Shown here: one piece after another, positions 1 to 32,000 of the stretch
How the letters are laid out: the number at the start of each line of letters is the position of its first letter
Position numbering within the stretch: the stretch's first letter is position 1
Assembly: GCA_038858525.1 (NCBI GenBank)
Contig: JAWCFL010000012.1
Location: 29,492-61,491, forward strand
DNA from: Candidatus Jordarchaeales archaeon
Lineage (GTDB): Archaea > Asgardarchaeota > Jordiarchaeia > Jordiarchaeales > Freyrarchaeaceae
Reading direction: 5' to 3'
DNA: 32,000 bases
Made by a program: the position numbers and the translations under genes
Notes under the pieces: model-generated
What the model saw: the letters and a program-made list of their open reading frames with translations, nothing else
Database searches by the model: none
What the model was told of the DNA's origin: nothing

Positions 1-1072
1 TCCACTCGTACATCAAGTCAAATGCTTCACAGATCTCGGATTTGTCTTCCTTTGGCTTTATGTAGAATGGTTTCCCTTTAGTCGGCCACTCAGTTATAAA
101 GTAAAATCCCTTGATGGTTTCTCCGAGCTCACGGTAAGCGGGGGTAGGTATGTCTTCCCCCCACGCAACCGGTATCCCCTTTTTCTCCAAGATTTCGAGT
201 ATCTCCGTGTAAGTGTACCTTGGGAATGGCGGCTTCTGTATTTCGATGTGCCTTTCGAGTATGCTTAGCTCTTCCTTGCACTCCTCAGTCACCTTAGTGA
301 GAACGTGGTGTATTAATCTTTCTAGAAGAGCCATTACGTCCTCAGCGTCGGCGAATGCTGCCTCGACGTCTACCACGTAGACTTCGCTGAGGTGCCTAAC
401 CGTTCTACTCTCCTCAGCACGATAGCATGGCCCGATCTCGAAGACTTTTTCAAACACGCTTGAAAGTTGCTCCTTGTATAGCTGAGCTGACTGGCTCAGA
501 AACGCCTCCCGCTCATAGTATGATATTGGGAAGAGCTCGGCGCCGCCCTCTGTGGCTGAAGCGATTATTTTTGGCGTCTGCACCTCCATGAAGCCCTCAT
601 CCAGCAGGAAGCTCCTTATAAATTTAATGACATTGTGCCTCAGCCTGAATATGGCGTTCACTTTCGGCCTCCTGAGGTCGAGCACCCTGTTGTCGAGCCT
701 AGTGTCTAGGTTAGCATCCACTTTCCCTGTTGGGTCTAGTGGGAGGGGGGATACTGCGACGTTTAGGATGATGAGCTCTTCAGGTATTATCTCGGCTCCC
801 CTTGGGGCGTTTTCCATGGCTTTAACAGTTCCTCGTACAGCAACCACGTATTCCTTGCCTAGATTCTTAGCCTTCTCATATAGCTCCCTGTTTTTCTTCG
901 AAAAGGTCACCTGAACGCTCCCCTCTCTATCCCTTAGGATCACAAACATGAGGCCGCCAAGGTTCCTTACGCGCTCAACCCACCCGCATACAATGACTTC
1001 TTCCCCGTTGAGTTCAGGAGATATATCCTTCGAGTAATGCGTCCTCTTAAGCTTAGATGAAGCACGTTGCAA
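1..1072 (-). CDS. aspS: Aspartate--tRNA ligase (archaeal type), 3' end runs off the window
   Basis: Hand translation (absent from the ORF track): KRTHYSKDI..GWVERVRNLGGLMFVILRD OB-fold and class II motif 2 FEIGPCYRAEESRTVRHLSE. TTG start at 1072 preceded by GGTGA; alternative GTG at 1081. Confidence 0.95.
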   Translation of the reverse strand, partial: MQRASSKLKRTHYSKDISPELNGEEVIVCGWVERVRNLGGLMFVILRDREGSVQVTFSKKNRELYEKAKNLGKEYVVAVRGTVKAMENAPRGAEIIPEELIILNVAVSPLPLDPTGKVDANLDTRLDNRVLDLRRPKVNAIFRLRHNVIKFIRSFLLDEGFMEVQTPKIIASATEGGAELFPISYYEREAFLSQSAQLYKEQLSSVFEKVFEIGPCYRAEESRTVRHLSEVYVVDVEAAFADAEDVMALLERLIHHVLTKVTEECKEELSILERHIEIQKPPFPRYTYTEILEILEKKGIPVAWGEDIPTPAYRELGETIKGFYFITEWPTKGKPFYIKPKEDKSEICEAFDLMYEW

Positions 1073-1131
1073 GGCTATCACCTTACGCCCCTTCAAAGGG
1101 GAAGTTTAAGTGGTGTTGAGACTTCCCAGTA

Positions 1132-2502
1132 TTAATATTTTGTTGGGTCTGTCTTCATTATCTCGCGCGCAAGGCACGTCGCGTAGCTTCCTTTTGGAAG
1201 GGAGAAGTGGAGGGACGCCGTGACCCCATCTAGATCTTTGTCCGCTGATACCCTCACCAGCCTCAGCATCGGCGGGTTTACTAGTGCCTGCCTGAAGTCG
1301 CCCCTTGCAGCAAGCTCTGGCATTGATTTCACTTTGAATGAGTCCAAGCTAAGTTCAAGCTCCAAGAGAACATGCTTAACTATTTCTTCCTGGATGGAGC
1401 CGGACGGCAGATTAGTGTCGTATCCTATAATGGGGAGAGCTAATGCCGCTTGTCCCCGCTCTATTAAAGAGTTGATCCTGTCAACATTTCCCTCGTCAAC
1501 AAGCATCACTGATTCGGGTAATCCGTTTTTCAGGGTTACTGCGAAGTCCCCTACGTTAACCCGGTTTAGTGGGAGGCCAAGCGTCCTTCTCTCGCTCAGA
1601 ATGAGATTGAAAATATACGATTGAGCAGCATGGACAAACATTAAGGCTAGCCCTCTTGGTAGCCTCCTAAAGGCGCCCACAAAGTCATTTGGAAACTTCA
1701 CTAAGTGGTTGAGCATAGCTCGCTCGTAAACCAAGTAATTGGGGAAACGCTTAAGCGCGCCCTTAAAATCCATCGTTTCAGTTAGGTAGCGCCTAGCCTC
1801 CTTAGCTTCCTCGCTCTCCATCGGGTAGACCTGTGAGAGGAACTCCATCGCCGCCTCCCTGAATTCCCCTTTAAGAAGCCTTAAGCCGACCATGTGCGTT
1901 ACAGGCCGTGTGACGCCAAATCGCTGGTGCCCATAAAAGTTCGGTACTCCCCCCTCAGCCTTCAGCTCCTCAATCACCTTCAATATTCTTTCTTCAGCTC
2001 TCCAGACGGGTAGGCGGATCTCGCGCACGTTAACCCTGAAAAAGTTCCCCCAGAGGTCGCCGAGCTTAACTTCCTCAGCTGAACGCCACGCTCCCCGCAC
2101 AACAACCCCTCTAATTTTCAGGGACATTATGGTTTCAGGCTCAACTTTCCAAGCGCTCATCCTCTGAACTGCAATCGCCCTCTTATCCTTAACTCCAGCG
2201 TAAGAAAAACGCTTCCTGCTAACCCTCAGCGCCCTCGCCATCCTCCTTATCATCTCAAACGTGTCATATGTCCCATGGCGCTCAACAATGAAAACACAAT
2301 AATCCCCCTCTCCCTCACGAGTACCCCAGTCAACCCCCCTTCGGAGGACTTCCCCCTCAGGAGTCACCTCCTCAACCACGAAGTCTTCCGGTTTAACTCT
2401 GAGGCGGCCACCTACACCTGGCGTCTTCGTTATGAAGAAGCGCATCCCCAACTCGAACTCCAAATCCAATAAAGCATCCTCCATAATCTTCCATGAATCC
2501 AC
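1132..2502 (-). CDS. truD: tRNA pseudouridine(13) synthase TruD
   Basis: Motifs PEDFVVEE, YAGVKDKRA (catalytic Asp), NFYGHQRFG and FSLPKGSYAT. Confidence 0.93.
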   Translation of the reverse strand: MDSWKIMEDALLDLEFELGMRFFITKTPGVGGRLRVKPEDFVVEEVTPEGEVLRRGVDWGTREGEGDYCVFIVERHGTYDTFEMIRRMARALRVSRKRFSYAGVKDKRAIAVQRMSAWKVEPETIMSLKIRGVVVRGAWRSAEEVKLGDLWGNFFRVNVREIRLPVWRAEERILKVIEELKAEGGVPNFYGHQRFGVTRPVTHMVGLRLLKGEFREAAMEFLSQVYPMESEEAKEARRYLTETMDFKGALKRFPNYLVYERAMLNHLVKFPNDFVGAFRRLPRGLALMFVHAAQSYIFNLILSERRTLGLPLNRVNVGDFAVTLKNGLPESVMLVDEGNVDRINSLIERGQAALALPIIGYDTNLPSGSIQEEIVKHVLLELELSLDSFKVKSMPELAARGDFRQALVNPPMLRLVRVSADKDLDGVTASLHFSLPKGSYATCLAREIMKTDPTKY

Positions 2503-2513
2503 GGCTTTCCAGG

Positions 2514-2870
2514 TCAGAGCAGAGGGAGGCTACCCGTCAGCAAGTCTATCAGCTCGTTTGGAGCGGGCCCTATGGCTAGAGCCGTAACTGTTCCAGGGGG
2601 GACCTCAGTTAGCCCCATGTCGCAGATCTTAGCGTAGGGCAACCCCTTCTCTTCCGCCTTCTTTTCGAAGAGCTCAAGCTCCTCAAGCGACGAAACTCTC
2701 AGCGCAACCTTCTTCTGTCCCTCCTCCATCCACCTTTGCCACCACTCCGGCCTGCTTCGTCTCGCCTCTTCCGCTGCCGAAACTGCCGCGTGAGCTACTT
2801 GAACCGCCGTTTTCCCCTTACTCATTTTCAAGTCGCTCCTAACCAGTATGACCATCTTGTACTCGAACAT
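2514..2870 (-). CDS. pth2: Peptidyl-tRNA hydrolase Pth2
   Basis: [28 protein letters not shown]. Start moved to ATG 2870 because GGAGGT lies just upstream. Confidence 0.93.
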
Positions 2871-2950
2871 TGTGACCTCCTCTATAGGCCCACCATAAAT
2901 TAGCAACCACACATTTATTTAAAAAGACTCAGGGAGAAAAATGAGAGGGG

Positions 2951-4114
2951 TTGCTTTTGAAGGGCGACGTTGTCGTTGTAGGCTGTGGCCCAGCGGGCTC
3001 GCTGGCGTCCCTTGAGGCGGCTAAGAAGGGATTGGAAGTATTGGTTCTGGAGGAGCATAACGTTGTGGGGGAACCGGATCATTGCGCTGGACTGGTAAGC
3101 GTCAGCGGGCTGAAGAGGCTTGGCTTAAAGGTTCCGGGTGAGTGCATCCTTAACAAGGTTTACGGTGCACGCTTCATTTCGCCTTCAGGAGTTGAGTTTA
3201 CAGTTAGAAGAGGAACGCCGCAAGCATTGGTCCTTGACAGGAGGGCATTTGACAGGTGGCTAGCGTCCCTTGCCCATGACGCGGGTGCCAGCATAATTTT
3301 AGGTGAGAAAGCTACTTCCCTAAAGGTTGAAGCTAGTGAAGTTGCTGTGACGGTTAGAAGCGGATGGGAAGCGCGTGGAAAGGTGGTCATCGACGCTGAA
3401 GGATGCAGGGGAAAAATTGCTAAGCTAGCAGGTCTGCCTAGACCTAGGGAGCGCATACCTGCAGTCCAGTATGAACTTGCTGGAGCGGACGTAGACAGAG
3501 ACTTCGTCGAGTTACACTTCAGCAGAACCTTTGCGCCCGGCTTCTTCGCTTGGGTTATACCGACCGAGAATGGAGCAAGAGTGGGTTTAGGAGCAGTCTC
3601 CCAGCCAGGGAAAAGGCTCGCAGCTTTTATCAGAAAGAGAGGACTTTCAGATGCAAAGATAATCCGTAAAATGGCTGGAACAATAATTACCGGAGGTCCT
3701 GTGAAGCGGACTTACACCAGCCACATTGTCACCGTCGGTGATGTAGCGGGACAAGTAAAGCAGACAACCGGTGGCGGCGTAGTCATGGGTGGCTTATGTG
3801 CAAAGATGGCGGGGCAAATAGTCGCTGACGCTGTCTTAAAAGGTGATGTAAGTAGACAACTAGTAAAGTACCAGCAGTCGTGGAGAAAGTTTCTTGGAAG
3901 AGAGTTTTTCTACATGGGACTTGCACGCAAAGTTCTCAACAAAATTAGTGATAAAGGACTAAACGGAGCCTTTATGGCTATACGCGAGCATGGTGGATCA
4001 GAAATACTGGAGCGCTACGGGGACATGGACTTCGAAGCAACAGCCCTCAAAAAACTCCTTTCTAGTCCACGAACACTATTAATTACCATTGCCCATTTAT
4101 TTATGGTTAGCTAG
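2951..4114 (+). CDS. Geranylgeranyl reductase family FAD oxidoreductase (DGGR-like)
   Basis: GCGPAG FAD motif, CAG, LDRRAFDRWL, FFAWVIP, VGDVAGQV and TGGG. Confidence 0.85.
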   Translation: MLLKGDVVVVGCGPAGSLASLEAAKKGLEVLVLEEHNVVGEPDHCAGLVSVSGLKRLGLKVPGECILNKVYGARFISPSGVEFTVRRGTPQALVLDRRAFDRWLASLAHDAGASIILGEKATSLKVEASEVAVTVRSGWEARGKVVIDAEGCRGKIAKLAGLPRPRERIPAVQYELAGADVDRDFVELHFSRTFAPGFFAWVIPTENGARVGLGAVSQPGKRLAAFIRKRGLSDAKIIRKMAGTIITGGPVKRTYTSHIVTVGDVAGQVKQTTGGGVVMGGLCAKMAGQIVADAVLKGDVSRQLVKYQQSWRKFLGREFFYMGLARKVLNKISDKGLNGAFMAIREHGGSEILERYGDMDFEATALKKLLSSPRTLLITIAHLFMVS

Positions 4115-4417
4115 CTTTTTTGAAAAACTATTTAAAACTTGTTATTATAAACTTATACTTATTATTATCTTTTTATTATCTTTCATTGTTGGTTTAAGTT
4201 TCAGATTTCTGCTGGTACCTTCGAGCAGATGAAAAACCCGACCACCCGGTGGGAAGATCACTAAGCTGGATAAACGTTTAGTCTTGCCGCTGGATGAAAC
4301 AGAATACTTAAATAGTTTAACGTTGGTTTTAAACGCTAAAGGCTAATCATAAACAAGGACGACGTATAATATGTTTGAATTTGAGGCTGTAAATTTTGGT
4401 TGAGGGGTGAGTGATTA

Positions 4418-5296
4418 TTGCTTCCGCTTTTTGTTAACTTAGAGCAAGTTACGCAGGGTCTCTTTATGACTGTCGTCATATGGATACTCCAGTATGGGTT
4501 TCTCGGTTTCTATGCAGCGATGGTCATACAAGCAATAATAGCAATCATCCCGAGTGAACTCATACTCATGTTCGGGGGAATCGCATACTCGCTTATCTAT
4601 TGGCCTGTGAATATTGTTAAGGGGTTCGACTACGCTTTGCTCGTGACTGCTCTGGTTGGAGGGGTTGGTGAACTGACGGGGGCGGTCGCAGGCTTCTACA
4701 TAGCAAGGATCGTAGGTAGGCCGATCGTATCCAAGTGGGAGGAGAAGGCGATGCAGGCTCGTGATGGAAATCCGAACGCGAAGAAGCTTGGAAGAATTGA
4801 GAAGGCGATCTTTTTGAGTCTGGGTGACGCCATTTTGATCGCGGATAACTGGCTTGAAAAATGGGGGGCTATTGCCGTCCTGTTAGCTCGACTAGCTCCG
4901 CCAATACCTTTCGACGCCGTGTCTTACGGGTCAGGGCTCACTAAGATAAAGTTTAAGCCATTTATCGCCGCCACAACAGTTGGGGCGTTTCCAAGGGCTC
5001 TCATGTACGCTTACATAGGAAAAAGGACTTACGAAAGCTTTGTGTTAATCCCTCAAGCACTCAGAACACTGTTCTTCCTCACCGACAATCCTGTAGCCCA
5101 AATGCTCATATACAACTACTTGGCGGGCAACCCGATCATGAGCAACCCCTACACAATATTCTTCGCTGTGGCAGCAGCGATACTCGCCTCGCTCTACATA
5201 TCTTACGAGGTCATAAAGAGAACCCAACTTAGGGGGCACCGGGCAAGAGGGCTAGACGAGCCTTGCTCAAAAACTGGAGAGGAAAGCGTAAAGTGA
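4418..5296 (+). CDS. VTT/DedA-superfamily membrane protein (TVP38/TMEM64/TMEM41-like)
   Basis: Hydrophobic helices with IPSE and ARLAPPIPFDAVSYGSGL motifs. Confidence 0.8.
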   Translation: MLPLFVNLEQVTQGLFMTVVIWILQYGFLGFYAAMVIQAIIAIIPSELILMFGGIAYSLIYWPVNIVKGFDYALLVTALVGGVGELTGAVAGFYIARIVGRPIVSKWEEKAMQARDGNPNAKKLGRIEKAIFLSLGDAILIADNWLEKWGAIAVLLARLAPPIPFDAVSYGSGLTKIKFKPFIAATTVGAFPRALMYAYIGKRTYESFVLIPQALRTLFFLTDNPVAQMLIYNYLAGNPIMSNPYTIFFAVAAAILASLYISYEVIKRTQLRGHRARGLDEPCSKTGEESVK

Positions 5297-5374
5297 GATG
5301 AGCGTCAGAGACCTGCTCGCCGAGTAGTGTTTTTAGGGGGAGAGGTTCTCCTTTATTTTTTGGGCGTGGTTGCC

Positions 5375-6856
5375 GTGGCGAAGTGGCCTTACTTTGCAGG
5401 GGACTACGTGGTTGGAAGGGAGGAAGCTGCCTTCGCCGTGGTAACATGTGGCTCACATGACCTTCCTGAAAAGGTGGTTGCGCTGGCGGCTGACCTTGTA
5501 GCCATAGCGGGATCATGTGAGACCGAGAACGACGGCGTCGCCAGAGTGATCCAAAACATAGTTTCCAACAGCAACATACGATTTCTCGTCGTCTGCGGGG
5601 AGGAGGTTGTAGGGCACGCTCCGGGACAAACCATAGTGTCCCTCCACGAGAACGGCATAGGGCCAGACTACAAGGTTATTGGAAGCGAGGGCACAATACC
5701 CGTCCTGCACCCGAAGTACTTCAAGGTAGGGGACCCTTACACGGTCGTCGAGCGTTTCAGGAAGCAAGTTGAGTTAGTTGATCTCCGCGGAGAAAAAAAC
5801 CCGGACAGCATTGCGGCAAAGATACGCTCACTCGCAACCAAACGGGTCGAGAAATATTCTGAGCCGCCACTTCTCCCGCTTCCGGAAGAGGAAAAATATG
5901 ACTGGGCTACGGCACTTAGGCGCATCGAAGAGAAAGGCTGGCTGAGGGAGAGAGAAGTTGAGCCTGTGAGCTCTCTGTTCTACAGGAGGGAGTTGATGGT
6001 TTATGACGTCGCAGGAGTTAAGCTTGGGGGGCAGCGGGGAGAGTACTCCACTGTTCTGGCCGGGACGATCTTCTACAGGAAGGAGCCCATAGTCAGGGAC
6101 CCTATTAAGGGGATTTTCGATGAGAAGGCCGCTGAAGAGCTAATAGTGAGGCAGACGGAGCTTTCGGACGAGTACTGTGTGCCCTCGATGGTGCATGTGG
6201 TGGGCGAGACTGGGGAGGCTCTCTCAAACTATATGCTTTTCGTGGCGGACGTGACGGACGCACCAATAATAATAGATTCAACTAGTCTTGAAGCCCGCGT
6301 CGAAGCTATGATGATCGCGAAGGAGGTCGGACTGGAGCACAAAACAATATACAACTCGGTGTTAAGTGCTGAAGAGAGGGAGCTTGAAGCTTTGCGTGAC
6401 GTAGCGCCGATAGAGCACGCCATAATACTGTCTTATGGTTTCACGCTGGATGAGAGACTAAAAAAGGCGGATCTCATACTGTCCAGCGTTCGGGGGGTCG
6501 TAGAGAAGGCGATCCTGGACCCGGGGGTCCCCATACTCGGCGAGGGCGGATTGGAGGCGCTTCACTCCGCCTGGACTATGAAGAAGCTTTACGGCTACCC
6601 CACTGCTATAGGAATACACAACATGCTCGCAGGCGTTCACCACGAGTTGAGACGAAAAATGGACTTCTCCTTCATATACGCTCTTCCCTCACTGTATGGC
6701 GTCGACCTCAACCTCTATGGTCCGATGAAGAACGCGCCCAGAATTTTCCCCCTGGTTGCCGCCGCTGAAGCTGCAGTGGCGGATGAGTTACACAGCGTTC
6801 TCGGAGTCCATCCTAGGCCAACCCACCCATACTATAAAGTGAGGGAGACGAAATGA
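5375..6856 (+). CDS. mtrAH: MtrA-MtrH fusion: corrinoid-binding MtrA domain plus methyl-pterin methyltransferase MtrH domain
   Basis: N-terminal WPYFAGDY..CGSH..TENDG..SNIRFLVVCGEEVVGHAPGQ (MtrA, His at 5615-5617); C-terminal GGQRGEYSTVLAGTIFY..IIDST (MtrH). The track starts at 5327; GTG 5375 is preferred by homology. Confidence 0.85.
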   Translation: MAKWPYFAGDYVVGREEAAFAVVTCGSHDLPEKVVALAADLVAIAGSCETENDGVARVIQNIVSNSNIRFLVVCGEEVVGHAPGQTIVSLHENGIGPDYKVIGSEGTIPVLHPKYFKVGDPYTVVERFRKQVELVDLRGEKNPDSIAAKIRSLATKRVEKYSEPPLLPLPEEEKYDWATALRRIEEKGWLREREVEPVSSLFYRRELMVYDVAGVKLGGQRGEYSTVLAGTIFYRKEPIVRDPIKGIFDEKAAEELIVRQTELSDEYCVPSMVHVVGETGEALSNYMLFVADVTDAPIIIDSTSLEARVEAMMIAKEVGLEHKTIYNSVLSAEERELEALRDVAPIEHAIILSYGFTLDERLKKADLILSSVRGVVEKAILDPGVPILGEGGLEALHSAWTMKKLYGYPTAIGIHNMLAGVHHELRRKMDFSFIYALPSLYGVDLNLYGPMKNAPRIFPLVAAAEAAVADELHSVLGVHPRPTHPYYKVRETK

Positions 6857-8037
6857 AGCCATACGGCCCATACCTTATAAGGGCGTGTCACGTTGACGCA
6901 GCCTGGAGGCAGGCTAACAGGCTTATCCTCGAGAAAGGCATACCAGTAACCACAGAGGACAGGAACCAGGAAACCCTTGAAACAATAGGATGCATAATAC
7001 ACCTGACAGACTGGAGGAGCGGACCCATACTCCCCCGCGGATACATAGGAATGGATGAAGCAACCCTCAAGGGGAGTTACATACCCCAGTACTTAGCTTC
7101 GGATAAGGGTACACACACGTACACCTACGGGTGGTGCGCTAGGAAAAGGTTTGGTGTCAACCAGGTTGAAGAGGCAGGGAAAGCCCTAAGAAAAAGCAAT
7201 ACTGCTATAATACAGTTCTGGAACCCGGCATCAGATACGTTAAACCAGAACCCGCCATGCATAAGCATGATAGTTCTCCACAGAACAGGAGACCACGTCA
7301 ACGCCGTAGTATACCTCAGAAGCAACGACATGGCTAGGGCATGGCCCGAGGACGTGGCTGGAATAAACATCGTGTTCCTCACCGAGGCTGCTTCATACCT
7401 CAAGGGCGTAGAATCCATAGGGACGACGACAACGATATCCGCGTCAGCCCACATATACCGAACTTCCGAGGAGGAGCTGAGGGAGACGCTAAGCCAAACA
7501 ATGACCCCGACGGTGAGAAGGCGGAGAGAACCGGAGCGCAGGGCGACCGGAGGACCAATAATGATTGAAGCTACAACAATAAGGGAAGCGGTGGAGAAAA
7601 CAAGGAAGGTGGCTGAAAGGCACGCTGAGCCATTATACCCCATCCTGAAAATCCGCAGGCCCGAAGTGTTCGAGCCAGACCACGAACTAATAGACAAGCT
7701 GGAGGGCTACAATGGAGAGACGGACCAGGGGGAGAAGAAAACGGTAAATCAGCTCAACTACGCTGCTGAAAAGGTAGCTAAAACCCCCCAAAGCAGAAGA
7801 ATAGTAGTAACACCGTGTAACCCGAAAAGGGGGCACCAGAACCCACTACTTATACAGTTCCTCCCAAGGCAGGAAAACCACACAATAGCATTCTACGCAA
7901 ACATCAACATAAACGAGATAATCCAGGAAGCAGCAAAAACAGCGGAAATACAAAGAATAGTCTCAGAAAAAGCTAAAATTAAACCAGGACAACTAATAGT
8001 CATCATAACTCCGCTAAACACTGAAAGCTGTAGCTAA
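6853..8037 (+). CDS. Thymidylate synthase-superfamily protein with a duplicated TS domain
   Basis: Domain 1 has YTYG, PPC, RSND and SAHIY; domain 2 has NQL..SRRIVV. Overlaps the upstream stop (ATGA). Confidence 0.82.
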   Translation: MKPYGPYLIRACHVDAAWRQANRLILEKGIPVTTEDRNQETLETIGCIIHLTDWRSGPILPRGYIGMDEATLKGSYIPQYLASDKGTHTYTYGWCARKRFGVNQVEEAGKALRKSNTAIIQFWNPASDTLNQNPPCISMIVLHRTGDHVNAVVYLRSNDMARAWPEDVAGINIVFLTEAASYLKGVESIGTTTTISASAHIYRTSEEELRETLSQTMTPTVRRRREPERRATGGPIMIEATTIREAVEKTRKVAERHAEPLYPILKIRRPEVFEPDHELIDKLEGYNGETDQGEKKTVNQLNYAAEKVAKTPQSRRIVVTPCNPKRGHQNPLLIQFLPRQENHTIAFYANININEIIQEAAKTAEIQRIVSEKAKIKPGQLIVIITPLNTESCS

Positions 8038-8335
8038 AACCAAAAGCAACAAATCACCCGCACGCAAATTCTCCATAATCAATCTCTCCAGAAGCAGGCA
8101 TCTTACTCCCTTGAAAAAGCCGCTTGAAACATGAAAACTGAAAACTGGTTACCTTTCTTCCAGCATACAATGGAGAACGAAATCGACATTGGAACTCTGC
8201 TCCCTACTGAATTTAGCTAAACTATTTTAACTTCTTCGAGAAGACATTTAACGAAAACTGGGGTGAAAGAAAAATAAGTTTAAATATGAAGTGAAAGAAA
8301 GAAGAAGGAGAAGGACTAATGGGGAGGATGTGATT

Positions 8336-8494
8336 ATGAGTGAAGTAACGCCTTCACGTGTAAAATGCCCCAAGTGCGGTAGTATTGATGTAAAACAGAC
8401 TGAAGATAAAAGCAAAGTGCTCAGCTATGCTGGAGGGCAACCGATCTACAAGAAAATCTGGAAATGCAAGAAGTGCGGAGAGACGTGGGGATAA
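8336..8494 (+). CDS. Small zinc-ribbon protein (52 aa)
   Basis: CPKCG...CKKCG; ATG 8336 follows GGAGGATGTGA. Confidence 0.7.
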   Translation: MSEVTPSRVKCPKCGSIDVKQTEDKSKVLSYAGGQPIYKKIWKCKKCGETWG

Positions 8495-8628
8495 AACCAA
8501 CCACTAAGTGATTCAGGCTGATGAGCGTGCCTAGCGAATATCTGTTTTTTCTCTACTTATCTTTATCAAACAATAACAGTTTCTTCGTATGGTATATTTA
8601 CTCATTTGTTAATCCATATCTCTCATAT

Positions 8629-9345
8629 ATGTTTGACCCAGCCTACCTGTTTTGGGACATGTTAATGTTATGGATGAATCCTCTTGCTTGGGGTATGTTT
8701 TGTTTTTCAAATTTTTTTCCAGGCGGGGATCTAGGTGTTTACTTCGCGGTGTTTCTCGTTAGCATTTTCGGCAACTTATCCGTAATTTTCCCGGTACCAT
8801 ACGTAATTTTTCTTTGGTTTCTGGTTATTTTTAGAGTTTGGATTAATCCTCTGCTTTTAGGAATTGCAGCCGGCAGTGGAGCAGCTATAGGTGAGACCTC
8901 TGCCTGGCTTCTCGGGAGAGGGGCGGCTGAAGCGCTGGAGGACACGCAGTATGGTCAGCGGCTTAAGCGCTACGGGAGTCTCATAGAGCGGGGGTGGGGG
9001 ATCCCGCTAATCATTATATTTGCGGCATTGCCTTTGCCCGACGACGTCCTTCTTTTAGCTCTAGGGGCGCTTAAGTATTCCTATAAGAAAACAATTATAG
9101 CTTGCTTTACAGGAAAAATCATAATGTGTGTCGCAATATCTTTTGCTGCACGAGCATTTTCAACAACAAGAATATTCGGGAAAACTATCCTTGAGTGGTA
9201 CTCCGGGGAAGCGGGATTAACCACGATGCTTACCAGCATCGCCTTAATGATCCTAGTTTTCATAGCTCTGTTGTTCATTGATTGGGGTAAACTCTACCGA
9301 AAACTAAAAGAACTCATAAATAGCATTTCAAAGGTGTTCCCCTAA
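8629..9345 (+). CDS. VTT/DedA-superfamily membrane protein (YqaA/VMP1-like)
   Basis: FPVPY, GAAIGETSAWLLGR, PLPDD. The track starts at 8521, but that segment looks like AT-rich promoter DNA. Confidence 0.7.
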   Translation: MFDPAYLFWDMLMLWMNPLAWGMFCFSNFFPGGDLGVYFAVFLVSIFGNLSVIFPVPYVIFLWFLVIFRVWINPLLLGIAAGSGAAIGETSAWLLGRGAAEALEDTQYGQRLKRYGSLIERGWGIPLIIIFAALPLPDDVLLLALGALKYSYKKTIIACFTGKIIMCVAISFAARAFSTTRIFGKTILEWYSGEAGLTTMLTSIALMILVFIALLFIDWGKLYRKLKELINSISKVFP

Positions 9346-10018
9346 TAATTGTCTTCTATAAACTTTTATCTCTAAGTTATTGTTATTAATGTTCAATTAT
9401 TGAATTTTTATTCACATTTCCCAGTCTTACAAGAGAAAATTTTTAGTTAGTGAGACATTTTTCTCCGCAAATCAAATGCTCTCTCGCCAAAAAAACTAAT
9501 AGCAAAAAATAGCAAAAATAGAGAATGAACAGGAAAAGAGGCAGGAAAAGGACCACCGTTGTGGTATTCGTGTTTTTTCATCTTTTCCTTTTCTTTATGG
9601 GTTTTCTGGGGTGGTGTCTCCCCGAGCATACTTAAACAATGCTCCGGCGCCACACAGCACACGTCAGGCACAAGCTCAAAGAAAGCCAAACAAAAACACC
9701 TATAAAAATCCATCCACAAAACCCAACAAACCCTTCTCATTAAGTGCCATTTTTCATGTGTAGTGCACGTCGTTTTACTGCCCTTTCCCTGAAGCATTAC
9801 ATGTTTTCATTTTTCATGTTTAGCGTATTATCCGTCTTAGAACTTTCTTTGACAATGTTTTTCATGTGAGTAGCAGGCGCCCAAAAAATTTAAAATTTGA
9901 GTCGAGTTCAAGCTTCATAACATATCGTTTCTTGTAGCGTTGTGAGTTTCAAGCGCTTAATTTATAAAAGGGATGCTTTATTCTGAGTCTTACAAGAGTG
10001 TATGGGAGTGGTTGAAGA

Positions 10019-10426
10019 GTGAAGCGCGCAGGTGACGAGTATACTCGTAAGCTGGTTATAAGCGACCCTGAAACGGGTAGGAGTGTTACGATAGGTGTTG
10101 ACGACGTAAAATTTAGGAGCTTAATTGATGTGAAAATAGGCGAGACTGTCAAGGGGGACCCGTTGGGCTTAGTTGGCTACGAGCTACAAGTTACTGGCGG
10201 CTCCGACAAAGACGGCTTCCCCATGAGGCCAGACATTGATGGTCCAGGGCGCAAGAGGGTGTTGCTTAGCTCGGGCCCCGGTTTTAATCCTAGAAAGAAA
10301 GGTGAGCGAAGAAGAAAGCTGGTTAGGGGGAACACTATCTCTGATGAAATATATCAAGTGAACCTGAAAGTGGTGAAGAAGGGGGCTAAGGACATTTTTA
10401 AGGTAGAAGAAGCTGCGCCCTCCTAA
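10019..10426 (+). CDS. rps6e: 30S ribosomal protein S6e
   Basis: ISDPETGRS, TGGSDKDGFPMRPDI, RRRKLVRGN. Confidence 0.96.
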   Translation: MKRAGDEYTRKLVISDPETGRSVTIGVDDVKFRSLIDVKIGETVKGDPLGLVGYELQVTGGSDKDGFPMRPDIDGPGRKRVLLSSGPGFNPRKKGERRRKLVRGNTISDEIYQVNLKVVKKGAKDIFKVEEAAPS

Positions 10427-10448
10427 TATTGGCATTCTCCTTTGTGGG

Positions 10449-10940
10449 GTGCTTGCTATTCTTCTATTTGTTTGTGACGCCATGCTTGGCAGGGTTTGTC
10501 GTTGGTTGAGGTTGCTGGGCTATGCAGCTTATTATGACCCTAAAGGGGATGATGAATACTTGCTCGAGAAAGTTGTGGCGTCTAGAGGAATTCTTCTAAC
10601 TAGAGACCTGCACCTTTATAGGCGTGCTCTAAAACATGGCGTTAGGGCTTTCTACGTTGAGGGTACCTCCTTCTATGAGCAGTTTTGGAGCGTTGCCCGC
10701 GAGTTTAAGCTGAGACTGGAAGTTGACCCCAGATGCTCCTTTTGTCCAAAATGCGGGGGAAAGATAAGGGAAGCAAAAGGGGACGAGGTTGCCGGAATTA
10801 TCCATCCAAGCACATTAGAAAGATACGGTGAATTCTGGGTTTGCACGTCTTGTGGTAAGGTTTACTGGAAAGGTGCAATGTGGAGGTCGATGAACAAAGT
10901 GCTGGAAAAAATTAGATCGGGAGTCTCCCTGTCACGCTGA
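10449..10940 (+). CDS. Mut7-C RNase domain protein (DUF82)
   Basis: DAMLGRVCRWLRLLG, LLTRD, CPKCGG..CTSCGKVYWKG. Confidence 0.85.
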   Translation: MLAILLFVCDAMLGRVCRWLRLLGYAAYYDPKGDDEYLLEKVVASRGILLTRDLHLYRRALKHGVRAFYVEGTSFYEQFWSVAREFKLRLEVDPRCSFCPKCGGKIREAKGDEVAGIIHPSTLERYGEFWVCTSCGKVYWKGAMWRSMNKVLEKIRSGVSLSR

Positions 10941-11011
10941 GAAATATTTAAAGTTAACTAAAGCGGTAAATCTTCTCAGTTAAATCTCAGAAAAAAGAGG
11001 CGGGGTACAAT

Positions 11012-11650
11012 TTGGCTGAAGACATTCTTAACCTGACCGATGAGGATGGAGTTTTCCTCGTGAGGCTTGCAAGGGAAACCATAGAAAACTTTGTTCGGGT
11101 AGGGAGGATTGGCTCCCCTCCAACAGATGTCTCGCCGAGGCTCAGAGAGAAGGGAGGAGTTTTCGTTACAATAAACAAGCTGGCTCGCGGAAGTAAATAT
11201 CTGAGAGGATGCATCGGTTATCCTCTTCCTTACTTTCCCCTTGTTGAAGCTACGATGAAAGCTGCTGTTGAGGCGACGCGCGACCCCCGTTTTCCTCCTC
11301 TAAGAGTGGAGGAGCTTGACGGCGTTGTTGTTGAGGTAACCGTTTTATCAGTTCCAGAGCTTCTTAAAGTTAAGGATCCTAAAGAGTACCCTGAAAAAAT
11401 TAAGGTTGGCCGCGACGGCCTCTTGGTTGCGAGGGGTCCTTTTAGAGGTCTTCTTTTACCTCAGGTTCCTGTCGAGTGGAATTGGGACGCTGAAACCTTT
11501 CTCTGCGAGTGCTGCATGAAAGCAGGGCTACCGCCTGACGCTTGGCTCGACAAGAGCACTGAGGTCCATGTGTTTCGCGGGGTCATATTTGAGGAGGAAG
11601 AGCCACGCGGAAAAATAGTCCGTAAAGAACTTTCAGTCGAGAGGGAGTAA
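11012..11650 (+). CDS. AMMECR1 domain protein (TIGR00296 family)
   Basis: GVFVT, LRGCIG, DPRFPP, GLLLPQV, KAGL. Confidence 0.9.
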   Translation: MAEDILNLTDEDGVFLVRLARETIENFVRVGRIGSPPTDVSPRLREKGGVFVTINKLARGSKYLRGCIGYPLPYFPLVEATMKAAVEATRDPRFPPLRVEELDGVVVEVTVLSVPELLKVKDPKEYPEKIKVGRDGLLVARGPFRGLLLPQVPVEWNWDAETFLCECCMKAGLPPDAWLDKSTEVHVFRGVIFEEEEPRGKIVRKELSVERE

Positions 11651-11653
11651 CAG

Positions 11654-12850
11654 ATGAGAGTTTACTTCGCGCCTAACGGAATGGCTCTAGGCCACGCGGG
11701 CAGATGTGCCCCCATAGCCAGAAGGTTAATGGAGCGGGGTGCGCAAGTCCTGTTTTCCACGTATGGTGACGCTGTCGCCCTTGTCTCCGCTCTAGGCTTC
11801 CCGGTAGTTAAGGTGCCCGAAATAAAGCCGGTTGAGGGTGAAGATGGAACGATCGAAATGCTGCAAACAAGCATAAGGTGGCCGAAATACGTTGCAGCCT
11901 TCCTTAAGCAACTCATCTGTGAGATAAGAAACATCAAATGGTTTAAGCCAGACGTGGTCGTATCCGACTCACGTCTCTCCCCGATCTTCGCATCACTCCT
12001 GCTGGGAGTTCCCTGCCTTCTTCTCCTTCACCAGATTAAGCTTTTCATCCCTCACAAGAAACCTCTGAGTAAGATTAAAATGAAGCTTAAAGCGTTCGGC
12101 GAGTGGAACATACTTTACTTCCTGTGGCTGATGTGGAGTAGAAGCACATCCATAATTGTCCCTGACTTTCCGTTACCCTATACTATTGCTAAGGAGCATG
12201 TGGACGTTCCAGTGAAGTTTCTGAGAAAGGTCAAGTTTGTAGGGCAGATAATCGATAAACTTCCCAACGAACTTCCAAGCAAGGAGAAAGCCAAGCTCAT
12301 GTTGGGCTTCGATGAGCGCCCCCTAATTTATATCGGGATCTCTGGCACCAAGGTGGAAAGGGAGGCGGTCAACAAGATACTCTTAGACGTGGTTTCTACG
12401 TTCCCCGAAAAGTACCAGGTGATAATGAGCACGGGGAACCCAGGAGAAGTAAGAGAAATTTTTAGGAAGGATGGAGTGAGAGTGTACAATTGGGTTCCCG
12501 ACAGGTACCTCGTACTTAAGGCATGTGACATAGTTGTCTCTCGTTCAGGACATAACACGATAGCGGAGTCCATGTATTATGGCGTCCCGTCCATACTTAT
12601 TCCGACGCCAGCTCACACCGAGCACGAAATGAACGCCCGGTCTGCTGAAGCAATGGGGATAGCGAAGATCATACGCCAAAGTGACCTCAACCGAAAAACA
12701 CTTTTAGAAGCCATAAAGGAAGTGCTAGAAGACGACTCATACCAGTCTAGAGCGTTGTTCATTCAGAAAAAGGTTCTCAAAAACGACTCAGTCGAGTCAA
12801 TTATTCGAGAGATAGTCTCACTTGCAAACCTTAAGGAGGGAAAGCGATGA
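11654..12850 (+). CDS. GT-B glycosyltransferase (MurG/GT28-like)
   Basis: GMALGHAGR; VSRSGHNTIAE..IPTPAHTEHEMNA. Confidence 0.8.
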   Translation: MRVYFAPNGMALGHAGRCAPIARRLMERGAQVLFSTYGDAVALVSALGFPVVKVPEIKPVEGEDGTIEMLQTSIRWPKYVAAFLKQLICEIRNIKWFKPDVVVSDSRLSPIFASLLLGVPCLLLLHQIKLFIPHKKPLSKIKMKLKAFGEWNILYFLWLMWSRSTSIIVPDFPLPYTIAKEHVDVPVKFLRKVKFVGQIIDKLPNELPSKEKAKLMLGFDERPLIYIGISGTKVEREAVNKILLDVVSTFPEKYQVIMSTGNPGEVREIFRKDGVRVYNWVPDRYLVLKACDIVVSRSGHNTIAESMYYGVPSILIPTPAHTEHEMNARSAEAMGIAKIIRQSDLNRKTLLEAIKEVLEDDSYQSRALFIQKKVLKNDSVESIIREIVSLANLKEGKR

Positions 12851-13713
12851 GTAACATTAGGGGGTTTTTAGCGTCTTTCCTCCTCGAAGACTTAGGTTTC
12901 GGAGATGTGACCAGTGAAGCCGTTATCCCTGAAAACGTCATAGTTGAGGCTAGAATTGTCTGCAAGGAGGACGGTGTAATAGCAGGGGTTTCCGAGGCGA
13001 GCGAGCTATTCAAGATGATTGGAATAGACGTCGTAACGATGGTTCGTGATGGAGAGAGGGTTAAGAAGGGAGATGTTGTGATGGAGTTGAGGGGTGATGC
13101 GAGGGCGATTTTGGGGGCAGAGAGAACCGTTCTCAACTTAATGATGCTTATGAGTGGCGTAGCGACGGAGACAGCGCGCCTCGTGGAGAAAGCCAGAAGA
13201 GTCAATGGAAAAGTTAGAGTGGCCGGCACAAGAAAAACGACCCCGGGATTCAGGTACTTCGAGAAGAAAGCCATAGAGTTAGGCGGAGGGGACCCACACA
13301 GGTTCCGCCTTGATGACCTGATCCTAATAAAGGACAACCACATTAAAATTGTTGGAAGTGTGGCTGAAGCCATTAAGAGAGCTAAGGAAAAAGCCAGCTT
13401 CTCAAAGAAAATAGAAGTGGAGGTTTCCTCTCCTAACGAGGCGCTGGAAGCTGTTCTCTCAGGCGCCGATATAATAATGCTCGACAACATGAGTGTGGAG
13501 AACGTGGAGAAAACAATACGCAACCTAAAAGAACACGGGTTGAGAGAGAAAGTCATCATAGAAGTTTCGGGGGGGATCAACTTTCAAAACATAGAAGAGT
13601 ATGCAGCGCTGGGCGTCGACGTTATTTCAACCGGTCACGTCACTCACTCCTCAAAGGCTTTAGATTTAAGCTTAGACATAGTAAAAATTATAAGCCTAAA
13701 AGCAAATAATTGA
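12847..13713 (+). CDS. nadC: Nicotinate-nucleotide pyrophosphorylase (quinolinate phosphoribosyltransferase)
   Basis: EDLGFGDVTS, TRKTTPG, HRFRLDD, IKDNH, MLDNM, SGGI. Confidence 0.95.
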   Translation: MSNIRGFLASFLLEDLGFGDVTSEAVIPENVIVEARIVCKEDGVIAGVSEASELFKMIGIDVVTMVRDGERVKKGDVVMELRGDARAILGAERTVLNLMMLMSGVATETARLVEKARRVNGKVRVAGTRKTTPGFRYFEKKAIELGGGDPHRFRLDDLILIKDNHIKIVGSVAEAIKRAKEKASFSKKIEVEVSSPNEALEAVLSGADIIMLDNMSVENVEKTIRNLKEHGLREKVIIEVSGGINFQNIEEYAALGVDVISTGHVTHSSKALDLSLDIVKIISLKANN

Positions 13714-13848
13714 CTTAGAAAATTCAAAAAAGTAAATTACGTAAAAGTAGTTAACATATCCTCTTCGGAAAGTTGCTTGAAAATGTTGTTTAAACAGTTG
13801 GTAACGTTATTTTGAAAAACTTAGTTCAAATCTGGAGGTTGTTTTCTT

Positions 13849-15111
13849 TTGGAGTTAATGTTTCTCGGAGGATGCCAAACAGTAGGCGGCTCAGGAGTAT
13901 TGGTATCTAATGGAGAAACGAATATTCTGGTAGACTATGGCGTTTACGTGGGAAAGAAGGATAACCTCATACCTGAGCTGCCGCCAGAAGATGTGGACGC
14001 GGTCTTTCTGACACACGTTCACTTGGATCACGCAGGAGGAGCCCCGATTCTTTATACTGACAGCTACTCTGATGGTCCATCAGTCTACGTGACGCCGCCT
14101 ACTCTTAGCCTGCTCTCGCTGCTTATAGATGACATGCTGAAAATTAAGAAGCTTCCCTTCGGTAAAAAAGAGAAAAATAGGATGCTTAGGAAAACCCAGA
14201 CCGTGAATTACGGCGACACAATTAAAGTAGATGGAATGACCGTTGAAATAGTAAACTCAGGCCACATACCCGGCGCCTACTCGACGGTAATAAGGACGAA
14301 CGGGAAATGTATCCTTTACACGTCAGACTTTAACACAAACAAGACACGTCTCGTTGAAAATGCAGATTACGGCATGCTAAAGCCTGACGTGGTAATAACG
14401 GAAAGTACGTATGCGCTAGAGGAGCATCCAGAAAGGCTTCAGACGGAACGTGATTTCGTAAGAGCAGTGCTTCACGTTGTTGAAAACGGCGGCGTGGTTC
14501 TAATTCCAGCATTTGCAGTTGCTAGGTCTCAAGAAATTTTATGTGTCCTCGAGAAGTACAATGTCGAGTGCAACATAACGCTTGATGGAATGGCGCGTGA
14601 TGCCAGCCGACTGCTGCTCCAGCACCCAGACTACCTCAAGGATTACGAAACCCTCCTGAGGGCCCTAAGCAAGTGCAGATGGGTGCGTGGCTTCCACGAC
14701 AGAGTTGAAGCGGCAAGCCGACCAGGCGTAATAATTTCAACAGCAGGAATGCTTAAGGGTGGACCAACAATCCACTATATGAGAATGCTCGCAAAAGATA
14801 GTGATAACGCTATATTCCTCGTCAGCTTCCAGATTCCTGGAACCCCTGGAAGAACACTTCTCGACACGGGATACTTCCCCCTCTATGGGAAACCTGAACG
14901 TGTCAATGCGCAAGTCAAATTCTTCAACTTCTCATCCCATGTCGACAGGAAACAGCTACACTCCTTCGTAGAGAACATCAACAATCACTCAACGGTCTTC
15001 TTCACGGTGCACGGTGAGAAAGAAGCTTGCCACACTCTAGCGGAAGAAATAGAGGAAAACTACGGTAACCAAGCCATAAACCCCAAGGTAGGAGAAGTAT
15101 ACGAACTCTAA
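13849..15111 (+). CDS. Metallo-beta-lactamase/beta-CASP ribonuclease (aCPSF2-like)
   Basis: THVHLDHAG, GHIPG, ESTY, SSHVD and VHGE motifs; no N-terminal KH domains. Confidence 0.87.
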   Translation: MELMFLGGCQTVGGSGVLVSNGETNILVDYGVYVGKKDNLIPELPPEDVDAVFLTHVHLDHAGGAPILYTDSYSDGPSVYVTPPTLSLLSLLIDDMLKIKKLPFGKKEKNRMLRKTQTVNYGDTIKVDGMTVEIVNSGHIPGAYSTVIRTNGKCILYTSDFNTNKTRLVENADYGMLKPDVVITESTYALEEHPERLQTERDFVRAVLHVVENGGVVLIPAFAVARSQEILCVLEKYNVECNITLDGMARDASRLLLQHPDYLKDYETLLRALSKCRWVRGFHDRVEAASRPGVIISTAGMLKGGPTIHYMRMLAKDSDNAIFLVSFQIPGTPGRTLLDTGYFPLYGKPERVNAQVKFFNFSSHVDRKQLHSFVENINNHSTVFFTVHGEKEACHTLAEEIEENYGNQAINPKVGEVYEL

Positions 15112-15159
15112 AACAAGAACACCGCTTCAAGGAAGAAATTTCACAAAAACAAAGGCGTG

Positions 15160-15378
15160 TTAACGAGGCTTTATCTTGCGCGCCTCACGCTCAGTCTCCC
15201 TTAACAAGACAATGTCGCCTGTCCTAACGGGGCCACGAATATTCCTAGTTAATATTCGTCCCCTATCCGGCCCCTCAAGTATACGAACGCGGCATTGAAT
15301 TATCTCTCCATATATTCCTGTCCTGTCAACGATGGCTATTACTTCAGCCGGAGTTGCAGTATCTTGCTGTGCGCTCAT
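15160..15378 (-). CDS. rps28e: 30S ribosomal protein S28e
   Basis: [34 protein letters not shown]; ATG 15378 follows GGAGGT. Confidence 0.96.
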
Positions 15379-15547
15379 GTTTAGACCTCCTTCTTCATCC
15401 ATTCAAGAAGAACATTAAAAACTTTTCCCATAAAGTTTCACGTCGTCCCGACCTGATGTAAACGTTAGAGACAACTTCTAAGAAAAACTTTGAGGACTAC
15501 AGTTCACACTCATTTTGGTTAGGTTACCTCATTGCAGCATACGATGC

Positions 15548-17062
15548 CTAGTCCTTCGCGTCGCCCATTGCTTGAGGTATGTAGTTTATTACGTCTGTTG
15601 CTGTTATGTGGTATCCTCTCTGTTGAACTGCTAGGTCTCCAGCTCTTCCATTTATGAAGGCTGCCGCTGCTGCGGCTGTTAATACGTCCCTTCCCCATGA
15701 AAGGATGGCGGCGCAGCATCCGGTGAGTACGTCTCCTGTTCCACCCACTGTCATTCCAGGGTTTCCCGTTATGTTGACCTTCACTTTTTCTCCGTTTGAG
15801 ATGACGTCCCAATGTGCCTTCAGCAGTATTGTTGCTCCAAGCCGCCTGCTCCATTCTTTTACAGATTCCATTTTTTCTTTTAACGGTTTACCGAGGAGGT
15901 TTTCTCCCGTTATTATGAGAAATTCACCCTGGTGGGGAGTTAACACCATGTTGCCGCCCGCGACAGAGTCTGGCTTCCTAGCGACGGCTTTGAGCGCGTC
16001 CGCGTCAACAACAGTCGGAATCCTCTTTTCTTTTGCGAGTTCCAGTGTTTCTATGATTGCATTTAATGTTTCATCTTCGAGGCCCAGCCCTGGCCCTATA
16101 GCTAGAGCTGTCATTCTTTTCATGATCAGCTCAACTTTCTCCACAGCTTCCGGATTGTAGACCTCTCCGGGAAGAGAATTCACAATTAAGTTTGGGGAGT
16201 AAGAACGTATGGCGTCCGCGACGCTCGAGGGCGTAGCCACAATAACTATGTCTACTCCCGTCGTTAATGCTGCTAGTGCGGTTAAGGCTGGGGCTCCAGA
16301 ATAATTTTTTCCTCCTCCGATGACGAGAACCCGCCCATGTTCTCCTTTGTATGCCTCAGGCCTGCGAGTTATTTTGGCCGCCTCTAGGTCTCCGGGGCCA
16401 ACTATGATCTCTGCTTCTGGTGGTATTCCTATCGGGTATACTTCAAGCTCGCCTGCGAACGGAGAGCTGGGAAGGGCGGGTTTGAGCGAGTGGAGGCAAA
16501 CTGTCAGATCTGCTCTGACCACTTTTCCTCCAACTTCACCCGTGTCGGGGTTTAGTCCCGATGGGACGTCCACGGAGACCTTGAAGCCTCTGATACCATT
16601 GATCAAATCTATTGCTGAAGCTATGGGCTCCCTCACCTCGCCTCTTACCCCTGTTCCGAGCAGTGCATCCACCACAATGTCCACGCCACCAAGTTCCTTC
16701 TCGAGCTTCTTTATGTCACTCGAATCTCTCACTACCCTTTTTTCAACAGTGAACATTGATTTAACCGCGTTCCAGTTACGCTTAGCTTCATTTGTTCTGA
16801 TGTTTTCCTCGTCCCCGACGAGGATCACAGTTACCTTGGCTCCGAGGGCTGCAAGGTGCCTTGCCGCAACGAAACCGTCACCTCCATTATCACCTAATCC
16901 ACAGAAGACAGCAACTCTCTTCCCCTCAATATTCCTTTTTTTAGAGATGGCATCCGCAACACTTCTACCAGCGTTCTCCATGAGGAGGAGACGGGGAACG
17001 CCCAAAAACTCAGCGTTTAGGTCCGCTATTCGCGTCTCCATACTTGTCATGACTTTCAACAT
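15548..17062 (-). CDS. nnr: Bifunctional NAD(P)HX epimerase/dehydratase
   Basis: LMENAG, GDNGGDG, DALLGTG, KGEHGR, TPHQGEF, GGTGDVL; ATG 17062 follows GGAGG. Confidence 0.93.
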   Translation of the reverse strand: MLKVMTSMETRIADLNAEFLGVPRLLLMENAGRSVADAISKKRNIEGKRVAVFCGLGDNGGDGFVAARHLAALGAKVTVILVGDEENIRTNEAKRNWNAVKSMFTVEKRVVRDSSDIKKLEKELGGVDIVVDALLGTGVRGEVREPIASAIDLINGIRGFKVSVDVPSGLNPDTGEVGGKVVRADLTVCLHSLKPALPSSPFAGELEVYPIGIPPEAEIIVGPGDLEAAKITRRPEAYKGEHGRVLVIGGGKNYSGAPALTALAALTTGVDIVIVATPSSVADAIRSYSPNLIVNSLPGEVYNPEAVEKVELIMKRMTALAIGPGLGLEDETLNAIIETLELAKEKRIPTVVDADALKAVARKPDSVAGGNMVLTPHQGEFLIITGENLLGKPLKEKMESVKEWSRRLGATILLKAHWDVISNGEKVKVNITGNPGMTVGGTGDVLTGCCAAILSWGRDVLTAAAAAAFINGRAGDLAVQQRGYHITATDVINYIPQAMGDAKD

Positions 17063-17128
17063 TAGCCCTCCAATCTTTATAAGAAAAACTAACTTCGTAT
17101 TAATTGTTACATGTTTCATTGTTTTTAA

Positions 17129-17764
17129 ATGCGTTTAGTGGATGATAAATTGAAGGTTAAGCTTCATCCAAGCGTTCTGGTCAGAGCTTTGAGAGCAGCA
17201 TTAAGACCCGGGCACTTTGAGTGCCAGAGATGCGGGTCATGCTGTTCAGCTTATACTGTTTGTGTGACTGATTCTGATGCCAAGAGAATAATCGACCTTT
17301 ACGGCATCCCCCCTCACAACTTCCTGACGGGCGTTATTGTCCCCGATGAGGTAGCTCACACTTATACCGGTATTCCGAGGTTTATAGGTGAAAGAGGACG
17401 GGGTATGGTCTTAGCCCTTAAGGAGAAGGATGGGCGCTGCGTCTTTAACGATGGAGAGTGTGAAGTGTATCCTGCTAGACCGTTAAACTGCAGGGCTTTC
17501 CCCTTCCTTTGGCTTGGAGGAAATAAATTCAAGCTTAACCCGGATGCGCTCTTCATATGTAAGGGTATTGGTAAGGGCGGAAAATACAACTTCAAAAAGG
17601 TTTTCGAAGAAATGGCGTTGCTGGAGAAGGAATGGAAGCATTACGGTGTGCTGGTTGAAGAGTGGAATACTCGTGTAAGGTCCGGGAATGTTGTTCCAAG
17701 CACACGGAACTTCATAAGGTTTCTCTTGGAGGAGGAAGAATGGGGTACAAGGGACTCTACTTGA
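17129..17764 (+). CDS. YkgJ family cysteine-cluster (Zn/Fe chelating) protein
   Basis: CQRCGSCC..CVF..CEVYPARPLNCRAFPF. Confidence 0.8.
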   Translation: MRLVDDKLKVKLHPSVLVRALRAALRPGHFECQRCGSCCSAYTVCVTDSDAKRIIDLYGIPPHNFLTGVIVPDEVAHTYTGIPRFIGERGRGMVLALKEKDGRCVFNDGECEVYPARPLNCRAFPFLWLGGNKFKLNPDALFICKGIGKGGKYNFKKVFEEMALLEKEWKHYGVLVEEWNTRVRSGNVVPSTRNFIRFLLEEEEWGTRDST

Positions 17765-18594
17765 CCTCTAAAGAGAGCTTCTTAGGGTGCTCTAAGCCTT
17801 ATGGTGAGGCATTAGTGATAATAATGGGGGTTCCCTTCGATGCTACCAGCACTTATAAGCCGGGCGCTAGGTTTGCCCCATCAGCCATAAGGGCTGCGTC
17901 TTGGAATATGGAGAGCTTCAGCCTTAAACGCATGGCTGATGCCTGCTCACTCAGCTTCTGTGACGTTGGCGACTTAGATGTGGTTCCGGGAGACGTGCAC
18001 CAAACCCTCCAGCGGTTAAAGGCAGTAGTCTCCGAAGTCGTTGATGAAGGTAAAAAGCTTCTCGTTTTGGGTGGGGAACACACCTTAACGCTGGGCGTAG
18101 CTGAGTGCATCAGTGGCGTCGGCGTGATACAATTTGACGCCCACACTGATTTAAGAGATGATTATGCATCCCAAAGAATATGTCACGCGACAGTTGCTAG
18201 AAGAATGCATGAAGCGGGAATTTCGCTTCTCCAAGTGGGAGTTAGAGCTTGCTCGAGGGAGGAGTACGAGTACGCTGAGGAAAACGGCATTGTTTTGGTG
18301 CCAGCGCACGAAGTTCGTCGCTCTCTAAGTTACGCCATGAGTCGCATAAAGGAGTTCCAGGAGGAGCACGGGAAAATATATGTGACGGTTGACGTAGACG
18401 TTCTAGACCCGGCGTTTGCGCCCGAAGTCGGAAATCCTGAGCCAGGAGGCTTAACGATAACGGAGCTCATCAGCCTAATAGAAGAATGCCACAATGTTGC
18501 TGGTGGCGACGTCGTGGAAGTGACGCCTTCAGGCGGCTTTACAGCGTTTACCGCAGCTAGAATAGCCATAGAACTCATGTTTCAAATGCATTAG
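17740..18594 (+). CDS. speB: Agmatinase (ureohydrolase family)
   Basis: GVPFD, PGARFAP, GGEHT, DAHTD, DVDVLD; ATG 17740 follows GGAGG. Confidence 0.9.
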   Translation: MGYKGLYLTSKESFLGCSKPYGEALVIIMGVPFDATSTYKPGARFAPSAIRAASWNMESFSLKRMADACSLSFCDVGDLDVVPGDVHQTLQRLKAVVSEVVDEGKKLLVLGGEHTLTLGVAECISGVGVIQFDAHTDLRDDYASQRICHATVARRMHEAGISLLQVGVRACSREEYEYAEENGIVLVPAHEVRRSLSYAMSRIKEFQEEHGKIYVTVDVDVLDPAFAPEVGNPEPGGLTITELISLIEECHNVAGGDVVEVTPSGGFTAFTAARIAIELMFQMH

Positions 18595-19397
18595 ATTAAG
18601 TCCAGTTTTCTTACTTCCTGCCTTTTCAAGTCGTCGAGCCTCACCATAAATCCCACATTAGCCTTCCTAATATATACTCTGGGTAATCCAACTGATTCGC
18701 CGGCTTTCACCATTTCCTCAAGTGTGGGTCTTCTCATCCTCCTCACTTCGTCCTTCCACGCTAAGTTAGGCTCAAGCTCCTGCAACGTATAGCTTGCCTC
18801 TTCCTTTAGCGCCTTCCCCACATATCCTAGCCTAGCAAGGTTTTCACCAATGTTTTTCATGTGCTCTTCTTTGTCATTGACTGTCGGGATAAGCGTGGTT
18901 CTAACGTCCACGTAGACGTTGCCTGAGAAAAGCGCCTTCAAGGTCTCCCTTAGTCTACTTATGGCTTCCTCCCCCATCTCAACTCCTATAACTCTGCTGT
19001 AGAGGGCGGGGTCATTAAATGCTGCCTTAACGTCCACCGAAACCAAGTCAACTTGCCCCAAAAGCCTCTTTACAACATCTGGAAAGTAACCGTTGGTGTC
19101 GAACCCGAAAAGTAACCCGTGATCCCTGCAGAACTCGGAAAGCTTAAGCAGGAACTCAGGGTAAAGAGTAGGCTCGCCTCCAGAAACCTTAACCGCGTCC
19201 ACGGCGCCCAGCGCCACCCTAATCTTCGAGAGGAACTCGTCGAACTCTTTCTCATGCTCGGGCTTAGCTTCGAGTATCCGCCAATTCTGACACATCGGAC
19301 ACTGGAAGGGACACCCTGGAACGAAAATCACTAAGGCCGGGCTACCCGGGTAGTCCATGAAGCTCAGCTCGGCGACTCCTGCAACCATAATTCTCAT
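18591..19397 (-). CDS. Radical SAM activating-enzyme family protein (NrdG-like)
   Basis: GCPFQCPMCQN, SGGEPT, DTNG, VRTT. Start uncertain (19442, 19397 or 19388). Confidence 0.8.
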   Translation of the reverse strand: MRIMVAGVAELSFMDYPGSPALVIFVPGCPFQCPMCQNWRILEAKPEHEKEFDEFLSKIRVALGAVDAVKVSGGEPTLYPEFLLKLSEFCRDHGLLFGFDTNGYFPDVVKRLLGQVDLVSVDVKAAFNDPALYSRVIGVEMGEEAISRLRETLKALFSGNVYVDVRTTLIPTVNDKEEHMKNIGENLARLGYVGKALKEEASYTLQELEPNLAWKDEVRRMRRPTLEEMVKAGESVGLPRVYIRKANVGFMVRLDDLKRQEVRKLDLI

Positions 19398-19507
19398 CAA
19401 AAACACCGAATTTATTTTTAGTTCAAAATCTTTGAAGGACACTTTTAAATATTAGTGTCTCCCTTGAGTATGCAATGTTTAAAATTTAAAAAGAGGAGGG
19501 AAGGTTT

Positions 19508-19927
19508 TTGAGCACGAAGAAGCCATTCATAACGGAGTTTGTCCTCGTTGGGAAAAATAACTCCATTAATCTTCCTTCAAGCGTGGCGTCCTCCCTTAAA
19601 ATCAAGGAGGGAACCCGCCTCCTAATCGTGGCGGACGTTAGCAAGATGAACTTTGTGGCTTACCCCATAATTAAAGAGGAGCGAATGCTAGCTGAAGTAA
19701 AAGTAAGAATGCTAGATAAGCCCGGAGCTCTAGGTGAAATAGCCACTGAGCTTGGAAAAATGAGCATAAATATACAAACAACAGTAATTCCCCCGGGTAC
19801 TACGGGTATAGCTGACGCCTACTTCATAGTGGATTGCACGGGGAGTAAGATTTCCTTATCCGAGGTCGAAGAAAGACTAAAAAGGCTCAGTAGTGCCGTT
19901 GAGGTCAAGGTTAACCCTCTAGAGTGA
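19508..19927 (+). CDS. AbrB/SpoVT-like domain plus ACT domain protein
   Basis: INLPSSVASSLKIKEG (AbrB-like) and DKPGALGEIATELGKMSINI (ACT). Confidence 0.65.
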   Translation: MSTKKPFITEFVLVGKNNSINLPSSVASSLKIKEGTRLLIVADVSKMNFVAYPIIKEERMLAEVKVRMLDKPGALGEIATELGKMSINIQTTVIPPGTTGIADAYFIVDCTGSKISLSEVEERLKRLSSAVEVKVNPLE

Positions 19928-19933
19928 CCAAGA

Positions 19934-20575
19934 ATGGAGTCAACTCTCGTAATTTTGAAGCCTGACGCGACCATAAGAAGCTTCGTCGGGGCGTACACCA
20001 TCAAAGCGATACTGGATCAAGGATACAAAATAACTGCCTTCAAATTGGTTCAAGTAACGGATAAGCTCGCGGAAAAACACTATGAAGAGCACGCAGGAAA
20101 ACCCTTCTTCAACTGGCTTATAGCATACATTAAAGCCGCCCCGGTCGTGGCGTTAAGAGTGGAGGGCGAAAATGTAATACAGGGAGTGAGACGCCTGCTC
20201 GGAGCAACATTAGCTCAGAAAGCAGATCCGGAGACAATTAGGGGAAAATATGGAATATGGGGCGGCATAAATGTGGCGCACGCCTCAGACTCCCCTGCAA
20301 CCGCAGAGAGAGAGCTTACCCTCTGGTCAACAAAGGCAGGCTTGAAGAAAAACGGGCAGGAAAAAGCGGAGGAATACGCTGGGCTCCAGTGCTTCACGAA
20401 GGACAACACGAAAAAACTCAGAGAAGTATGCAAAAACCTCACAGAAAGAAAAAACAACGTCGAAGATGCACGAGAGTTAATAAAAAGGCTTCTAACCGAA
20501 GAAAATCCCAGCGCCCCCCCTCACTACATATCTAACCTTACCGAAGTAATAATTCAGAACTGCCTGTTATCATAA
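19934..20575 (+). CDS. ndk: Nucleoside diphosphate kinase with a C-terminal extension
   Basis: TLVILKPD, HYEEHAGKPFF, TIRG, NVAHASDS (catalytic His). Confidence 0.92.
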   Translation: MESTLVILKPDATIRSFVGAYTIKAILDQGYKITAFKLVQVTDKLAEKHYEEHAGKPFFNWLIAYIKAAPVVALRVEGENVIQGVRRLLGATLAQKADPETIRGKYGIWGGINVAHASDSPATAERELTLWSTKAGLKKNGQEKAEEYAGLQCFTKDNTKKLREVCKNLTERKNNVEDARELIKRLLTEENPSAPPHYISNLTEVIIQNCLLS

Positions 20576-20583
20576 ATAAAAAA

Positions 20584-20784
20584 TTATCCTCCTTTCTTTT
20601 CGTAAAGTTTAGTCCACTTAAGCTTCCTCGGCTTTCTGCCCAGCTTGAGCGCATTCTTGCGGCATTTGCTAGAGCAGAACCGTAGTACGGCTCCGTCGCG
20701 TCTCACGTAGCTGATGCCCGTACCAGGGTTGATCTCTTCACCACAGAATGAACATGAGTATTTCTTCAACTCAATCACCACCAC
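20584..20784 (-). CDS. rpl24e: 50S ribosomal protein L24e
   Basis: CSFCG..PGTG..FCSSKC..PRKLKWT. Confidence 0.96.
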
Positions 20785-20816
20785 TACGAAAAAACCCTGA
20801 AACTTAAATTTTTCCC

Positions 20817-21353
20817 CTAAGAAGTCTGCACACTTCGCTTAGTAATGATCATTCTGGCTAGGTCGGCGAACGCCTCATTAACGTTCATACCTGTCTTAGC
20901 GCTAGTTTCGAAGTATAGCAAATTGTGCTTAATGGCGAACTCTAGCGCATCCTCAAGGGGAACGCTTCGAGGCAAGTCATGCTTGTTCCCGATTAAAATC
21001 AGCGGGATGTCGCCGCAATGCGACCTAACCTCCTCAATCCAGAATGGTAGTCTCTTAAAGCTCTCCACCTTAGTCACATCATAAACACAGAGGCCCCCAA
21101 CAGACCCCCGATAGTATAGCGGTCTAATGTGGCTGAACCTGTCCTGCCCCGACTGGTCCCAAACCTGAAACTTAACGTTTTTCCTCCCAAGAGGCGTGTC
21201 AACTTCAATGTTCTTCACAGCAAAATCTACTCCAACAGTCATCTTGTAGCTTTCCGAAAAAACACCCTCACTAAAACGTCTCGTTATAGAAGTCTTCCCG
21301 ACGCCTCCATCCCCAACTATCACCACCTTAAACAAGTAGGCATACTCCGCCAT
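20817..21353 (-). CDS. Rab-like small GTPase (Ras superfamily)
   Basis: G1 GDGGVGKT, G2 TVGVDF, G3 WDQSGQ, G4 NKHD, G5 ETSAK. Confidence 0.93.
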
Positions 21354-21489
21354 AAGACTTCTCCCTCTTTATAAGCATCATTCAACAGCTTCACGCATCA
21401 CCAACCGCTTCAACATTCACATTAAATAAAGTTCAGACTCACCTATTATTAAAAATTTTTTATTTGCCATCTGCGCGCATCTCTTAGAG

Positions 21490-22170
21490 CTATTTCCTCT
21501 CTAGGATTTTACCCTGCCCTATGTACGCTATTTTCGCCATTTCGACGAAAAGCCCGTTTTCAACTACACCAGGTATGCTGTTTATTTTTTCTTCCAGCAT
21601 TTTAGGCTGATCTATGCGGGGAAACTTCGCATCCAGTATGAAGTTCCCGTTATCGGTCACAACAGGTCCAACTTTCCCGCTCCCACAACGTAACTCAACC
21701 TTGGATCCAAGCTTCATCAACTTCTCTGCGACGGTTCTCCAAGCCATAGGTATAACTTCAACCGGAACAGGTGTTTTGACGCCGAGGACATCCACAAGCT
21801 TCGAGCTGTCAGCTATAACCACCATCTCCTTAGAAGAAGACGCCACTATCTTCTCTTGCGTCAGCGCCCCTCCCATTCCCTTAACTAAGTTCAGGTTTGG
21901 GTCTATCTCGTCTGCTCCATCCACAGCCAAATCCAAAGTGGGATGCTCTAAGAGAGACGTCAAGGGTATTCCGTAGTTCGCCAACAAGATCGCCGACTGA
22001 TAAGACGTCGGGACACAGACTACCTCTACTCCCTCGTTTCTCATTAGGGAAGCCAAAGCCTCTATGAACACTGCGACAGTCGACCCTGAACCAACACCCA
22101 AAACCATGCCGTCCTTAACGTGCTTAACAGCAGCAAGCGCCGCAGCCCTCTTCTCTTCCTCCCGCTCCAT
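21490..22170 (-). CDS. rpiA: Ribose-5-phosphate isomerase A
   Basis: GVGSGST, DGADE, KGMGGA, TDNGN; ATG 22170 follows GGAGGT. Confidence 0.95.
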   Translation of the reverse strand: MEREEEKRAAALAAVKHVKDGMVLGVGSGSTVAVFIEALASLMRNEGVEVVCVPTSYQSAILLANYGIPLTSLLEHPTLDLAVDGADEIDPNLNLVKGMGGALTQEKIVASSSKEMVVIADSSKLVDVLGVKTPVPVEVIPMAWRTVAEKLMKLGSKVELRCGSGKVGPVVTDNGNFILDAKFPRIDQPKMLEEKINSIPGVVENGLFVEMAKIAYIGQGKILERK

Positions 22171-22336
22171 TAAAACCTCCTCCACGAGAGCCTCCTAACG
22201 ATGACCCCAAAATAAATTTGTCGTAGTTTTCCACTAAACCCCCCAGCAACCAACTCTTTACCCAGCCAATTTCCTCTTTAAGGGGGGAGCTCCACGCTAA
22301 GTTAAAGTAAGGAAGACGGATGGAAAAATTGAATTG

Positions 22337-22430
22337 TGGAGCCCCGGCCGGGCTTTGAACCCGGGGCCTTCTCATTACCAGTGAGACGCTCTAACCAGGC
22401 TGAGCTTTCCCGCTAATGAGGCACCGGGGC
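22337..22430 (-). tRNA. tRNA-Thr(GGT) with a 16-nt intron at 8/9 (22407-22422); CCA encoded
   Basis: Spliced: GCCCCGG TA GCTC AGCCTGGTTA GAGC G TCTCA CTGGTAA TGAGA AGGCC CCGGG TTCAAAG CCCGG CCGGGGC T CCA. Confidence 0.9.
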
Positions 22431-22567
22431 AACTTCCGGGGCTTCAATCCTTAAGAAAAAAGGATTCGGTATAAAAACGTTTTCTGGTAAGTTGCGAAGT
22501 TATGGATAGCTATGCTTCTTCCGTACGACAAGTTGTCGTTTGGTTTTTAGATGCGTAGTTTCTGGTT

Positions 22568-24310
22568 TTATGTTTGAGGTTGCTGTTTGGCTTGCGAGAA
22601 CAAGTCCAGTATTGTTAAGGCGATTATCTTGGCGGCTTCCAGTATCTCCTTTATTGATACTTTCTCGTTTGGTTTGTGTTTTTGCTCTCCTTCCCCTGGC
22701 CCGAAAGAAGCTGCCGGGATCCCGTTCAGTATGCAAACCTTCGTCATTGTGACTTCCCTTTCGCCTACGAGCTTAGCATCTTCTCCGGTTATCTCTTTCA
22801 CGTTTTTCTTTAACGTCTGTATCAAGGGGTGGTTTTGGGGGATTTCCGTTGGCGGCTCTGAAAGGATTATGTCGAGCGATATTTCGACTCCTTTAATCTC
22901 TTCCTCCGTTTTTCTTACGACTTCTGTTAGACGGGAAATTATTTCTTCTTCTTTTATAGCTGGAGTATACCTTATATCTATCGCGGCTTCAGCCTTATCA
23001 GGCACGATGTTTACTCCTATGCCACCCTGAATTGTTCCTATATTCATGGTCACTTCTCCCATGAGAGGGTGAGGTGGTACGTCGAACTTGACCTCGGATA
23101 TTCTCCCTAGGAGCCTTACTAATGCCTGTACCGCGTTTGCTCCTTCCTGCGGTGTGGACGCATGTGCGGAGCGCCCTCTACAGGTGACCTTAAGCCAGAG
23201 CAAGCCTCTCTCCGCGACGCATATATCTTTGCTTCTCGTGTTTCCTCCAATTATAGCGTAGTCCGCATTTATTTTTCGCTCCCTCAATAAGCTTTTTATT
23301 CCGAGTTCTCCGGCTACTTCCTCGTCAGCTGTTGCCACAAGCAGCACGGTACCGTCAAGTTGCAGGTTTAGCTTTTTGATTGCGTGTAGTGCAAGTAGCA
23401 TAGAGGTTAGAGGCCCTTTGGCATCTACGCTTCCTCTTCCTATTACGTAGCCATCTTTCACCGTTGCTCTGAAGGGCGGATACATCCACCCGTCTCCCGG
23501 CGTAACGACGTCGAGGTGAGCTGCCAGCATAATCTTGGGCTCTCCTTCCCCAAGCCTTCCTATAACGTTGGTTCGCCCCTCCTTTTTCTCGTAAATTTCT
23601 GTTTGGGCTCCTATCCTGTAAAGCTCCCCTAACACTATTTCGGCCGCGCTTTGCTCGTATCCCGGGGGGTTTACTGACTGAGCGGATATGAGGTCTCTTA
23701 GCAAGTTGACTGCGTAGTTCTCGCCTTCGTCTATGATTTCTGTAAGGCGCTTTCTCATTTCTGGCGTCAATTTTAATGGGGTTACCTTCGCTTTTTCTTC
23801 CTTGATCCCTAGGATGAGCTTAGCTGCGGCTGTGAATGCTTCATCCACCATGTATCTCGTCTTTGCACTCGTCTCAAAGTAGAGCGCGCCCAGCTTTCTA
23901 GCCATTTGCTCTGCTTCGTACCTTGGGACTCTCCGCTCACTGACTAAGTCATGCTTATTCCCCACTAAGATTATCGGTATCTTGCCGCATGTGCTTGTGA
24001 GCTCATTATACCATTTTTCGACGTTCTCAAAACTCCTCATGTTTGTTAAGTCGAAGACTATTACTCCCCCCCTCGCTTCAGTGTAAAAAAACGAGCGCAG
24101 GTGGGCGAAGCTTGGCTGACCCCCTAGATCCCAGAGCTGTAACGTGACTATTTTTCCGTCCAGATCGGTTTTGTAAGAAGCAAAATCAGCTCCTAAAGTT
24201 GGACGGTAATCTGTTGGAAATCTGTTTTCCGTAAGCACTAAGATAAGGCTTGTTTTTCCAACATTACCGTCCCCAATAACGACAATCTTGAAAACGTACT
24301 CTTCCTGCAT
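22568..24310 (-). CDS. Fusion of an N-terminal Rab-like GTPase and a C-terminal M20 family (ArgE/DapE-like) metallo-deacylase
   Basis: GDGNVGKT/WDLGGQ/NKHD/ETSAK followed in frame by HLDVV, GRGSVDAKG, ADEE, GRSAHAS, GPG..HKPNE. Confidence 0.88.
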   Translation of the reverse strand: MQEEYVFKIVVIGDGNVGKTSLILVLTENRFPTDYRPTLGADFASYKTDLDGKIVTLQLWDLGGQPSFAHLRSFFYTEARGGVIVFDLTNMRSFENVEKWYNELTSTCGKIPIILVGNKHDLVSERRVPRYEAEQMARKLGALYFETSAKTRYMVDEAFTAAAKLILGIKEEKAKVTPLKLTPEMRKRLTEIIDEGENYAVNLLRDLISAQSVNPPGYEQSAAEIVLGELYRIGAQTEIYEKKEGRTNVIGRLGEGEPKIMLAAHLDVVTPGDGWMYPPFRATVKDGYVIGRGSVDAKGPLTSMLLALHAIKKLNLQLDGTVLLVATADEEVAGELGIKSLLRERKINADYAIIGGNTRSKDICVAERGLLWLKVTCRGRSAHASTPQEGANAVQALVRLLGRISEVKFDVPPHPLMGEVTMNIGTIQGGIGVNIVPDKAEAAIDIRYTPAIKEEEIISRLTEVVRKTEEEIKGVEISLDIILSEPPTEIPQNHPLIQTLKKNVKEITGEDAKLVGEREVTMTKVCILNGIPAASFGPGEGEQKHKPNEKVSIKEILEAAKIIALTILDLFSQAKQQPQT

Positions 24311-24452
24311 ATCTCTTTCACCTATCCAAAAATCAACGAATATTTTTTGTAGAAGAAAATACCTAATAAAAAGATTAGATTCGAACGTTATAAAGTTTAG
24401 GAGTTAATCTCCGTAGAATGTTTTTCCGCCCTAAACTAGTCTTCACAGCTCT

Positions 24453-24875
24453 CTAGGCGAACGTGCTACATTTTGGCAACAAGTATATTTTTAGGCCGTC
24501 GTGCTCCATGATTCTTTTCCATTTTTTCGAGAGTCTAACCAGTTGAAGGGTTTCAGGGTACCCCGCTCTCTCACCGACTTCCTTTTCGGTGAACCAATCC
24601 GCCTTCAAGGAGCCATCCCCCCTTCTACTTTTCACTTTCCCTCTAAAGGAGAATACTACAGGCGCCGTCGGGTCATCCACCTGCTGATAGATGCACACAA
24701 CCCCCTGCACTTCTACGTCGTAACCTGTTTCCTCTCTCACCTCTCGCCTCGCCGCCTCAACAAGATCCTCCCCCATCCTAACCTTTCCTCCAGGAAGCGC
24801 CCAGAAACCATCTCTCTCCTCTACGAGAAGATATTTCCCCTCCTCCTCCACTACGACAATCGCCACCAGGCTCAT
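24453..24875 (-). CDS. NUDIX hydrolase
   Basis: Nudix box GGKVRMGEDLVEAARREVREETG. Confidence 0.9.
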   Translation of the reverse strand: MSLVAIVVVEEEGKYLLVEERDGFWALPGGKVRMGEDLVEAARREVREETGYDVEVQGVVCIYQQVDDPTAPVVFSFRGKVKSRRGDGSLKADWFTEKEVGERAGYPETLQLVRLSKKWKRIMEHDGLKIYLLPKCSTFA

Positions 24876-24979
24876 ATTTTAACGACCTCCTCTGCATCCT
24901 TCCTCGAAGCACAACAATATTTATTAGACGTTATTATGTCATCCGCTAAAGGGTTACTCTGATCAGCGGAGGATGAGGG

Positions 24980-25951
24980 TTGTTTGACGTCGTGGTGATT
25001 GGAGCGGGTCCCGCTGGGCTTGCGGCTGCAGCCTTCACGGCTAGAAGGAAACTTAAGACGCTAGTGCTCGAGGCTGCTCCAACGGCTGGAGGGAAACCCG
25101 TCCTTCTCTACGCGGATAAAATGGTGGACGACTTTATCGGATTCCCCGAAGGAATGACAGGGCTCGAGATAGGAAAAGCCCTCGAACGCCACGCCAAAAA
25201 GTTTGGAGCGGAGGTTAAGTGTAATTCAAGAGTGGTGGACATCAGCAGGACTAAAGAAGGATTGTTCGTGGTGAGAGACGAGAGAGGAGAAAAGTATCAG
25301 TCTAAGGCGGTCATAATAACGTTCGGCGTCCAGCCCCTCACTCACGTGGGGGTAAAGGGGGAAGACAAGTTTAAAGGAAGGGGAGTAAGATACCTGCTGG
25401 AGGACGCCTCTGATGTTAAGGGAAAGAGGGTCGTTGTAGTGGGTGGAGGAGAAACCGCAGTCGAGTCCGCTCTTAGAGCCAGCGAGGTCGCCGCCTCGGT
25501 TGTGCTTGTTCACAGGCGTGGGATGCTGAGAGCTGACGAGTCCACTGTAGACCAGTTAGCAGGTAGAGTCGAGGTCCTTTACAACTCCATAGTGGAAGAA
25601 GTAAGAGGAGACGAATGGGTGAAAGAGGTTGTGATATTAAACCGTAGTACAGGAGAGAGACGCACCATAAGGACTGATGAAGTTATTTTCTGCGTAGGGC
25701 AAACACCTGAAACAGACCTATTGACAAGCTTAGGCGTGCAACTCTCGGAGAAAGGCGAAATCATAGTAAATAGAAGGCAGGAAACCAATATCCCCGGAGT
25801 ATTTGCGGCAGGAGACGTAACAGGAGGAGCTATGCGCATTTCAGCCGCCATAGGCGAAGGAGTTGTAGCCGCCCTAAGCGCTTACAACTACATAAAAAAG
25901 CCTTACTGGAGCGGTGAGTGGAATCACACTAGCTTCAACACCTCTCAATAA
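24980..25951 (+). CDS. TrxB-fold FAD/NADPH oxidoreductase without CxxC (YumC-type ferredoxin-NADP reductase-like)
   Basis: GAGPAG, GGGETA, HRR, FAAGD. GRGVRYLLED replaces GVSYCxxC; LYADKMVDDFIGF resembles the YumC LYPEK motif. Confidence 0.75.
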   Translation: MFDVVVIGAGPAGLAAAAFTARRKLKTLVLEAAPTAGGKPVLLYADKMVDDFIGFPEGMTGLEIGKALERHAKKFGAEVKCNSRVVDISRTKEGLFVVRDERGEKYQSKAVIITFGVQPLTHVGVKGEDKFKGRGVRYLLEDASDVKGKRVVVVGGGETAVESALRASEVAASVVLVHRRGMLRADESTVDQLAGRVEVLYNSIVEEVRGDEWVKEVVILNRSTGERRTIRTDEVIFCVGQTPETDLLTSLGVQLSEKGEIIVNRRQETNIPGVFAAGDVTGGAMRISAAIGEGVVAALSAYNYIKKPYWSGEWNHTSFNTSQ

Positions 25952-26077
25952 ATAGTCAACATGACTCTTTTTAGGCTTTATGCCCCCTTAAAACAACAAT
26001 CTAAACGAATGTTAAGTGTTCCTGGCTTCGTGCTGTGAAATAAAAAAGCATCGCCTTGTAACCTACCGGTTAATTAG

Positions 26078-26186
26078 TGCGGGGGGTGGGATTCGAACCC
26101 ACGAACCCCTACGGGACCGGATCTTAAGTCCGGCGCCTTTAGTTTCTGACCCCATTGATTATTTTAACCAGCTCGGCAACCCCCGC
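26078..26186 (-). tRNA. tRNA-Leu(TAA) with a 25-nt D-loop intron at 21/22 (26139-26163); CCA not encoded
   Basis: Acceptor stem GCGGGGG/CCCCCGC, anticodon arm CCGGA CTTAAGA TCCGG, long variable arm, GGTT/AACT BHB core. Confidence 0.92.
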
Positions 26187-26615
26187 GCACCACCACACAA
26201 AGATCACCCGGAGAACGAATATAATGTTAACGCAAGCCAAGCTTTTCCTTTGCGGCTTCCGAGCAGGTTAACCTTACCTTTTTGGTTTCCCTCGGTATGC
26301 TGACAGTCCACATGCTGGGATTTGCCTTTGAGAGTGGTGTGGAAAAGGCGGTCTCAGCGCTCAACGAGCCATCTGTCTCCGGTGATGATCGAAGGCGTAG
26401 ACTATCGATAAAATTCCACAAATTGTGTTTTGCTCCTTTTTTTATTACCGTGCACGATTAGCCCTTAAAAAAGAAGCTTAACCCCCCTTTTACATCATTT
26501 TCTTTGAAACTTCAAGGCTTGAGTTGAGGGAGGATAGAGAGACATGTTGGACGTTGAATTCTTAACTTTTGAGTCCCGCCATTCGGGCAGAAGAGCTATG
26601 CGGGTCACCTCTGGT

Positions 26616-27023
26616 TCACTTGTCTGGCTTCCAGACGAATAGGGTGAGCTTGTCTGAGACGTCGATGAAATCTATCTTCATGGGCATATCCATTTTTAGT
26701 TCTTCGTGTTTCGCTTCAATTCGGGAAATCATTCTGCCTATACCCTCGGCTAGGTCTATGATGCCGAGTATGTATGGCTTGGGGGCTAAATAGTGGACTT
26801 CAGTCCAGCTGTGAAGTTTTCCTTTGCCGCTGAGCTCAACCCAACCGACGTCTTCAGAGAAACATTTCGGGCAAAATCCTCTGGGTGGGAAGAATTTCTC
26901 ACCGCAGTCGTTACATTTTGATGCTAGAAGCTTCCTGTTTTTTAGTCCCTCCCAAAACCTGGAGGTTAAACCCGTAATTTTTGGTTGTAAGTAAACTATT
27001 TCGGGCCGGGACAACTTAGTCAC
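26616..27023 (-). CDS. DUF35 zinc-ribbon/OB-fold protein (thiolase partner)
   Basis: CNDCG..PPRGFCPKC, GKLHSWT; overlaps the thiolase stop. Confidence 0.9.
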   Translation of the reverse strand: MTKLSRPEIVYLQPKITGLTSRFWEGLKNRKLLASKCNDCGEKFFPPRGFCPKCFSEDVGWVELSGKGKLHSWTEVHYLAPKPYILGIIDLAEGIGRMISRIEAKHEELKMDMPMKIDFIDVSDKLTLFVWKPDK

Positions 27024-28197
27024 CCCTCCTGAAAATGAAGACCATGCAGTTGTTGAGCATTCCTCCCTCGCAATGCATTAAGCCTATTTCGGCGCCGTCA
27101 ACCTGAACCCTTCCGGCTTCGCCTCTAAGCTGCCTCACAATGCTTATTGTTTCATATAGTGGAGTGACCATGGCTGGGTGTCCCCTGGATAAAATTCCCC
27201 CGTCTGTGTTTATCGGGATTTTTCCGCCGATCTCTGTTGAGCCATCCATTATCGCTCTAACCATTTCACCCTTCCTGAACCATCCAATGTCCTCCGGAAG
27301 CATGAGCTCCTGTGGGCTGAATGGCGCGTAAAGCTCAGCGACGTCAACTTCATCGACGCTTATTTTAGCCATTTTCAGCGCCCGCTGAGCCGCCTCCTTG
27401 GCAGCGACAAATGTCGTTATCGGCTTATCACAGCTGTCGGTCGGTATGAAGCTTGAGTTGTCATGGTGCTCCCCGACGCCAGCAATGTAGATTGGTGTAT
27501 CCGTTATTTTTTTAGCCTTCTCCTCTGAGGCCAAAACTATAGCGGCGGCTCCGTCCCTTGCAGCTGAGCAATCTAGAAGCTTTAGCGGCGAGCACAGAAC
27601 GGGAGAACTCAGAACATCATCGACAGTGATTGGCGTGGTGAATGCCGCCCAAGGATTATGCATAGCATTGTTCCTGTTCCTCACACAGGCAGCCGCGAAG
27701 TGCTCTTCAGTTGCGCCATACTCGTACATGTATCTTCTGCCGGAGCACGCGTAAGACCAAATTACGCCTGCGACAGCGTAGGGTTGAGCCACGGGATCAT
27801 AGATCTCGAGGCCCATACCGGGCTCAACAATAGCGATGTTCTTGAAGCGTATAGACTCCTTAACTGAGCCGTAGCAAACTACGACATCCACGTAGCCAAG
27901 CATTATCTCGTTTAACGCATGTTTAAGCGCTAAGCCGCCAGCAACACCACCACAAGCGACCTCAGCAGCAACCCTAGGCGATACTCTCAAGTATTCTGAG
28001 ATCACCGACAACTGGAGCCCCAACGTTAAAAGGTAGTTCGGAGTTGTAACTAGTCCCTCAACATCCTCTTTGGATATTCCGGCATCCTCCAGTGCAAGCT
28101 TGATCGCCTTAACAGCCATCTCGTTCTCGGAAACATCAGCACCATACTTACCAATCTTCAAGCAACCATAACCGACAACGGCAACTCTACGAGTCAT
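27016..28197 (-). CDS. Thiolase-superfamily protein (SCP2/archaeal type, divergent active site)
   Basis: EVACGG, NPWAAF, PLKLLDCS..DGAAA, INTDGG..GHP. Confidence 0.88.
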   Translation of the reverse strand: MTRRVAVVGYGCLKIGKYGADVSENEMAVKAIKLALEDAGISKEDVEGLVTTPNYLLTLGLQLSVISEYLRVSPRVAAEVACGGVAGGLALKHALNEIMLGYVDVVVCYGSVKESIRFKNIAIVEPGMGLEIYDPVAQPYAVAGVIWSYACSGRRYMYEYGATEEHFAAACVRNRNNAMHNPWAAFTTPITVDDVLSSPVLCSPLKLLDCSAARDGAAAIVLASEEKAKKITDTPIYIAGVGEHHDNSSFIPTDSCDKPITTFVAAKEAAQRALKMAKISVDEVDVAELYAPFSPQELMLPEDIGWFRKGEMVRAIMDGSTEIGGKIPINTDGGILSRGHPAMVTPLYETISIVRQLRGEAGRVQVDGAEIGLMHCEGGMLNNCMVFIFRRGD

Positions 28198-29143
28198 AAC
28201 TCTGCCCCTCGCCGTACCACCCCTTCCGTATGTAAAGATAAGCGTTAACCGCAGCGGTAGCTCCCTCCCCCACAGCAGTCACTATCTGCATCACGCCCCC
28301 AGTAACATCTCCCGCTGCGAACACCCCCCTAACGCTCGTCATCTGGCACCTGTCCACAACCACATAGCCCTCCTCGTCCAGCCTCGCCCCCAACTCCGCC
28401 GCCAAAGCGCTCGAAGGCACCTCGCCCACAGCTATGAAAACCCCATCCACCTCTAGAACCGTCTCCTCACCACTTTTCAAGTTCTCAATTACAACACGCC
28501 TGACAAGCCTATCCCCCTCTATTCTCTTCACCACGCTACTCCAATGGAAAATTACCCCCCTCTCTCTGAGCCTATCCCTAATTGCCTTCTCAGCTCTGAG
28601 ATCATCGCGCCTATGAACGAGGTGGACCTCCCTAGCGCTCTCTGAAAGATAAAGCGCTTCGCTCGCCGCGGTGTTTCCTCCCCCAACAACCATCACCCTC
28701 TTTCCACGATAGAGAGGCGCGTCACACGTCGCGCAGTAGCTTACCCCCCGCCCCTTAAACGCCTCCTCCCCCGGGACGCCAAGCCTCCTCCTCTCCCTTC
28801 CCGTCGCTATTATCACCGCCTTAGCAAAATACTCCCCCTGCCCCGTCACAACCCTAAACCTTCCCCCCTCCTTCGTAATCCTCTTCACCGCCTCCATCTC
28901 CCTTATTTCACACCCATACCTCTCAACTTGGCGCCGCATCCTCTCAACTAGCTCCATTCCCCTAATAGACTCAAAGCCAGGGTAATTCTCAACTATAGCA
29001 GCCTCAGCAGCCTGCCCACCAACCACCTTAGCCTCAAAAAGCACAACGTCCAGACCGAGACGTGCAGCATAAAGAGCCGCTGAAAGACCCGCAGGTCCAC
29101 CACCAATAATGACCAGCTCTCTTTCAACAACAGAAGACATCAC
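28187..29143 (-). CDS. trxB: Thioredoxin-disulfide reductase
   Basis: GGGPAG, ENYPG, GVSYCATCD, HRRD, FAAGD. Confidence 0.92.
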   Translation of the reverse strand: MMSSVVERELVIIGGGPAGLSAALYAARLGLDVVLFEAKVVGGQAAEAAIVENYPGFESIRGMELVERMRRQVERYGCEIREMEAVKRITKEGGRFRVVTGQGEYFAKAVIIATGRERRRLGVPGEEAFKGRGVSYCATCDAPLYRGKRVMVVGGGNTAASEALYLSESAREVHLVHRRDDLRAEKAIRDRLRERGVIFHWSSVVKRIEGDRLVRRVVIENLKSGEETVLEVDGVFIAVGEVPSSALAAELGARLDEEGYVVVDRCQMTSVRGVFAAGDVTGGVMQIVTAVGEGATAAVNAYLYIRKGWYGEGQSYDS

Positions 29144-29524
29144 GCATCACCCACAAACATAGAACCCGGCAAAGACTCATAAACTCTGCACTTCAATCTT
29201 CGATATTTATGTTTCTCGCATCTCCTTCTCCGTCTTTCCCGCCGTAGGCTAACAGAGCCCGTGGAAAGCCATCAAGCGCCCCCTCAATACCTTTACCCGA
29301 CGAACAACTAAAACACTGATGGCATCTAATGAGGCTACTCAGAAACTTCTAAGGCAACTCATCTCTATGAGTGGCAGTGGAAGCACAGTATCCCCCATCT
29401 CCGCACACAGGAAACTACTCGCCACACGCCTACCCCCAATCTTCCCGAAGTTCTCAAAAATGGCACGTCTACATCAAAAAAGGCTTCATGGAACAACAAA
29501 AACGAAATTTGTGAATGACAAAAC

Positions 29525-29960
29525 ATGAGGAATAGATCAGCATCCATAACGACAGTAGCGATATGATGACGTTGCTATTAGTGTCCGTGATCACAGCAAC
29601 TGCCGATAACATCCAATAGCAACATCGCCATCACCCATCAGCGTTGCAGCAAACAACACAAAAAACGCATTGGGCAAAACATACGATGAGAAAGCCGAGA
29701 AACAACTCTGGACGTTGCTGTTTGATACGAAGAAGACATGATAGTAGCGAGATACACGAATTCTTTTACCATAGCTGGTTTGATACTTACTTTTGTATTT
29801 TGAGCATGACTTAGGCAGCGAGATCTACAACCACCATACCATGCTTCATCATAAGCAGTGCTAACGTGACGCTTGGATTAGTCTCTATCCTGGGCAAATG
29901 TAACTTTCACAAGAACAACGGCAACAGCAAAACAGTAATCACACAAGCAATGTAGTCAGA
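29525..29960 (+). pseudogene. Possible decayed gene for a secreted or membrane protein
   Basis: Protein-like segments in changing frames (MRNRSASITTVAI / MMTLLLVSVITATA / NALGKTYDEKAEKQLWTLLFD) interrupted by stops; no family recognised. Confidence 0.25.
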
Positions 29961-30369
29961 CACGAATGTAACGGTAAACATACAGGCATTCTGGCACGCT
30001 GAGCAGCCTTTATTGTTACTTGCTCCTGAGGTTGTTTGTGATTAACTCTTTCAGCTCCCTACTTTGGCCTTTAATTGCCTCCTTATGCATGGTTTCCATC
30101 GTTATGCTCCTCCTGAGAAATGCCTCCTCCCATGCCCCGTAGCACTCAGCTCTCCTCCTAAAACCCTTTTATTTCTTGTTTCATGTCTCCCCCCTCTATA
30201 ATCTTTCTTTCTCCTTTTCCCTCTGCTTGGCTCTTCTTCGCTTCCCGAGAATCAAATAAGTAGCAAAACTCCGCAGAAAGAAAAACGCTTTCTACACGAT
30301 TACTGCGCTGACACTACCGAAGCTAGAGGAAGAAAATACCTTTGCGCATTAATGAGTCCCCCAGAAACA

Positions 30370-30375
30370 TTTAAG
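30370..30375 (+). promoter_or_regulatory. Putative TATA box of tRNA-Asn
   Basis: TTTAAG 29-34 nt upstream of the mature 5' end, preceded by purine-rich CAGAAA. Confidence 0.5.
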
Positions 30376-30403
30376 AATACAAGCATTATGATATCTACTG
30401 GGT

Positions 30404-30533
30404 GCCGGGGTAGCTTAGCTCAGGTAGTTGCTTAGCCTACAGCGCCGGGCTGTTAACCCGGTGGTCGCAGATCCCACTAAAAGGGAGCGGATGTTCGAGT
30501 TGGGATGCCACGAAAATCCTGCCCCCGGCGCCA
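30404..30533 (+). tRNA. tRNA-Asn(GTT) with three introns: 22/23 (30428-30440), 52/53 (30471-30492), 59/60 (30500-30516); CCA encoded
   Basis: Removing 13+22+17 nt gives a 78-nt cloverleaf with anticodon arm CCGGG CTGTTAA CCCGG and T arm GCAGG TTCGAGT CCTGC. Confidence 0.9.
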
Positions 30534-30682
30534 TCACCAAACCACACCGCTCCCACGTTCTCGTTTTTGCGTGAAAAACAAAGGCCAATTAAAATGGCTC
30601 ATACTGATTCTGATGTACCCGGATTTGTCATGGTCCTCTTTTAAAGGTTCATTTTGCATCTCGGGGCGTTTTTCAAAATGAG

Positions 30683-30824
30683 TGGTGCCTCGGCCGGGAT
30701 TTGAATTCCCTAGCACACCACAAGGATAGCTACCCGGGTCAAGGGGTCGATTAGGCGAGGTAAAGAACCCTCTAAGCCCCTTATGCTGTCAGCATATCCC
30801 TTGGCCGGGCTACACCACCGAGGC
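30683..30824 (-). tRNA. tRNA-Glu(TTC) with three introns: 20b/21 (30788-30801), 34/35 (30751-30773), 53/54 (30706-30732); CCA encoded
   Basis: Removing 14+23+27 nt gives GCCTCGG TG GTGT AGCCCGGCCAA GCAT A AGGGG CTTTCGA CCCCT TGAC CCGGG TTCAAAT CCCGG CCGAGGC A CCA (78 nt). Confidence 0.87.
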
Positions 30825-30852
30825 ACCAGCACAAAATAAAACGAAAGAAGAA

Positions 30853-30859
30853 CTTAAAA
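30853..30859 (-). promoter_or_regulatory. Putative TATA box of tRNA-Glu
   Basis: TTTTAAG on the minus strand, 29-35 nt upstream of the tRNA. Confidence 0.5.
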
Positions 30860-31020
30860 GCTTTAGGGGGCTCCTCTCAAAGGAAATCTAAAAGAGAAAA
30901 AGCTTCAGAGAAACAATGGGCTAACAGGAAATCAGCCTAAAGAAAAACAGAATAGCGCTAAAACACACCCTCCCAAACCACACAATAAAGCAACAAGCAA
31001 AAAAGAAACGCGATATATAC

Positions 31021-31050
31021 TATTGTAGAACAAAGTATTGTAGAACAAAG
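31021..31050. repeat. Perfect 15-bp tandem duplication (TATTGTAGAACAAAG x2)
   Basis: Read directly from the sequence. Confidence 0.9.
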
Positions 31051-31234
31051 CAACCCCCACCCCTCACATTTCTCTACCCACAAACCGAGTTAGGGTCTTC
31101 ACAAATTCAAGAACCACTAACACTCCCCCCTTAGGAGAGACTAATTAATCTACCCTCTTATTCCCCCAACACTTCTATGGAAAATAAAAACTTTCCTCTT
31201 ATAAAACCTACCAGAAGCCTTTGCCTAACCCCAT

Positions 31235-31830
31235 GGGCAGCCTGCCCCCCTAACCTTCTCGAGGAAAACATACGCCTTATCCATAAAAAACATTGAAAGT
31301 AATACGGGCGCATTTATCGTCAGCTGATCGTCTTCCAGTCTCTCAGCGACTTTCAACGCTGGCTCCAGCCTGCTCTCGTCGAACAGCTTTGAGCATTATT
31401 GTAGCGTATCTGGCTACCTGTTATGGCGCATATTTTTCCACCACCTTTATGGGTGAACTTTTTTATGCCTCCTGGACCCCAATTTTCAGTACTTCTAGTG
31501 CTGAGGAAGTGAATCTTTGCCTCTCGATGCTTACCTTTAATCTCATCACCTATAATCTCATCAAAGGATGAAGATAATTCCCCCTAAACCATTTGCGAAG
31601 CCCTCCAGATATGACTAGGCCACCATGCTATTATCTCTGAAAGCCTTAAAAACGCATAGGCTCTCATCCATTCACAGCCTCCTCCTCTCATCCATCATAG
31701 TTACTTTTTCGTGTCCCGTTACGAATAACATGCGGGGCCAGTTCTCCTCCGAGAACTCCACCCTCGAGCAGCATGAGGACAAATGGATCCTCTCACCACC
31801 CCCAACCTTATAAGAATTATCCGTCATCAA
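31235..31830 (-). pseudogene. Possible decayed protein-coding gene
   Basis: Minus-strand segments in different frames read as protein (FDEIIGDEIKGKHREAKIHFL; KLFDESRLEPALKVAERLEDD) but are broken by stops and frameshifts; product not identifiable. Confidence 0.3.
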
Positions 31831-32000
31831 CCCCACATCACCTCATCCACAAAAACTAGCCCTATCCTATCATCAACCAAACTGTAATCCCCCCCTCCAA
31901 CAACTCGCAGAACAACACACCCAACCACGCAAACCCCCCCCACGAAACCAAACACGCCCCCCATCCAAAACCCCGCAAGCACTCCACCCAAAAACCACCC

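What the first reader, a model, noticed from the sequence alone, without database searches (positions are those of the whole stretch)
6853..7460. Thymidylate synthase-like enzyme with Asp at the uracil/cytosine specificity position
Seen: domain 1 reads RSNDMARAWPED, with Asp at 7351-7353. This aligns residue for residue with E. coli ThyA R166-SCDVFLGLPF-N177. Established: Asn177 selects dUMP, N177D converts ThyA into a dCMP methylase, and T4 dCMP hydroxymethylase has Asp there (RSNDVVFGFRND). The catalytic Cys (PPC, 7258-7260) and the HIY motif are intact. Inference: this chromosomal archaeal enzyme probably modifies C5 of a cytosine nucleotide (dCMP or CMP methylation or hydroxymethylation) rather than making dTMP from dUMP.
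Basis: partly seen in the sequence, partly recalled or inferred. Interest (0 to 1): 0.85.

Follow-up and report, generated by a model that had tools for sequence, protein, structure and literature searches.

The report
Asgard single-chain thymidylate synthase with Asp
This Asgard archaeon's only thymidylate-synthase gene encodes an unusual two-domain enzyme that carries the residue phages use to act on cytosine rather than uracil, and it always follows a vitamin-B12-type methyl-carrier gene, so the cell may make its DNA thymine in a way not yet described.

Summary
ORF 6853-8037 (394 aa) has Cys136 (7258-7260), R156-S-N-D159, H200-I-Y202 and Asp167 (7351-7353). Asp167 aligns without gaps to E. 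coli ThyA Asn177, T4 gp42 Asp179 and the Asp of the phage Xp12 enzyme.

The Asp is specific to this clade. All 36 relatives with this two-domain form have Asp. All 145 Asn-type relatives, single-domain or MtrA-fused, have Asn.

The protein is a single-chain pseudo-dimer. Domain 2 has the TS fold but lacks the Cys and the RSxD motif. It keeps the Ser-Arg-Arg motif that domain 1 has lost.

The gene overlaps (ATGA) an upstream MtrA-MtrH fusion gene. That pair was the only conserved neighbourhood in 9 of 9 loci from three Asgard families.

Of 301 sampled Asgard genomes, 18 carry this form and none of the 18 has ThyX. Three are closed genomes whose only PF00303 match is this gene. dCTP deaminase-family genes are present in all six genomes checked. 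FolA and TK1 were not found, and a CDA-type deaminase was found in only 2 of 6.

Most likely this is the cell's thymidylate-forming enzyme, working with MtrAH. Whether it uses dUMP or dCMP is unresolved.

The scan has already noted the MtrAH-TS module on other Asgard DNA.

The parts
5327..6856 (+). MtrA-MtrH fusion gene (P0002, 509 aa as the ORF reads). The real start is probably near 5375, because homologues begin about 5 residues before the conserved KWP.
   Evidence: Pfam MtrA 2.3e-43 (residues 18-183) and MtrH 1.1e-61 (residues 221-487). NCBIfam mtrA and mtrH hits are below the equivalog cut-offs. 29 fusion homologues found in Frey-, Jord-, Atabey- and Loki-labelled Asgard.
5378..5875 (+). 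MtrA-like corrinoid-binding domain
   Evidence: phmmer match to solved MtrA chains 5LAA, 8Q3V and 5L8X, E 1e-32 to 1e-34. The alignment includes the CGxEVxGH stretch. That this His is the cobalt ligand is from my own knowledge, not tested here.
5987..6787 (+). MtrH-like pterin-binding methyltransferase domain
   Evidence: PF02007 209 bits. It also hits MtgA-type methyl-corrinoid:pterin methyltransferase models.
6853..6856 (+). ATGA overlap: the TS start codon overlaps the mtrAH stop codon, with GAGGGAG just upstream
   Evidence: Read from the sequence. MtrAH lies directly upstream on the same strand, abutting or overlapping, in 8 of 8 fetched relatives.
6853..8037 (+). Single-chain two-domain thymidylate-synthase-family gene (P0001, 394 aa)
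   Evidence: PF00303 48.6 bits against a cut-off of 24.3. AF2 model pLDDT 90.1, pTM 0.91. PDB fold matches are MilA and thymidylate synthases.
6853..7497 (+). Domain 1 (residues 1-215): the catalytic TS domain. It lacks the Arg-Arg pair and reads ALRKSNTAIIQFWNP there.
7258..7260 (+). Catalytic Cys136 (PPC)
   Evidence: Invariant in alignment A1. Falls in the E. coli Cys146 column.
7318..7329 (+). R156-S157-N158-D159, equivalent to E. coli R166-S-C-D169
7348..7353 (+). Glu166-Asp167. Asp167 is at the E. coli Asn177 position. The residue before it is acidic in 36 of 36 members of the clade.
7450..7458 (+). H200-I-Y202, equivalent to E. coli H207 and Y209
7516..7545 (+). Flexible linker, residues 222-231
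   Evidence: pLDDT below 50 in the model
7552..8034 (+). Domain 2 (about residues 234-394): a reduced TS fold without the Cys (NPL where domain 1 has PPC) and without RSxD
   Evidence: Folded alone: pLDDT 88.5. The top 24 PDB matches are thymidylate synthases, and one designed protein appears among the top 50; best E 9e-7, 115-120 aligned columns, rmsd 2.3-3.4 A. hhalign register.
7792..7800 (+). S314-R315-R316 of domain 2, equivalent to E. coli S125-R126-R127, the pair that in homodimers reaches into the partner's active site
   Evidence: Invariant in A1 and A3. Motif TPQSRRIVVTPCNP against E. coli DPDSRRIIVSAWN.

Best explanation
The gene encodes the cell's thymidylate-forming enzyme, in a form not yet described.

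It is one chain that mimics a TS dimer. Domain 1 supplies the Cys136 nucleophile, the phosphate and base-binding residues R156, S157 and D159, and the sugar-binding H200 and Y202. Domain 2 is catalytically dead and supplies the R315-R316 pair. That gives one complete active site per chain.

It works as a two-gene module with the MtrA-MtrH protein encoded just upstream and translationally coupled to it. These lineages run the H4MPT form of the Wood-Ljungdahl pathway. My inference is that MtrH moves the methyl group of methyl-H4MPT onto the MtrA corrinoid, and that C5 of the Cys-activated pyrimidine takes it from there. This would avoid making a dihydropterin, and no FolA-type reductase was found to recycle one.

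The nucleotide is more likely dUMP than dCMP. The cells keep dCTP deaminase-family genes and mostly lack a dCMP-type deaminase. In that case Asp167, always preceded by another acidic residue, would act in protonated form as a stand-in for Asn.

Shown: the anatomy, the clade-specific Asp, the conserved operon, and the status as sole TS homologue. Inferred: the methyl relay, the substrate, and the protonation state.
For: - Sole TS candidate: this is the only PF00303 match in a 92.7%-complete genome, with no ThyX.
- 18 of 301 sampled Asgard genomes carry the two-domain form. None of the 18 has ThyX, against 139 of the other 283. The closed genomes G028, G012 and G023 each have a single PF00303 match.
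- TK1 not found in 0 of 5 genomes. FolA not found in 0 of 5.
- dCTP deaminase-family matches in the own genome and in 5 of 5 other carriers, above the curated cut-off in 4 of those 5.
- CDA-type deaminase absent from the own genome and from 3 of 5 other carriers.
- A Dcd-family enzyme tested in vitro does not take 5-methyl-dCTP (PMC10742078).
- Sister Asgard families fill the same sole-TS role with Asn-type enzymes.
- Pseudo-dimer.
- Module: the ATGA overlap; MtrAH directly upstream in 8 of 8 relatives; it is the only gene pair conserved across 9 loci from 3 families.
- MtrA domains are fused to Asn-type TS in many other lineages. Asgard genomes G059 and G084 have such a fusion and no ThyX.
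- The MtrA domain closely matches solved MtrA, including the GH stretch.
- Carriers use the H4MPT Wood-Ljungdahl pathway, and the methyl acceptor of their MtrAH fusion is reported as unknown (PMC11291895).
Against: - Every natural TS homologue with Asp at this position cited in the papers I read acts on a cytosine nucleotide: T4 gp42, MilA, RB69 gp48 and DLP3 gp80 (PMC13326640). Mutating Asn to Asp in ThyA switches its preference to dCMP (PMC8670742). The phage Xp12 homologue also has Asp.
- The Asp has been kept in 36 of 36 members, although a single transition would restore Asn. That argues it is needed for something the Asn-type enzymes do not do.
- Two of the four other Asp-bearing relatives were traced, and both are on virus-like contigs.
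- D159, the pterin-contacting Asp of classical TS, is retained. The pterin may therefore still bind the TS domain directly, which would fit ordinary methylene chemistry.
- No published work on a corrinoid-dependent TS was found.
- dNK-like kinase matches in 4 of 5 genomes leave some room for salvage.
- The own genome is a draft, so absences are 'not found'.
Confidence: 0.4

Rival explanations
1. Cytosine-first thymidylate route. The enzyme methylates dCMP, as the Asp predicts, to give 5-methyl-dCMP. This is then deaminated to dTMP, either by a separate deaminase or on the enzyme itself while the base is in the fast-deaminating 5,6-dihydro covalent state.
For: Asp167 is invariant in the clade while the 145 Asn-type relatives have Asn. 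Asp is the known cytosine determinant. The two traced Asp-bearing relatives outside the clade are viral. The enzyme is still the sole TS homologue, so its product must end up as thymidylate. Earlier notes of this scan propose the same detour for Asp-type TS in Patescibacteria (these are leads, not evidence).
Against: No CDA-type deaminase was found in the own genome, in G006, or in the closed genomes G012 and G023. None is linked to the module. Dcd-family genes are present, but the one tested family member does not accept 5-methyl-dCTP. Keeping dCTP deaminase suggests dUMP is made on purpose. No dCTPase or dCMP-supplying gene lies in the module.
Confidence: 0.22
2. The enzyme methylates or hydroxymethylates C5 of a cytosine nucleotide (dCMP or CMP) for DNA, RNA or a metabolite, and plays no part in dTMP supply.
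For: Asp at the specificity position. The best Foldseek match of the whole model is the CMP hydroxymethylase MilA, though barely ahead of ordinary TS. The position equivalent to E. coli L143, which is linked to methyl versus hydroxymethyl products (PMC13326640), is Asn or Asp here rather than a bulky hydrophobic residue.
Against: It would leave 18 of 18 carrier genomes, three of them closed, with no thymidylate synthase of either known family and no TK1. The module has no companion kinase, dCTPase, glycosyltransferase or antibiotic-pathway genes. Asn or Asp at the L143 position is also common in the Asn-type archaeal enzymes and in the Xp12 homologue, so it does not discriminate.
Confidence: 0.13
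3. Ordinary ThyA chemistry. The enzyme uses methylene-H4MPT directly on dUMP and releases dihydro-H4MPT. The Asp is a tolerated lineage quirk. MtrAH is co-expressed for another reason, for example balancing methyl- and methylene-H4MPT pools, and passes nothing to the TS.
For: The pterin-contacting D159 and the rest of the classical catalytic set are kept. Archaeal cell extracts make dTMP from dUMP with formaldehyde plus H4MPT-type carriers (as summarised in PMC9931769). Single-domain Asn-type TS of other Asgard families have no Mtr neighbour.
Against: The two genes are the only conserved pair across three families and are translationally coupled. The distribution of MtrAH fusion homologues mirrors that of the two-domain TS. 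MtrA-TS fusions recur elsewhere. No FolA was found to recycle a dihydropterin. A neutral quirk would not stay invariant in 36 of 36 sequences.
Confidence: 0.15

Closest known systems
Short archaeal (methanogen-type) thymidylate synthase ThyA (NCBIfam TIGR03283, PF00303)
   Same: Best-scoring family for domain 1: TIGR03283 at 100 bits covering 2-197 of 201 profile positions. It shares the Cys, RSxD and HxY motifs and the W123, Y92-G93 and Q104 positions. It fills the same genomic role as sole TS in genomes without ThyX.
   Different: The score is below the equivalog cut-off of 174.55. It has Asp instead of the Asn found in the 145 Asn-type relatives. It is a two-domain single chain rather than a homodimer. 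Domain 1 has lost the Arg-Arg pair. There are 17 clade-specific near-invariant positions, including an acidic residue before the Asp and loss of the aromatic residue at position 161. It is obligately paired with MtrAH.
Phage deoxycytidylate C5-modifying TS homologues (T4 gp42 dCMP hydroxymethylase; the Xanthomonas phage Xp12 TS homologue) and MilA CMP hydroxymethylase
   Same: Asp at the Asn177 position with identical motif spacing. MilA is the top Foldseek match.
   Different: Those are homodimers that keep their own Ser-Arg-Arg motif. They are viral or belong to antibiotic pathways, and they travel with deaminase, dCTPase, kinase or DHFR genes, as in the Xp12 locus. Here the gene is chromosomal, is the only TS, has no such companions, and branches inside the archaeal short-TS radiation rather than with the phage enzymes. 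That the Xp12 enzyme is a dCMP methylase is from my own knowledge.
MtrA-TS-DUF4346 three-domain proteins of DPANN archaea, CPR bacteria and some Asgard
   Same: They physically link an MtrA-type domain to an archaeal-type TS. They occur in genomes without ThyX (G059 and G084).
   Different: They have Asn at the specificity position, a single TS domain, no MtrH, and the domains fused in one chain rather than split over two genes.
MtrA and MtrH of the methyl-H4MPT:coenzyme M methyltransferase complex, and MtgA-type corrinoid methyltransferases
   Same: The upstream gene has both domains with strong Pfam matches, and its MtrA domain closely matches solved MtrA.
   Different: The two domains are fused in one soluble chain. 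The membrane subunits and MtrE are reported missing in these lineages, and the methyl acceptor is reported as unknown (PMC11291895). Here the conserved partner is a TS-fold enzyme.

Membership tests
Thymidylate synthase superfamily (PF00303 fold) | Profile match above the curated cut-off | tested here: met
   48.6 bits against 24.3; domain 1 alone scores 33.5.
Thymidylate synthase superfamily (PF00303 fold) | Catalytic Cys after Pro, the R-S-x-D motif and the H-x-Y motif | tested here: met
   C136, R156-S157-N158-D159 and H200-I-Y202 are invariant in the clade and fall in the E. coli columns.
Thymidylate synthase superfamily (PF00303 fold) | TS fold | tested here: met
   Whole model: MilA and TS chains, E about 1e-11. 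Domain 2 alone: nearly all TS chains, E about 1e-6.
dUMP-methylating ThyA (EC 2.1.1.45) | Asn at the E. coli 177 position (uracil O4/N3 recognition) | tested here: not met
   Asp167.
dUMP-methylating ThyA (EC 2.1.1.45) | Equivalog-level match to a curated thymidylate synthase model | tested here: not met
   TIGR03283 scores 100 bits against a cut-off of 174.55. All other TS equivalogs score far below their cut-offs.
dUMP-methylating ThyA (EC 2.1.1.45) | Homodimer in which each subunit gives an Arg-Arg pair to the other's site | tested here: not met
   Domain 1 lacks the pair. Only domain 2 has S314-R315-R316. The two are joined in one chain, with a confident two-domain model at pTM 0.91. Whether R315 and R316 reach Cys136 could not be measured because no coordinates were available.
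dUMP-methylating ThyA (EC 2.1.1.45) | Provides the cell's dTMP (no other synthase present) | tested here: met
   Genomic complementarity only: no ThyX and no second TS in 18 carrier genomes, three of them closed.
dUMP-methylating ThyA (EC 2.1.1.45) | dUMP to dTMP activity with a methylene-pterin donor | not testable with these tools
   Needs an enzyme assay.
Cytosine-nucleotide C5 methylase or hydroxymethylase of the TS family (Xp12 type, T4 gp42, MilA) | Asp at the E. coli 177 position | tested here: met
   Role of the position as described in PMC8670742 and PMC13326640.
Cytosine-nucleotide C5 methylase or hydroxymethylase of the TS family (Xp12 type, T4 gp42, MilA) | Companion genes that use the product (deaminase, dCTPase, dNMP kinase, glycosyltransferase or antibiotic pathway), or a viral setting | tested here: not met
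   Only MtrAH is conserved beside it. A CDA-type deaminase was found in 2 of 6 carrier genomes. The context is chromosomal housekeeping genes.
Cytosine-nucleotide C5 methylase or hydroxymethylase of the TS family (Xp12 type, T4 gp42, MilA) | Acidic residue at the E. coli L143 position (hydroxymethyl product) | tested here: inconclusive
   Asn in 22 and Asp in 14 of the clade. The Asn-type archaeal TS and the Xp12 homologue also have polar residues there.
Mtr-type corrinoid methyl relay (upstream gene) | MtrA corrinoid domain including the His-containing GH motif | tested here: met
   PF04208 148 bits. Alignment to 5LAA includes CGxEVxGH. H97 is invariant in alignment A2.
Mtr-type corrinoid methyl relay (upstream gene) | MtrH methyl-pterin:corrinoid methyltransferase domain | tested here: met
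   PF02007 209 bits, but below the NCBIfam equivalog cut-off (201 against 271).
Mtr-type corrinoid methyl relay (upstream gene) | Membrane subunits MtrB-G and coenzyme M as the acceptor | not tested
   Reported absent in Freyarchaeia and Atabeyarchaeia (PMC11291895). I did not search for them in this genome.

The most novel reading that the evidence does not exclude
Several Asgard lineages make thymidylate by a third route, neither ThyA-type nor ThyX-type. A soluble MtrA-MtrH protein loads a corrinoid with the methyl group of methyl-H4MPT. A single-chain TS pseudo-dimer then transfers that intact methyl group to C5 of a Cys-activated pyrimidine nucleotide, with no dihydropterin formed. The invariant Asp marks the changed chemistry. 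It could serve as the N3-protonating acid for a dCMP substrate that is then deaminated, or as a protonated O4 partner for dUMP.
Probability: 0.3. Interest if true: 0.9.

Novelty: new variant of a known kind. Interest (0 to 1): 0.72.

Why it matters
Thymidylate synthesis is essential and is thought to have only two enzymatic solutions, ThyA and ThyX. [quoted passage not shown]
- it has Asp where dUMP-specific enzymes have Asn;
- it is one asymmetric chain instead of a homodimer;
- it is obligately paired with a B12-type methyl-carrier protein.

Either outcome of an assay would be new. One outcome would be the first natural dUMP-methylating TS with Asp, which would show that the Asn/Asp rule used to annotate phage DNA-modification genes does not always hold. 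The other would be a cellular cytosine-first route to thymine.

It also offers a concrete candidate for the unknown methyl acceptor of the Asgard MtrAH fusion described in PMC11291895. The published survey of Asgard thymidylate synthases (PMC9931769) groups these genes under plain thyA.

Tried and rejected
- Complex prediction of the TS with the MtrA domain (residues 15-195 of P0002), each with its own alignment: no verdict, score 0.00. I do not use it either way.
- Foldseek ranking of the whole model puts MilA first (3.8e-12), but ordinary TS chains follow within one order of magnitude. This does not discriminate between substrates.
- hhalign of domain 2 against domain 1 was weak (E 0.018). 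I settled the question by folding domain 2 alone.
- I considered Dcd-family enzymes as possible 5-methyl-dCTP deaminases. The one tested member does not take that substrate. Dcd paralogue counts do not differ clearly between Asp-type and Asn-type genomes.
- Salvage: TK1 was not found. Weak dNK-like kinase matches remain and their specificity is unknown.
- Literature searches found nothing for TS with MtrA/MtrH, with DUF4346, or with corrinoid-dependent thymidylate synthesis.
- Nyce & White 1996 (PMC177745) is not held, so I cite it only through PMC9931769.
- I could not measure distances or pKa values in the models because no coordinates are returned.
- The E. coli L143 and H147 positions, which are diagnostic in phage enzymes, are polar or hydrophobic alike in Asp-type and Asn-type archaeal TS, so they give no information here.
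Full report
**1. The observation**

ORF 6853-8037 on the + strand encodes 394 residues.
- Cys136 is tgc at 7258-7260, inside NQNPPCIS.
- Asp167 is gac at 7351-7353, at the end of RSNDMARAWPED.
- H200-I-Y202 is at 7450-7458.

I did not rely on remembered sequences. I fetched E. coli thyA, T4 gene 42 and the TS homologue of the 5-methylcytosine phage Xp12 from public records and translated them. The motif reads RSCDVFLGLPFN in E. coli, RSNDVVFGFRND in T4 and RSSDLFVGLPYD in Xp12. All have the same gap-free spacing as here. phmmer against PDB chains and an hmmalign of 189 sequences both put Asp167 in the Asn177 column.

**2. The Asp is specific to this clade**

A full HMMER scan of 1.8 billion representative proteins with domain 1, together with a word-indexed search, gave 187 proteins.
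- All 36 proteins with the two-domain form have Asp. Their identity to the query goes down to 36%. They carry Jord-, Frey-, Njord- and Loki-archaeal labels.
- All 145 Asn-type relatives have Asn. These are the roughly 200-aa single-domain archaeal TS and the 450-500-aa MtrA-TS-DUF4346 fusions.
- In a FastTree of the catalytic domain, the 35 two-domain sequences included form one clade with support 1.0 and a long stem, nested among Asn-type sequences.

So one Asn-to-Asp change has been kept throughout, even though a single transition would reverse it.

Four other sequences have Asp. I traced two of them. One lies on a contig with HNH, family-A DNA polymerase and dUTPase genes. The other lies among many small ORFs with Dam and N4/N6 methylase genes. 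Both look viral.

The clade has 17 positions that are near-invariant within it and rare outside it. In addition, the residue before the Asp is acidic in 36 of 36 members, against 17 of 145 Asn-type sequences. The aromatic residue at position 161 (E. coli F171) is replaced by Ala or Gly.

**3. What the protein is**

It is a single-chain TS pseudo-dimer.
- Domain 1 (residues 1-215) holds the Cys, RSxD and HxY motifs. Where E. coli has DSRRIIVSAWN, it reads ALRKSNTAIIQFWNP.
- Domain 2 (about residues 234-394) has NPL where domain 1 has PPC, and has no RSxD. It keeps an invariant S314-R315-R316 inside TPQSRRIVVTPCNP.
- The whole chain folds with pLDDT 90.1 and pTM 0.91. The only disordered stretch is the linker at 222-231.
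- Domain 2 folded alone has pLDDT 88.5. Its PDB matches are almost all thymidylate synthases, with best E 9e-7.

In homodimeric TS the Arg-Arg pair of one subunit completes the phosphate site of the other. That is established knowledge about E. coli R126/R127. The complementary losses here imply one active site per chain. I could not measure this in the model.

**4. The partner gene**

The upstream ORF is 5327-6856, with a probable true start near 5375. It is a fusion of MtrA (2.3e-43) and MtrH (1.1e-61).
- Its MtrA part aligns to solved MtrA chains at E about 1e-34, including the CGxEVxGH stretch. H97 is invariant in 23 homologues.
- Its stop codon overlaps the TS start codon as ATGA.
- In eight loci fetched from three Asgard families, MtrAH sits directly upstream on the same strand. 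These include the closed genomes G028, G012 and G023.
- In an all-against-all comparison of nine loci, these two genes are the only conserved pair.
- The MtrAH homologues found (29 fusion clusters) carry the same lineage labels as the two-domain TS. Some sit on contigs of the same length, for example the 523,155-base and 2,756,679-base contigs.

PMC11291895 describes this 'novel fusion' in Atabeyarchaeia, Freyarchaeia and other Asgard. It states that the fate of the methyl group is uncertain and does not mention thymidylate. The same paper reports that these lineages run the H4MPT form of the Wood-Ljungdahl pathway.

**5. Why 'rather than making dTMP' does not hold**

| Gene family | Result |
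|---|---|
| PF00303 (TS) in own genome (92.7% complete) | this gene only |
| ThyX in own genome | not found |
| Two-domain TS in a 301-genome Asgard sample | 18 genomes (families f1, f2, f10, f13, f16) |
| ThyX in those 18 carriers | 0 of 18 |
| ThyX in the other sampled genomes | 139 of 283 |
| PF00303 in closed genomes G028, G012, G023 | one match each |
| TK1 | 0 of 5 |
| FolA | 0 of 5 |
| dCTP deaminase family | own genome and 5 of 5 other carriers |
| CDA-type (dCMP/cytidine) deaminase | 2 of 6 (own genome plus five others) |

The CDA-type deaminase is missing from two of the closed genomes. The one Dcd-family enzyme tested on 5-methyl-dCTP does not use it (PMC10742078).

Other Asgard families fill the same sole-TS role with Asn-type enzymes. 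By this complementarity, the gene lies on the route to thymidylate.

**6. Weighing the readings**

The Asp argues for cytosine. The natural Asp-bearing TS homologues cited in the papers I read act on cytosine nucleotides, and the Asn-to-Asp mutation switches ThyA to dCMP.

The genomic context argues for thymidylate supply from dUMP: Dcd is kept, no deaminase is linked, and no dCMP-supplying gene is present.

I therefore rank the readings as follows:
- 0.40: a dUMP-using, MtrAH-coupled thymidylate-forming enzyme in which the Glu/Asp-Asp pair keeps Asp167 protonated as a stand-in for Asn.
- 0.22: a cytosine-first route to dTMP.
- 0.15: ordinary methylene-H4MPT chemistry, with MtrAH only co-expressed.

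The methyl-relay idea rests on several points: the conserved and translationally coupled operon, recurrent MtrA-TS fusions elsewhere, an intact-looking corrinoid site, the absence of FolA, and the unknown acceptor of this MtrAH. It remains an inference. The retained pterin-contacting D159 speaks for direct pterin binding.

**7. Known or new**

PMC9931769 surveys Asgard thymidylate synthases and groups these genes under thyA. It does not mention a tandem architecture, fusion or Mtr linkage, and the sections I read say nothing about the Asp. No paper I could search links TS with MtrA/MtrH, DUF4346 or corrinoids.

Earlier AI notes of this scan had already flagged three related things:
- the MtrAH-TS module on another Asgard genome;
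- the pseudo-dimer;
- Asp-type TS with an adjacent deaminase in Patescibacteria.

I re-tested the module and the pseudo-dimer here. The contrast with the Patescibacteria case, where a deaminase is adjacent, is that no linked deaminase exists here.

The protein is a member of the TS superfamily. It fails three defining tests for a standard ThyA, and it fails the companion-gene test for a phage-type dCMP modifier. I class it as a new variant of a known kind.

Noticed in passing
window 4418-5296 and 8521-9345: Two VTT/DedA-family membrane protein genes (PF09335) lie on either side of the mtrAH-TS pair on the same strand. They are not conserved beside the pair in the eight relatives examined.
   Followed up: partly
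window 8291-8494: A 67-aa ORF with two CxxC pairs (CPKCG...CKKCG), resembling a zinc ribbon, lies between the TS gene and the second VTT gene. No function assigned.
   Followed up: no
window 5327-5375: The mechanical ORF of mtrAH starts at GTG 5327. Homologues begin about five residues before the conserved KWP, so the real start is probably a GTG near 5369-5375.
   Followed up: partly
L055:5951-7384 (G059) and L054:3847-5181 (G084): Two other Asgard families carry the Asn-type MtrA-TS-DUF4346 three-domain protein, and both genomes lack ThyX. The same architecture makes up most of the 450-500-aa hits of the representative search (P0044, P0045, P0069 and others).
   Followed up: partly
L056:1228-2625 and L057:4743-5477: Archaeal-type TS homologues with Asp at the specificity position lie on virus-like contigs. 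One has DUF932, HNH, family-A DNA polymerase and dUTPase genes. The other has Dam and N4/N6 methylase genes. They are candidate viral cytosine-modifying enzymes derived from the archaeal short TS.
   Followed up: partly
L047:6822-7868, L048:6236-7294, L049:6299-7318: A large Asgard family (f9, 62 of 68 genomes) has a 340-350-aa TS form in which a roughly 150-residue insertion separates the N-terminal and catalytic parts. It has no Mtr neighbour.
   Followed up: no
G038:C121:10322-10828 and G082:C536:2249-2659: Two draft genomes of family f2 show a second, short PF00303 match besides the two-domain gene. One has two in-frame TAG codons. The closed f2 genome G028 has none, so these may be contamination, a pseudogene or a mobile-element copy.
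   Followed up: no
G000:C3:33759-34310: A dNK-family (PF01712) kinase-like match at 48 bits is present in the own genome and in 3 of 4 other carriers. Its specificity is unknown, and it bears on whether thymidine salvage can be excluded.
   Followed up: no

Follow-up and report, generated by a model that had tools for sequence, protein, structure and literature searches.

Genes and residues at the locus

The window, which is the whole stretch of 32,000 nucleotides analysed here, carries a gene for an MtrA-MtrH fusion protein followed by a gene, P0001, for a thymidylate synthase (TS) pseudo-dimer, a single chain with two ThyA-fold domains named D1 and D2 below. The features are as follows (nucleotide positions in the window, strand, description):

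5375 to 6856, forward: MtrA-MtrH fusion gene, the upstream partner; the alignment with homologues starts near the GTG at 5375
5375 to 5902, forward: MtrA corrinoid-binding domain (PF04208, E = 2.3e-43)
5987 to 6787, forward: MtrH domain, methyl-H4MPT-binding methyltransferase family (PF02007, E = 1.1e-61, residues 221-487)
6853 to 8037, forward: TS pseudo-dimer gene P0001, an ORF of 394 aa with two ThyA-fold domains
6853 to 7518, forward: D1, the ThyA-fold domain with the catalytic residues, approximately residues 1-222 (matched by Pfam over 90-219)
7195 to 7203, forward: S115-N116-T117 of D1, where E. coli ThyA has S-R126-R127
7258 to 7260, forward: Cys136 of D1 (codon TGC), within P134-P135-C136, aligned with the nucleophile C146 of E. 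coli ThyA
7318 to 7329, forward: R156-S157-N158-D159 of D1, aligned with E. coli R166-S167-x-D169
7351 to 7353, forward: Asp167 of D1 (GAC), at the pyrimidine-specificity position Asn177 of E. coli
7450 to 7458, forward: H200-I-Y202 of D1, aligned with E. coli H207/Y209
7495 to 7545, forward: Arg-rich interdomain linker; residues 225-229 modelled with low confidence (pLDDT <50)
7546 to 8034, forward: D2, degenerate ThyA-fold domain, residues 232-394
7792 to 7800, forward: S314-R315-R316 of D2, aligned with E. coli S-R126-R127

The translation was read by hand and aligned with E. coli ThyA, and this analysis showed that the ORF coordinates and the D1 and D2 motif positions given in a first-pass annotation were exact. 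The annotation had described domain 1 as keeping Cys, RSxD and HxY with SRR turned into SNT, and domain 2 as keeping only SRR, which the alignment confirmed: R126/R127 of E. coli ThyA correspond to N116/T117 in D1 and to R315/R316 in D2, and D2 has none of the Cys, RSxD and HxY motifs. D2 is also without the segment matching approximately E. coli residues 60-95, and its central beta-sheet is retained. In D1, Y92 and E43 probably correspond to Y94 and E58 of E. coli ThyA. No split two-gene form of the pseudo-dimer was found, the search for short D1 homologues giving just two fragments, which were probably cut at contig ends. A reverse-strand ORF at 7125-7697 (190 aa) was taken as a shadow ORF of the TS gene, and nothing supports it.

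The longest ORF of the MtrA-MtrH gene begins at 5327. Its stop codon is overlapped by the ATG of the TS gene over 4 nt (ATGA), so the two genes are probably co-translated. The MtrA domain shares about 50% identity with crystallised MtrA, with GH(A/E)PGQ and CETEN aligning with the crystal sequence, and the equivalents of His84, Glu54 and GxIP (the corrinoid ligand His and its Glu partner) were invariant in 29 MtrA-MtrH fusions. MtrAH lay directly upstream of the TS gene in 7 of 7 loci, among which the other neighbours differed, and in each of 18 genomes it shared the contig and strand of the TS gene, at a distance of about 2.2 kb upstream. The Asgard MtrA-MtrH fusion of Valentin-Alvarado et al. 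2024 belongs to the same protein family; the authors drew no link to a TS gene, called the fate of the methyl group unknown and left the methyl acceptor open (PMC11291895). No MtrB-G genes adjoin the fusion in the window, and the full MtrA-H membrane complex is absent from these lineages (PMC11291895).

Two unequal domains and a proposed composite site

The 394-aa protein matched PF00303 in two stretches with 48.6 bits (cut-off 24.3), and its best NCBIfam model was methanogen-type TS (TIGR03283) with 100 bits, which is under the cut-off of 174.55 bits. Of the families, this single-domain enzyme of about 200-230 aa matches D1 best; the two share RSNDM..AWP, SAHxY, compactness and the absence of a long C-terminus, but the methanogen-type enzyme differs from the pseudo-dimer in having one domain, usually its own S/T-R-R, Asn177 and no MtrAH partner. 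In the structural comparison, D1 matched TS-family chains with Z 18-22 and rmsd 1.8-2.7 over about 200 residues, and the matches that spanned model residues 4-222 had Z 19-22. The D2 profile matched thymidylate synthases only among PDB sequences (E = 2e-4), and the alignment covered DQI..SRRIVV..NP..QF. A D2-only model (pLDDT 90.9) matched TS-superfamily chains alone, at Z 11.3-14.8 with 141-153 residues aligned, and the best of the unrelated chains reached Z 5.0; the composite-site proposal of the first-pass annotation would have fallen if domain 2 did not adopt a TS fold, and D2 does adopt it. Direct comparison of the D1 and D2 profiles was weak (E = 0.059 over 55 columns), and internal duplication is better shown by each domain's own TS match than by this comparison.

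ThyA is an obligate homodimer in which the SRR arginines (R126'/R127') come from the partner subunit. Both halves were compared in 34 aligned homologues, all from Asgard archaea and of 36-73% identity. C136, R156, S157, D159, H200 and Y202 of D1 and S314, R315 and R316 of D2 were invariant in 34/34, and not one family member had an Arg pair at the D1 S-N-T position. Two distant pseudo-dimers, P0054 and P0048 (25-28% identity), showed the identical reciprocal loss and also kept R315/R316; P0054 was sister to the Asgard clade in the D1 tree (support 0.91). The reciprocal motif loss and the conserved domain-2 RR for which the first-pass annotation had asked are both found across the homologues. 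Together with the Pfam, profile and fold matches, this invariance lies far outside chance. Judged by sequence, the second site of the single chain has neither the Cys nor the Arg pair, and the two domains are unequal, unlike the symmetric homodimer.

The full-length model had a pLDDT of 91.5 and a pTM of 0.92, and mean pLDDT was about 91 in four of the five models. From this pTM and from analogy to ThyA, we infer that the D2 Arg pair would reach the D1 site. If the D2 pair were absent, the site would be short of two of its four phosphate-binding arginines, as D1 has no pair of its own. The alternative is that D2 is a decaying remnant of the duplication or a passive folding scaffold, whose SRR has no catalytic role, and conservation is indeed lower in D2 than in D1 (mean column identity 45% vs 61%), with all the catalytic motifs lost from D2. 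But a decaying domain would hardly have kept an open reading frame in all of at least 36 lineages, nor S314, R315 and R316 unchanged down to 25% identity; the D2 model has a confident TS-domain fold, and every D1 is without its own Arg pair, which makes this alternative highly improbable. The earlier claim that each half retains the residues for one composite site, under selection rather than decay, is upheld by the invariant motifs, by the TS fold of D2 and by the status of the protein as sole TS candidate.

The following history would account for the composite site. A short archaeal TS of the methanogen type may have been duplicated in tandem. D1 would have retained the full catalytic set, with Cys136 as the putative nucleophile, R156/S157 as phosphate-binding residues, D159, Y92, E43, H200 and Y202, and would have given up the Arg-Arg loop. 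D2 would have shed all catalytic elements, among them some 60 residues of the lid over substrate and cofactor, and kept the S-R-R loop and the central beta-sheet, which is the dimer interface in ThyA. D2 would then pack on D1 like the second ThyA subunit, and R315/R316 would enter the D1 site and clamp the 5'-phosphate of the nucleotide, giving one complete and one dead active site.

Maley reportedly described in 1995 the complementation of inactive ThyA mutants, with engineered heterodimers having one functional site. An E. coli TS heterodimer with one R126E/R127E protomer has exactly one functional site, because R126/R127 act on the site of the opposite protomer, and TS has been reported to show half-the-sites reactivity (PMC5981203). 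In the engineered heterodimers, as proposed here, the Arg pair comes in trans from one protomer and the Cys site from the other; the pseudo-dimer differs from them in being natural, single-chain and evolutionarily fixed, and its donor half lacks about 60 lid residues.

Thymidylate supply in the genome and the phylum

The genome that contains the window (92.7% complete) had one PF00303 locus, and ThyX, thymidine kinase and FolA were not found in it. Both dCTP deaminase and dUTPase were present, with scores over the curated cut-offs. In a phylum sample of 151 genomes, D2 was present in 18, spread over five families, and the families without D2 mostly had ThyX or single-domain ThyA. ThyX was found in 0 of the 18 D2-bearing genomes, and in 16 of them there was no other PF00303 match. 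The absence of TS genes from MAGs is limited by their completeness, but the three single-contig genomes of the D2-bearing set are exempt from this limit, and in all three the pseudo-dimer was the sole TS candidate. A survey of Asgard TS makes no mention of a tandem form (PMC9931769).

On this gene content, dUMP would be made through dCTP deaminase and dUTPase and then converted to dTMP by the pseudo-dimer. Conversion of dUMP to dTMP, possibly with a methylene-pterin, is the most likely activity, given a sole TS-family gene, a supply of dUMP and a genome in which neither ThyX nor thymidine kinase was found.

Substrate, methyl donor and implications

Where E. coli ThyA has Asn177, 36/36 family members had Asp and about 145 relatives had Asn. 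Residue 166, just before Asp167, was acidic throughout, either E or D. D167 falls opposite an Asp in the TS homologue of phage Xp12 (PYDV vs PEDV). The DNA of this phage contains 5-methylcytosine. In ThyA, the change from Asn to Asp at position 177 shifts the preference from dUMP to dCMP, as stated in a passage of PMC8670742 that cites Hardy & Nalivaika 1992 and Liu & Santi 1992. The P0001 family thus lacks the Asn177 of dUMP-specific TS and carries the Asp of cytosine-specific enzymes.

A protein of the same architecture could then act on a cytosine nucleotide, as a C5-methylase or hydroxymethylase of dCMP (or CMP), with dTMP arising when the 5-methylcytosine nucleotide is later deaminated, or with a modified base as the product. 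Besides the invariant Asp167 and its match in the Xp12 homologue, there are PDB entries of T4 dCMP hydroxymethylase D179N and L. casei N229D with dCMP, and the top structural matches of D1 were phage dCMP hydroxylase (Z 22) and MilA (Z 20.5), with ThyA at about Z 19; the compact size of the cytosine enzymes may explain their higher scores. The Xp12 homologue, T4 dCMP hydroxymethylase and MilA, the closest structural matches, share with the pseudo-dimer the Asp at the position-177 equivalent. But the cytosine-specific enzymes are homodimers from phage or antibiotic-pathway contexts, whereas the pseudo-dimer, the sole TS candidate, is encoded by a housekeeping gene on the chromosome: the neighbours of this gene are housekeeping genes with no phage or antibiotic cluster, and no separate host TS was found beside which it could serve a phage or secondary-metabolite role. 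The presence of dCTP deaminase and dUTPase gives a standard dUMP supply, and since neither an alternative TS nor thymidine kinase was found in the genome, a TS that consumes dUMP is needed. Protonated Asp is isosteric with Asn, and in our view the acidic residue 166 could raise the pKa of Asp167. The cytidine/dCMP deaminase family PF00383 was not found in the 92.7%-complete genome, and the route from dCMP through 5-methyl-dCMP to dTMP by dCMP deaminase is unsupported but conceivable. A cytosine substrate is a minority possibility.

The constant MtrA-MtrH neighbour may supply or transfer a one-carbon unit from an H4MPT derivative. In a bolder version, the pseudo-dimer and MtrAH together would be a corrinoid-dependent pyrimidine C5-methyltransferase that makes dTMP without pterin oxidation: MtrH would move the methyl group of methyl-H4MPT to Co(I) of MtrA, Cys136 would activate C5, and the methyl group would be taken from CH3-Co(III). 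This would agree with the strict pairing (18/18 genomes, 7/7 loci and the 4-nt overlap in the window), with the likeness to crystallised MtrA and the ligand residues kept in the 29 fusions, with the failure to find a FolA-type DHFR in the genome and with the unknown methyl fate in the published description of Asgard MtrAH (PMC11291895). Against it, D1 and relatives without an MtrAH partner have D159 and the RSNDMxxAWP pocket in common, which points to a shared cofactor of the pterin type, and no MtrAH lies beside the gene of the distant pseudo-dimer P0054. To our knowledge, no TS-family enzyme uses a corrinoid, and no relevant paper came from literature searches on TS together with MtrA/MtrH, on DUF4346 or on a TS pseudo-dimer. 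We regard the corrinoid chemistry as unlikely.

The TS domains nearest to D1 outside the family belong to MtrA-like/TS/PterinBD-DUF4346 fusions (about 450-510 aa; CPR bacteria, Nanoarchaeia and other archaea), which also couple TS to an MtrA-fold domain. They differ in having a single TS domain, which has Asn177 and in most cases an Arg pair. Their MtrA-like domain is without the His and Glu ligands, and they were rejected as support for corrinoid chemistry.

Taken with the gene content, the protein is best read as a natural single-chain, asymmetric ThyA-family enzyme with one composite site, most likely the organism's only TS, which would convert dUMP to dTMP and work with MtrA-MtrH, perhaps in physical contact; we give this reading a probability of about 0.6. 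The first-pass view of the protein stands for the composite site. It treated the protein as an ordinary TS, and the invariant Asp167 and the constant MtrA-MtrH neighbour make the substrate and the one-carbon donor less certain.

Half-the-sites behaviour of ThyA has been studied through engineered one-site heterodimers (PMC5981203). A natural and fixed one-site single-chain TS would show that one composite site suffices in vivo, and it would offer a clean system for communication between TS halves. The pseudo-dimer appears to be the only dTMP route in several Asgard lineages, and existing surveys score it as an ordinary thyA. Asgard archaea are the archaea closest to eukaryotes. There is also a small chance that the MtrAH-TS cassette is a new thymidylate route, a three-module corrinoid enzyme that passes the methyl group from methyl-H4MPT through CH3-Co(III) to C5 of dUMP (or dCMP). 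If this were true, MtrH would bind the pterin, MtrA would carry the cobamide and the one-site pseudo-dimer would activate the pyrimidine; no dihydropterin would be formed, recycling of the DHFR type would be unnecessary, and the invariance of Asp167 would reflect adaptation to the altered chemistry. The strict pairing gives the orphan Asgard MtrA-MtrH methyltransferase a concrete candidate partner, and the invariant Asp either challenges the position-177 rule, by which Asp means a cytosine substrate, or signals an unrecognised pyrimidine pathway.

Domain architecture and residue conservation

All motifs that the first-pass annotation had named were found in the open reading frame of the TS pseudo-dimer (P0001), a single chain made of a catalytic ThyA-fold domain (D1, about residues 1-222) and a degenerate one (D2, residues 232-394).

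Features of the TS pseudo-dimer gene
6853-8037, + strand: open reading frame of P0001, 394 aa
7195-7203, + strand: D1 S115-N116-T117, read in the sequence; N116/T117 align with R126/R127 of E. coli ThyA
7258-7260, + strand: codon of C136 in D1 P-P-C136; aligns with C146
7318-7329, + strand: D1 R156-S157-N158-D159; aligns with R166-S167-x-D169
7450-7458, + strand: D1 H200-I-Y202; H200/Y202 align with H207/Y209
7792-7800, + strand: D2 S314-R315-R316; R315/R316 align with R126/R127

Residues were mapped on an alignment that combined the two halves of each of four pseudo-dimers with short archaeal TSs and E. coli ThyA (K-12 record); it confirmed that D1 has SNT for SRR and that D2 keeps SRR without the Cys, RSxD and HxY motifs, the equivalents of E. 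coli C146, R166-S167-x-D169 and H207/Y209 all being lost. D2 also lacked the segment equivalent to about E. coli residues 60-95 and retained the DQ helix, the SRR loop, and the beta-strands after this loop.

Both halves of P0001 are TS domains. The Pfam family PF00303 matched the chain with 48.6 bits (cut-off 24.3) in two stretches, strongly at residues 90-219 and weakly near residues 285-326. When a D2 profile of 34 sequences was searched against all PDB sequences, the sole matches were thymidylate synthases (E = 2e-4, spanning DQI..SRRIVV..NP..QF); direct comparison of the D1 and D2 profiles was weak (E = 0.059), as expected after reciprocal loss. The AlphaFold2 model of D2 only (pLDDT 90.9) was compared exhaustively with 48,161 PDB representatives, and the seven chains at Z >= 8 all belonged to the TS superfamily (Z 11.3-14.8, 141-153 aligned residues), with the first unrelated chain at Z 5.0, which means that D2 has the TS fold on which the first-pass reading depended. 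D1 reached Z 18-22 against TS-family chains. The full-length model had a pLDDT of 91.5 and a pTM of 0.92, and its sole low-confidence stretch was an Arg-rich linker (residues 225-229). From this pTM, the retained fold and analogy, we infer that D2 packs on D1 and that R315/R316 reach its active site. A parallel is found in E. coli TS heterodimers engineered to carry one R126E/R127E protomer: they have a single functional site, since the Arg pair serves the site of the opposite protomer (PMC5981203). No description of a natural tandem TS was found in the literature searched, and a survey of Asgard TS counts these genes as ordinary thyA (PMC9931769).

Among 5.8 billion proteins searched, 34 full-length homologues (36-73% identity) were found, and each one with a source name belonged to an Asgard archaeon (Jord-, Frey-, Njord-, and Lokiarchaeia). 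In their alignment, the invariant columns were P134, P135, C136, R156, S157, D159, D167, S198, A199, H200, and Y202 in D1 and Q300, S314, R315, R316, P324, Q335, L337, and R339 in D2, while D1 lacked an Arg-Arg pair in every family member. Two distant pseudo-dimers, P0054 and P0048 (25-28% identity), were added when 1.84 billion representatives were searched exhaustively with HMMER, and they had the identical reciprocal motif pattern. Thus the reciprocal loss recurs in the homologues as the annotation had asked, and since the frame is open and exactly the residues of a putative composite site are kept, its view of a gene under selection rather than a decaying duplicate holds. The D1 tree placed P0054 sister to the Asgard clade (support 0.91), which fits an architecture that arose once. 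P0054 (416 aa) adjoins ribosomal protein genes and has no MtrA-MtrH fusion next door.

Asp167 and the substrate

The position of E. coli N177 is occupied by D167 in D1, in alignments with both KSHV TS and E. coli ThyA, and is not conserved in D2. Asp was found there in all 36 family members and P0054, and Asn in about 145 relatives, single-domain and fused alike; the residue pair is E-D in P0054 and G-N in its relative P0048. According to one published study (PMC8670742), Asn-to-Asp exchange here switches ThyA from dUMP to dCMP, and Asp at this position is a marker, in metagenomic data, of TS homologues on DNA with modified cytosine. The PYDV of the phage Xp12 TS homologue aligns with PEDV of D1, Asp upon D167. 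Asp at the specificity position therefore keeps action on a cytosine nucleotide as a serious rival, though a rather unlikely one, because the cell needs a dTMP source, the window's genome (92.7% complete) has dCTP deaminase and an archaeal dUTPase, each above its curated cut-off, so dUMP is made, and no cytidine/dCMP (CDA-type) deaminase was found in it. Residue 166 is always acidic (E or D) and, in our own interpretation, could raise the pKa of D167; once protonated, Asp is an isostere of Asn.

The top NCBIfam model was TIGR03283 (methanogen-type TS) with 100 bits, below the equivalog cut-off of 174.55. Because P0001 lacks Asn177, is not a symmetric homodimer and falls below the equivalog score, it is a variant within the ThyA superfamily and not a dUMP-specific ThyA equivalog.

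The MtrAH partner gene

Directly upstream lies a fusion gene, MtrAH; its stop and the start of the TS gene overlap in ATGA.

Longest frame from 5327 (homologues align from about 5375), + strand: MtrA-MtrH fusion, by Pfam (MtrA E = 2.3e-43, MtrH E = 1.1e-61)

Its MtrA domain shares about 50% identity with crystallised MtrA and, in that alignment, retains the His that ligates the corrinoid and the Glu paired with this His; both residues and the GTIP motif did not vary among 29 homologous fusions, all of them Asgard. The gene pair was kept in 7/7 loci with varying remaining neighbours. A high-scoring MtrA domain (E <= 1e-82) lay about 2.2 kb upstream on the same strand in all 18 D2-bearing genomes of a 151-genome sample, and no other genome of the sample had a match this strong. 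The fusion was known already from a paper that neither settles where its methyl group goes nor connects it with a TS (PMC11291895). The conservation of the gene pair points to a role of MtrAH in the supply or transfer of the one-carbon unit. A mechanism in which the methyl passes directly from the corrinoid would go further and seems improbable to us, as D1 retains the RSNDM..AWP pocket common to relatives without an MtrAH partner, and MtrA-like domains fused to TS in other lineages were rejected as support because their corrinoid ligands are lost.

Such MtrA-like domains stand beside a TS domain in at least 65 retrieved proteins (P0037-P0041, P0046, and others outside the window). Four Pfam-scanned examples, whose named sources include CPR bacteria and Nanoarchaeia, had three domains (MtrA-like, TS, and PterinBD-DUF4346) in about 470-625 aa and lacked the corrinoid His and Glu. 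Their MtrA-like domain may handle pterins or act as a reductase module linked to TS; the literature searched yielded no mention of DUF4346. In family f7, more than 12 genomes carried on one contig, separated by about 20 kb, a ThyA of one domain and an MtrA-like gene that stands alone (frames of about 232 aa; for example G075:C1:487926 and 506548, G127:C1:255093 and 275166), which may be due to synteny within the family and not to a functional link. Around the cassette in the window, one VTT/DedA-domain membrane protein (PF09335) lies on each side (4418-5296 and 8521-9345), and the TS gene is closely followed by a 67-aa frame (8291-8494) with two CxxC pairs (zinc-ribbon) and a weak PaaD-type match.

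Thymidylate synthesis in the D2-bearing lineages

The TS pseudo-dimer gene was the one PF00303 locus of the window's genome, and no ThyX, thymidine kinase, FolA, or thymidine salvage route was found in this 92.7% complete assembly. Among the 151 evenly drawn genomes of the phylum, D2 occurred in 18 (three of them single-contig) from five families, and the pseudo-dimer was the only PF00303 match in 16. The other two carried a second, weak match (G038:C121:10322-10828, with two in-frame TAG codons, and G082:C536:2249-2659), for which a pseudogene, contamination, and a viral copy are possible explanations.

ThyX was found in none of the 19 genomes of the five D2-bearing families, and most other sampled families had ThyX or single-domain ThyA. 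The two patterns complement each other, which is an argument that the lineages with the pseudo-dimer use it as their thymidylate synthase.

What the first reader, a model, noticed from the sequence alone, without database searches (positions are those of the whole stretch)
5375..8037. Candidate new C1-transfer module: soluble MtrA-MtrH fusion coupled to the cytosine-type TS-like enzyme
Seen: the mtrAH stop overlaps the TS-like start (ATGA, 6853-6856). The MtrA cobamide-ligand His is retained, no C-terminal membrane anchor is apparent, and mtrB-G and mcr genes are absent from the window. Established: MtrH transfers methyl from methyl-H4MPT to the MtrA corrinoid; MtrA/MtrH genes without the rest of the complex occur in non-methanogenic archaea, with unclear roles. 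Inference: the partner gene suggests the corrinoid methyl is linked to pyrimidine or cofactor modification instead of Na+-pumping methanogenesis. This is the best candidate for an undescribed system here.
Basis: partly seen in the sequence, partly recalled or inferred. Interest (0 to 1): 0.82.

Follow-up and report, generated by a model that had tools for sequence, protein, structure and literature searches.

The report
B12 methyl-carrier paired with thymidylate synthase
In this Asgard archaeon and its relatives, the only recognisable enzyme for making the DNA base thymine is an unusual single-chain thymidylate synthase that always follows, and is predicted to bind, a vitamin-B12-type methyl-carrier protein, which points to an untested third way of making thymidylate.

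Summary
Window 5375-6856 (+) encodes a soluble MtrA-MtrH fusion. It keeps the cobamide His (H97) and the MtrH pterin-activating Asp and Asn. Its stop overlaps (ATGA, 6853-6856) the start of a 394-aa thymidylate-synthase (TS)-fold protein.

That protein is a single-chain pseudo-dimer. The N-domain keeps the catalytic Cys136 but has Asp167 where ThyA has the uracil-specifying Asn. The C-domain has lost the Cys but keeps the SRR pair that a partner subunit normally donates.

In 301 sampled Asgard genomes, 18 carry this two-domain TS, and all 18 have the MtrAH fusion directly upstream. Every full-length MtrAH fusion found sits next to one. Flanking genes differ between lineages. These lineages show no ThyX and no second ThyA, and FolA was not found in the six checked.

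Co-folding scored ipSAE 0.89 against 0.00 for the best control. The contact is through the MtrH domain.

A large family of MtrA-like/TS/DUF4346 fusions also exists, but it lacks the His.

Best reading (about 0.5): a methyl-pterin to cobalt to pyrimidine-C5 relay that supplies thymidylate. The chemistry is untested, and the substrate (dUMP or dCMP) is open.

I found no paper linking MtrAH to TS. This scan has noted the same pairing before on other DNA.

The parts
5375..6856 (+). mtrAH: soluble MtrA-MtrH fusion. The longest ORF starts at GTG 5327; the likely start is GTG 5375 or 5366.
   Evidence: Orthologue alignment A3 begins M-x4-KWP.
5378..5875 (+). MtrA (corrinoid-binding) domain, residues 18-183. 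The cobalt-ligand His97 codon is at 5615-5617.
   Evidence: PF04208, 148 bits. Matches PDB MtrA 5LAA, 5L8X and 8Q3V at E 1e-31 to 1e-33. G96-H97-x-P99-G100-Q101 is invariant in 25 sequences.
5987..6787 (+). MtrH (methyl-pterin:corrinoid methyltransferase) domain, residues 221-487. The Asp317 codon is at 6275-6277 and the Asn432 codon at 6620-6622.
   Evidence: PF02007, 209 bits. Aligns to MtrH 8Z9U (8e-45) and MtgA 6SJ8 (2e-39). D317 and N432 align with the residues changed in the MtgA variant entries 6SJO and 6SJP, and both are invariant.
6841..6856 (+). Junction: SD-like GAGGGAG (6841-6847) and the ATGA stop/start overlap (6853-6856).
   Evidence: The same 4-nt overlap or a short gap is seen in orthologous loci.
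6853..8037 (+). Two-domain TS-fold protein (394 aa), a single-chain pseudo-dimer.
   Evidence: AF2 model has pLDDT 91.5 and pTM 0.92.
6853..7518 (+). Catalytic N-domain (residues 1-222): Cys136 (7258-7260), R156/S157/D159, Asp167 at the ThyA Asn177 position (7351-7353), H200/Y202. It lacks the SRR pair.
   Evidence: VIA-align Z is 21.6 to 9IQC, 20.1 to MilA and 16-18 to ThyA.
7540..8034 (+). Degenerate C-domain (residues 230-394): TS fold without the Cys, but with invariant S314-R315-R316 (R315-R316 codons at 7795-7800).
   Evidence: The C-domain folded alone has pLDDT 90.6. It gives Z 10.6-14.6 to seven TS-fold chains, with the next unrelated hit at 5.2. hhalign places it in register with the N-domain.

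Best explanation
The two genes encode one cytoplasmic complex that acts as a three-module corrinoid methyl relay and supplies the 5-methyl group of thymidylate. (1) The MtrH domain takes the methyl group from N5-methyl-H4MPT (or a methyl-folate) onto Co(I) of the cobamide held His-on by the tethered MtrA domain. (2) The TS-fold pseudo-dimer is docked on MtrH in a 1:1 complex. It binds a pyrimidine deoxynucleotide in its single active site, which is built from Cys136 of the N-domain and Arg315/Arg316 of the C-domain, and it makes C5 nucleophilic by Cys addition at C6. (3) C5 then takes the methyl from CH3-Co(III) and regenerates Co(I). The product is dTMP directly, or 5-methyl-dCMP that is later deaminated, as the invariant Asp167 hints. 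The pterin is never oxidised, so no dihydrofolate or dihydromethanopterin reductase is needed. Shown here: domain identities, conserved catalytic residues, the pseudo-dimer fold, strict gene pairing, absence of other TS/ThyX/FolA hits, and a predicted MtrH-TS interface. Inferred: corrinoid loading, the direction and acceptor of methyl transfer, the substrate, and the product.
For: Gene pairing. 18 of 18 genomes with the two-domain TS have a full-length MtrAH fusion directly upstream on the same strand, with alignment ends 0-85 nt apart in 17 of the 18 (about 370 nt in G020, where the MtrAH alignment is partial). All 18 full-length fusions found lie next to the TS. These genomes span five GTDB families, with TS identity down to 36%. 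Six look-ups in public contigs agree, and the flanking genes differ. In the same families, two incomplete genomes lack both genes (G047, G050).
Essential role. This is the only PF00303 hit in the own genome, which has no ThyX and no thymidine kinase. ThyX is found in 0 of 19 genomes of the five families. FolA is absent from the own genome and from 5 of 5 relatives checked.
Modules are intact. H97, D317 and N432 are invariant in MtrAH. C136, R156, S157, H200, Y202 and R315/R316 are invariant in the TS.
Methyl donor is plausible. Mer scores above its cut-off in the genome, so CH3-H4MPT should be made.
Predicted complex. ipSAE was 0.90, 0.89 and 0.89 against a best control of 0.00. That mark was reached by 58 of 80 solved complexes and 2 of 110 mismatched pairs. 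The runs agree in at least 85% of contacts and the partner's pLDDT is at least 89. I know of no solved MtrH-TS complex that the model could have memorised.
Independent fusions. An MtrA-like domain is fused to an archaeal-type TS in at least 135 full-length 50%-identity clusters.
Precedent in print. Price et al. 2021 (PMC7857596) predict that another biosynthetic enzyme, MesA, takes methyl groups from MtrA. Valentin-Alvarado et al. 2024 (PMC11291895) describe this Asgard MtrAH fusion and state that the fate of its methyl group is uncertain.
Against: No biochemistry exists. D159, the equivalent of ThyA Asp169, is invariant, as is the 60-104 segment. From my own knowledge, Asp169 contacts the pterin in ThyA, so its retention fits a pterin bound in the TS site, that is, classical methylene chemistry. 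The confident predicted contacts involve only the MtrH domain. No MtrA-TS contact was predicted, and I could not inspect coordinates to see whether the corrinoid could reach Cys136. The fused MtrA-like/TS/DUF4346 family lacks the cobalt-ligand His in 135 of 135 members and has no MtrH next door, so an MtrA fold can partner a TS without His-on corrinoid chemistry. Asp167 predicts a cytosine nucleotide, yet a CDA-fold dCMP deaminase was not found in the own genome or in 3 of 5 relatives, while a dCTP deaminase, the usual route to dUMP, is present. Polar methyl transfer from methyl-cobamide to a nucleotide carbon has no characterised example that I know of. The published metatranscriptome reports only weak expression of the mtr genes.
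Confidence: 0.5

Rival explanations
1. Classical chemistry with a bound accessory. The TS-fold protein itself uses 5,10-methylene-H4MPT to methylate (with hydride transfer) or hydroxymethylate its nucleotide. MtrAH is a docked partner that feeds or buffers the C1-pterin pool, for example by moving methyl groups from corrinoid-dependent methylotrophy onto H4MPT for Mer to oxidise to the methylene level. Alternatively it hands over or regulates the pterin.
For: D159 (the ThyA Asp169 equivalent), Y92, E43, H200 and Y202 are all retained. Mer is present. The genome has three further MtrH paralogues, and the literature places such genes next to methylamine methyltransferases. The predicted interface is with the pterin-binding MtrH barrel, not with MtrA. 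Triple fusions work without the His.
Against: This leaves unexplained why an invariant His-on corrinoid domain is kept in strict 1:1 genetic linkage with the TS. It also requires an unidentified dihydromethanopterin reductase, since FolA was not found. An indirect pool-level link rarely yields 18 of 18 adjacency with overlapping or near-abutting genes (gaps up to about 85 nt) and a confident predicted complex.
Confidence: 0.25
2. The pair makes a modified cytosine nucleotide, not thymidylate. It would be a (d)CMP C5-methylase or hydroxymethylase producing m5C or hm5C nucleotides for DNA, RNA or a cofactor, while dTMP comes from an enzyme not yet recognised.
For: Asp167 is invariant in 34 of 34 members, whereas single-domain and fused relatives have Asn. 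From my own knowledge, Asn-to-Asp turns L. casei/E. coli TS into a dCMP methylase. The best structural matches are the cytosine-nucleotide enzymes 9IQC (Z 21.6) and MilA (Z 20.1), ahead of ThyA at 16.8-18.
Against: It would leave 18 genomes, three of them single-contig assemblies at 96-100% estimated completeness, with no ThyA, ThyX or (in the own genome) thymidine kinase for an essential metabolite. The Z-score margin is only 2-4 units.
Confidence: 0.1
3. Inherited synteny without a shared function. MtrAH methylates another acceptor, for example coenzyme M as suggested in print, and merely sits beside the housekeeping TS.
For: The five families are related Asgard lineages, so 18 of 18 is not 18 independent events. 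The literature proposes CoM as the acceptor.
Against: Flanking genes have been reshuffled at least five times while the pair stayed intact and co-oriented, often overlapping. The fused form of MtrAH is never found away from the TS. The co-fold scored 0.89 against 0.00. MtrA-like/TS fusions exist in unrelated CPR and DPANN lineages.
Confidence: 0.05

Closest known systems
MtrA and MtrH of the methanogen N5-methyl-H4MPT:coenzyme M methyltransferase (MtrA-H; PDB 5LAA, 5L8X, 8Q3V, 8Z9U, 9QTP)
   Same: Same two folds. The His cobalt ligand of MtrA is kept. The MtrH Asp and Asn that align with the functionally probed MtgA residues are kept.
   Different: Here the two are fused in one soluble chain without the MtrA membrane helix. 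No mtrB-G gene is in the window and no McrA is in the genome. Scores fall below the NCBIfam equivalog cut-offs. The partner is a TS-fold protein instead of MtrE and coenzyme M.
Three-component corrinoid methyltransferase systems (MT1, corrinoid protein, MT2), e.g. MtgA/MtgC, MtaABC, MetH, and the predicted MesA-MtrA pair (PMC7857596)
   Same: The logic is the same: a pterin or substrate methyltransferase, a corrinoid carrier and an acceptor-activating enzyme, encoded together. The MtrH domain is 2e-39 to MtgA.
   Different: Known acceptors are thiolates, pterin N5 or Ni. Here the putative acceptor module has a TS fold and would present a carbon nucleophile. No activase was looked for.
ThyA, especially the short archaeal/methanogen type (TIGR03283)
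   Same: TS fold, Cys nucleophile, Arg/Ser phosphate cage, the Asp169-, His207- and Tyr209-equivalent residues, and the two Arg supplied across a dimer-like interface.
   Different: Two fused, diverged copies give one active site instead of a homodimer with two. Asp replaces the uracil-specifying Asn. The score is 100 bits against a cut-off of 174.55. It is genetically locked to MtrAH.
Cytosine-nucleotide TS-fold enzymes: MilA CMP hydroxymethylase (5JNH), T4 dCMP hydroxymethylase (6L18), and the FAD-dependent dCMP monooxygenase 9IQC
   Same: Asp is at the specificity position. These include the best structural matches of the N-domain (Z 21.6 and 20.1; MilA is also the top Foldseek hit).
   Different: Those enzymes are homo-oligomers that use methylene-folate or flavin and are not housekeeping TS replacements. 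Sequence profiles place this protein nearer to ThyA.
MtrA-like / TS / DUF4346 single-chain fusions of CPR bacteria, DPANN and some Asgard archaea (uncharacterised)
   Same: An MtrA-fold domain is combined with an archaeal-type TS. In the two Asgard genomes that carry one (G059, G084), no ThyX and no second TS hit were found.
   Different: The TS domain is ordinary, with Asn and with Cys and RR in one domain. The MtrA-like domain lacks the His in 0 of 135 members. There is no MtrH, and a C-terminal DUF4346 is present that is otherwise found on the archaeal DHPS-like pterin enzyme.

Membership tests
MtrA (PF04208; corrinoid subunit of Mtr) | MtrA fold or profile match above the Pfam cut-off | tested here: met
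   148.3 bits against a cut-off of 25. PDB MtrA chains match at 1e-29 to 1e-33.
MtrA (PF04208; corrinoid subunit of Mtr) | His lower axial ligand to cobalt (the GH motif) | tested here: met
   H97 is present and invariant in 25 orthologues.
MtrA (PF04208; corrinoid subunit of Mtr) | C-terminal membrane helix and membership of an MtrA-H complex (equivalog TIGR01111) | tested here: not met
   143.7 bits against a cut-off of 249.15. The C-terminus continues into MtrH. This is the single MtrA hit in the genome, and no mtrB-G gene is in the window.
MtrH / MtgA methyl-pterin:corrinoid methyltransferases (PF02007) | Profile match, plus the Asp and Asn that align with the probed MtgA residues | tested here: met
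   209 bits against a cut-off of 22.8. D317 and N432 align with the residues altered in MtgA entries 6SJO and 6SJP and are invariant. The protein is below the equivalog cut-off TIGR01114 (201 against 271).
ThyA thymidylate synthase (PF00303) | TS fold with a Cys nucleophile and an Arg/Ser phosphate cage | tested here: met
   48.6 bits against a cut-off of 24.3. C136, R156, S157 and R315/R316 are invariant. Z is 16-18 to ThyA structures.
ThyA thymidylate synthase (PF00303) | Asn at the E. coli 177 position, which specifies uracil | tested here: not met
   Asp167 in 34 of 34 members. Single-domain and fused relatives have Asn.
ThyA thymidylate synthase (PF00303) | Obligate homodimer with two equivalent active sites | tested here: not met
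   It is a single chain with two diverged TS-fold domains. Only the N-domain has the Cys and only the C-domain has the RR pair. This rests on a model and alignment, not on a solved structure.
ThyA thymidylate synthase (PF00303) | Uses 5,10-methylene-pterin as both C1 donor and reductant | not testable with these tools
   Only the Asp169-equivalent D159 could be checked, and it is retained.
Archaeal/methanogen ThyA equivalog (TIGR03283) | Score above the curated cut-off | tested here: not met
   100 bits against a cut-off of 174.55.
dCMP/CMP hydroxymethylases (T4 gp42, MilA) | Asp at the specificity position and close structural similarity | tested here: inconclusive
   The Asp is present. MilA gives Z 20.1 and T4 dCH gives 16.1, against 16.8-18 for ThyA. 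No sequence-family model for these enzymes was available, and the activity is untested.
Three-component corrinoid methyltransferase system | MT1, corrinoid protein and MT2 encoded together and interacting | tested here: inconclusive
   The MT1 (MtrH) and corrinoid-protein (MtrA) modules are present. The candidate MT2 (TS fold) is strictly adjacent and is predicted to bind MtrH. Corrinoid loading, the activase and methyl transfer were not tested.

The most novel reading that the evidence does not exclude
A third biochemical route to thymidylate, beside ThyA and ThyX. A TS-fold enzyme would accept an intact methyl group from a protein-bound methyl-cobamide charged from methyl-H4MPT. That would be a polar, B12-dependent C-methylation of a nucleotide that leaves the pterin reduced. 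It would explain both the orphan MtrAH genes of non-methanogenic archaea and how these lineages live without ThyX or FolA. The His-less MtrA-like/TS/DUF4346 fusions of CPR and DPANN may be a related form.
Probability: 0.45. Interest if true: 0.92.

Novelty: new variant of a known kind. Interest (0 to 1): 0.82.

Why it matters
Thymidylate synthesis is essential, and only two enzyme classes are known for it, ThyA and ThyX. Here a whole set of Asgard lineages shows neither a standard ThyA, nor ThyX, nor FolA. Instead they have a remodelled one-site TS locked to a corrinoid methyl-transfer protein.

If the relay reading is right, it would define a new B12-dependent route to a DNA precursor. It would also give a first job to the MtrAH fusion, whose methyl acceptor is stated to be unknown in the literature (PMC11291895). 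It would add a carbon nucleophile to the known acceptors of corrinoid methyltransferases.

Even under the conservative reading, the single-chain pseudo-dimeric TS with Asp at the specificity position and an obligate MtrH-docked partner is an undescribed architecture. The proposal can be tested directly with two recombinant proteins and a labelled methyl donor.

Tried and rejected
Literature. Searches for DUF4346, for MtrAH plus thymidylate synthase, and for MtrA plus thymidylate synthase plus corrinoid each returned 0 papers. The Asgard thymidylate paper (PMC9931769) mentions no Mtr gene or fusion. Adam 2022 (PMC9635834) mentions no TS. A search for the 9IQC-type flavin dCMP monooxygenase found nothing relevant.

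Domain comparison by sequence. BLASTP of the N-domain against the C-domain found nothing (E 3). hhalign gave only a weak match, though in the correct register (E 0.05). The C-domain fold had to be settled by structure.

m5dCMP to dTMP through a ComEB-type deaminase. PF00383 was not found in the own genome, G006, G012 or G023. It is present only in G028 and G041. This is not a consistent partner.

Thymidine salvage. No TK was found in the own genome.

Triple fusions as proof of corrinoid chemistry. Rejected, because 0 of 135 keep the His and no MtrH lies nearby.

The roughly 17-20 kb spacing between MtrH-containing ORFs and single-domain TS in one Asgard family. I judged this to be inherited synteny, not coupling.

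Co-fold contacts. The co-fold gave no confident MtrA-TS contacts. I could not read coordinates to measure the distance from Cys136 to the corrinoid site.

Promoter. Only A/T-rich stretches were seen by eye at 5330-5335 and 5352-5361. The promoter tool is bacterial and was not used.
Full report
**What is there.**
The window carries two overlapping co-oriented ORFs, 5327/5375..6856 and 6853..8037. They are joined by ATGA at 6853-6856, with an SD-like GAGGGAG just upstream.

The first ORF is an MtrA domain (residues 18-183, 148 bits) fused to an MtrH domain (221-487, 209 bits).

The second ORF is a 394-aa protein with a thymidylate-synthase (TS) match. It scores below the equivalog cut-off of the archaeal ThyA model, 100 against 174.55 bits.

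The surrounding genes are unrelated housekeeping genes plus Ras-family GTPases. Source names on the homologues place the locus in Asgard archaea, in the Jord-/Freyarchaeia. The window has no mtrB-G or mcr genes. The genome (2.09 Mb, 92.7% complete) has only this one MtrA hit and no McrA.

**The MtrAH protein looks catalytically intact.**
In 25 orthologues the G96-H97-x-P99-G100-Q101 motif is invariant. H97 is the cobalt-ligand position of methanogen MtrA.

D317 and N432 of the MtrH domain are also invariant. They align with the residues altered in the MtgA variant structures 6SJO and 6SJP.

This Asgard MtrAH fusion has been described in print (Valentin-Alvarado et al. 2024, PMC11291895). That paper says the fate of the methyl group is uncertain and does not mention thymidylate.

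**The TS-like protein is a single-chain pseudo-dimer.**
The AlphaFold model is confident (pLDDT 91.5, pTM 0.92).

- The N-domain (about residues 4-215) matches TS-fold enzymes at Z 16-21.6.
- The C-domain, folded alone (pLDDT 90.6), matches seven TS-fold chains at Z 10.6-14.6. The next unrelated chain scores 5.2.
- Across 34 family members, the N-domain keeps C136 (the nucleophile), R156, S157, D159, H200 and Y202, but has no Arg-Arg pair.
- The C-domain has lost the Cys but keeps an invariant S314-R315-R316. This sits in register with the SRR motif that a ThyA subunit donates to its partner's active site.

The chain should therefore have one active site rather than two.

The residue at the E. 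coli Asn177 position is Asp167 in 34 of 34 members. Single-domain Asgard TS proteins have Asn there, and so do 132 of 135 MtrA-like/TS/DUF4346 fusions. The best structural matches of the N-domain are the cytosine-nucleotide enzymes 9IQC and MilA, by 2-4 Z units over ThyA.

**The pairing is strict.**
I sampled 301 Asgard genomes.

- 18 carry the two-domain TS. They belong to five GTDB families, and TS identity to the query falls to 36%.
- All 18 have a full-length MtrA-MtrH fusion immediately upstream on the same strand.
- Conversely, every full-length fusion found lies next to such a TS.
- Two incomplete genomes of these families lack both genes.
- Six look-ups in public contigs gave the same pair inside at least five different flanking contexts.

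The genomes are related, so these are not 18 independent events. Still, the pair has survived repeated reshuffling of its neighbours.

**The pair is probably essential.**
- The own genome has no other PF00303 hit, no ThyX, no thymidine kinase and no FolA.
- ThyX was found in 0 of 19 genomes of the five families but in 139 of 301 overall.
- FolA was found in 0 of 5 further pair-holding genomes, three of them single-contig assemblies (96-100% estimated completeness).
- Mer is present, so both methylene- and methyl-H4MPT should be available.
- A dCTP deaminase is present.
- A CDA-fold dCMP deaminase was not found in the own genome or in 3 of 5 relatives.

**Physical coupling.**
I co-folded MtrAH (alignment A3) with the TS (alignment A2). 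ipSAE was 0.90, 0.89 and 0.89, against a best control of 0.00. That mark was reached by 58 of 80 solved complexes and 2 of 110 mismatched pairs. The runs agree in at least 85% of contacts, and the partner's pLDDT is at least 89. This supports binding but does not show it.

The confident interface joins the MtrH domain (residues 227-339 and 497-500) to the seam of the pseudo-dimer (TS residues 7-24, 50-53, 213-222, 232-238 and 253-257). The MtrA domain has no confident contact. That would fit a tethered carrier that swings between sites, but it does not demonstrate one.

**Independent fusions, with a caveat.**
Proteins that fuse an MtrA-like domain, an archaeal-type TS and DUF4346 occur in CPR bacteria, Nanoarchaeia and some Asgard genomes. 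A search of 1.84 billion cluster representatives gave 374 proteins at E up to 1e-30, of which at least 135 are full length.

Their TS domain is ordinary. Their MtrA-like domain, however, lacks the His ligand in 135 of 135 members, and no MtrH lies nearby.

DUF4346 otherwise sits on the archaeal DHPS-like pterin enzyme, which in this genome lies next to MptA.

These fusions support an MtrA-fold/TS partnership. They do not prove corrinoid chemistry.

**Interpretation.**
MtrH and MtrA are the first two modules of a corrinoid methyl relay. In known systems of this type, the third co-encoded module activates the methyl acceptor.

Here that place is taken by a TS-fold enzyme, whose established chemistry makes C5 of a pyrimidine nucleotide nucleophilic. 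I therefore favour a relay from methyl-pterin to cobalt to C5 that supplies thymidylate without oxidising the pterin (confidence about 0.5). This would also explain the missing FolA and ThyX, and the 1:1 one-site architecture. Price et al. 2021 (PMC7857596) made an analogous prediction, that MesA takes methyl from MtrA.

The main rival (0.25) is classical methylene-H4MPT chemistry with MtrAH as a docked accessory. It is favoured by the retained Asp169-equivalent D159 and by the MtrH-only interface.

The substrate is open. Asp167 and the structural neighbours point to dCMP, but the missing dCMP deaminase and the present dCTP deaminase fit dUMP at least as well.

**Novelty.**
I found no paper that links MtrAH or MtrA to a thymidylate synthase.

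Earlier notes of this scan report the same kind of pairing on other DNA from Asgard, CPR and DPANN organisms. I treated them as leads only. One of them led me to the Price 2021 paper.

Noticed in passing
window 22568-24310 (-): One 580-aa ORF fuses a Ras/Rab-like GTPase domain (residues 8-166) to a complete M20 peptidase/deacylase with its dimerisation domain.
   Followed up: no
window 20817-21353 (-): Stand-alone Ras-family small GTPase (175 bits), typical of Asgard archaea.
   Followed up: no
window 4418-5296 (+) and 8521-9345 (+): Two VTT/DedA-domain membrane proteins flank the mtrAH-TS pair. The upstream GGR-like oxidoreductase plus VTT arrangement recurs only in the closest relatives.
   Followed up: partly
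window 8336-8494 (+): Unlisted 52-aa ORF with two CxxC pairs lying between the TS gene and the next gene. It gives weak zinc-ribbon matches below the Pfam cut-offs.
   Followed up: partly
G000:C3:41666-41896 (locus L026): The genome's only DUF4346 is the C-terminus of a 514-aa DUF6513 + Pterin_bind (DHPS-like) protein. That gene overlaps a GTP cyclohydrolase MptA/FolE2-type gene, forming a pterin-biosynthesis pair.
   Followed up: partly
Asgard family f7 genomes, e.g. G055:C21, G075:C1, G238:C1: A single-domain, Asn-type TS of about 210 aa lies a constant 17-20 kb from an MtrH-containing ORF, often about 545-560 aa, on the same contig in many genomes. This looks like conserved synteny rather than adjacency.
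   Followed up: no
loci L019 (G059:C13) and L020 (G084:C277): Two Asgard genomes carry the MtrA-like/TS/DUF4346 triple fusion, otherwise seen in CPR and DPANN. No ThyX was found in either. The L019 copy reads GFWPGQ where MtrA has GHxPGQ.
   Followed up: partly
PDB 9IQC (structural match to window 6853-7518): The best structural neighbour of both TS-fold domains is a 234-aa TS-fold 'monooxygenase dependent on riboflavin with dCMP and FAD'. This shows that short TS-fold enzymes can use cofactors other than folate. I found no paper on it.
   Followed up: partly

Follow-up and report, generated by a model that had tools for sequence, protein, structure and literature searches.

Small GTPases of Asgard archaea are central to ideas on the origin of eukaryotic membrane and cytoskeletal regulation, and nearly all of them are without a known partner or effector. 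Among comparable Asgard proteins are Rag/Arf-like GTPases that carry a longin or roadblock domain in the same chain (PMC10933270). Further points of comparison are the Rab family of small GTPases, the ArgE/DapE-type M20 deacylases, and the Roco proteins, in which a Roc domain is followed by COR. Here, we describe a gene whose product carries a Rab-like GTPase and its partner, an M20 module, in the same polypeptide. Full-text literature searches on Asgard small GTPases returned no mention of a GTPase-M20 fusion. In agreement with the original prediction that such a fusion is unknown among characterized proteins, no protein of this kind and no paper on one was found, and no solved chain covers both halves (query-normalized TM at most 0.59 with Foldseek).

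The gene is located at 22568..24310 on the reverse strand of the window, the 32,000-nucleotide stretch of DNA that was analyzed. ORF listing and translation reveal a single unbroken frame of 580 aa (protein P0001), in which Pfam detects Ras (residues 8-166, E 7e-51), Peptidase_M20 (261-568, E 5.5e-34) and M20_dimer (365-471, E 3.9e-23). An AlphaFold2 model built from a 70-sequence alignment has a mean pLDDT of 92.5 and a pTM of 0.74, with pLDDT below 50 at residues 172-177 and the C-terminus only. The disordered stretch coincides with the short charged linker that had been proposed earlier (KEEKAKVTPLK, approximately residues 170-180). We place this linker at residues 171-182 (23765..23800, reverse strand), giving a tether of about 12 residues, which is the least conserved segment of the protein (59% identity within the clade, ω ∼0.26). 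The TAA stop codon (22568..22570, reverse strand) is a strain variant of CAA: a 22570 A>G substitution in runs X10 and X13 converts the stop of the window into CAA, and the resulting allele (P0002, 587 aa) encodes an otherwise identical protein followed by QNQKLRI. Because P0002 represents the commoner allele and sister species also continue with a QNQKLRI-type tail, the window allele is a 7-residue C-terminal truncation. No Cys motif is found at the C-terminus, whether it ends in AKQQPQT or carries the additional QNQKLRI.

The in-frame nature of the fusion, as well as the exclusion of a chimera or lost stop codon at 23750-23830, is substantiated by an independent hot-spring study, from which a 16.4-kb contig (run X10, depth 62) covers 22400-24500 and crosses the junction with 10 substitutions and without gaps. 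Two contigs from metatranscriptome run X13 (95-99% identity) cover parts of the M20 half only and constitute no proof of transcription or of a single transcript. A separate M20 protein initiated within the frame was considered and rejected, as Met186 is not conserved.

The N-terminal Rab-like domain comprises residues 1-170 (23801..24310, reverse strand). The complete set of G1-G5 motifs that had been read from the sequence is present, including the catalytic Gln, and all Ras-superfamily features (PF00071) are found: the G1/P-loop GDGNVGKT (residues 13-20; 24251..24274, reverse strand), the switch-I Thr38, the G3/switch II motif WDLGGQ with catalytic Gln65 (residues 60-65; 24116..24133, reverse strand), NKHD (G4) and SAK (G5). 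These motifs are identical or nearly so across the four clades A, B, C and D introduced below. WDLGGQ was rejected as a signature of the fusion, as 29 of 119 stand-alone relatives share it. Among named proteins, the fused GTPase is nearest to free-standing Asgard 'Rab family GTPases', with identities of at most 52%; it is 45% identical to the product of a free-standing Rab-like gene located two genes from the fusion, and eukaryotic Rab1, Rab8, Rab39 and Rab43 reach 38-43%. Rab proteins are distinguished by the RabF motifs IGVDF, KLQIW, RFRSIT, YYRGA and LVYDIT. RabF-like stretches could be recognized by eye in the fusion as partial matches, namely LGADF, TLQLW, FYTEARG and VIVFDLT.

The C-terminal half is an ArgE/DapE-type M20 module (residues 183-576; 22583..23764, reverse strand), assigned through Pfam, TIGR01910 and comparison to DapE and composed of a catalytic lobe and an inserted dimerization lobe (Pfam M20_dimer, residues 365-471, including His383; 22898..23218, reverse strand). 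The helix formed by residues 183-195 is part of this module, as P0124, the closest unfused relative, shares it. The module scores 287.6 bits on the ArgE/DapE-family model TIGR01910, above the cut-off of 217.6, the best PDB sequence match is DapE 7UOI (E 2e-35), and in a Foldseek comparison the fold of the predicted model aligns to DapE/ArgE structures with a TM of 0.84-0.85. On the other hand, all NCBIfam equivalog models for DapE, ArgE and LysK remain below their cut-offs (for example, 119 bits versus 363 for NF003367 and 159 versus 298 for TIGR01892), so that no substrate is assignable.

To locate the catalytic residues, the module was mapped through HMMER alignments to the DapE structures 3IC1 and 7UOI and to 3CT9. 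Four of the five ligands of the two-metal set are kept: His265 (23516..23518), the bridging ligand Asp296 (23423..23425), Glu331 and His545 (22676..22678), all on the reverse strand. Glu331 forms, together with the catalytic base Glu330, the Glu-Glu pair of a DEE motif (23318..23323, reverse strand), and the dimer-lobe His383 is present as well. The fifth ligand, at the position of Glu163 of Haemophilus influenzae DapE, is replaced by Gly356 (23243..23245, reverse strand), turning GEPT into GGNT. In DapE, a GGG-T loop lines the substrate pocket. In the alignment to 3IC1, this loop is replaced by residues 517-520 (E-R-E-V; 22751..22762, reverse strand), of which Glu519 is fixed in clade A and, given its place in an active-site loop, might serve as a replacement ligand. 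The original prediction of a full ArgE/DapE M20 domain thus stands as far as length and TIGR01910 membership are concerned, but not with respect to the metal-ligand Glu and the substrate loop; judged by its aligned residues, the M20 half of the window is full-length but catalytically incomplete.

A search by domain architecture, as had been suggested, retrieved 14 clusters with Ras, M20 and M20_dimer (50-100% identity) from a large protein database; all named members are Jordarchaeia, and NCBI labels them only as 'ArgE/DapE family deacylase'. The name 'Freyarchaeota' is synonymous with Jordarchaeia (10.1101/2024.02.28.582541). A survey of 400 Asgard species genomes recovered the fusion at full length from each of the 11 representatives of the order to which the window belongs, comprising four out of four in family f1, six out of six in family f2, and the genome of the window itself. 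The only short form found (P0280) ends at a contig edge. We refer to the Jordarchaeia family f1 sequences, including the window, as clade A and to those of family f2, such as WXG40460.1 from Ca. Freyarchaeum deiterrae, as clade B. Clade C consists of one other Asgard genus, one member of which is named 'Candidatus Hodarchaeota' by NCBI, with the fusion in three out of three genomes. When 1.84 billion representatives were searched exhaustively with HMMER, only two other full-length representatives emerged: P0012, a family f2 protein with 51% identity, and P0122, with 38%. The remaining long matches are tandem-Ras proteins or M20 proteins with other N-terminal domains (DUF2007, GrpB).

Clade D comprises four Odinarchaeia proteins (P0402-P0405) of 552-581 aa that are about 30% identical to clade C across 88-99% of their length. 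Pfam detects Ras only in these proteins and leaves the C-terminal 370 aa unrecognized. Aligned with hhalign to the M20 profile, these residues reach a probability of 93.7% (E 1.8e-7, 342 columns), and the top named clusters among their language-model look-alikes are all M20, which, at a score of 0.90, is a weak lead. For a full-length model of a clade D protein (pLDDT 71), the Foldseek and VIA-align lists are filled by Rab matches to the G domain, which superimposes on Rab structures with a TM of 0.85-0.88. Based on these profile and similarity matches, together with the gene order shared with clade C that is described below, the C-terminal half of clade D is very probably of M20 origin, and the fusion probably also occurs in Odinarchaeia.

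The clades differ markedly in their catalytic residues (H. influenzae DapE numbering). Clade B keeps His67, Asp100, Glu134/Glu135, Glu163, His194 and His349. In clade A, Glu163 is replaced by Gly in all five species while the other positions are kept, apart from further catalytic losses in two of the five: Glu134/Glu135 reads Gly-Glu (DEE to DGE) in L006/P0005, and the dimer-lobe His194 is Tyr in L007/P0007. In clade C, only His67 is kept, with Cys at Asp100, Gly-Leu at Glu134/Glu135, Ser at Glu163, Glu at His194 and Asn at His349. These proteins have seven Cys residues against one to three in clades A and B, with new Cys and His residues beside the former site (Cys264, His266, Cys295, Cys296 and Cys544), and their linker contains a 40-residue Pro/Glu-rich insertion. 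Clade D has lost all of these catalytic positions, and about 23 residues are deleted around the first metal-binding loop.

Selection was estimated with the Nei-Gojobori method on codon alignments of the genomic loci; with dS at saturation (1-1.9), the resulting ω values are rough. In clade A, ω amounts to 0.045 for the GTPase and 0.110 for the M20 half (83% and 72% identity, respectively), and the M20 half is thus about twofold more relaxed than the GTPase, chiefly in the dimerization lobe and the C-terminal part (65% identity). The corresponding values are 0.074 and 0.051 in clade B (86% and 88% identity) and 0.044 and 0.056 in clade C (87% and 88% identity). The dead M20 half of clade C is therefore as constrained as its GTPase, indicating a function other than hydrolysis. 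More generally, hydrolysis is, as far as catalytic residues can tell, not what the fusion family conserves, because the fusion is maintained in clades C and D although its M20 half is dead or unrecognizable there, and because further losses occur within clade A.

For phylogenetic analysis of the M20 part, clades A, B and C were combined with 56 unfused relatives. The three clades form a single clade (SH-aLRT 91) with the unfused P0124 as sister (83); the stem of clade C is 1.53 changes per site long, compared with 0.36-0.39 for clades A and B. In GTPase trees, A and B group together with a support of 99, as do C, D and a partial Odinarchaeial sequence, P0285 (99). The AU test does not reject a topology that unites all fusion GTPases (p-AU 0.57 without clade D and 0.40 with it). 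We favor a single ancient fusion, after which catalysis decayed repeatedly, as the simplest account, while transfer between Asgard classes may provide an alternative origin. The fusion family is Asgard-specific and most likely goes back to a single joining of a Rab-like GTPase with an active deacylase.

The host is a hot-spring Asgard archaeon (Jordarchaeia). Its genome (2.09 Mb, 92.7% complete) contains five further M20 loci, two of which, both stand-alone, reach 303 and 280 bits with NF003367 ([LysW]-lysine hydrolase) versus 121 for the fusion. As these paralogues score far higher, a housekeeping LysK/ArgE role for the fusion was rejected. Clade A has a conserved gene order of NUDIX, the fusion, a thiolase pair (in one genome), RpiA, a stand-alone Rab-like GTPase, L24e, NDK and ACT. 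In clade B, TrxR-like genes are located upstream and a gene for a NikR-type nickel regulator 22 bp downstream; the latter neighbor is absent from the window and clade A. Clades C and D share a common order of the fusion, YjeF_N/Carb_kinase, a gelsolin-repeat protein, Roadblock/LC7 and, on the opposite strand, phosphoglucomutase, and the gelsolin-repeat neighbor is 46% identical between the two classes. This gelsolin/roadblock synteny is absent in the window: the gelsolin-like gene of the genome lies on another contig and none of its 16 roadblock loci is adjacent to the fusion. An ORF at 18591-19442 of the window (283 aa), considered as a gelsolin-like neighbor, was rejected because it encodes a radical SAM protein. 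No amino-acid biosynthesis operon surrounds the fusion in any clade, and ARAGORN detects no tRNA in the window.

At a probability of roughly 0.55, our main reading is that the fusion is a GTPase that would retain the M20 fold as a dimerization or sensing module, with hydrolysis being dispensable. The N-terminal Rab-like GTP switch would be tethered by its linker of about 12 residues to the two-lobed M20 module, and selection since the fusion would have kept the GTPase and the M20 fold rather than hydrolysis, so that the module would mainly serve the GTPase. Its likeliest role would be that of a constitutive dimerization platform, in which the M20 dimerization lobe holds two G domains together in the way that COR does for Roc in Roco proteins; alternatively or additionally, it could sense a ligand or metal by binding it, or provide an effector surface. 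We infer dimerization solely from the retained M20_dimer lobe, and likewise presume that the two domains are coupled and that activity has been lost. The window copy would represent an intermediate in which the base and four of the five ligands persist, whereas the remaining ligand and the substrate loop are gone. Weak activity with a single metal may be left in it, although catalysis appears dispensable in clade A to judge from the residues lost there.

A GTP-gated or GTPase-targeted amidohydrolase, as put forward in the original prediction, in which a working M20 domain has its activity or location set by the nucleotide state, is a tentative alternative. The short tether would permit contact between the domains, the DapE/ArgE fold match is good, and a one-metal enzyme or one with altered specificity is possible for the window copy, because Glu330, His265, Asp296, Glu331, His383 and His545 are kept, TIGR01910 is passed and the M20 half has an ω of about 0.11. 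Clade B orthologues retain every catalytic residue, and for them this reading is plausible and more likely than for the window copy. For the window copy, it has to contend with the loss of a metal ligand to Gly356 throughout clade A, the rebuilt substrate loop, the extra losses in two of the five clade A species, the failure to pass any equivalog model and the lack of an amino-acid-pathway operon nearby. Moreover, since clades C and D retain the fusion despite a dead M20 half, which in the former is under purifying selection, catalysis cannot be the common function of the family. The proposal of a GTP-gated enzyme consequently holds up as plausible for the f2 orthologues with their full catalytic set, but not as a description of what the family conserves.

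It is rather improbable, considered by itself, that the M20 half is a ligand or metal sensor, in which the former active site would bind a small molecule or metal without turnover and thereby set the state of the GTPase, a reading that overlaps with our main one. The strong conservation of a dead M20 half, the replacement of carboxylate ligands by Cys and His beside the old site in clade C, and the NikR-type regulator downstream of the clade B fusion are all consistent with a sensor. This support is circumstantial, though: the NikR-type gene does not accompany clade A, clade D is without the loops around the site, and no ligand can be proposed. Virtually no probability attaches to an artefact, be it an assembly chimera or two genes merged by a lost stop codon or frameshift, since the breaks near the junction in the contigs of runs X9 and X11 (depth 4-6) reflect fragmentation only, and against them stand the gapless X10 contig, the occurrence in all 11 related genomes (one of them closed, 3.58 Mb), the 14 database clusters, the truncation of P0280 by a contig end and the nonconserved Met186.

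Returning to the reading of the fusion as a GTPase that keeps an M20 fold for purposes other than hydrolysis, its natural variants cover the path from enzyme to pseudoenzyme, including Hodarchaeota-type Asgard archaea. They thereby offer a tractable system for studying how a metabolic enzyme becomes a GTPase regulatory module and what an archaeal Rab-like switch controls. New here are the reach of the fusion beyond Jordarchaeia, into a Hodarchaeota genus and probably Odinarchaeia, and the erosion of the M20 half next to invariant GTPase motifs. Annotation is corrected as well, as the labels 'ArgE/DapE family deacylase', 'M20 metallo-hydrolase' and 'Rab family GTPase' each hide one half of the protein. 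A bolder and doubtful extension is that these proteins are self-contained, Asgard-specific signaling GTPases in which a former amino-acid deacylase serves as dimerization and sensing domain of the Rab-like switch, an independently invented Roc-COR-like design with stages ranging from active f2 proteins to an Odinarchaeia relic, and with gelsolin-repeat and roadblock neighbors in Hodarchaeota and Odinarchaeia. If true, these neighbors would link the fusion to the cytoskeleton or to GTPase regulation.

With the longin and roadblock fusions of Asgard archaea (PMC10933270), the protein shares the presence of a regulatory domain and a small GTPase in the same chain; those fusions, in contrast, involve Rag/Arf-like GTPases and known GTPase-regulator folds, and a peptidase or M20 fusion is not mentioned there. 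The resemblance to Roco proteins lies in a Ras-like G domain (Pfam Roc, 104.7 bits) followed by a domain that dimerizes in its own family. Unlike Roco proteins, however, the fusion is without COR (by Pfam), LRR or kinase domains, M20 is unrelated to COR, and dimerization of the fusion is putative. The two-lobed fold, the dimerization lobe and the catalytic Glu are shared with the ArgE/DapE M20 deacylases (TIGR01910; DapE 7UOI, 5VO3 and 3IC1; ArgE 7RSF), from which the fusion differs by its N-terminal GTPase, the Gly at Glu163, the replaced GGG-T loop and its dead sister clades. Finally, the complete G1-G5 set and the catalytic Gln are those of Rab proteins (PF00071; Rab8a, Rab1b and Rab3 structures). 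Whereas a strict Rab has a hypervariable tail and a prenylatable C-terminal Cys (CC, CXC or CAAX), the fusion is without both, and its C-terminus is formed by a 400-aa M20 module.

The stop codon of the gene encoding the Rab-like GTPase-M20 fusion (window 22568-24310, minus strand) is polymorphic: positions 22568-22570 read TAA in the window and CAA in two sequencing runs, X10 and the metatranscriptome X13. The CAA allele is also carried by a database protein of 587 amino acids, P0002, which consequently ends in an additional C-terminal QNQKLRI. The TAA allele of the window thus encodes a fusion protein lacking its last 7 residues.

A stand-alone Rab-like GTPase of 178 amino acids is encoded nearby on the minus strand (window 20817-21353), and the G domain of the fusion shares 45% identity with it. 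This gene lies within a conserved RpiA - Ras - L24e - NDK - ACT block, which adjoins the fusion gene in a second genome of the same Jordarchaeia family (L022) as well. The nucleoside diphosphate kinase of the window (19934-20575, plus strand; 213 amino acids) has its NDK domain at residues 2-131, followed by an additional C-terminal extension of about 80 residues; its L022 counterpart, at 208 amino acids, is of matching length.

Elsewhere in the window, MtrA (residues 18-183) and MtrH (residues 221-487), two subunits of tetrahydromethanopterin S-methyltransferase, are encoded in a single 509-aa ORF (5327-6856, plus strand) in this non-methanogen lineage. Two genes for VTT-domain (DedA / VMP1-TMEM41-like) membrane proteins, both on the plus strand (4418-5296 and 8521-9345), are separated by less than 4 kb. 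GC content falls to 0.377 at 9001-10000, compared with approximately 0.47-0.53 in the rest of the window, and this low-GC stretch is flanked on one side by a gene for a VTT-domain protein and on the other by that for S6e. No tRNA genes were found across the whole window using ARAGORN with default settings, as could be the case if any tRNA genes there carried non-canonical introns.

In the Hodarchaeota-type clade with a catalytically dead M20 site, Cys and His are enriched directly beside the former ligands (VCHHDV, GACC[GS]KG and KCN in the fusion proteins L001 and L016-L018), with 7 Cys versus 1-3 in the two Jordarchaeia families. The site may have been remodelled into a metal or redox site.

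The neighbourhood of the fusion gene was also compared between clades. In Ca. Freyarchaeum deiterrae, whose genome is closed, a NikR-type regulator (RHH + NikR_C; L002:7754-8185) is encoded downstream of the fusion, at a distance of 22 bp; none is present in the window. Nor does the window's fusion gene adjoin the YjeF_N/Carb_kinase, gelsolin-repeat and Roadblock/LC7 genes that follow the fusion, in this order, in Hodarchaeota-type and Odinarchaeia genomes (L020:9495-10896, L021:9331-10590). The gelsolin-repeat neighbour is 46% identical between these two classes, and the genes that follow the fusion there, which are eukaryote-like, form a conserved cluster.

Follow-up and report, generated by a model that had tools for sequence, protein, structure and literature searches.

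A tRNA-Asn(GUU) gene of a hot-spring Candidatus Jordarchaeum with three predicted BHB introns and a seven-nucleotide exon

Heavily interrupted tRNA genes have been reported for the Asgard lineages Freyr-, Jordi- and Atabeyarchaeaceae. The study of Valentin-Alvarado et al. 2024 (PMC11291895) gives 92-95% of the tRNA genes of Asgard lineages as interrupted, more than half with several introns, and its tables list tRNA-Asn(GTT) with two T-arm introns and an 11-nt exon (Freyarchaeia) or a 9-nt exon (Atabeyarchaeia), as well as tRNAs with three to four introns, and 8-9-nt exons in a tRNA-Arg of Freyarchaeia. A preprint of October 2026 (10.64898/2026.10.13.758758) reports about two inserts per tRNA gene in Jordiarchaeaceae, with up to five in one gene, and remarks that annotators often miss inserts in the D-arm. 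As far as the accessible parts of these two reports go, neither treats splicing order or gives RNA evidence, and neither describes the tRNA-Asn gene of the species studied here individually. An earlier sequence-only reading of this locus had stated that triple-intron tRNAs are known mainly from Thermoproteales; this is out of date, as the locus belongs to an Asgard family in which multi-intron tRNAs are the rule.

The Thermoproteales do have two- and three-intron tRNAs (Sugahara 2007/2008, as cited in PMC4033280, PMC4090602 and PMC8450103) and, as far as these citing papers describe them, share with our gene short BHB introns that lie at non-canonical sites and number as many as three in one gene, and an (alpha-beta)2 EndA, which in our case is predicted. 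According to the tRNAscan-SE 2.0 paper, some archaeal introns are so close to each other that one must leave before the next motif forms. Our gene differs from those of the Thermoproteales in that it comes from a different phylum and in that its second motif is not strictly dependent on the removal of another intron, being an HBh' motif already in the precursor. The other system to compare is the nuclear pre-tRNAs of Cyanidioschyzon merolae, in which RT-PCR on splicing intermediates was used to study the order of removal, and this order correlated with the free energy of the BHBs (Soma et al. 2013, PMC3728597). One of these tRNAs likewise has three introns, with insertions in the D-arm and the T-loop; however, C. 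merolae is a eukaryote, its introns are far apart, fold independently and leave no micro-exon, and the order was shown experimentally, whereas all statements on order made here are predictions.

The window analysed here is a stretch of 32,000 nucleotides of contig JAWCFL010000012.1 (assembly GCA_038858525.1). Positions 30404-30533 of its plus strand are very likely the tRNA-Asn(GUU) gene of a hot-spring Candidatus Jordarchaeum, with a transcript predicted from the sequence to carry three short BHB introns at 22/23, 52/53 and 59/60 (Table 1); the gene model, its junctions, their conservation and the presence of the enzymes are shown here, and splicing and its non-simultaneity are inferred. Removal of the three introns in silico yields a 75-nt cloverleaf plus CCA in which all stems are paired, and which ARAGORN calls as a perfect tRNA-Asn(gtt) of 78 nt. 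The anticodon loop CTGTTAA (30450-30456, anticodon GUU) and G73 at position 30530, directly before CCA, identify the tRNA as tRNA-Asn. Neither ARAGORN nor a gathering scan with Rfam calls the unspliced gene, and the Rfam tRNA model has only a partial match of 14 bits; annotation of this MAG would therefore seem to lack a tRNA-Asn. The spacing of the putative TATA-box-like element fits archaeal promoters.

The sequence-only reading had arrived at the same tRNA, the same three insertion sites and the same helices, and was right to the base: the spliced cloverleaf is perfect, related genomes keep the junctions, and the 7-nt exon flanked by introns 2 and 3 is present in the sequence as described.

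Table 1. Coordinates of the tRNA-Asn(GTT) gene parts, of putative flanking elements and of the orthologue from the sister genus (window positions unless stated otherwise)
Feature	Position	Strand	Description
Putative TATA-box-like element TTTAAGAATA	30370..30379	+	about 30 nt upstream of tRNA position 1; as read from the sequence
Exon 1	30404..30427	+	tRNA positions 1-22: acceptor 5' strand, D-stem 5' strand, D-loop to G22
Intron 1 (13 nt, at 22/23)	30428..30440	+	predicted central helix AGGT/GCCT, 4 bp; bulges AG|T and AC|A
Exon 2	30441..30470	+	A23 to G52; anticodon arm CCGGG-CTGTTAA-CCCGG; T-stem positions 49-52
Intron 2 (22 nt, at 52/53)	30471..30492	+	predicted hBHBh'; central helix TCGC/GCGG, inner helix TCCC/GGGA; bulges AG|A and AT|G
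Exon 3 (7 nt, GTTCGAG)	30493..30499	+	G53 plus T-loop positions 54-59
Intron 3 (17 nt, at 59/60)	30500..30516	+	predicted central helix TTCG/CGAA, inner helix TGG/CCA, 3 bp; bulges AG|T and AA|T
Exon 4 and encoded CCA	30517..30533	+	T60, T-stem 3' strand, acceptor 3' strand, discriminator G73
Competing helix (predicted)	30489..30519	+	GGAT 30489-30492 (intron 2 tail) with ATCC 30516-30519 (across the intron 3 3' splice site)
Oligo-T run TTTTT	30564..30568	+	about 30 nt past CCA; likely transcription stop, as read from the sequence
tRNA-Asn of the sister genus (L005, G004:C4)	1372-1546 (reverse-complement coordinates)	-	four inserts; removal of all four gives a perfect tRNA-Asn

All three junctions have a central helix with four of four pairs and 3-nt bulges, and the three introns differ in what flanks this core. 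At least two contiguous flanking pairs, which define the classes hBHBh', hBH and HBh', are found at intron 2 (outer helix of two G-U pairs, inner helix of 4 bp) and at intron 3 (1 bp outside, 3 bp inside). Intron 1 has just one outer and one inner pair, a minimal or relaxed BHB motif, and flanks of 1 + 1 bp would not be scored as canonical by the classifier of the 2026 preprint. The central helix of intron 3 consists of four Watson-Crick pairs, and its outer helix depends on intron 2, as the sequence-only reading had also recognised: 1 bp can form with intron 2 in place and 5 bp, the full T-stem, without it. When a BHB filter (four of four central pairs plus some flank) was run over the 127-nt gene, 49 intervals passed out of a total that we estimate, rather than counted with a tool, at about 7,000, and all three junctions dictated by the cloverleaf were among them. 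The comparison across genomes is the stronger evidence, at the level of sequence, that the junctions exceed chance.

This comparison rests on four close relatives of the window's genome (G000): three congeners (G001-G003; contig C7 of G003 is identical to JAHLWX010000007.1 of Candidatus Jordarchaeum sp. LHC_1308) and one genome of the sister genus (G004). In blast searches of 40 relatives with the gene, the other three genomes of the genus each had a full-length orthologue, and all three congeners as well as G004 keep the junctions 22/23, 52/53 and 59/60; the spliced tRNA-Asn of each of these four orthologues is a canonical cloverleaf, too. Exons are 77/78, 75/78 and 77/78 identical to those of the congeners, with every difference in the D-arm, while introns reach only 50-88% identity and are of variable length (13-22, 18-30 and 16-21 nt for introns 1, 2 and 3, respectively; the insert at the intron 1 junction ranges from 13 to 34 nt when G004 is included). 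Exon 2 is invariant in the four members of the genus, exon 4 is invariant in the congeners, and exon 3, GTTCGAG, is invariant in all five genomes. The intron-side strands of the central helices do vary among the genus members and the sister genus (GCCT/ACCT for intron 1, GCGG/GTGA/GCGA for intron 2 and CGAA/CGGA for intron 3), and their pairing with the invariant exon strands is always kept. The inner helices vary on both of their strands. That of intron 2, which has 2-5 bp, differs in sequence among the genomes, its first pair being T:A or C:G, and the pairing is retained. In exon 1 of G002, C13 takes the place of T13, so that U13-G22 becomes the better pair C-G, which speaks for an exon 1 that ends with G22.

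The orthologue of the sister genus has a 34-nt insert at 22/23 with only three of four central pairs, a 17-nt insert at the canonical position 37/38, a 36-nt insert at 52/53 and a 13-nt insert at 59/60. Older reviews give a maximum of three, which this gene exceeds; it does fall within the range of the 2026 preprint, where one gene has up to five inserts. Compared with the published tRNA-Asn genes of Freyarchaeia and Atabeyarchaeia, the gene studied here has three introns (and four inserts in the sister genus), and its upstream T-arm intron is inside the T-stem, at 52/53, which leaves a 7-nt exon, whereas the published genes have this intron at 48/49 or 50/51.

The tRNA-Asn genes of G004, G006, G012, G023, G021 and G031 likewise have an intron at 59/60. 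The last two genomes are Atabeyarchaeia-1 and Atabeyarchaeia-2 and G006 is a Freyarchaeia genome; the tRNA-Asn coordinates of these three agree exactly with Supplementary Data 4 of Valentin-Alvarado et al. 2024. Among several Asgard families, tRNA-Asn has its upstream T-arm intron at 48/49, 50/51 or 52/53 or lacks it (L154 of G006, L012 of G021, L013 of G031, L011 of G012 and L022 of G023), and this shifting intron next to a shared 59/60 intron looks, from the sequences, as if introns had repeatedly been gained, or had slid, around a single old one. The tRNA-Asn of G012 and G023 have an insert at 37/38 that fits no BHB at the boundaries tried. A pattern scan of the contigs for the 52/53 plus 59/60 arrangement was too loose: among the matches listed, most were chance matches in GC-rich bacteria, and the scan is unusable for taxonomic distribution. 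The T-loop of the Freyarchaeia tRNA-Asn reads TCCGAGT (L154:181-187), with a C at position 55. Position 55 of tRNAs is nearly universally U (pseudouridine 55), and either the published intron boundaries are off or this is an unusual tRNA.

The enzymes for removing such introns are encoded in G000. There are two EndA paralogues (PF01974, 110.7 and 80.6 bits). The alignment of the 191-aa paralogue with the catalytic subunit of the (alpha-beta)2 endonuclease of Aeropyrum pernix (3P1Z_B, E 1.6e-48) runs from end to end and includes the catalytic residues Tyr, His and Lys and the 'KP' of the crenarchaeal specific loop; in the 198-aa paralogue, the catalytic His is apparently absent from the translated open reading frame, and this protein therefore looks like the structural partner. 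The splicing endonuclease of G000 is thus predicted, from sequence, to be of the two-subunit, broad-specificity crenarchaeal (alpha-beta)2 type. RtcB is encoded as well (601 bits). The 191-aa EndA lies at L151:1474-2049 on the minus strand, the 198-aa one at L152:1189-1785 on the plus strand, and RtcB at G000:C1:35280-36587. Published work ties the combination of (alpha-beta)2 EndA and RtcB to non-canonical and to relaxed BHB introns and describes HBh' motifs as an accepted substrate class of (alpha-beta)2 endonucleases.

With these enzymes, the EndA would cut each intron within its two 3-nt bulges and RtcB would rejoin the exons to a standard 75-nt tRNA with encoded CCA. The two T-arm introns would probably be processed by one full cut-and-join cycle at a time, because of exon 3: in the tRNA body, its nucleotides (positions 53-59) have just one Watson-Crick partner (G53:C61), and the best predicted duplex energy of the free 7-mer with any other piece is -0.7 kcal/mol at 70 °C. 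A free 7-mer would have no anchor, so that one junction must be religated before the other intron is cut. Non-simultaneous cut-and-join processing of the T-arm introns, with no particular direction, is therefore the likely path according to the models. Which intron goes first is not fixed by the sequence; removal of intron 2 would complete the outer helix of intron 3 and modestly favour its motif. For introns 1 and 2, the predicted BHB probabilities are low in most states, and protein binding or folding of the tRNA body must then pay a few kcal/mol.

That the inserts are never removed, and that the gene is a decaying, non-functional tRNA pseudogene, is highly improbable. The failure of the standard tools to call the gene and the minimal motif of intron 1 would fit such a reading; however, the exons are invariant across species while the introns drift, every junction has its complete central helix, and promoter-like and oligo-T elements are in place. 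Moreover, neither blast nor an anticodon-arm scan found a second tRNA-Asn in G000, a MAG of 92.7% completeness in which an unassembled second copy is possible. For complete relatives, the tables of Valentin-Alvarado et al. 2024 (PMC11291895) list one tRNA-Asn gene each, also interrupted; being the sole tRNA-Asn found, with the single gene of the relatives likewise interrupted, the gene has to be functional. On the grounds of conservation and sole copy we reject the pseudogene reading. For a functional gene, the question is in which order the T-arm introns leave. We consider it rather probable that splicing is sequential but that its order is free, or that intron 3 tends to leave first: the enzyme would cut the BHB that it happens to capture, this site would be religated before the other is cut, and the micro-exon would survive as ligation outpaces the second cut. 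The probabilities that bear on this are thermodynamic predictions, constrained partition-function estimates for 37-70 °C with no protein, and are weak evidence: in the full precursor of G000 to G004, the BHB of intron 3 has a probability of 0.009, 0.21, 0.04, 0.37 and 0.085 and the BHB of intron 2 one of 0.002, 0.23, about 0, 0.001 and 0.44, respectively. At 37 °C, intron 3 thus equals or exceeds intron 2 in three of the five genomes with the 7-nt exon and is nearly equal in a fourth (G001), while G004 ranks them the opposite way. The two motifs also co-exist cheaply: in G000, forming both costs 4.74 kcal/mol, compared with 6.92 kcal/mol for the separate costs summed, although they share G53, which is a bulge nucleotide in one and part of an outer-helix pair in the other. 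A precedent for a free order is tRNA-Ile of C. merolae, whose D-arm and T-loop introns leave in either order (PMC3728597).

The sequence-only reading had gone further and proposed that intron 2 must be removed before intron 3. Under such a scheme, intron 3 would escape recognition until intron 2 is out and its flanking exons are joined again, and pairing between GGAT and ATCC would keep the 3' splice site of intron 3 locked. We regard this obligatory order as unlikely. Part of what it builds on does hold: the GGAT/ATCC pairing is possible and indeed present in the predicted minimum-free-energy fold of G000 (pair probability 0.89-0.99 at 37 °C), lengthened by G30487:C30522 and C30488:G30521. 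In each of the five genomes with the 7-nt exon, the predicted probability of the 59/60 BHB also rises once the 52/53 intron is removed (70-, 1.8-, 2.2-, 1.9- and 5.6-fold at 37 °C), and no such rise is seen upon removal of the upstream intron where it is at 48/49 (Freyarchaeia) or 50/51 (Atabeyarchaeia); moreover, proximity-dependent order has been described for some archaeal tRNAs, and ordered removal was seen by RT-PCR in C. merolae (PMC3728597). However, the gain is about 0.1-2.6 kcal/mol, and as the five genomes are close kin, five of five does not amount to five independent trials. An obligatory order would mean that the second BHB cannot form before the first intron is gone; the central helix, the bulges and the 3-bp inner helix of intron 3 can all be drawn in the precursor, which makes it an HBh' motif of the class accepted by (alpha-beta)2 enzymes from the start. 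The GGAT/ATCC helix is not conserved in the congeners, which have GAAA, GGAA and GAAG in place of GGAT, and it sequesters GCGG, the 3' strand of the central helix of intron 2 itself: in G000, forming the BHB costs 4.0 kcal/mol for intron 2 and 2.9 kcal/mol for intron 3. As it hinders intron 2 too, it cannot favour intron 2 going first, and on both grounds we reject it as a conserved regulatory lock. In G003, it is the outer helix of intron 3 that the intron 2 tail lengthens, in register and to 3 bp, and this is the genome that gives the motif of intron 3 its highest probability and that of intron 2 next to none. In the predictions, a modest facilitation particular to the 52/53 position is real, and removing intron 2 first is no longer a must, though it may be favoured mildly. 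In the Jordarchaeum family, the move of the upstream T-arm intron into the T-stem could further be read as the origin of a built-in safeguard: if intron 3 turned into a good substrate only upon excision of intron 2 and rejoining of its exons, the 7-nt exon would never be released and exon skipping would be avoided. If true, this would be an obligatory, structure-encoded splicing order of an archaeal pre-tRNA in the closest prokaryotic relatives of eukaryotes, but we think it improbable.

On its own, the gene matters little, as it is one more example of the interrupted tRNAs already reported for its lineage, with the same multi-intron phenomenon. Its use is that of a concrete case missed by both ARAGORN and the Rfam tRNA model, and its anchor-less 7-nt exon offers a simple, testable case for alternating EndA/RtcB cut-and-join cycles. 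In addition, with a 59/60 intron common across Asgard classes and an upstream T-arm intron at 48/49, 50/51 or 52/53, these tRNA-Asn genes form a natural series for relating intron position to substrate recognition. Sequencing runs that match positions 28500-32000 of the window are exclusively DNA metagenomes from hot springs, from 7 studies.

When four DNA runs were compared with the locus, only the tRNA-Lys paralogue matched, at positions 30433-30467. The introns of this tRNA-Lys(CTT) gene, on the minus strand of G000:C1 at about 146950-147220, lie at 22/23 and at about 53/54, the former ending in ...GTAGCCTAT. Its 22/23 intron resembles intron 1 of tRNA-Asn, most of all the 22-nt version in G002, which suggests, at the sequence level, shared descent or copying of the D-arm intron between the Asn and Lys genes. 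Another tRNA gene in the window, tRNA-Thr(GGT) (22337-22442, minus strand), matches the Rfam model at positions 9-63 only, as a 16-nt insert lies between the acceptor 5' strand and the D-arm (at about 8/9); its acceptor 5' strand, GCCCCGG, occurs twice upstream. A further tRNA gene (30683-30824, minus strand) is convergent to tRNA-Asn about 150 nt downstream and has the 3' end TTCAAATCCCGGCCGAGGCACCA on the minus strand; in both Atabeyarchaeia genomes, the published table (PMC11291895) has the genes of tRNA-Asn and tRNA-Glu adjacent to each other.

Follow-up and report, generated by a model that had tools for sequence, protein, structure and literature searches.

Since 2007-2008, archaeal tRNAs have been known that carry as many as three BHB introns at non-canonical sites, and the pre-tRNA-Glu(UUC) of Pyrobaculum calidifontis, with three introns, is a stock example (Sugahara 2007/2008, as cited in PMC4390854 and PMC4090602). 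The list of intron positions in the latter includes both 20/21 and 53/54. Cleavage at relaxed versions of the splicing motif reportedly calls for an enzyme of the alpha-beta or epsilon type (PMC3241643, PMC4033280). Such introns in Aeropyrum pernix and C. symbiosum are cleaved by an alpha2-beta2 EndA by means of a Crenarchaea-specific loop, which in A. pernix is the stretch GQPLDVEKPRGADF and whose Lys44 (K44) confers broad substrate specificity (PMC3241643). In a different arrangement, the split tRNA-Glu of Nanoarchaeum equitans is assembled from two 5' halves (CUC and UUC) and one common 3' half, joined at 37/38 (PMC4090602). Among the Asgard archaea, the Jordarchaeia are the group named Freyarchaeia by Valentin-Alvarado et al. 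(PMC11291895). That study (2024) gives 92-95% of the tRNA genes of Freyarchaeia/Atabeyarchaeia as intron-bearing, often at non-canonical positions, with more than half having several introns and some up to four. tRNAs with several introns are the norm in this lineage (PMC11291895), and the phenomenon itself is already known.

The window analysed here, a 32,000-nucleotide stretch of a Jordarchaeales contig whose DNA occurs in hot-spring metagenomes, contains a 142-nt gene that is very probably a functional, single-copy tRNA-Glu(UUC) of a Jordarchaeia/Freyarchaeia archaeon, with three short, protein-spliced introns of the BHB type at 20b/21, 34/35 and 53/54 (Table 1). A protein encoded nearby shares 82-86% identity with proteins of Candidatus Jordarchaeum / Jordarchaeia MAGs. 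An earlier note on this DNA had read the gene as a triple-intron tRNA-Glu(TTC), and all details of that reading are present, on the minus strand. The precursor begins with the acceptor strand GCCTCGG and ends in CCGAGGC-A-CCA. Excision of 14, 23 and 27 nt leaves 78 nt, for which ARAGORN returns a Glu(ttc) cloverleaf with a 7-bp acceptor stem, a D-arm GTGT/GCAT, a 4-nt variable loop, A73 and an encoded CCA, the anticodon arm being AGGGG-CTTTCGA-CCCCT and the T-arm CCGGG-TTCAAAT-CCCGG. The spliced sequence has the features of a tRNA-Glu(UUC), namely UUC in the 7-nt loop CUUUCGA above the 5-bp stem AGGGG/CCCCU, in a class I body of the Glu type. A BLAST search of the spliced sequence against its own genome matched exactly the four exon pieces, that of exon 1 at 100%. 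Comparison of the upstream sequences showed that the promoter-like element AAAG-CTTTTAAG is conserved in five orthologs, and transcription of the precursor would start from this TATA-like promoter about 30 nt upstream. A possible lengthening of the acceptor stem through the leader (TGGT with ACCA) was considered and rejected, as the pairing is not kept in orthologs. Separately, the 3' end of a convergent tRNA (…GCCCCCGGCGCCA) was observed 150 nt from the Glu gene.

Table 1. Coordinates of the tRNA-Glu(UUC) gene and its parts, and of the other tRNA genes discussed (window positions unless a genome is named; G000 is the genome of the window).
Feature	Position	Strand	Remarks
Pre-tRNA-Glu(UUC), whole gene	30683..30824	minus	142 nt; 30824 is G1, 30683 the final A of the encoded CCA
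Exon 1 (tRNA 1-20b)	30802..30824	minus	acceptor 5' strand, D-stem 5' strand, most of the D-loop
Intron 1, 14 nt, at 20b/21	30788..30801 (precursor 24-37)	minus	relaxed bulge-helix-loop motif
Exon 2 (tRNA 21-34)	30774..30787	minus	D-stem 3' strand, anticodon-stem 5' strand, C32 U33 U34
Intron 2, 23 nt, at 34/35 within the anticodon	30751..30773 (precursor 52-74)	minus	
Central helix of intron 2, GGGC with GCCT	30779-30776 with 30756-30753		
Exon 3 (tRNA 35-53)	30733..30750	minus	U35 C36 G37 A38, anticodon-stem 3' strand, 4-nt variable loop, T-stem 5' strand
Intron 3, 27 nt, at 53/54	30706..30732 (precursor 93-119)	minus	
Exon 4 (tRNA 54-76)	30683..30705	minus	T-loop, T-stem 3' strand, acceptor 3' strand, A73, encoded CCA
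Promoter-like element (BRE/TATA-like)	30853..30864	minus	29-40 nt upstream of G1; putative function
T-run immediately 3' of CCA	30675..30678	minus	likely transcription stop
Convergent tRNA 3' end	30404-30533	plus	
Partial Rfam tRNA match	22348-22406	minus	
Glu(CUC), genome of the window	G000 C1:94601-94739	minus	
Glu(UUC), closed genome (L046)	G006 C1:1790195-1790046		
Glu(CUC), closed genome (L047)	G006 C1:1545739-1545581		
Glu gene, second family (L050)	G036 C5:1005-1145		
Glu gene, second family (L013)	G036 C9		
Glu gene, second family (L019)	G026		
Asp(GUC), genome of the window (L043)	G000 C1:75958-76115		orthologs L056-L059
Gln(CUG), genome of the window	G000 C4, about 83714-83826		

The introns were assessed by the archaeal rule, according to which a 4-bp central helix is followed on each strand by a 3-nt bulge and the cut falls behind the second bulge base. 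All three show such a helix and cut, intron 1 as a variant. In intron 2 the central helix GGGC/GCCT is paired at 4/4 positions, including one G-U pair, and is flanked by the bulges TT|A and AA|T; when the whole precursor is folded to its energy minimum, the helix-bulge-inner-stem motif forms in 5/5 orthologs. In intron 1 the strand CGGC (tRNA positions 17a-20) pairs with the intronic GCTG at 4/4 positions in all five orthologs, with bulges CA|A and AC|A. The 5' cut falls in a 10-nt loop and a single extra base lies opposite the 3' bulge, whose middle base (A-N|A) varies across orthologs as expected of an unpaired base. A one-base ambiguity of this junction is removed by one ortholog (G001), which has G, not A, as the first intron base, and by its sequence the intron is best classed as a bulge-helix-loop variant. 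Intron 3 has the central helix CCCG/AGGG with 3/4 pairs and one G-A mismatch, which is a perfect CCCG/CGGG in the ortholog from the other genus (G004), and bulges GG|T and AA|T. The most stable local fold, with the mature T-stem stacked on the intron hairpin, is favoured by 3-4 kcal/mol over the cleavable conformer; either the enzyme would capture this minor conformer or the order of intron removal would matter. Compared with the strict hBHBh' form, intron 2 combines a 4-bp inner stem (GAGG/CCTC) with an outer helix of only 1 bp, intron 1 lacks an inner stem, and intron 3 has both helices but short, with an inner stem AGC/GCT and a possible 3-bp outer helix TGA/TCA. All three motifs thus appear relaxed and would hence depend on a broad-specificity enzyme, whose activity we infer from the genes described below. 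The junctions and helices proposed earlier for the two outer introns are correct, and so are the junction, length, helices and bulges proposed for the middle one.

The position of the middle intron decides which anticodon the tRNA carries. Read without splicing, the loop is CTTAGAG and yields a false TAG anticodon, as had been pointed out beforehand. Across the whole window ARAGORN makes no tRNA call, and the Glu gene goes unmatched by the tRNA model of Rfam, even at E<=10 in a 501-nt sub-search; such silence on an unspliced gene of this kind is expected and is no evidence against it. ARAGORN leaves the unspliced gene uncalled and names it Glu(ttc) only with all three segments removed, whereas excision of two of the three gives nothing, or the wrong Ser(aga) or Val(gac). 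On the other hand, ARAGORN also accepts the cloverleaf left by an excision of equal length that is moved by 3 nt. It might accordingly be proposed that the intron sits at the canonical 37/38 site or in some other register, the anticodon being UAG here and CAU in a published 'Met CAT' gene, a call that tRNAscan-SE makes and that ARAGORN, which names the corresponding ortholog Met(cat), can reproduce. For several reasons set out below this seems very improbable. One is the body of the tRNA: the spliced 78-nt product aligns gap-free with intronless 78-nt tRNA-Glu genes of other Asgard archaea (66-70/78 identical, 85-90%), so that the body is Glu-like and colinear with intronless Glu genes, and the 4-nt variable loop indicates that it is not a tRNA-Leu.

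The comparative evidence also bears on the register. A DNA search of 41 related genomes recovered full-length counterparts of the gene in four, three of them congeneric and the fourth from the same family. More widely, all of the order's Glu(UUC)/Glu(CUC) genes that were analysed (17/17) have an intron at 34/35. In the 16/16 genes that could be scored by the rule, GGGC is paired 4/4 with GCCT, GCCC or GTCC, the 3-nt bulges are in register as T(T/C)|N and AN|T, and the inner stem begins right after the 5' bulge. The 17th, the Glu(CUC) gene of G005, falls outside the scoring pattern and by eye has a GGGC/GCCC helix with bulges TC|A and AA|T. In a MAFFT alignment of 16 distinct genes the two-helix structure of intron 2 is paired in 94.3% of cells, and sliding the partners by 1-3 columns reduces this to 37-52%. 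The alignment contains 13 cells with compensatory changes on both sides, and 0/500 column shuffles match either that number or the covariation score; this shuffle count overstates the significance as the sequences are related, and the slid controls are the fairer comparison. Finally, the unspliced 'anticodon' varies by genome, being TAG, TAT, TTA or TTT in the UUC genes and CAA or CAT in the CUC genes, whereas that produced by splicing at 34/35 is invariably TTC or CTC. This contrast is the strongest argument against any other register.

The published annotation of a related genome shows the consequence. Supplementary Data 4 of PMC11291895 (tRNAscan-SE 2.0.12 -A plus R2DT) lists 38 Freyarchaeia tRNAs, among which there is no tRNA-Glu. 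One of the genomes in our set, G006, a closed sequence of 3,576,204 bp, has tRNA-Val(GAC) and tRNA-Thr(GGT) genes at the coordinates given there for 'SRVP_Freyarchaeota_curated_circular'. Its Glu(UUC) ortholog is missing from the table, and the coordinates of its Glu(CUC) ortholog are exactly those of entry 31, 'Met CAT'. The source of the 'CAT' is the unspliced reading GGGGCT-CAT-G, with 16 nt removed three bases further on. A comparison of 'Met CAT' with 'Glu CTC' by ARAGORN is uninformative by itself, as each register yields a cloverleaf named by its own anticodon. The decision for Glu over Met comes instead from the helix register, with the central helix of this gene paired at 1/4 positions (hand count) in the 'Met CAT' register as against 4/4 at 34/35, together with the constancy of the spliced anticodon across orthologs and a body of the Glu type. 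Moreover, under the 'Met CAT' type of reading these genomes would have no tRNA-Glu whatever. The expectation in the earlier note that scanners would miss or misassign the gene is thus borne out on both counts, by the failure of ARAGORN and Rfam to find it and by a table that lacks Glu and carries the Glu(CUC) ortholog under another name.

Having favoured a tRNA-Glu with its middle intron at 34/35, one could still ask whether the gene is alive. Three interruptions in 78 nt resemble damage. The sole RNA library with the locus, metatranscriptome X14 (available as contigs only), has unspliced pieces over 30681-30771 together with both flanks and no joints; as it may contain DNA, it counts neither for nor against splicing. 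The gene might be a decaying pseudogene, with a functional Glu(UUC) located in the unassembled 7% of the genome, the MAG being 92.7% complete. The pattern of conservation speaks against this. The four exons are letter-for-letter identical (100%) in the window and its four relatives, hence in five genomes of two genera, while the three introns are 44-86% identical and the flanks also diverge. Intron lengths across these genomes are 14/14/15/13/17 nt for intron 1, 23/28/26/21/18 nt for intron 2 and 27/28/30/17/18 nt for intron 3; in the five genes, introns 1 and 3 retain their central helices but have variable loops. The promoter-like element is conserved, as noted above, and the intron helices are maintained by compensatory changes. 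The same architecture also occurs in the closed genome, here given in round figures as 3.58 Mb, in which no other Glu gene is listed or found. Decay of this gene is therefore a most unlikely explanation, and we retain the reading of a functional tRNA-Glu(UUC). The check suggested earlier, of whether it is the only Glu(TTC), found no other in the MAG, so that 'only copy' here means the only one found in a 92.7%-complete assembly.

The genome also encodes a plausible splicing machinery. There are two genes of the EndA family, in the regions C3:81835-82089 and C43:5978-6235 of G000. The 191-aa product has its best match in the catalytic alpha subunit of A. pernix (3p1z_B, E 1.6e-48) and keeps both the histidine motif GPGIDHAP and the lysine of SVRKKF; in addition, its Lys-rich GQPLGIRKPKTPQF is aligned, at the level of sequence, with the A. 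pernix stretch GQPLDVEKPRGADF. The 198-aa paralog aligns with the EndA of M. jannaschii and has Ala at the catalytic His position, as would be expected of a structural beta subunit. RtcB is encoded as well (601 bits). It is a reasonable inference that these subunits form an alpha2-beta2 EndA which tolerates relaxed motifs. The cuts of this endonuclease would fall two nucleotides 3' of every 4-bp central helix, and ligation of the four exons by RtcB would yield the 78-nt tRNA with the loop CU-UUC-GA. At the middle intron, tRNA positions 29-32 would pair with the 3' portion of the intron to form the central helix, and by virtue of this use of positions 29-32 the anticodon stem would have to open for cleavage. 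The wobble base U34 would lie in the 5' bulge, with no anticodon existing before ligation.

A different mode of removal may be considered, such as self-splicing or cleavage by a nuclease other than EndA with joining other than by RtcB, or even retention of the inserts as expansion segments, given that two of the three motifs are relaxed and that cleavage is here read from sequence. Self-splicing group I and group II introns need some 200 nt or more for their catalytic core and its conserved domains. Inserts of 14-27 nt are far too short for either, and no Rfam intron family matches the region, even at E<=10. All three introns show the 4-bp helix with cuts two nucleotides 3' on both strands, which corresponds to the ruler of EndA, and the EndA subunits and RtcB are present. 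Inserts that were retained would destroy the D-loop, the anticodon and the T-arm. Such alternatives thus have very little to recommend them, and removal by EndA and RtcB remains our preferred reading.

The distribution of these introns provides some clues regarding their history. The second Glu gene of the genome, Glu(CUC), is likewise interrupted three times, by introns at 34/35, 53/54 and a D-loop site of about 17/17a, the last unlike that of the UUC gene. It has a 3' end CTA without an encoded CCA, a layout shared by its orthologs in the four relatives. In a soil genus of the same order the Glu(UUC) genes (L006, L007, L014, L017, L046) keep the 34/35 intron, their D-loop intron lies one base over (21/22), and the third intron is at 59/60 rather than 53/54, with a perfect central helix TTCG/CGAA. 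To judge from the sequences, the shifted D-loop intron and the 59/60 site look like intron sliding or turnover between the two families. Outside the order, Glu genes are intronless or have a canonical intron in most of the Asgard genomes sampled. However, a second Asgard family (f15) has the 34/35 intron in the Glu(CUC) genes of G036 and G026 and in the Glu(UUC) gene of G036, with the same layout (GGCC/GGTC, bulges T(T/C)|A and A(C/T)|T). This points to either an old intron or repeated insertion at the same site. In all, the 34/35 intron is found in 20 Glu genes, 17 in the order and 3 in the second family, spanning three Asgard families, with covariation demonstrated for 16 of them. As a further observation, the second-family genes have an additional T-loop intron.

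Several other tRNA genes of the genome appear to be interrupted in comparable ways. With introns allowed, ARAGORN finds only 11 tRNAs in the 2.09-Mb genome, several of them with implausible introns of 100-320 nt, and the true tRNA set of this genome is almost entirely hidden by non-canonical introns. The tRNA-Asp(GUC) gene apparently has four introns, in the D-loop and at 32/33, 37/38 and 53/54, which leave a 5-nt micro-exon TGTCA containing the anticodon; the central helix at 32/33 is paired at 3/4 positions by hand count. Its 15-nt intron at 37/38 is present in G000 and G002 and absent in G001 and G003, implying gain or loss within the genus. A tRNA-Gln(CUG) gene, uncalled by ARAGORN, has two short inserts, in the D-loop and the T-arm. 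Within the window the sole Rfam tRNA match is a partial one (model positions 9-63), at a segment that reads as a tRNA-Thr(GGT) with an insert near its 5' end.

The value of these observations is mainly practical, in the area of annotation. An intron within the anticodon causes gene finders to drop the gene or to read a false anticodon, and Asgard genomes of this class accordingly seem to be without tRNA-Glu; the correction matters for tables of tRNA complements, analyses of codon usage and claims of 'missing tRNAs' in Asgard archaea. More generally, introns of the archaeal splicing endonuclease can sit between anticodon nucleotides and persist across deep divergences, a point of relevance to the dispute about whether introns were gained or retained in the closest lineage to eukaryotes. 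One might go further and speculate that the 34/35 intron, rather than being a recent and neutral insertion, is an old, selectively kept feature of Asgard tRNA-Glu that keeps the anticodon unformed until splicing, for example by gating modification of the wobble U34 or decoding competence, or by shielding the gene from integrating elements, but we regard this whole reading as unlikely.

Against the described systems, the 34/35 position finds no mention in the available text of the literature searched, whose list of intron positions ends in 'etc.', and no description of the position or its conservation is found in the accessible text of PMC11291895. The Freyarchaeia of that study are the same class of organism as the host of this gene. 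Within these sources, the 34/35 site, its conservation in both Glu isoacceptors of the order and the second family, and the gap and mislabel in the catalogue seem to be undescribed. The closest parallel, the Glu(UUC) of P. calidifontis, is the same isoacceptor with the same number of short BHB or relaxed-BHB introns at non-canonical sites, and its host has an endonuclease of the alpha-beta type, like the one proposed here. Unlike the multi-intron tRNAs of Thermoproteales, the present gene belongs to the Asgard archaea rather than the Thermoproteota, has no 37/38 intron and has one intron between bases 34 and 35. The D-loop intron of the A. pernix pre-tRNA-Thr and the bulge-helix-loop intron of the C. 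symbiosum pre-tRNA-Tyr are also relaxed and outside the anticodon loop (PMC3241643), the likeness between the enzymes being that of the aligned loop in the Asgard EndA. The Glu pair of N. equitans is reminiscent of the pair described here in that the distinguishing base 34 lies just upstream of the BHB junction and the downstream sequences are identical between the isoacceptors. It differs in that the Asgard archaeon has two complete cis-spliced genes at separate loci, joined at 34/35 rather than 37/38 and without trans-splicing.
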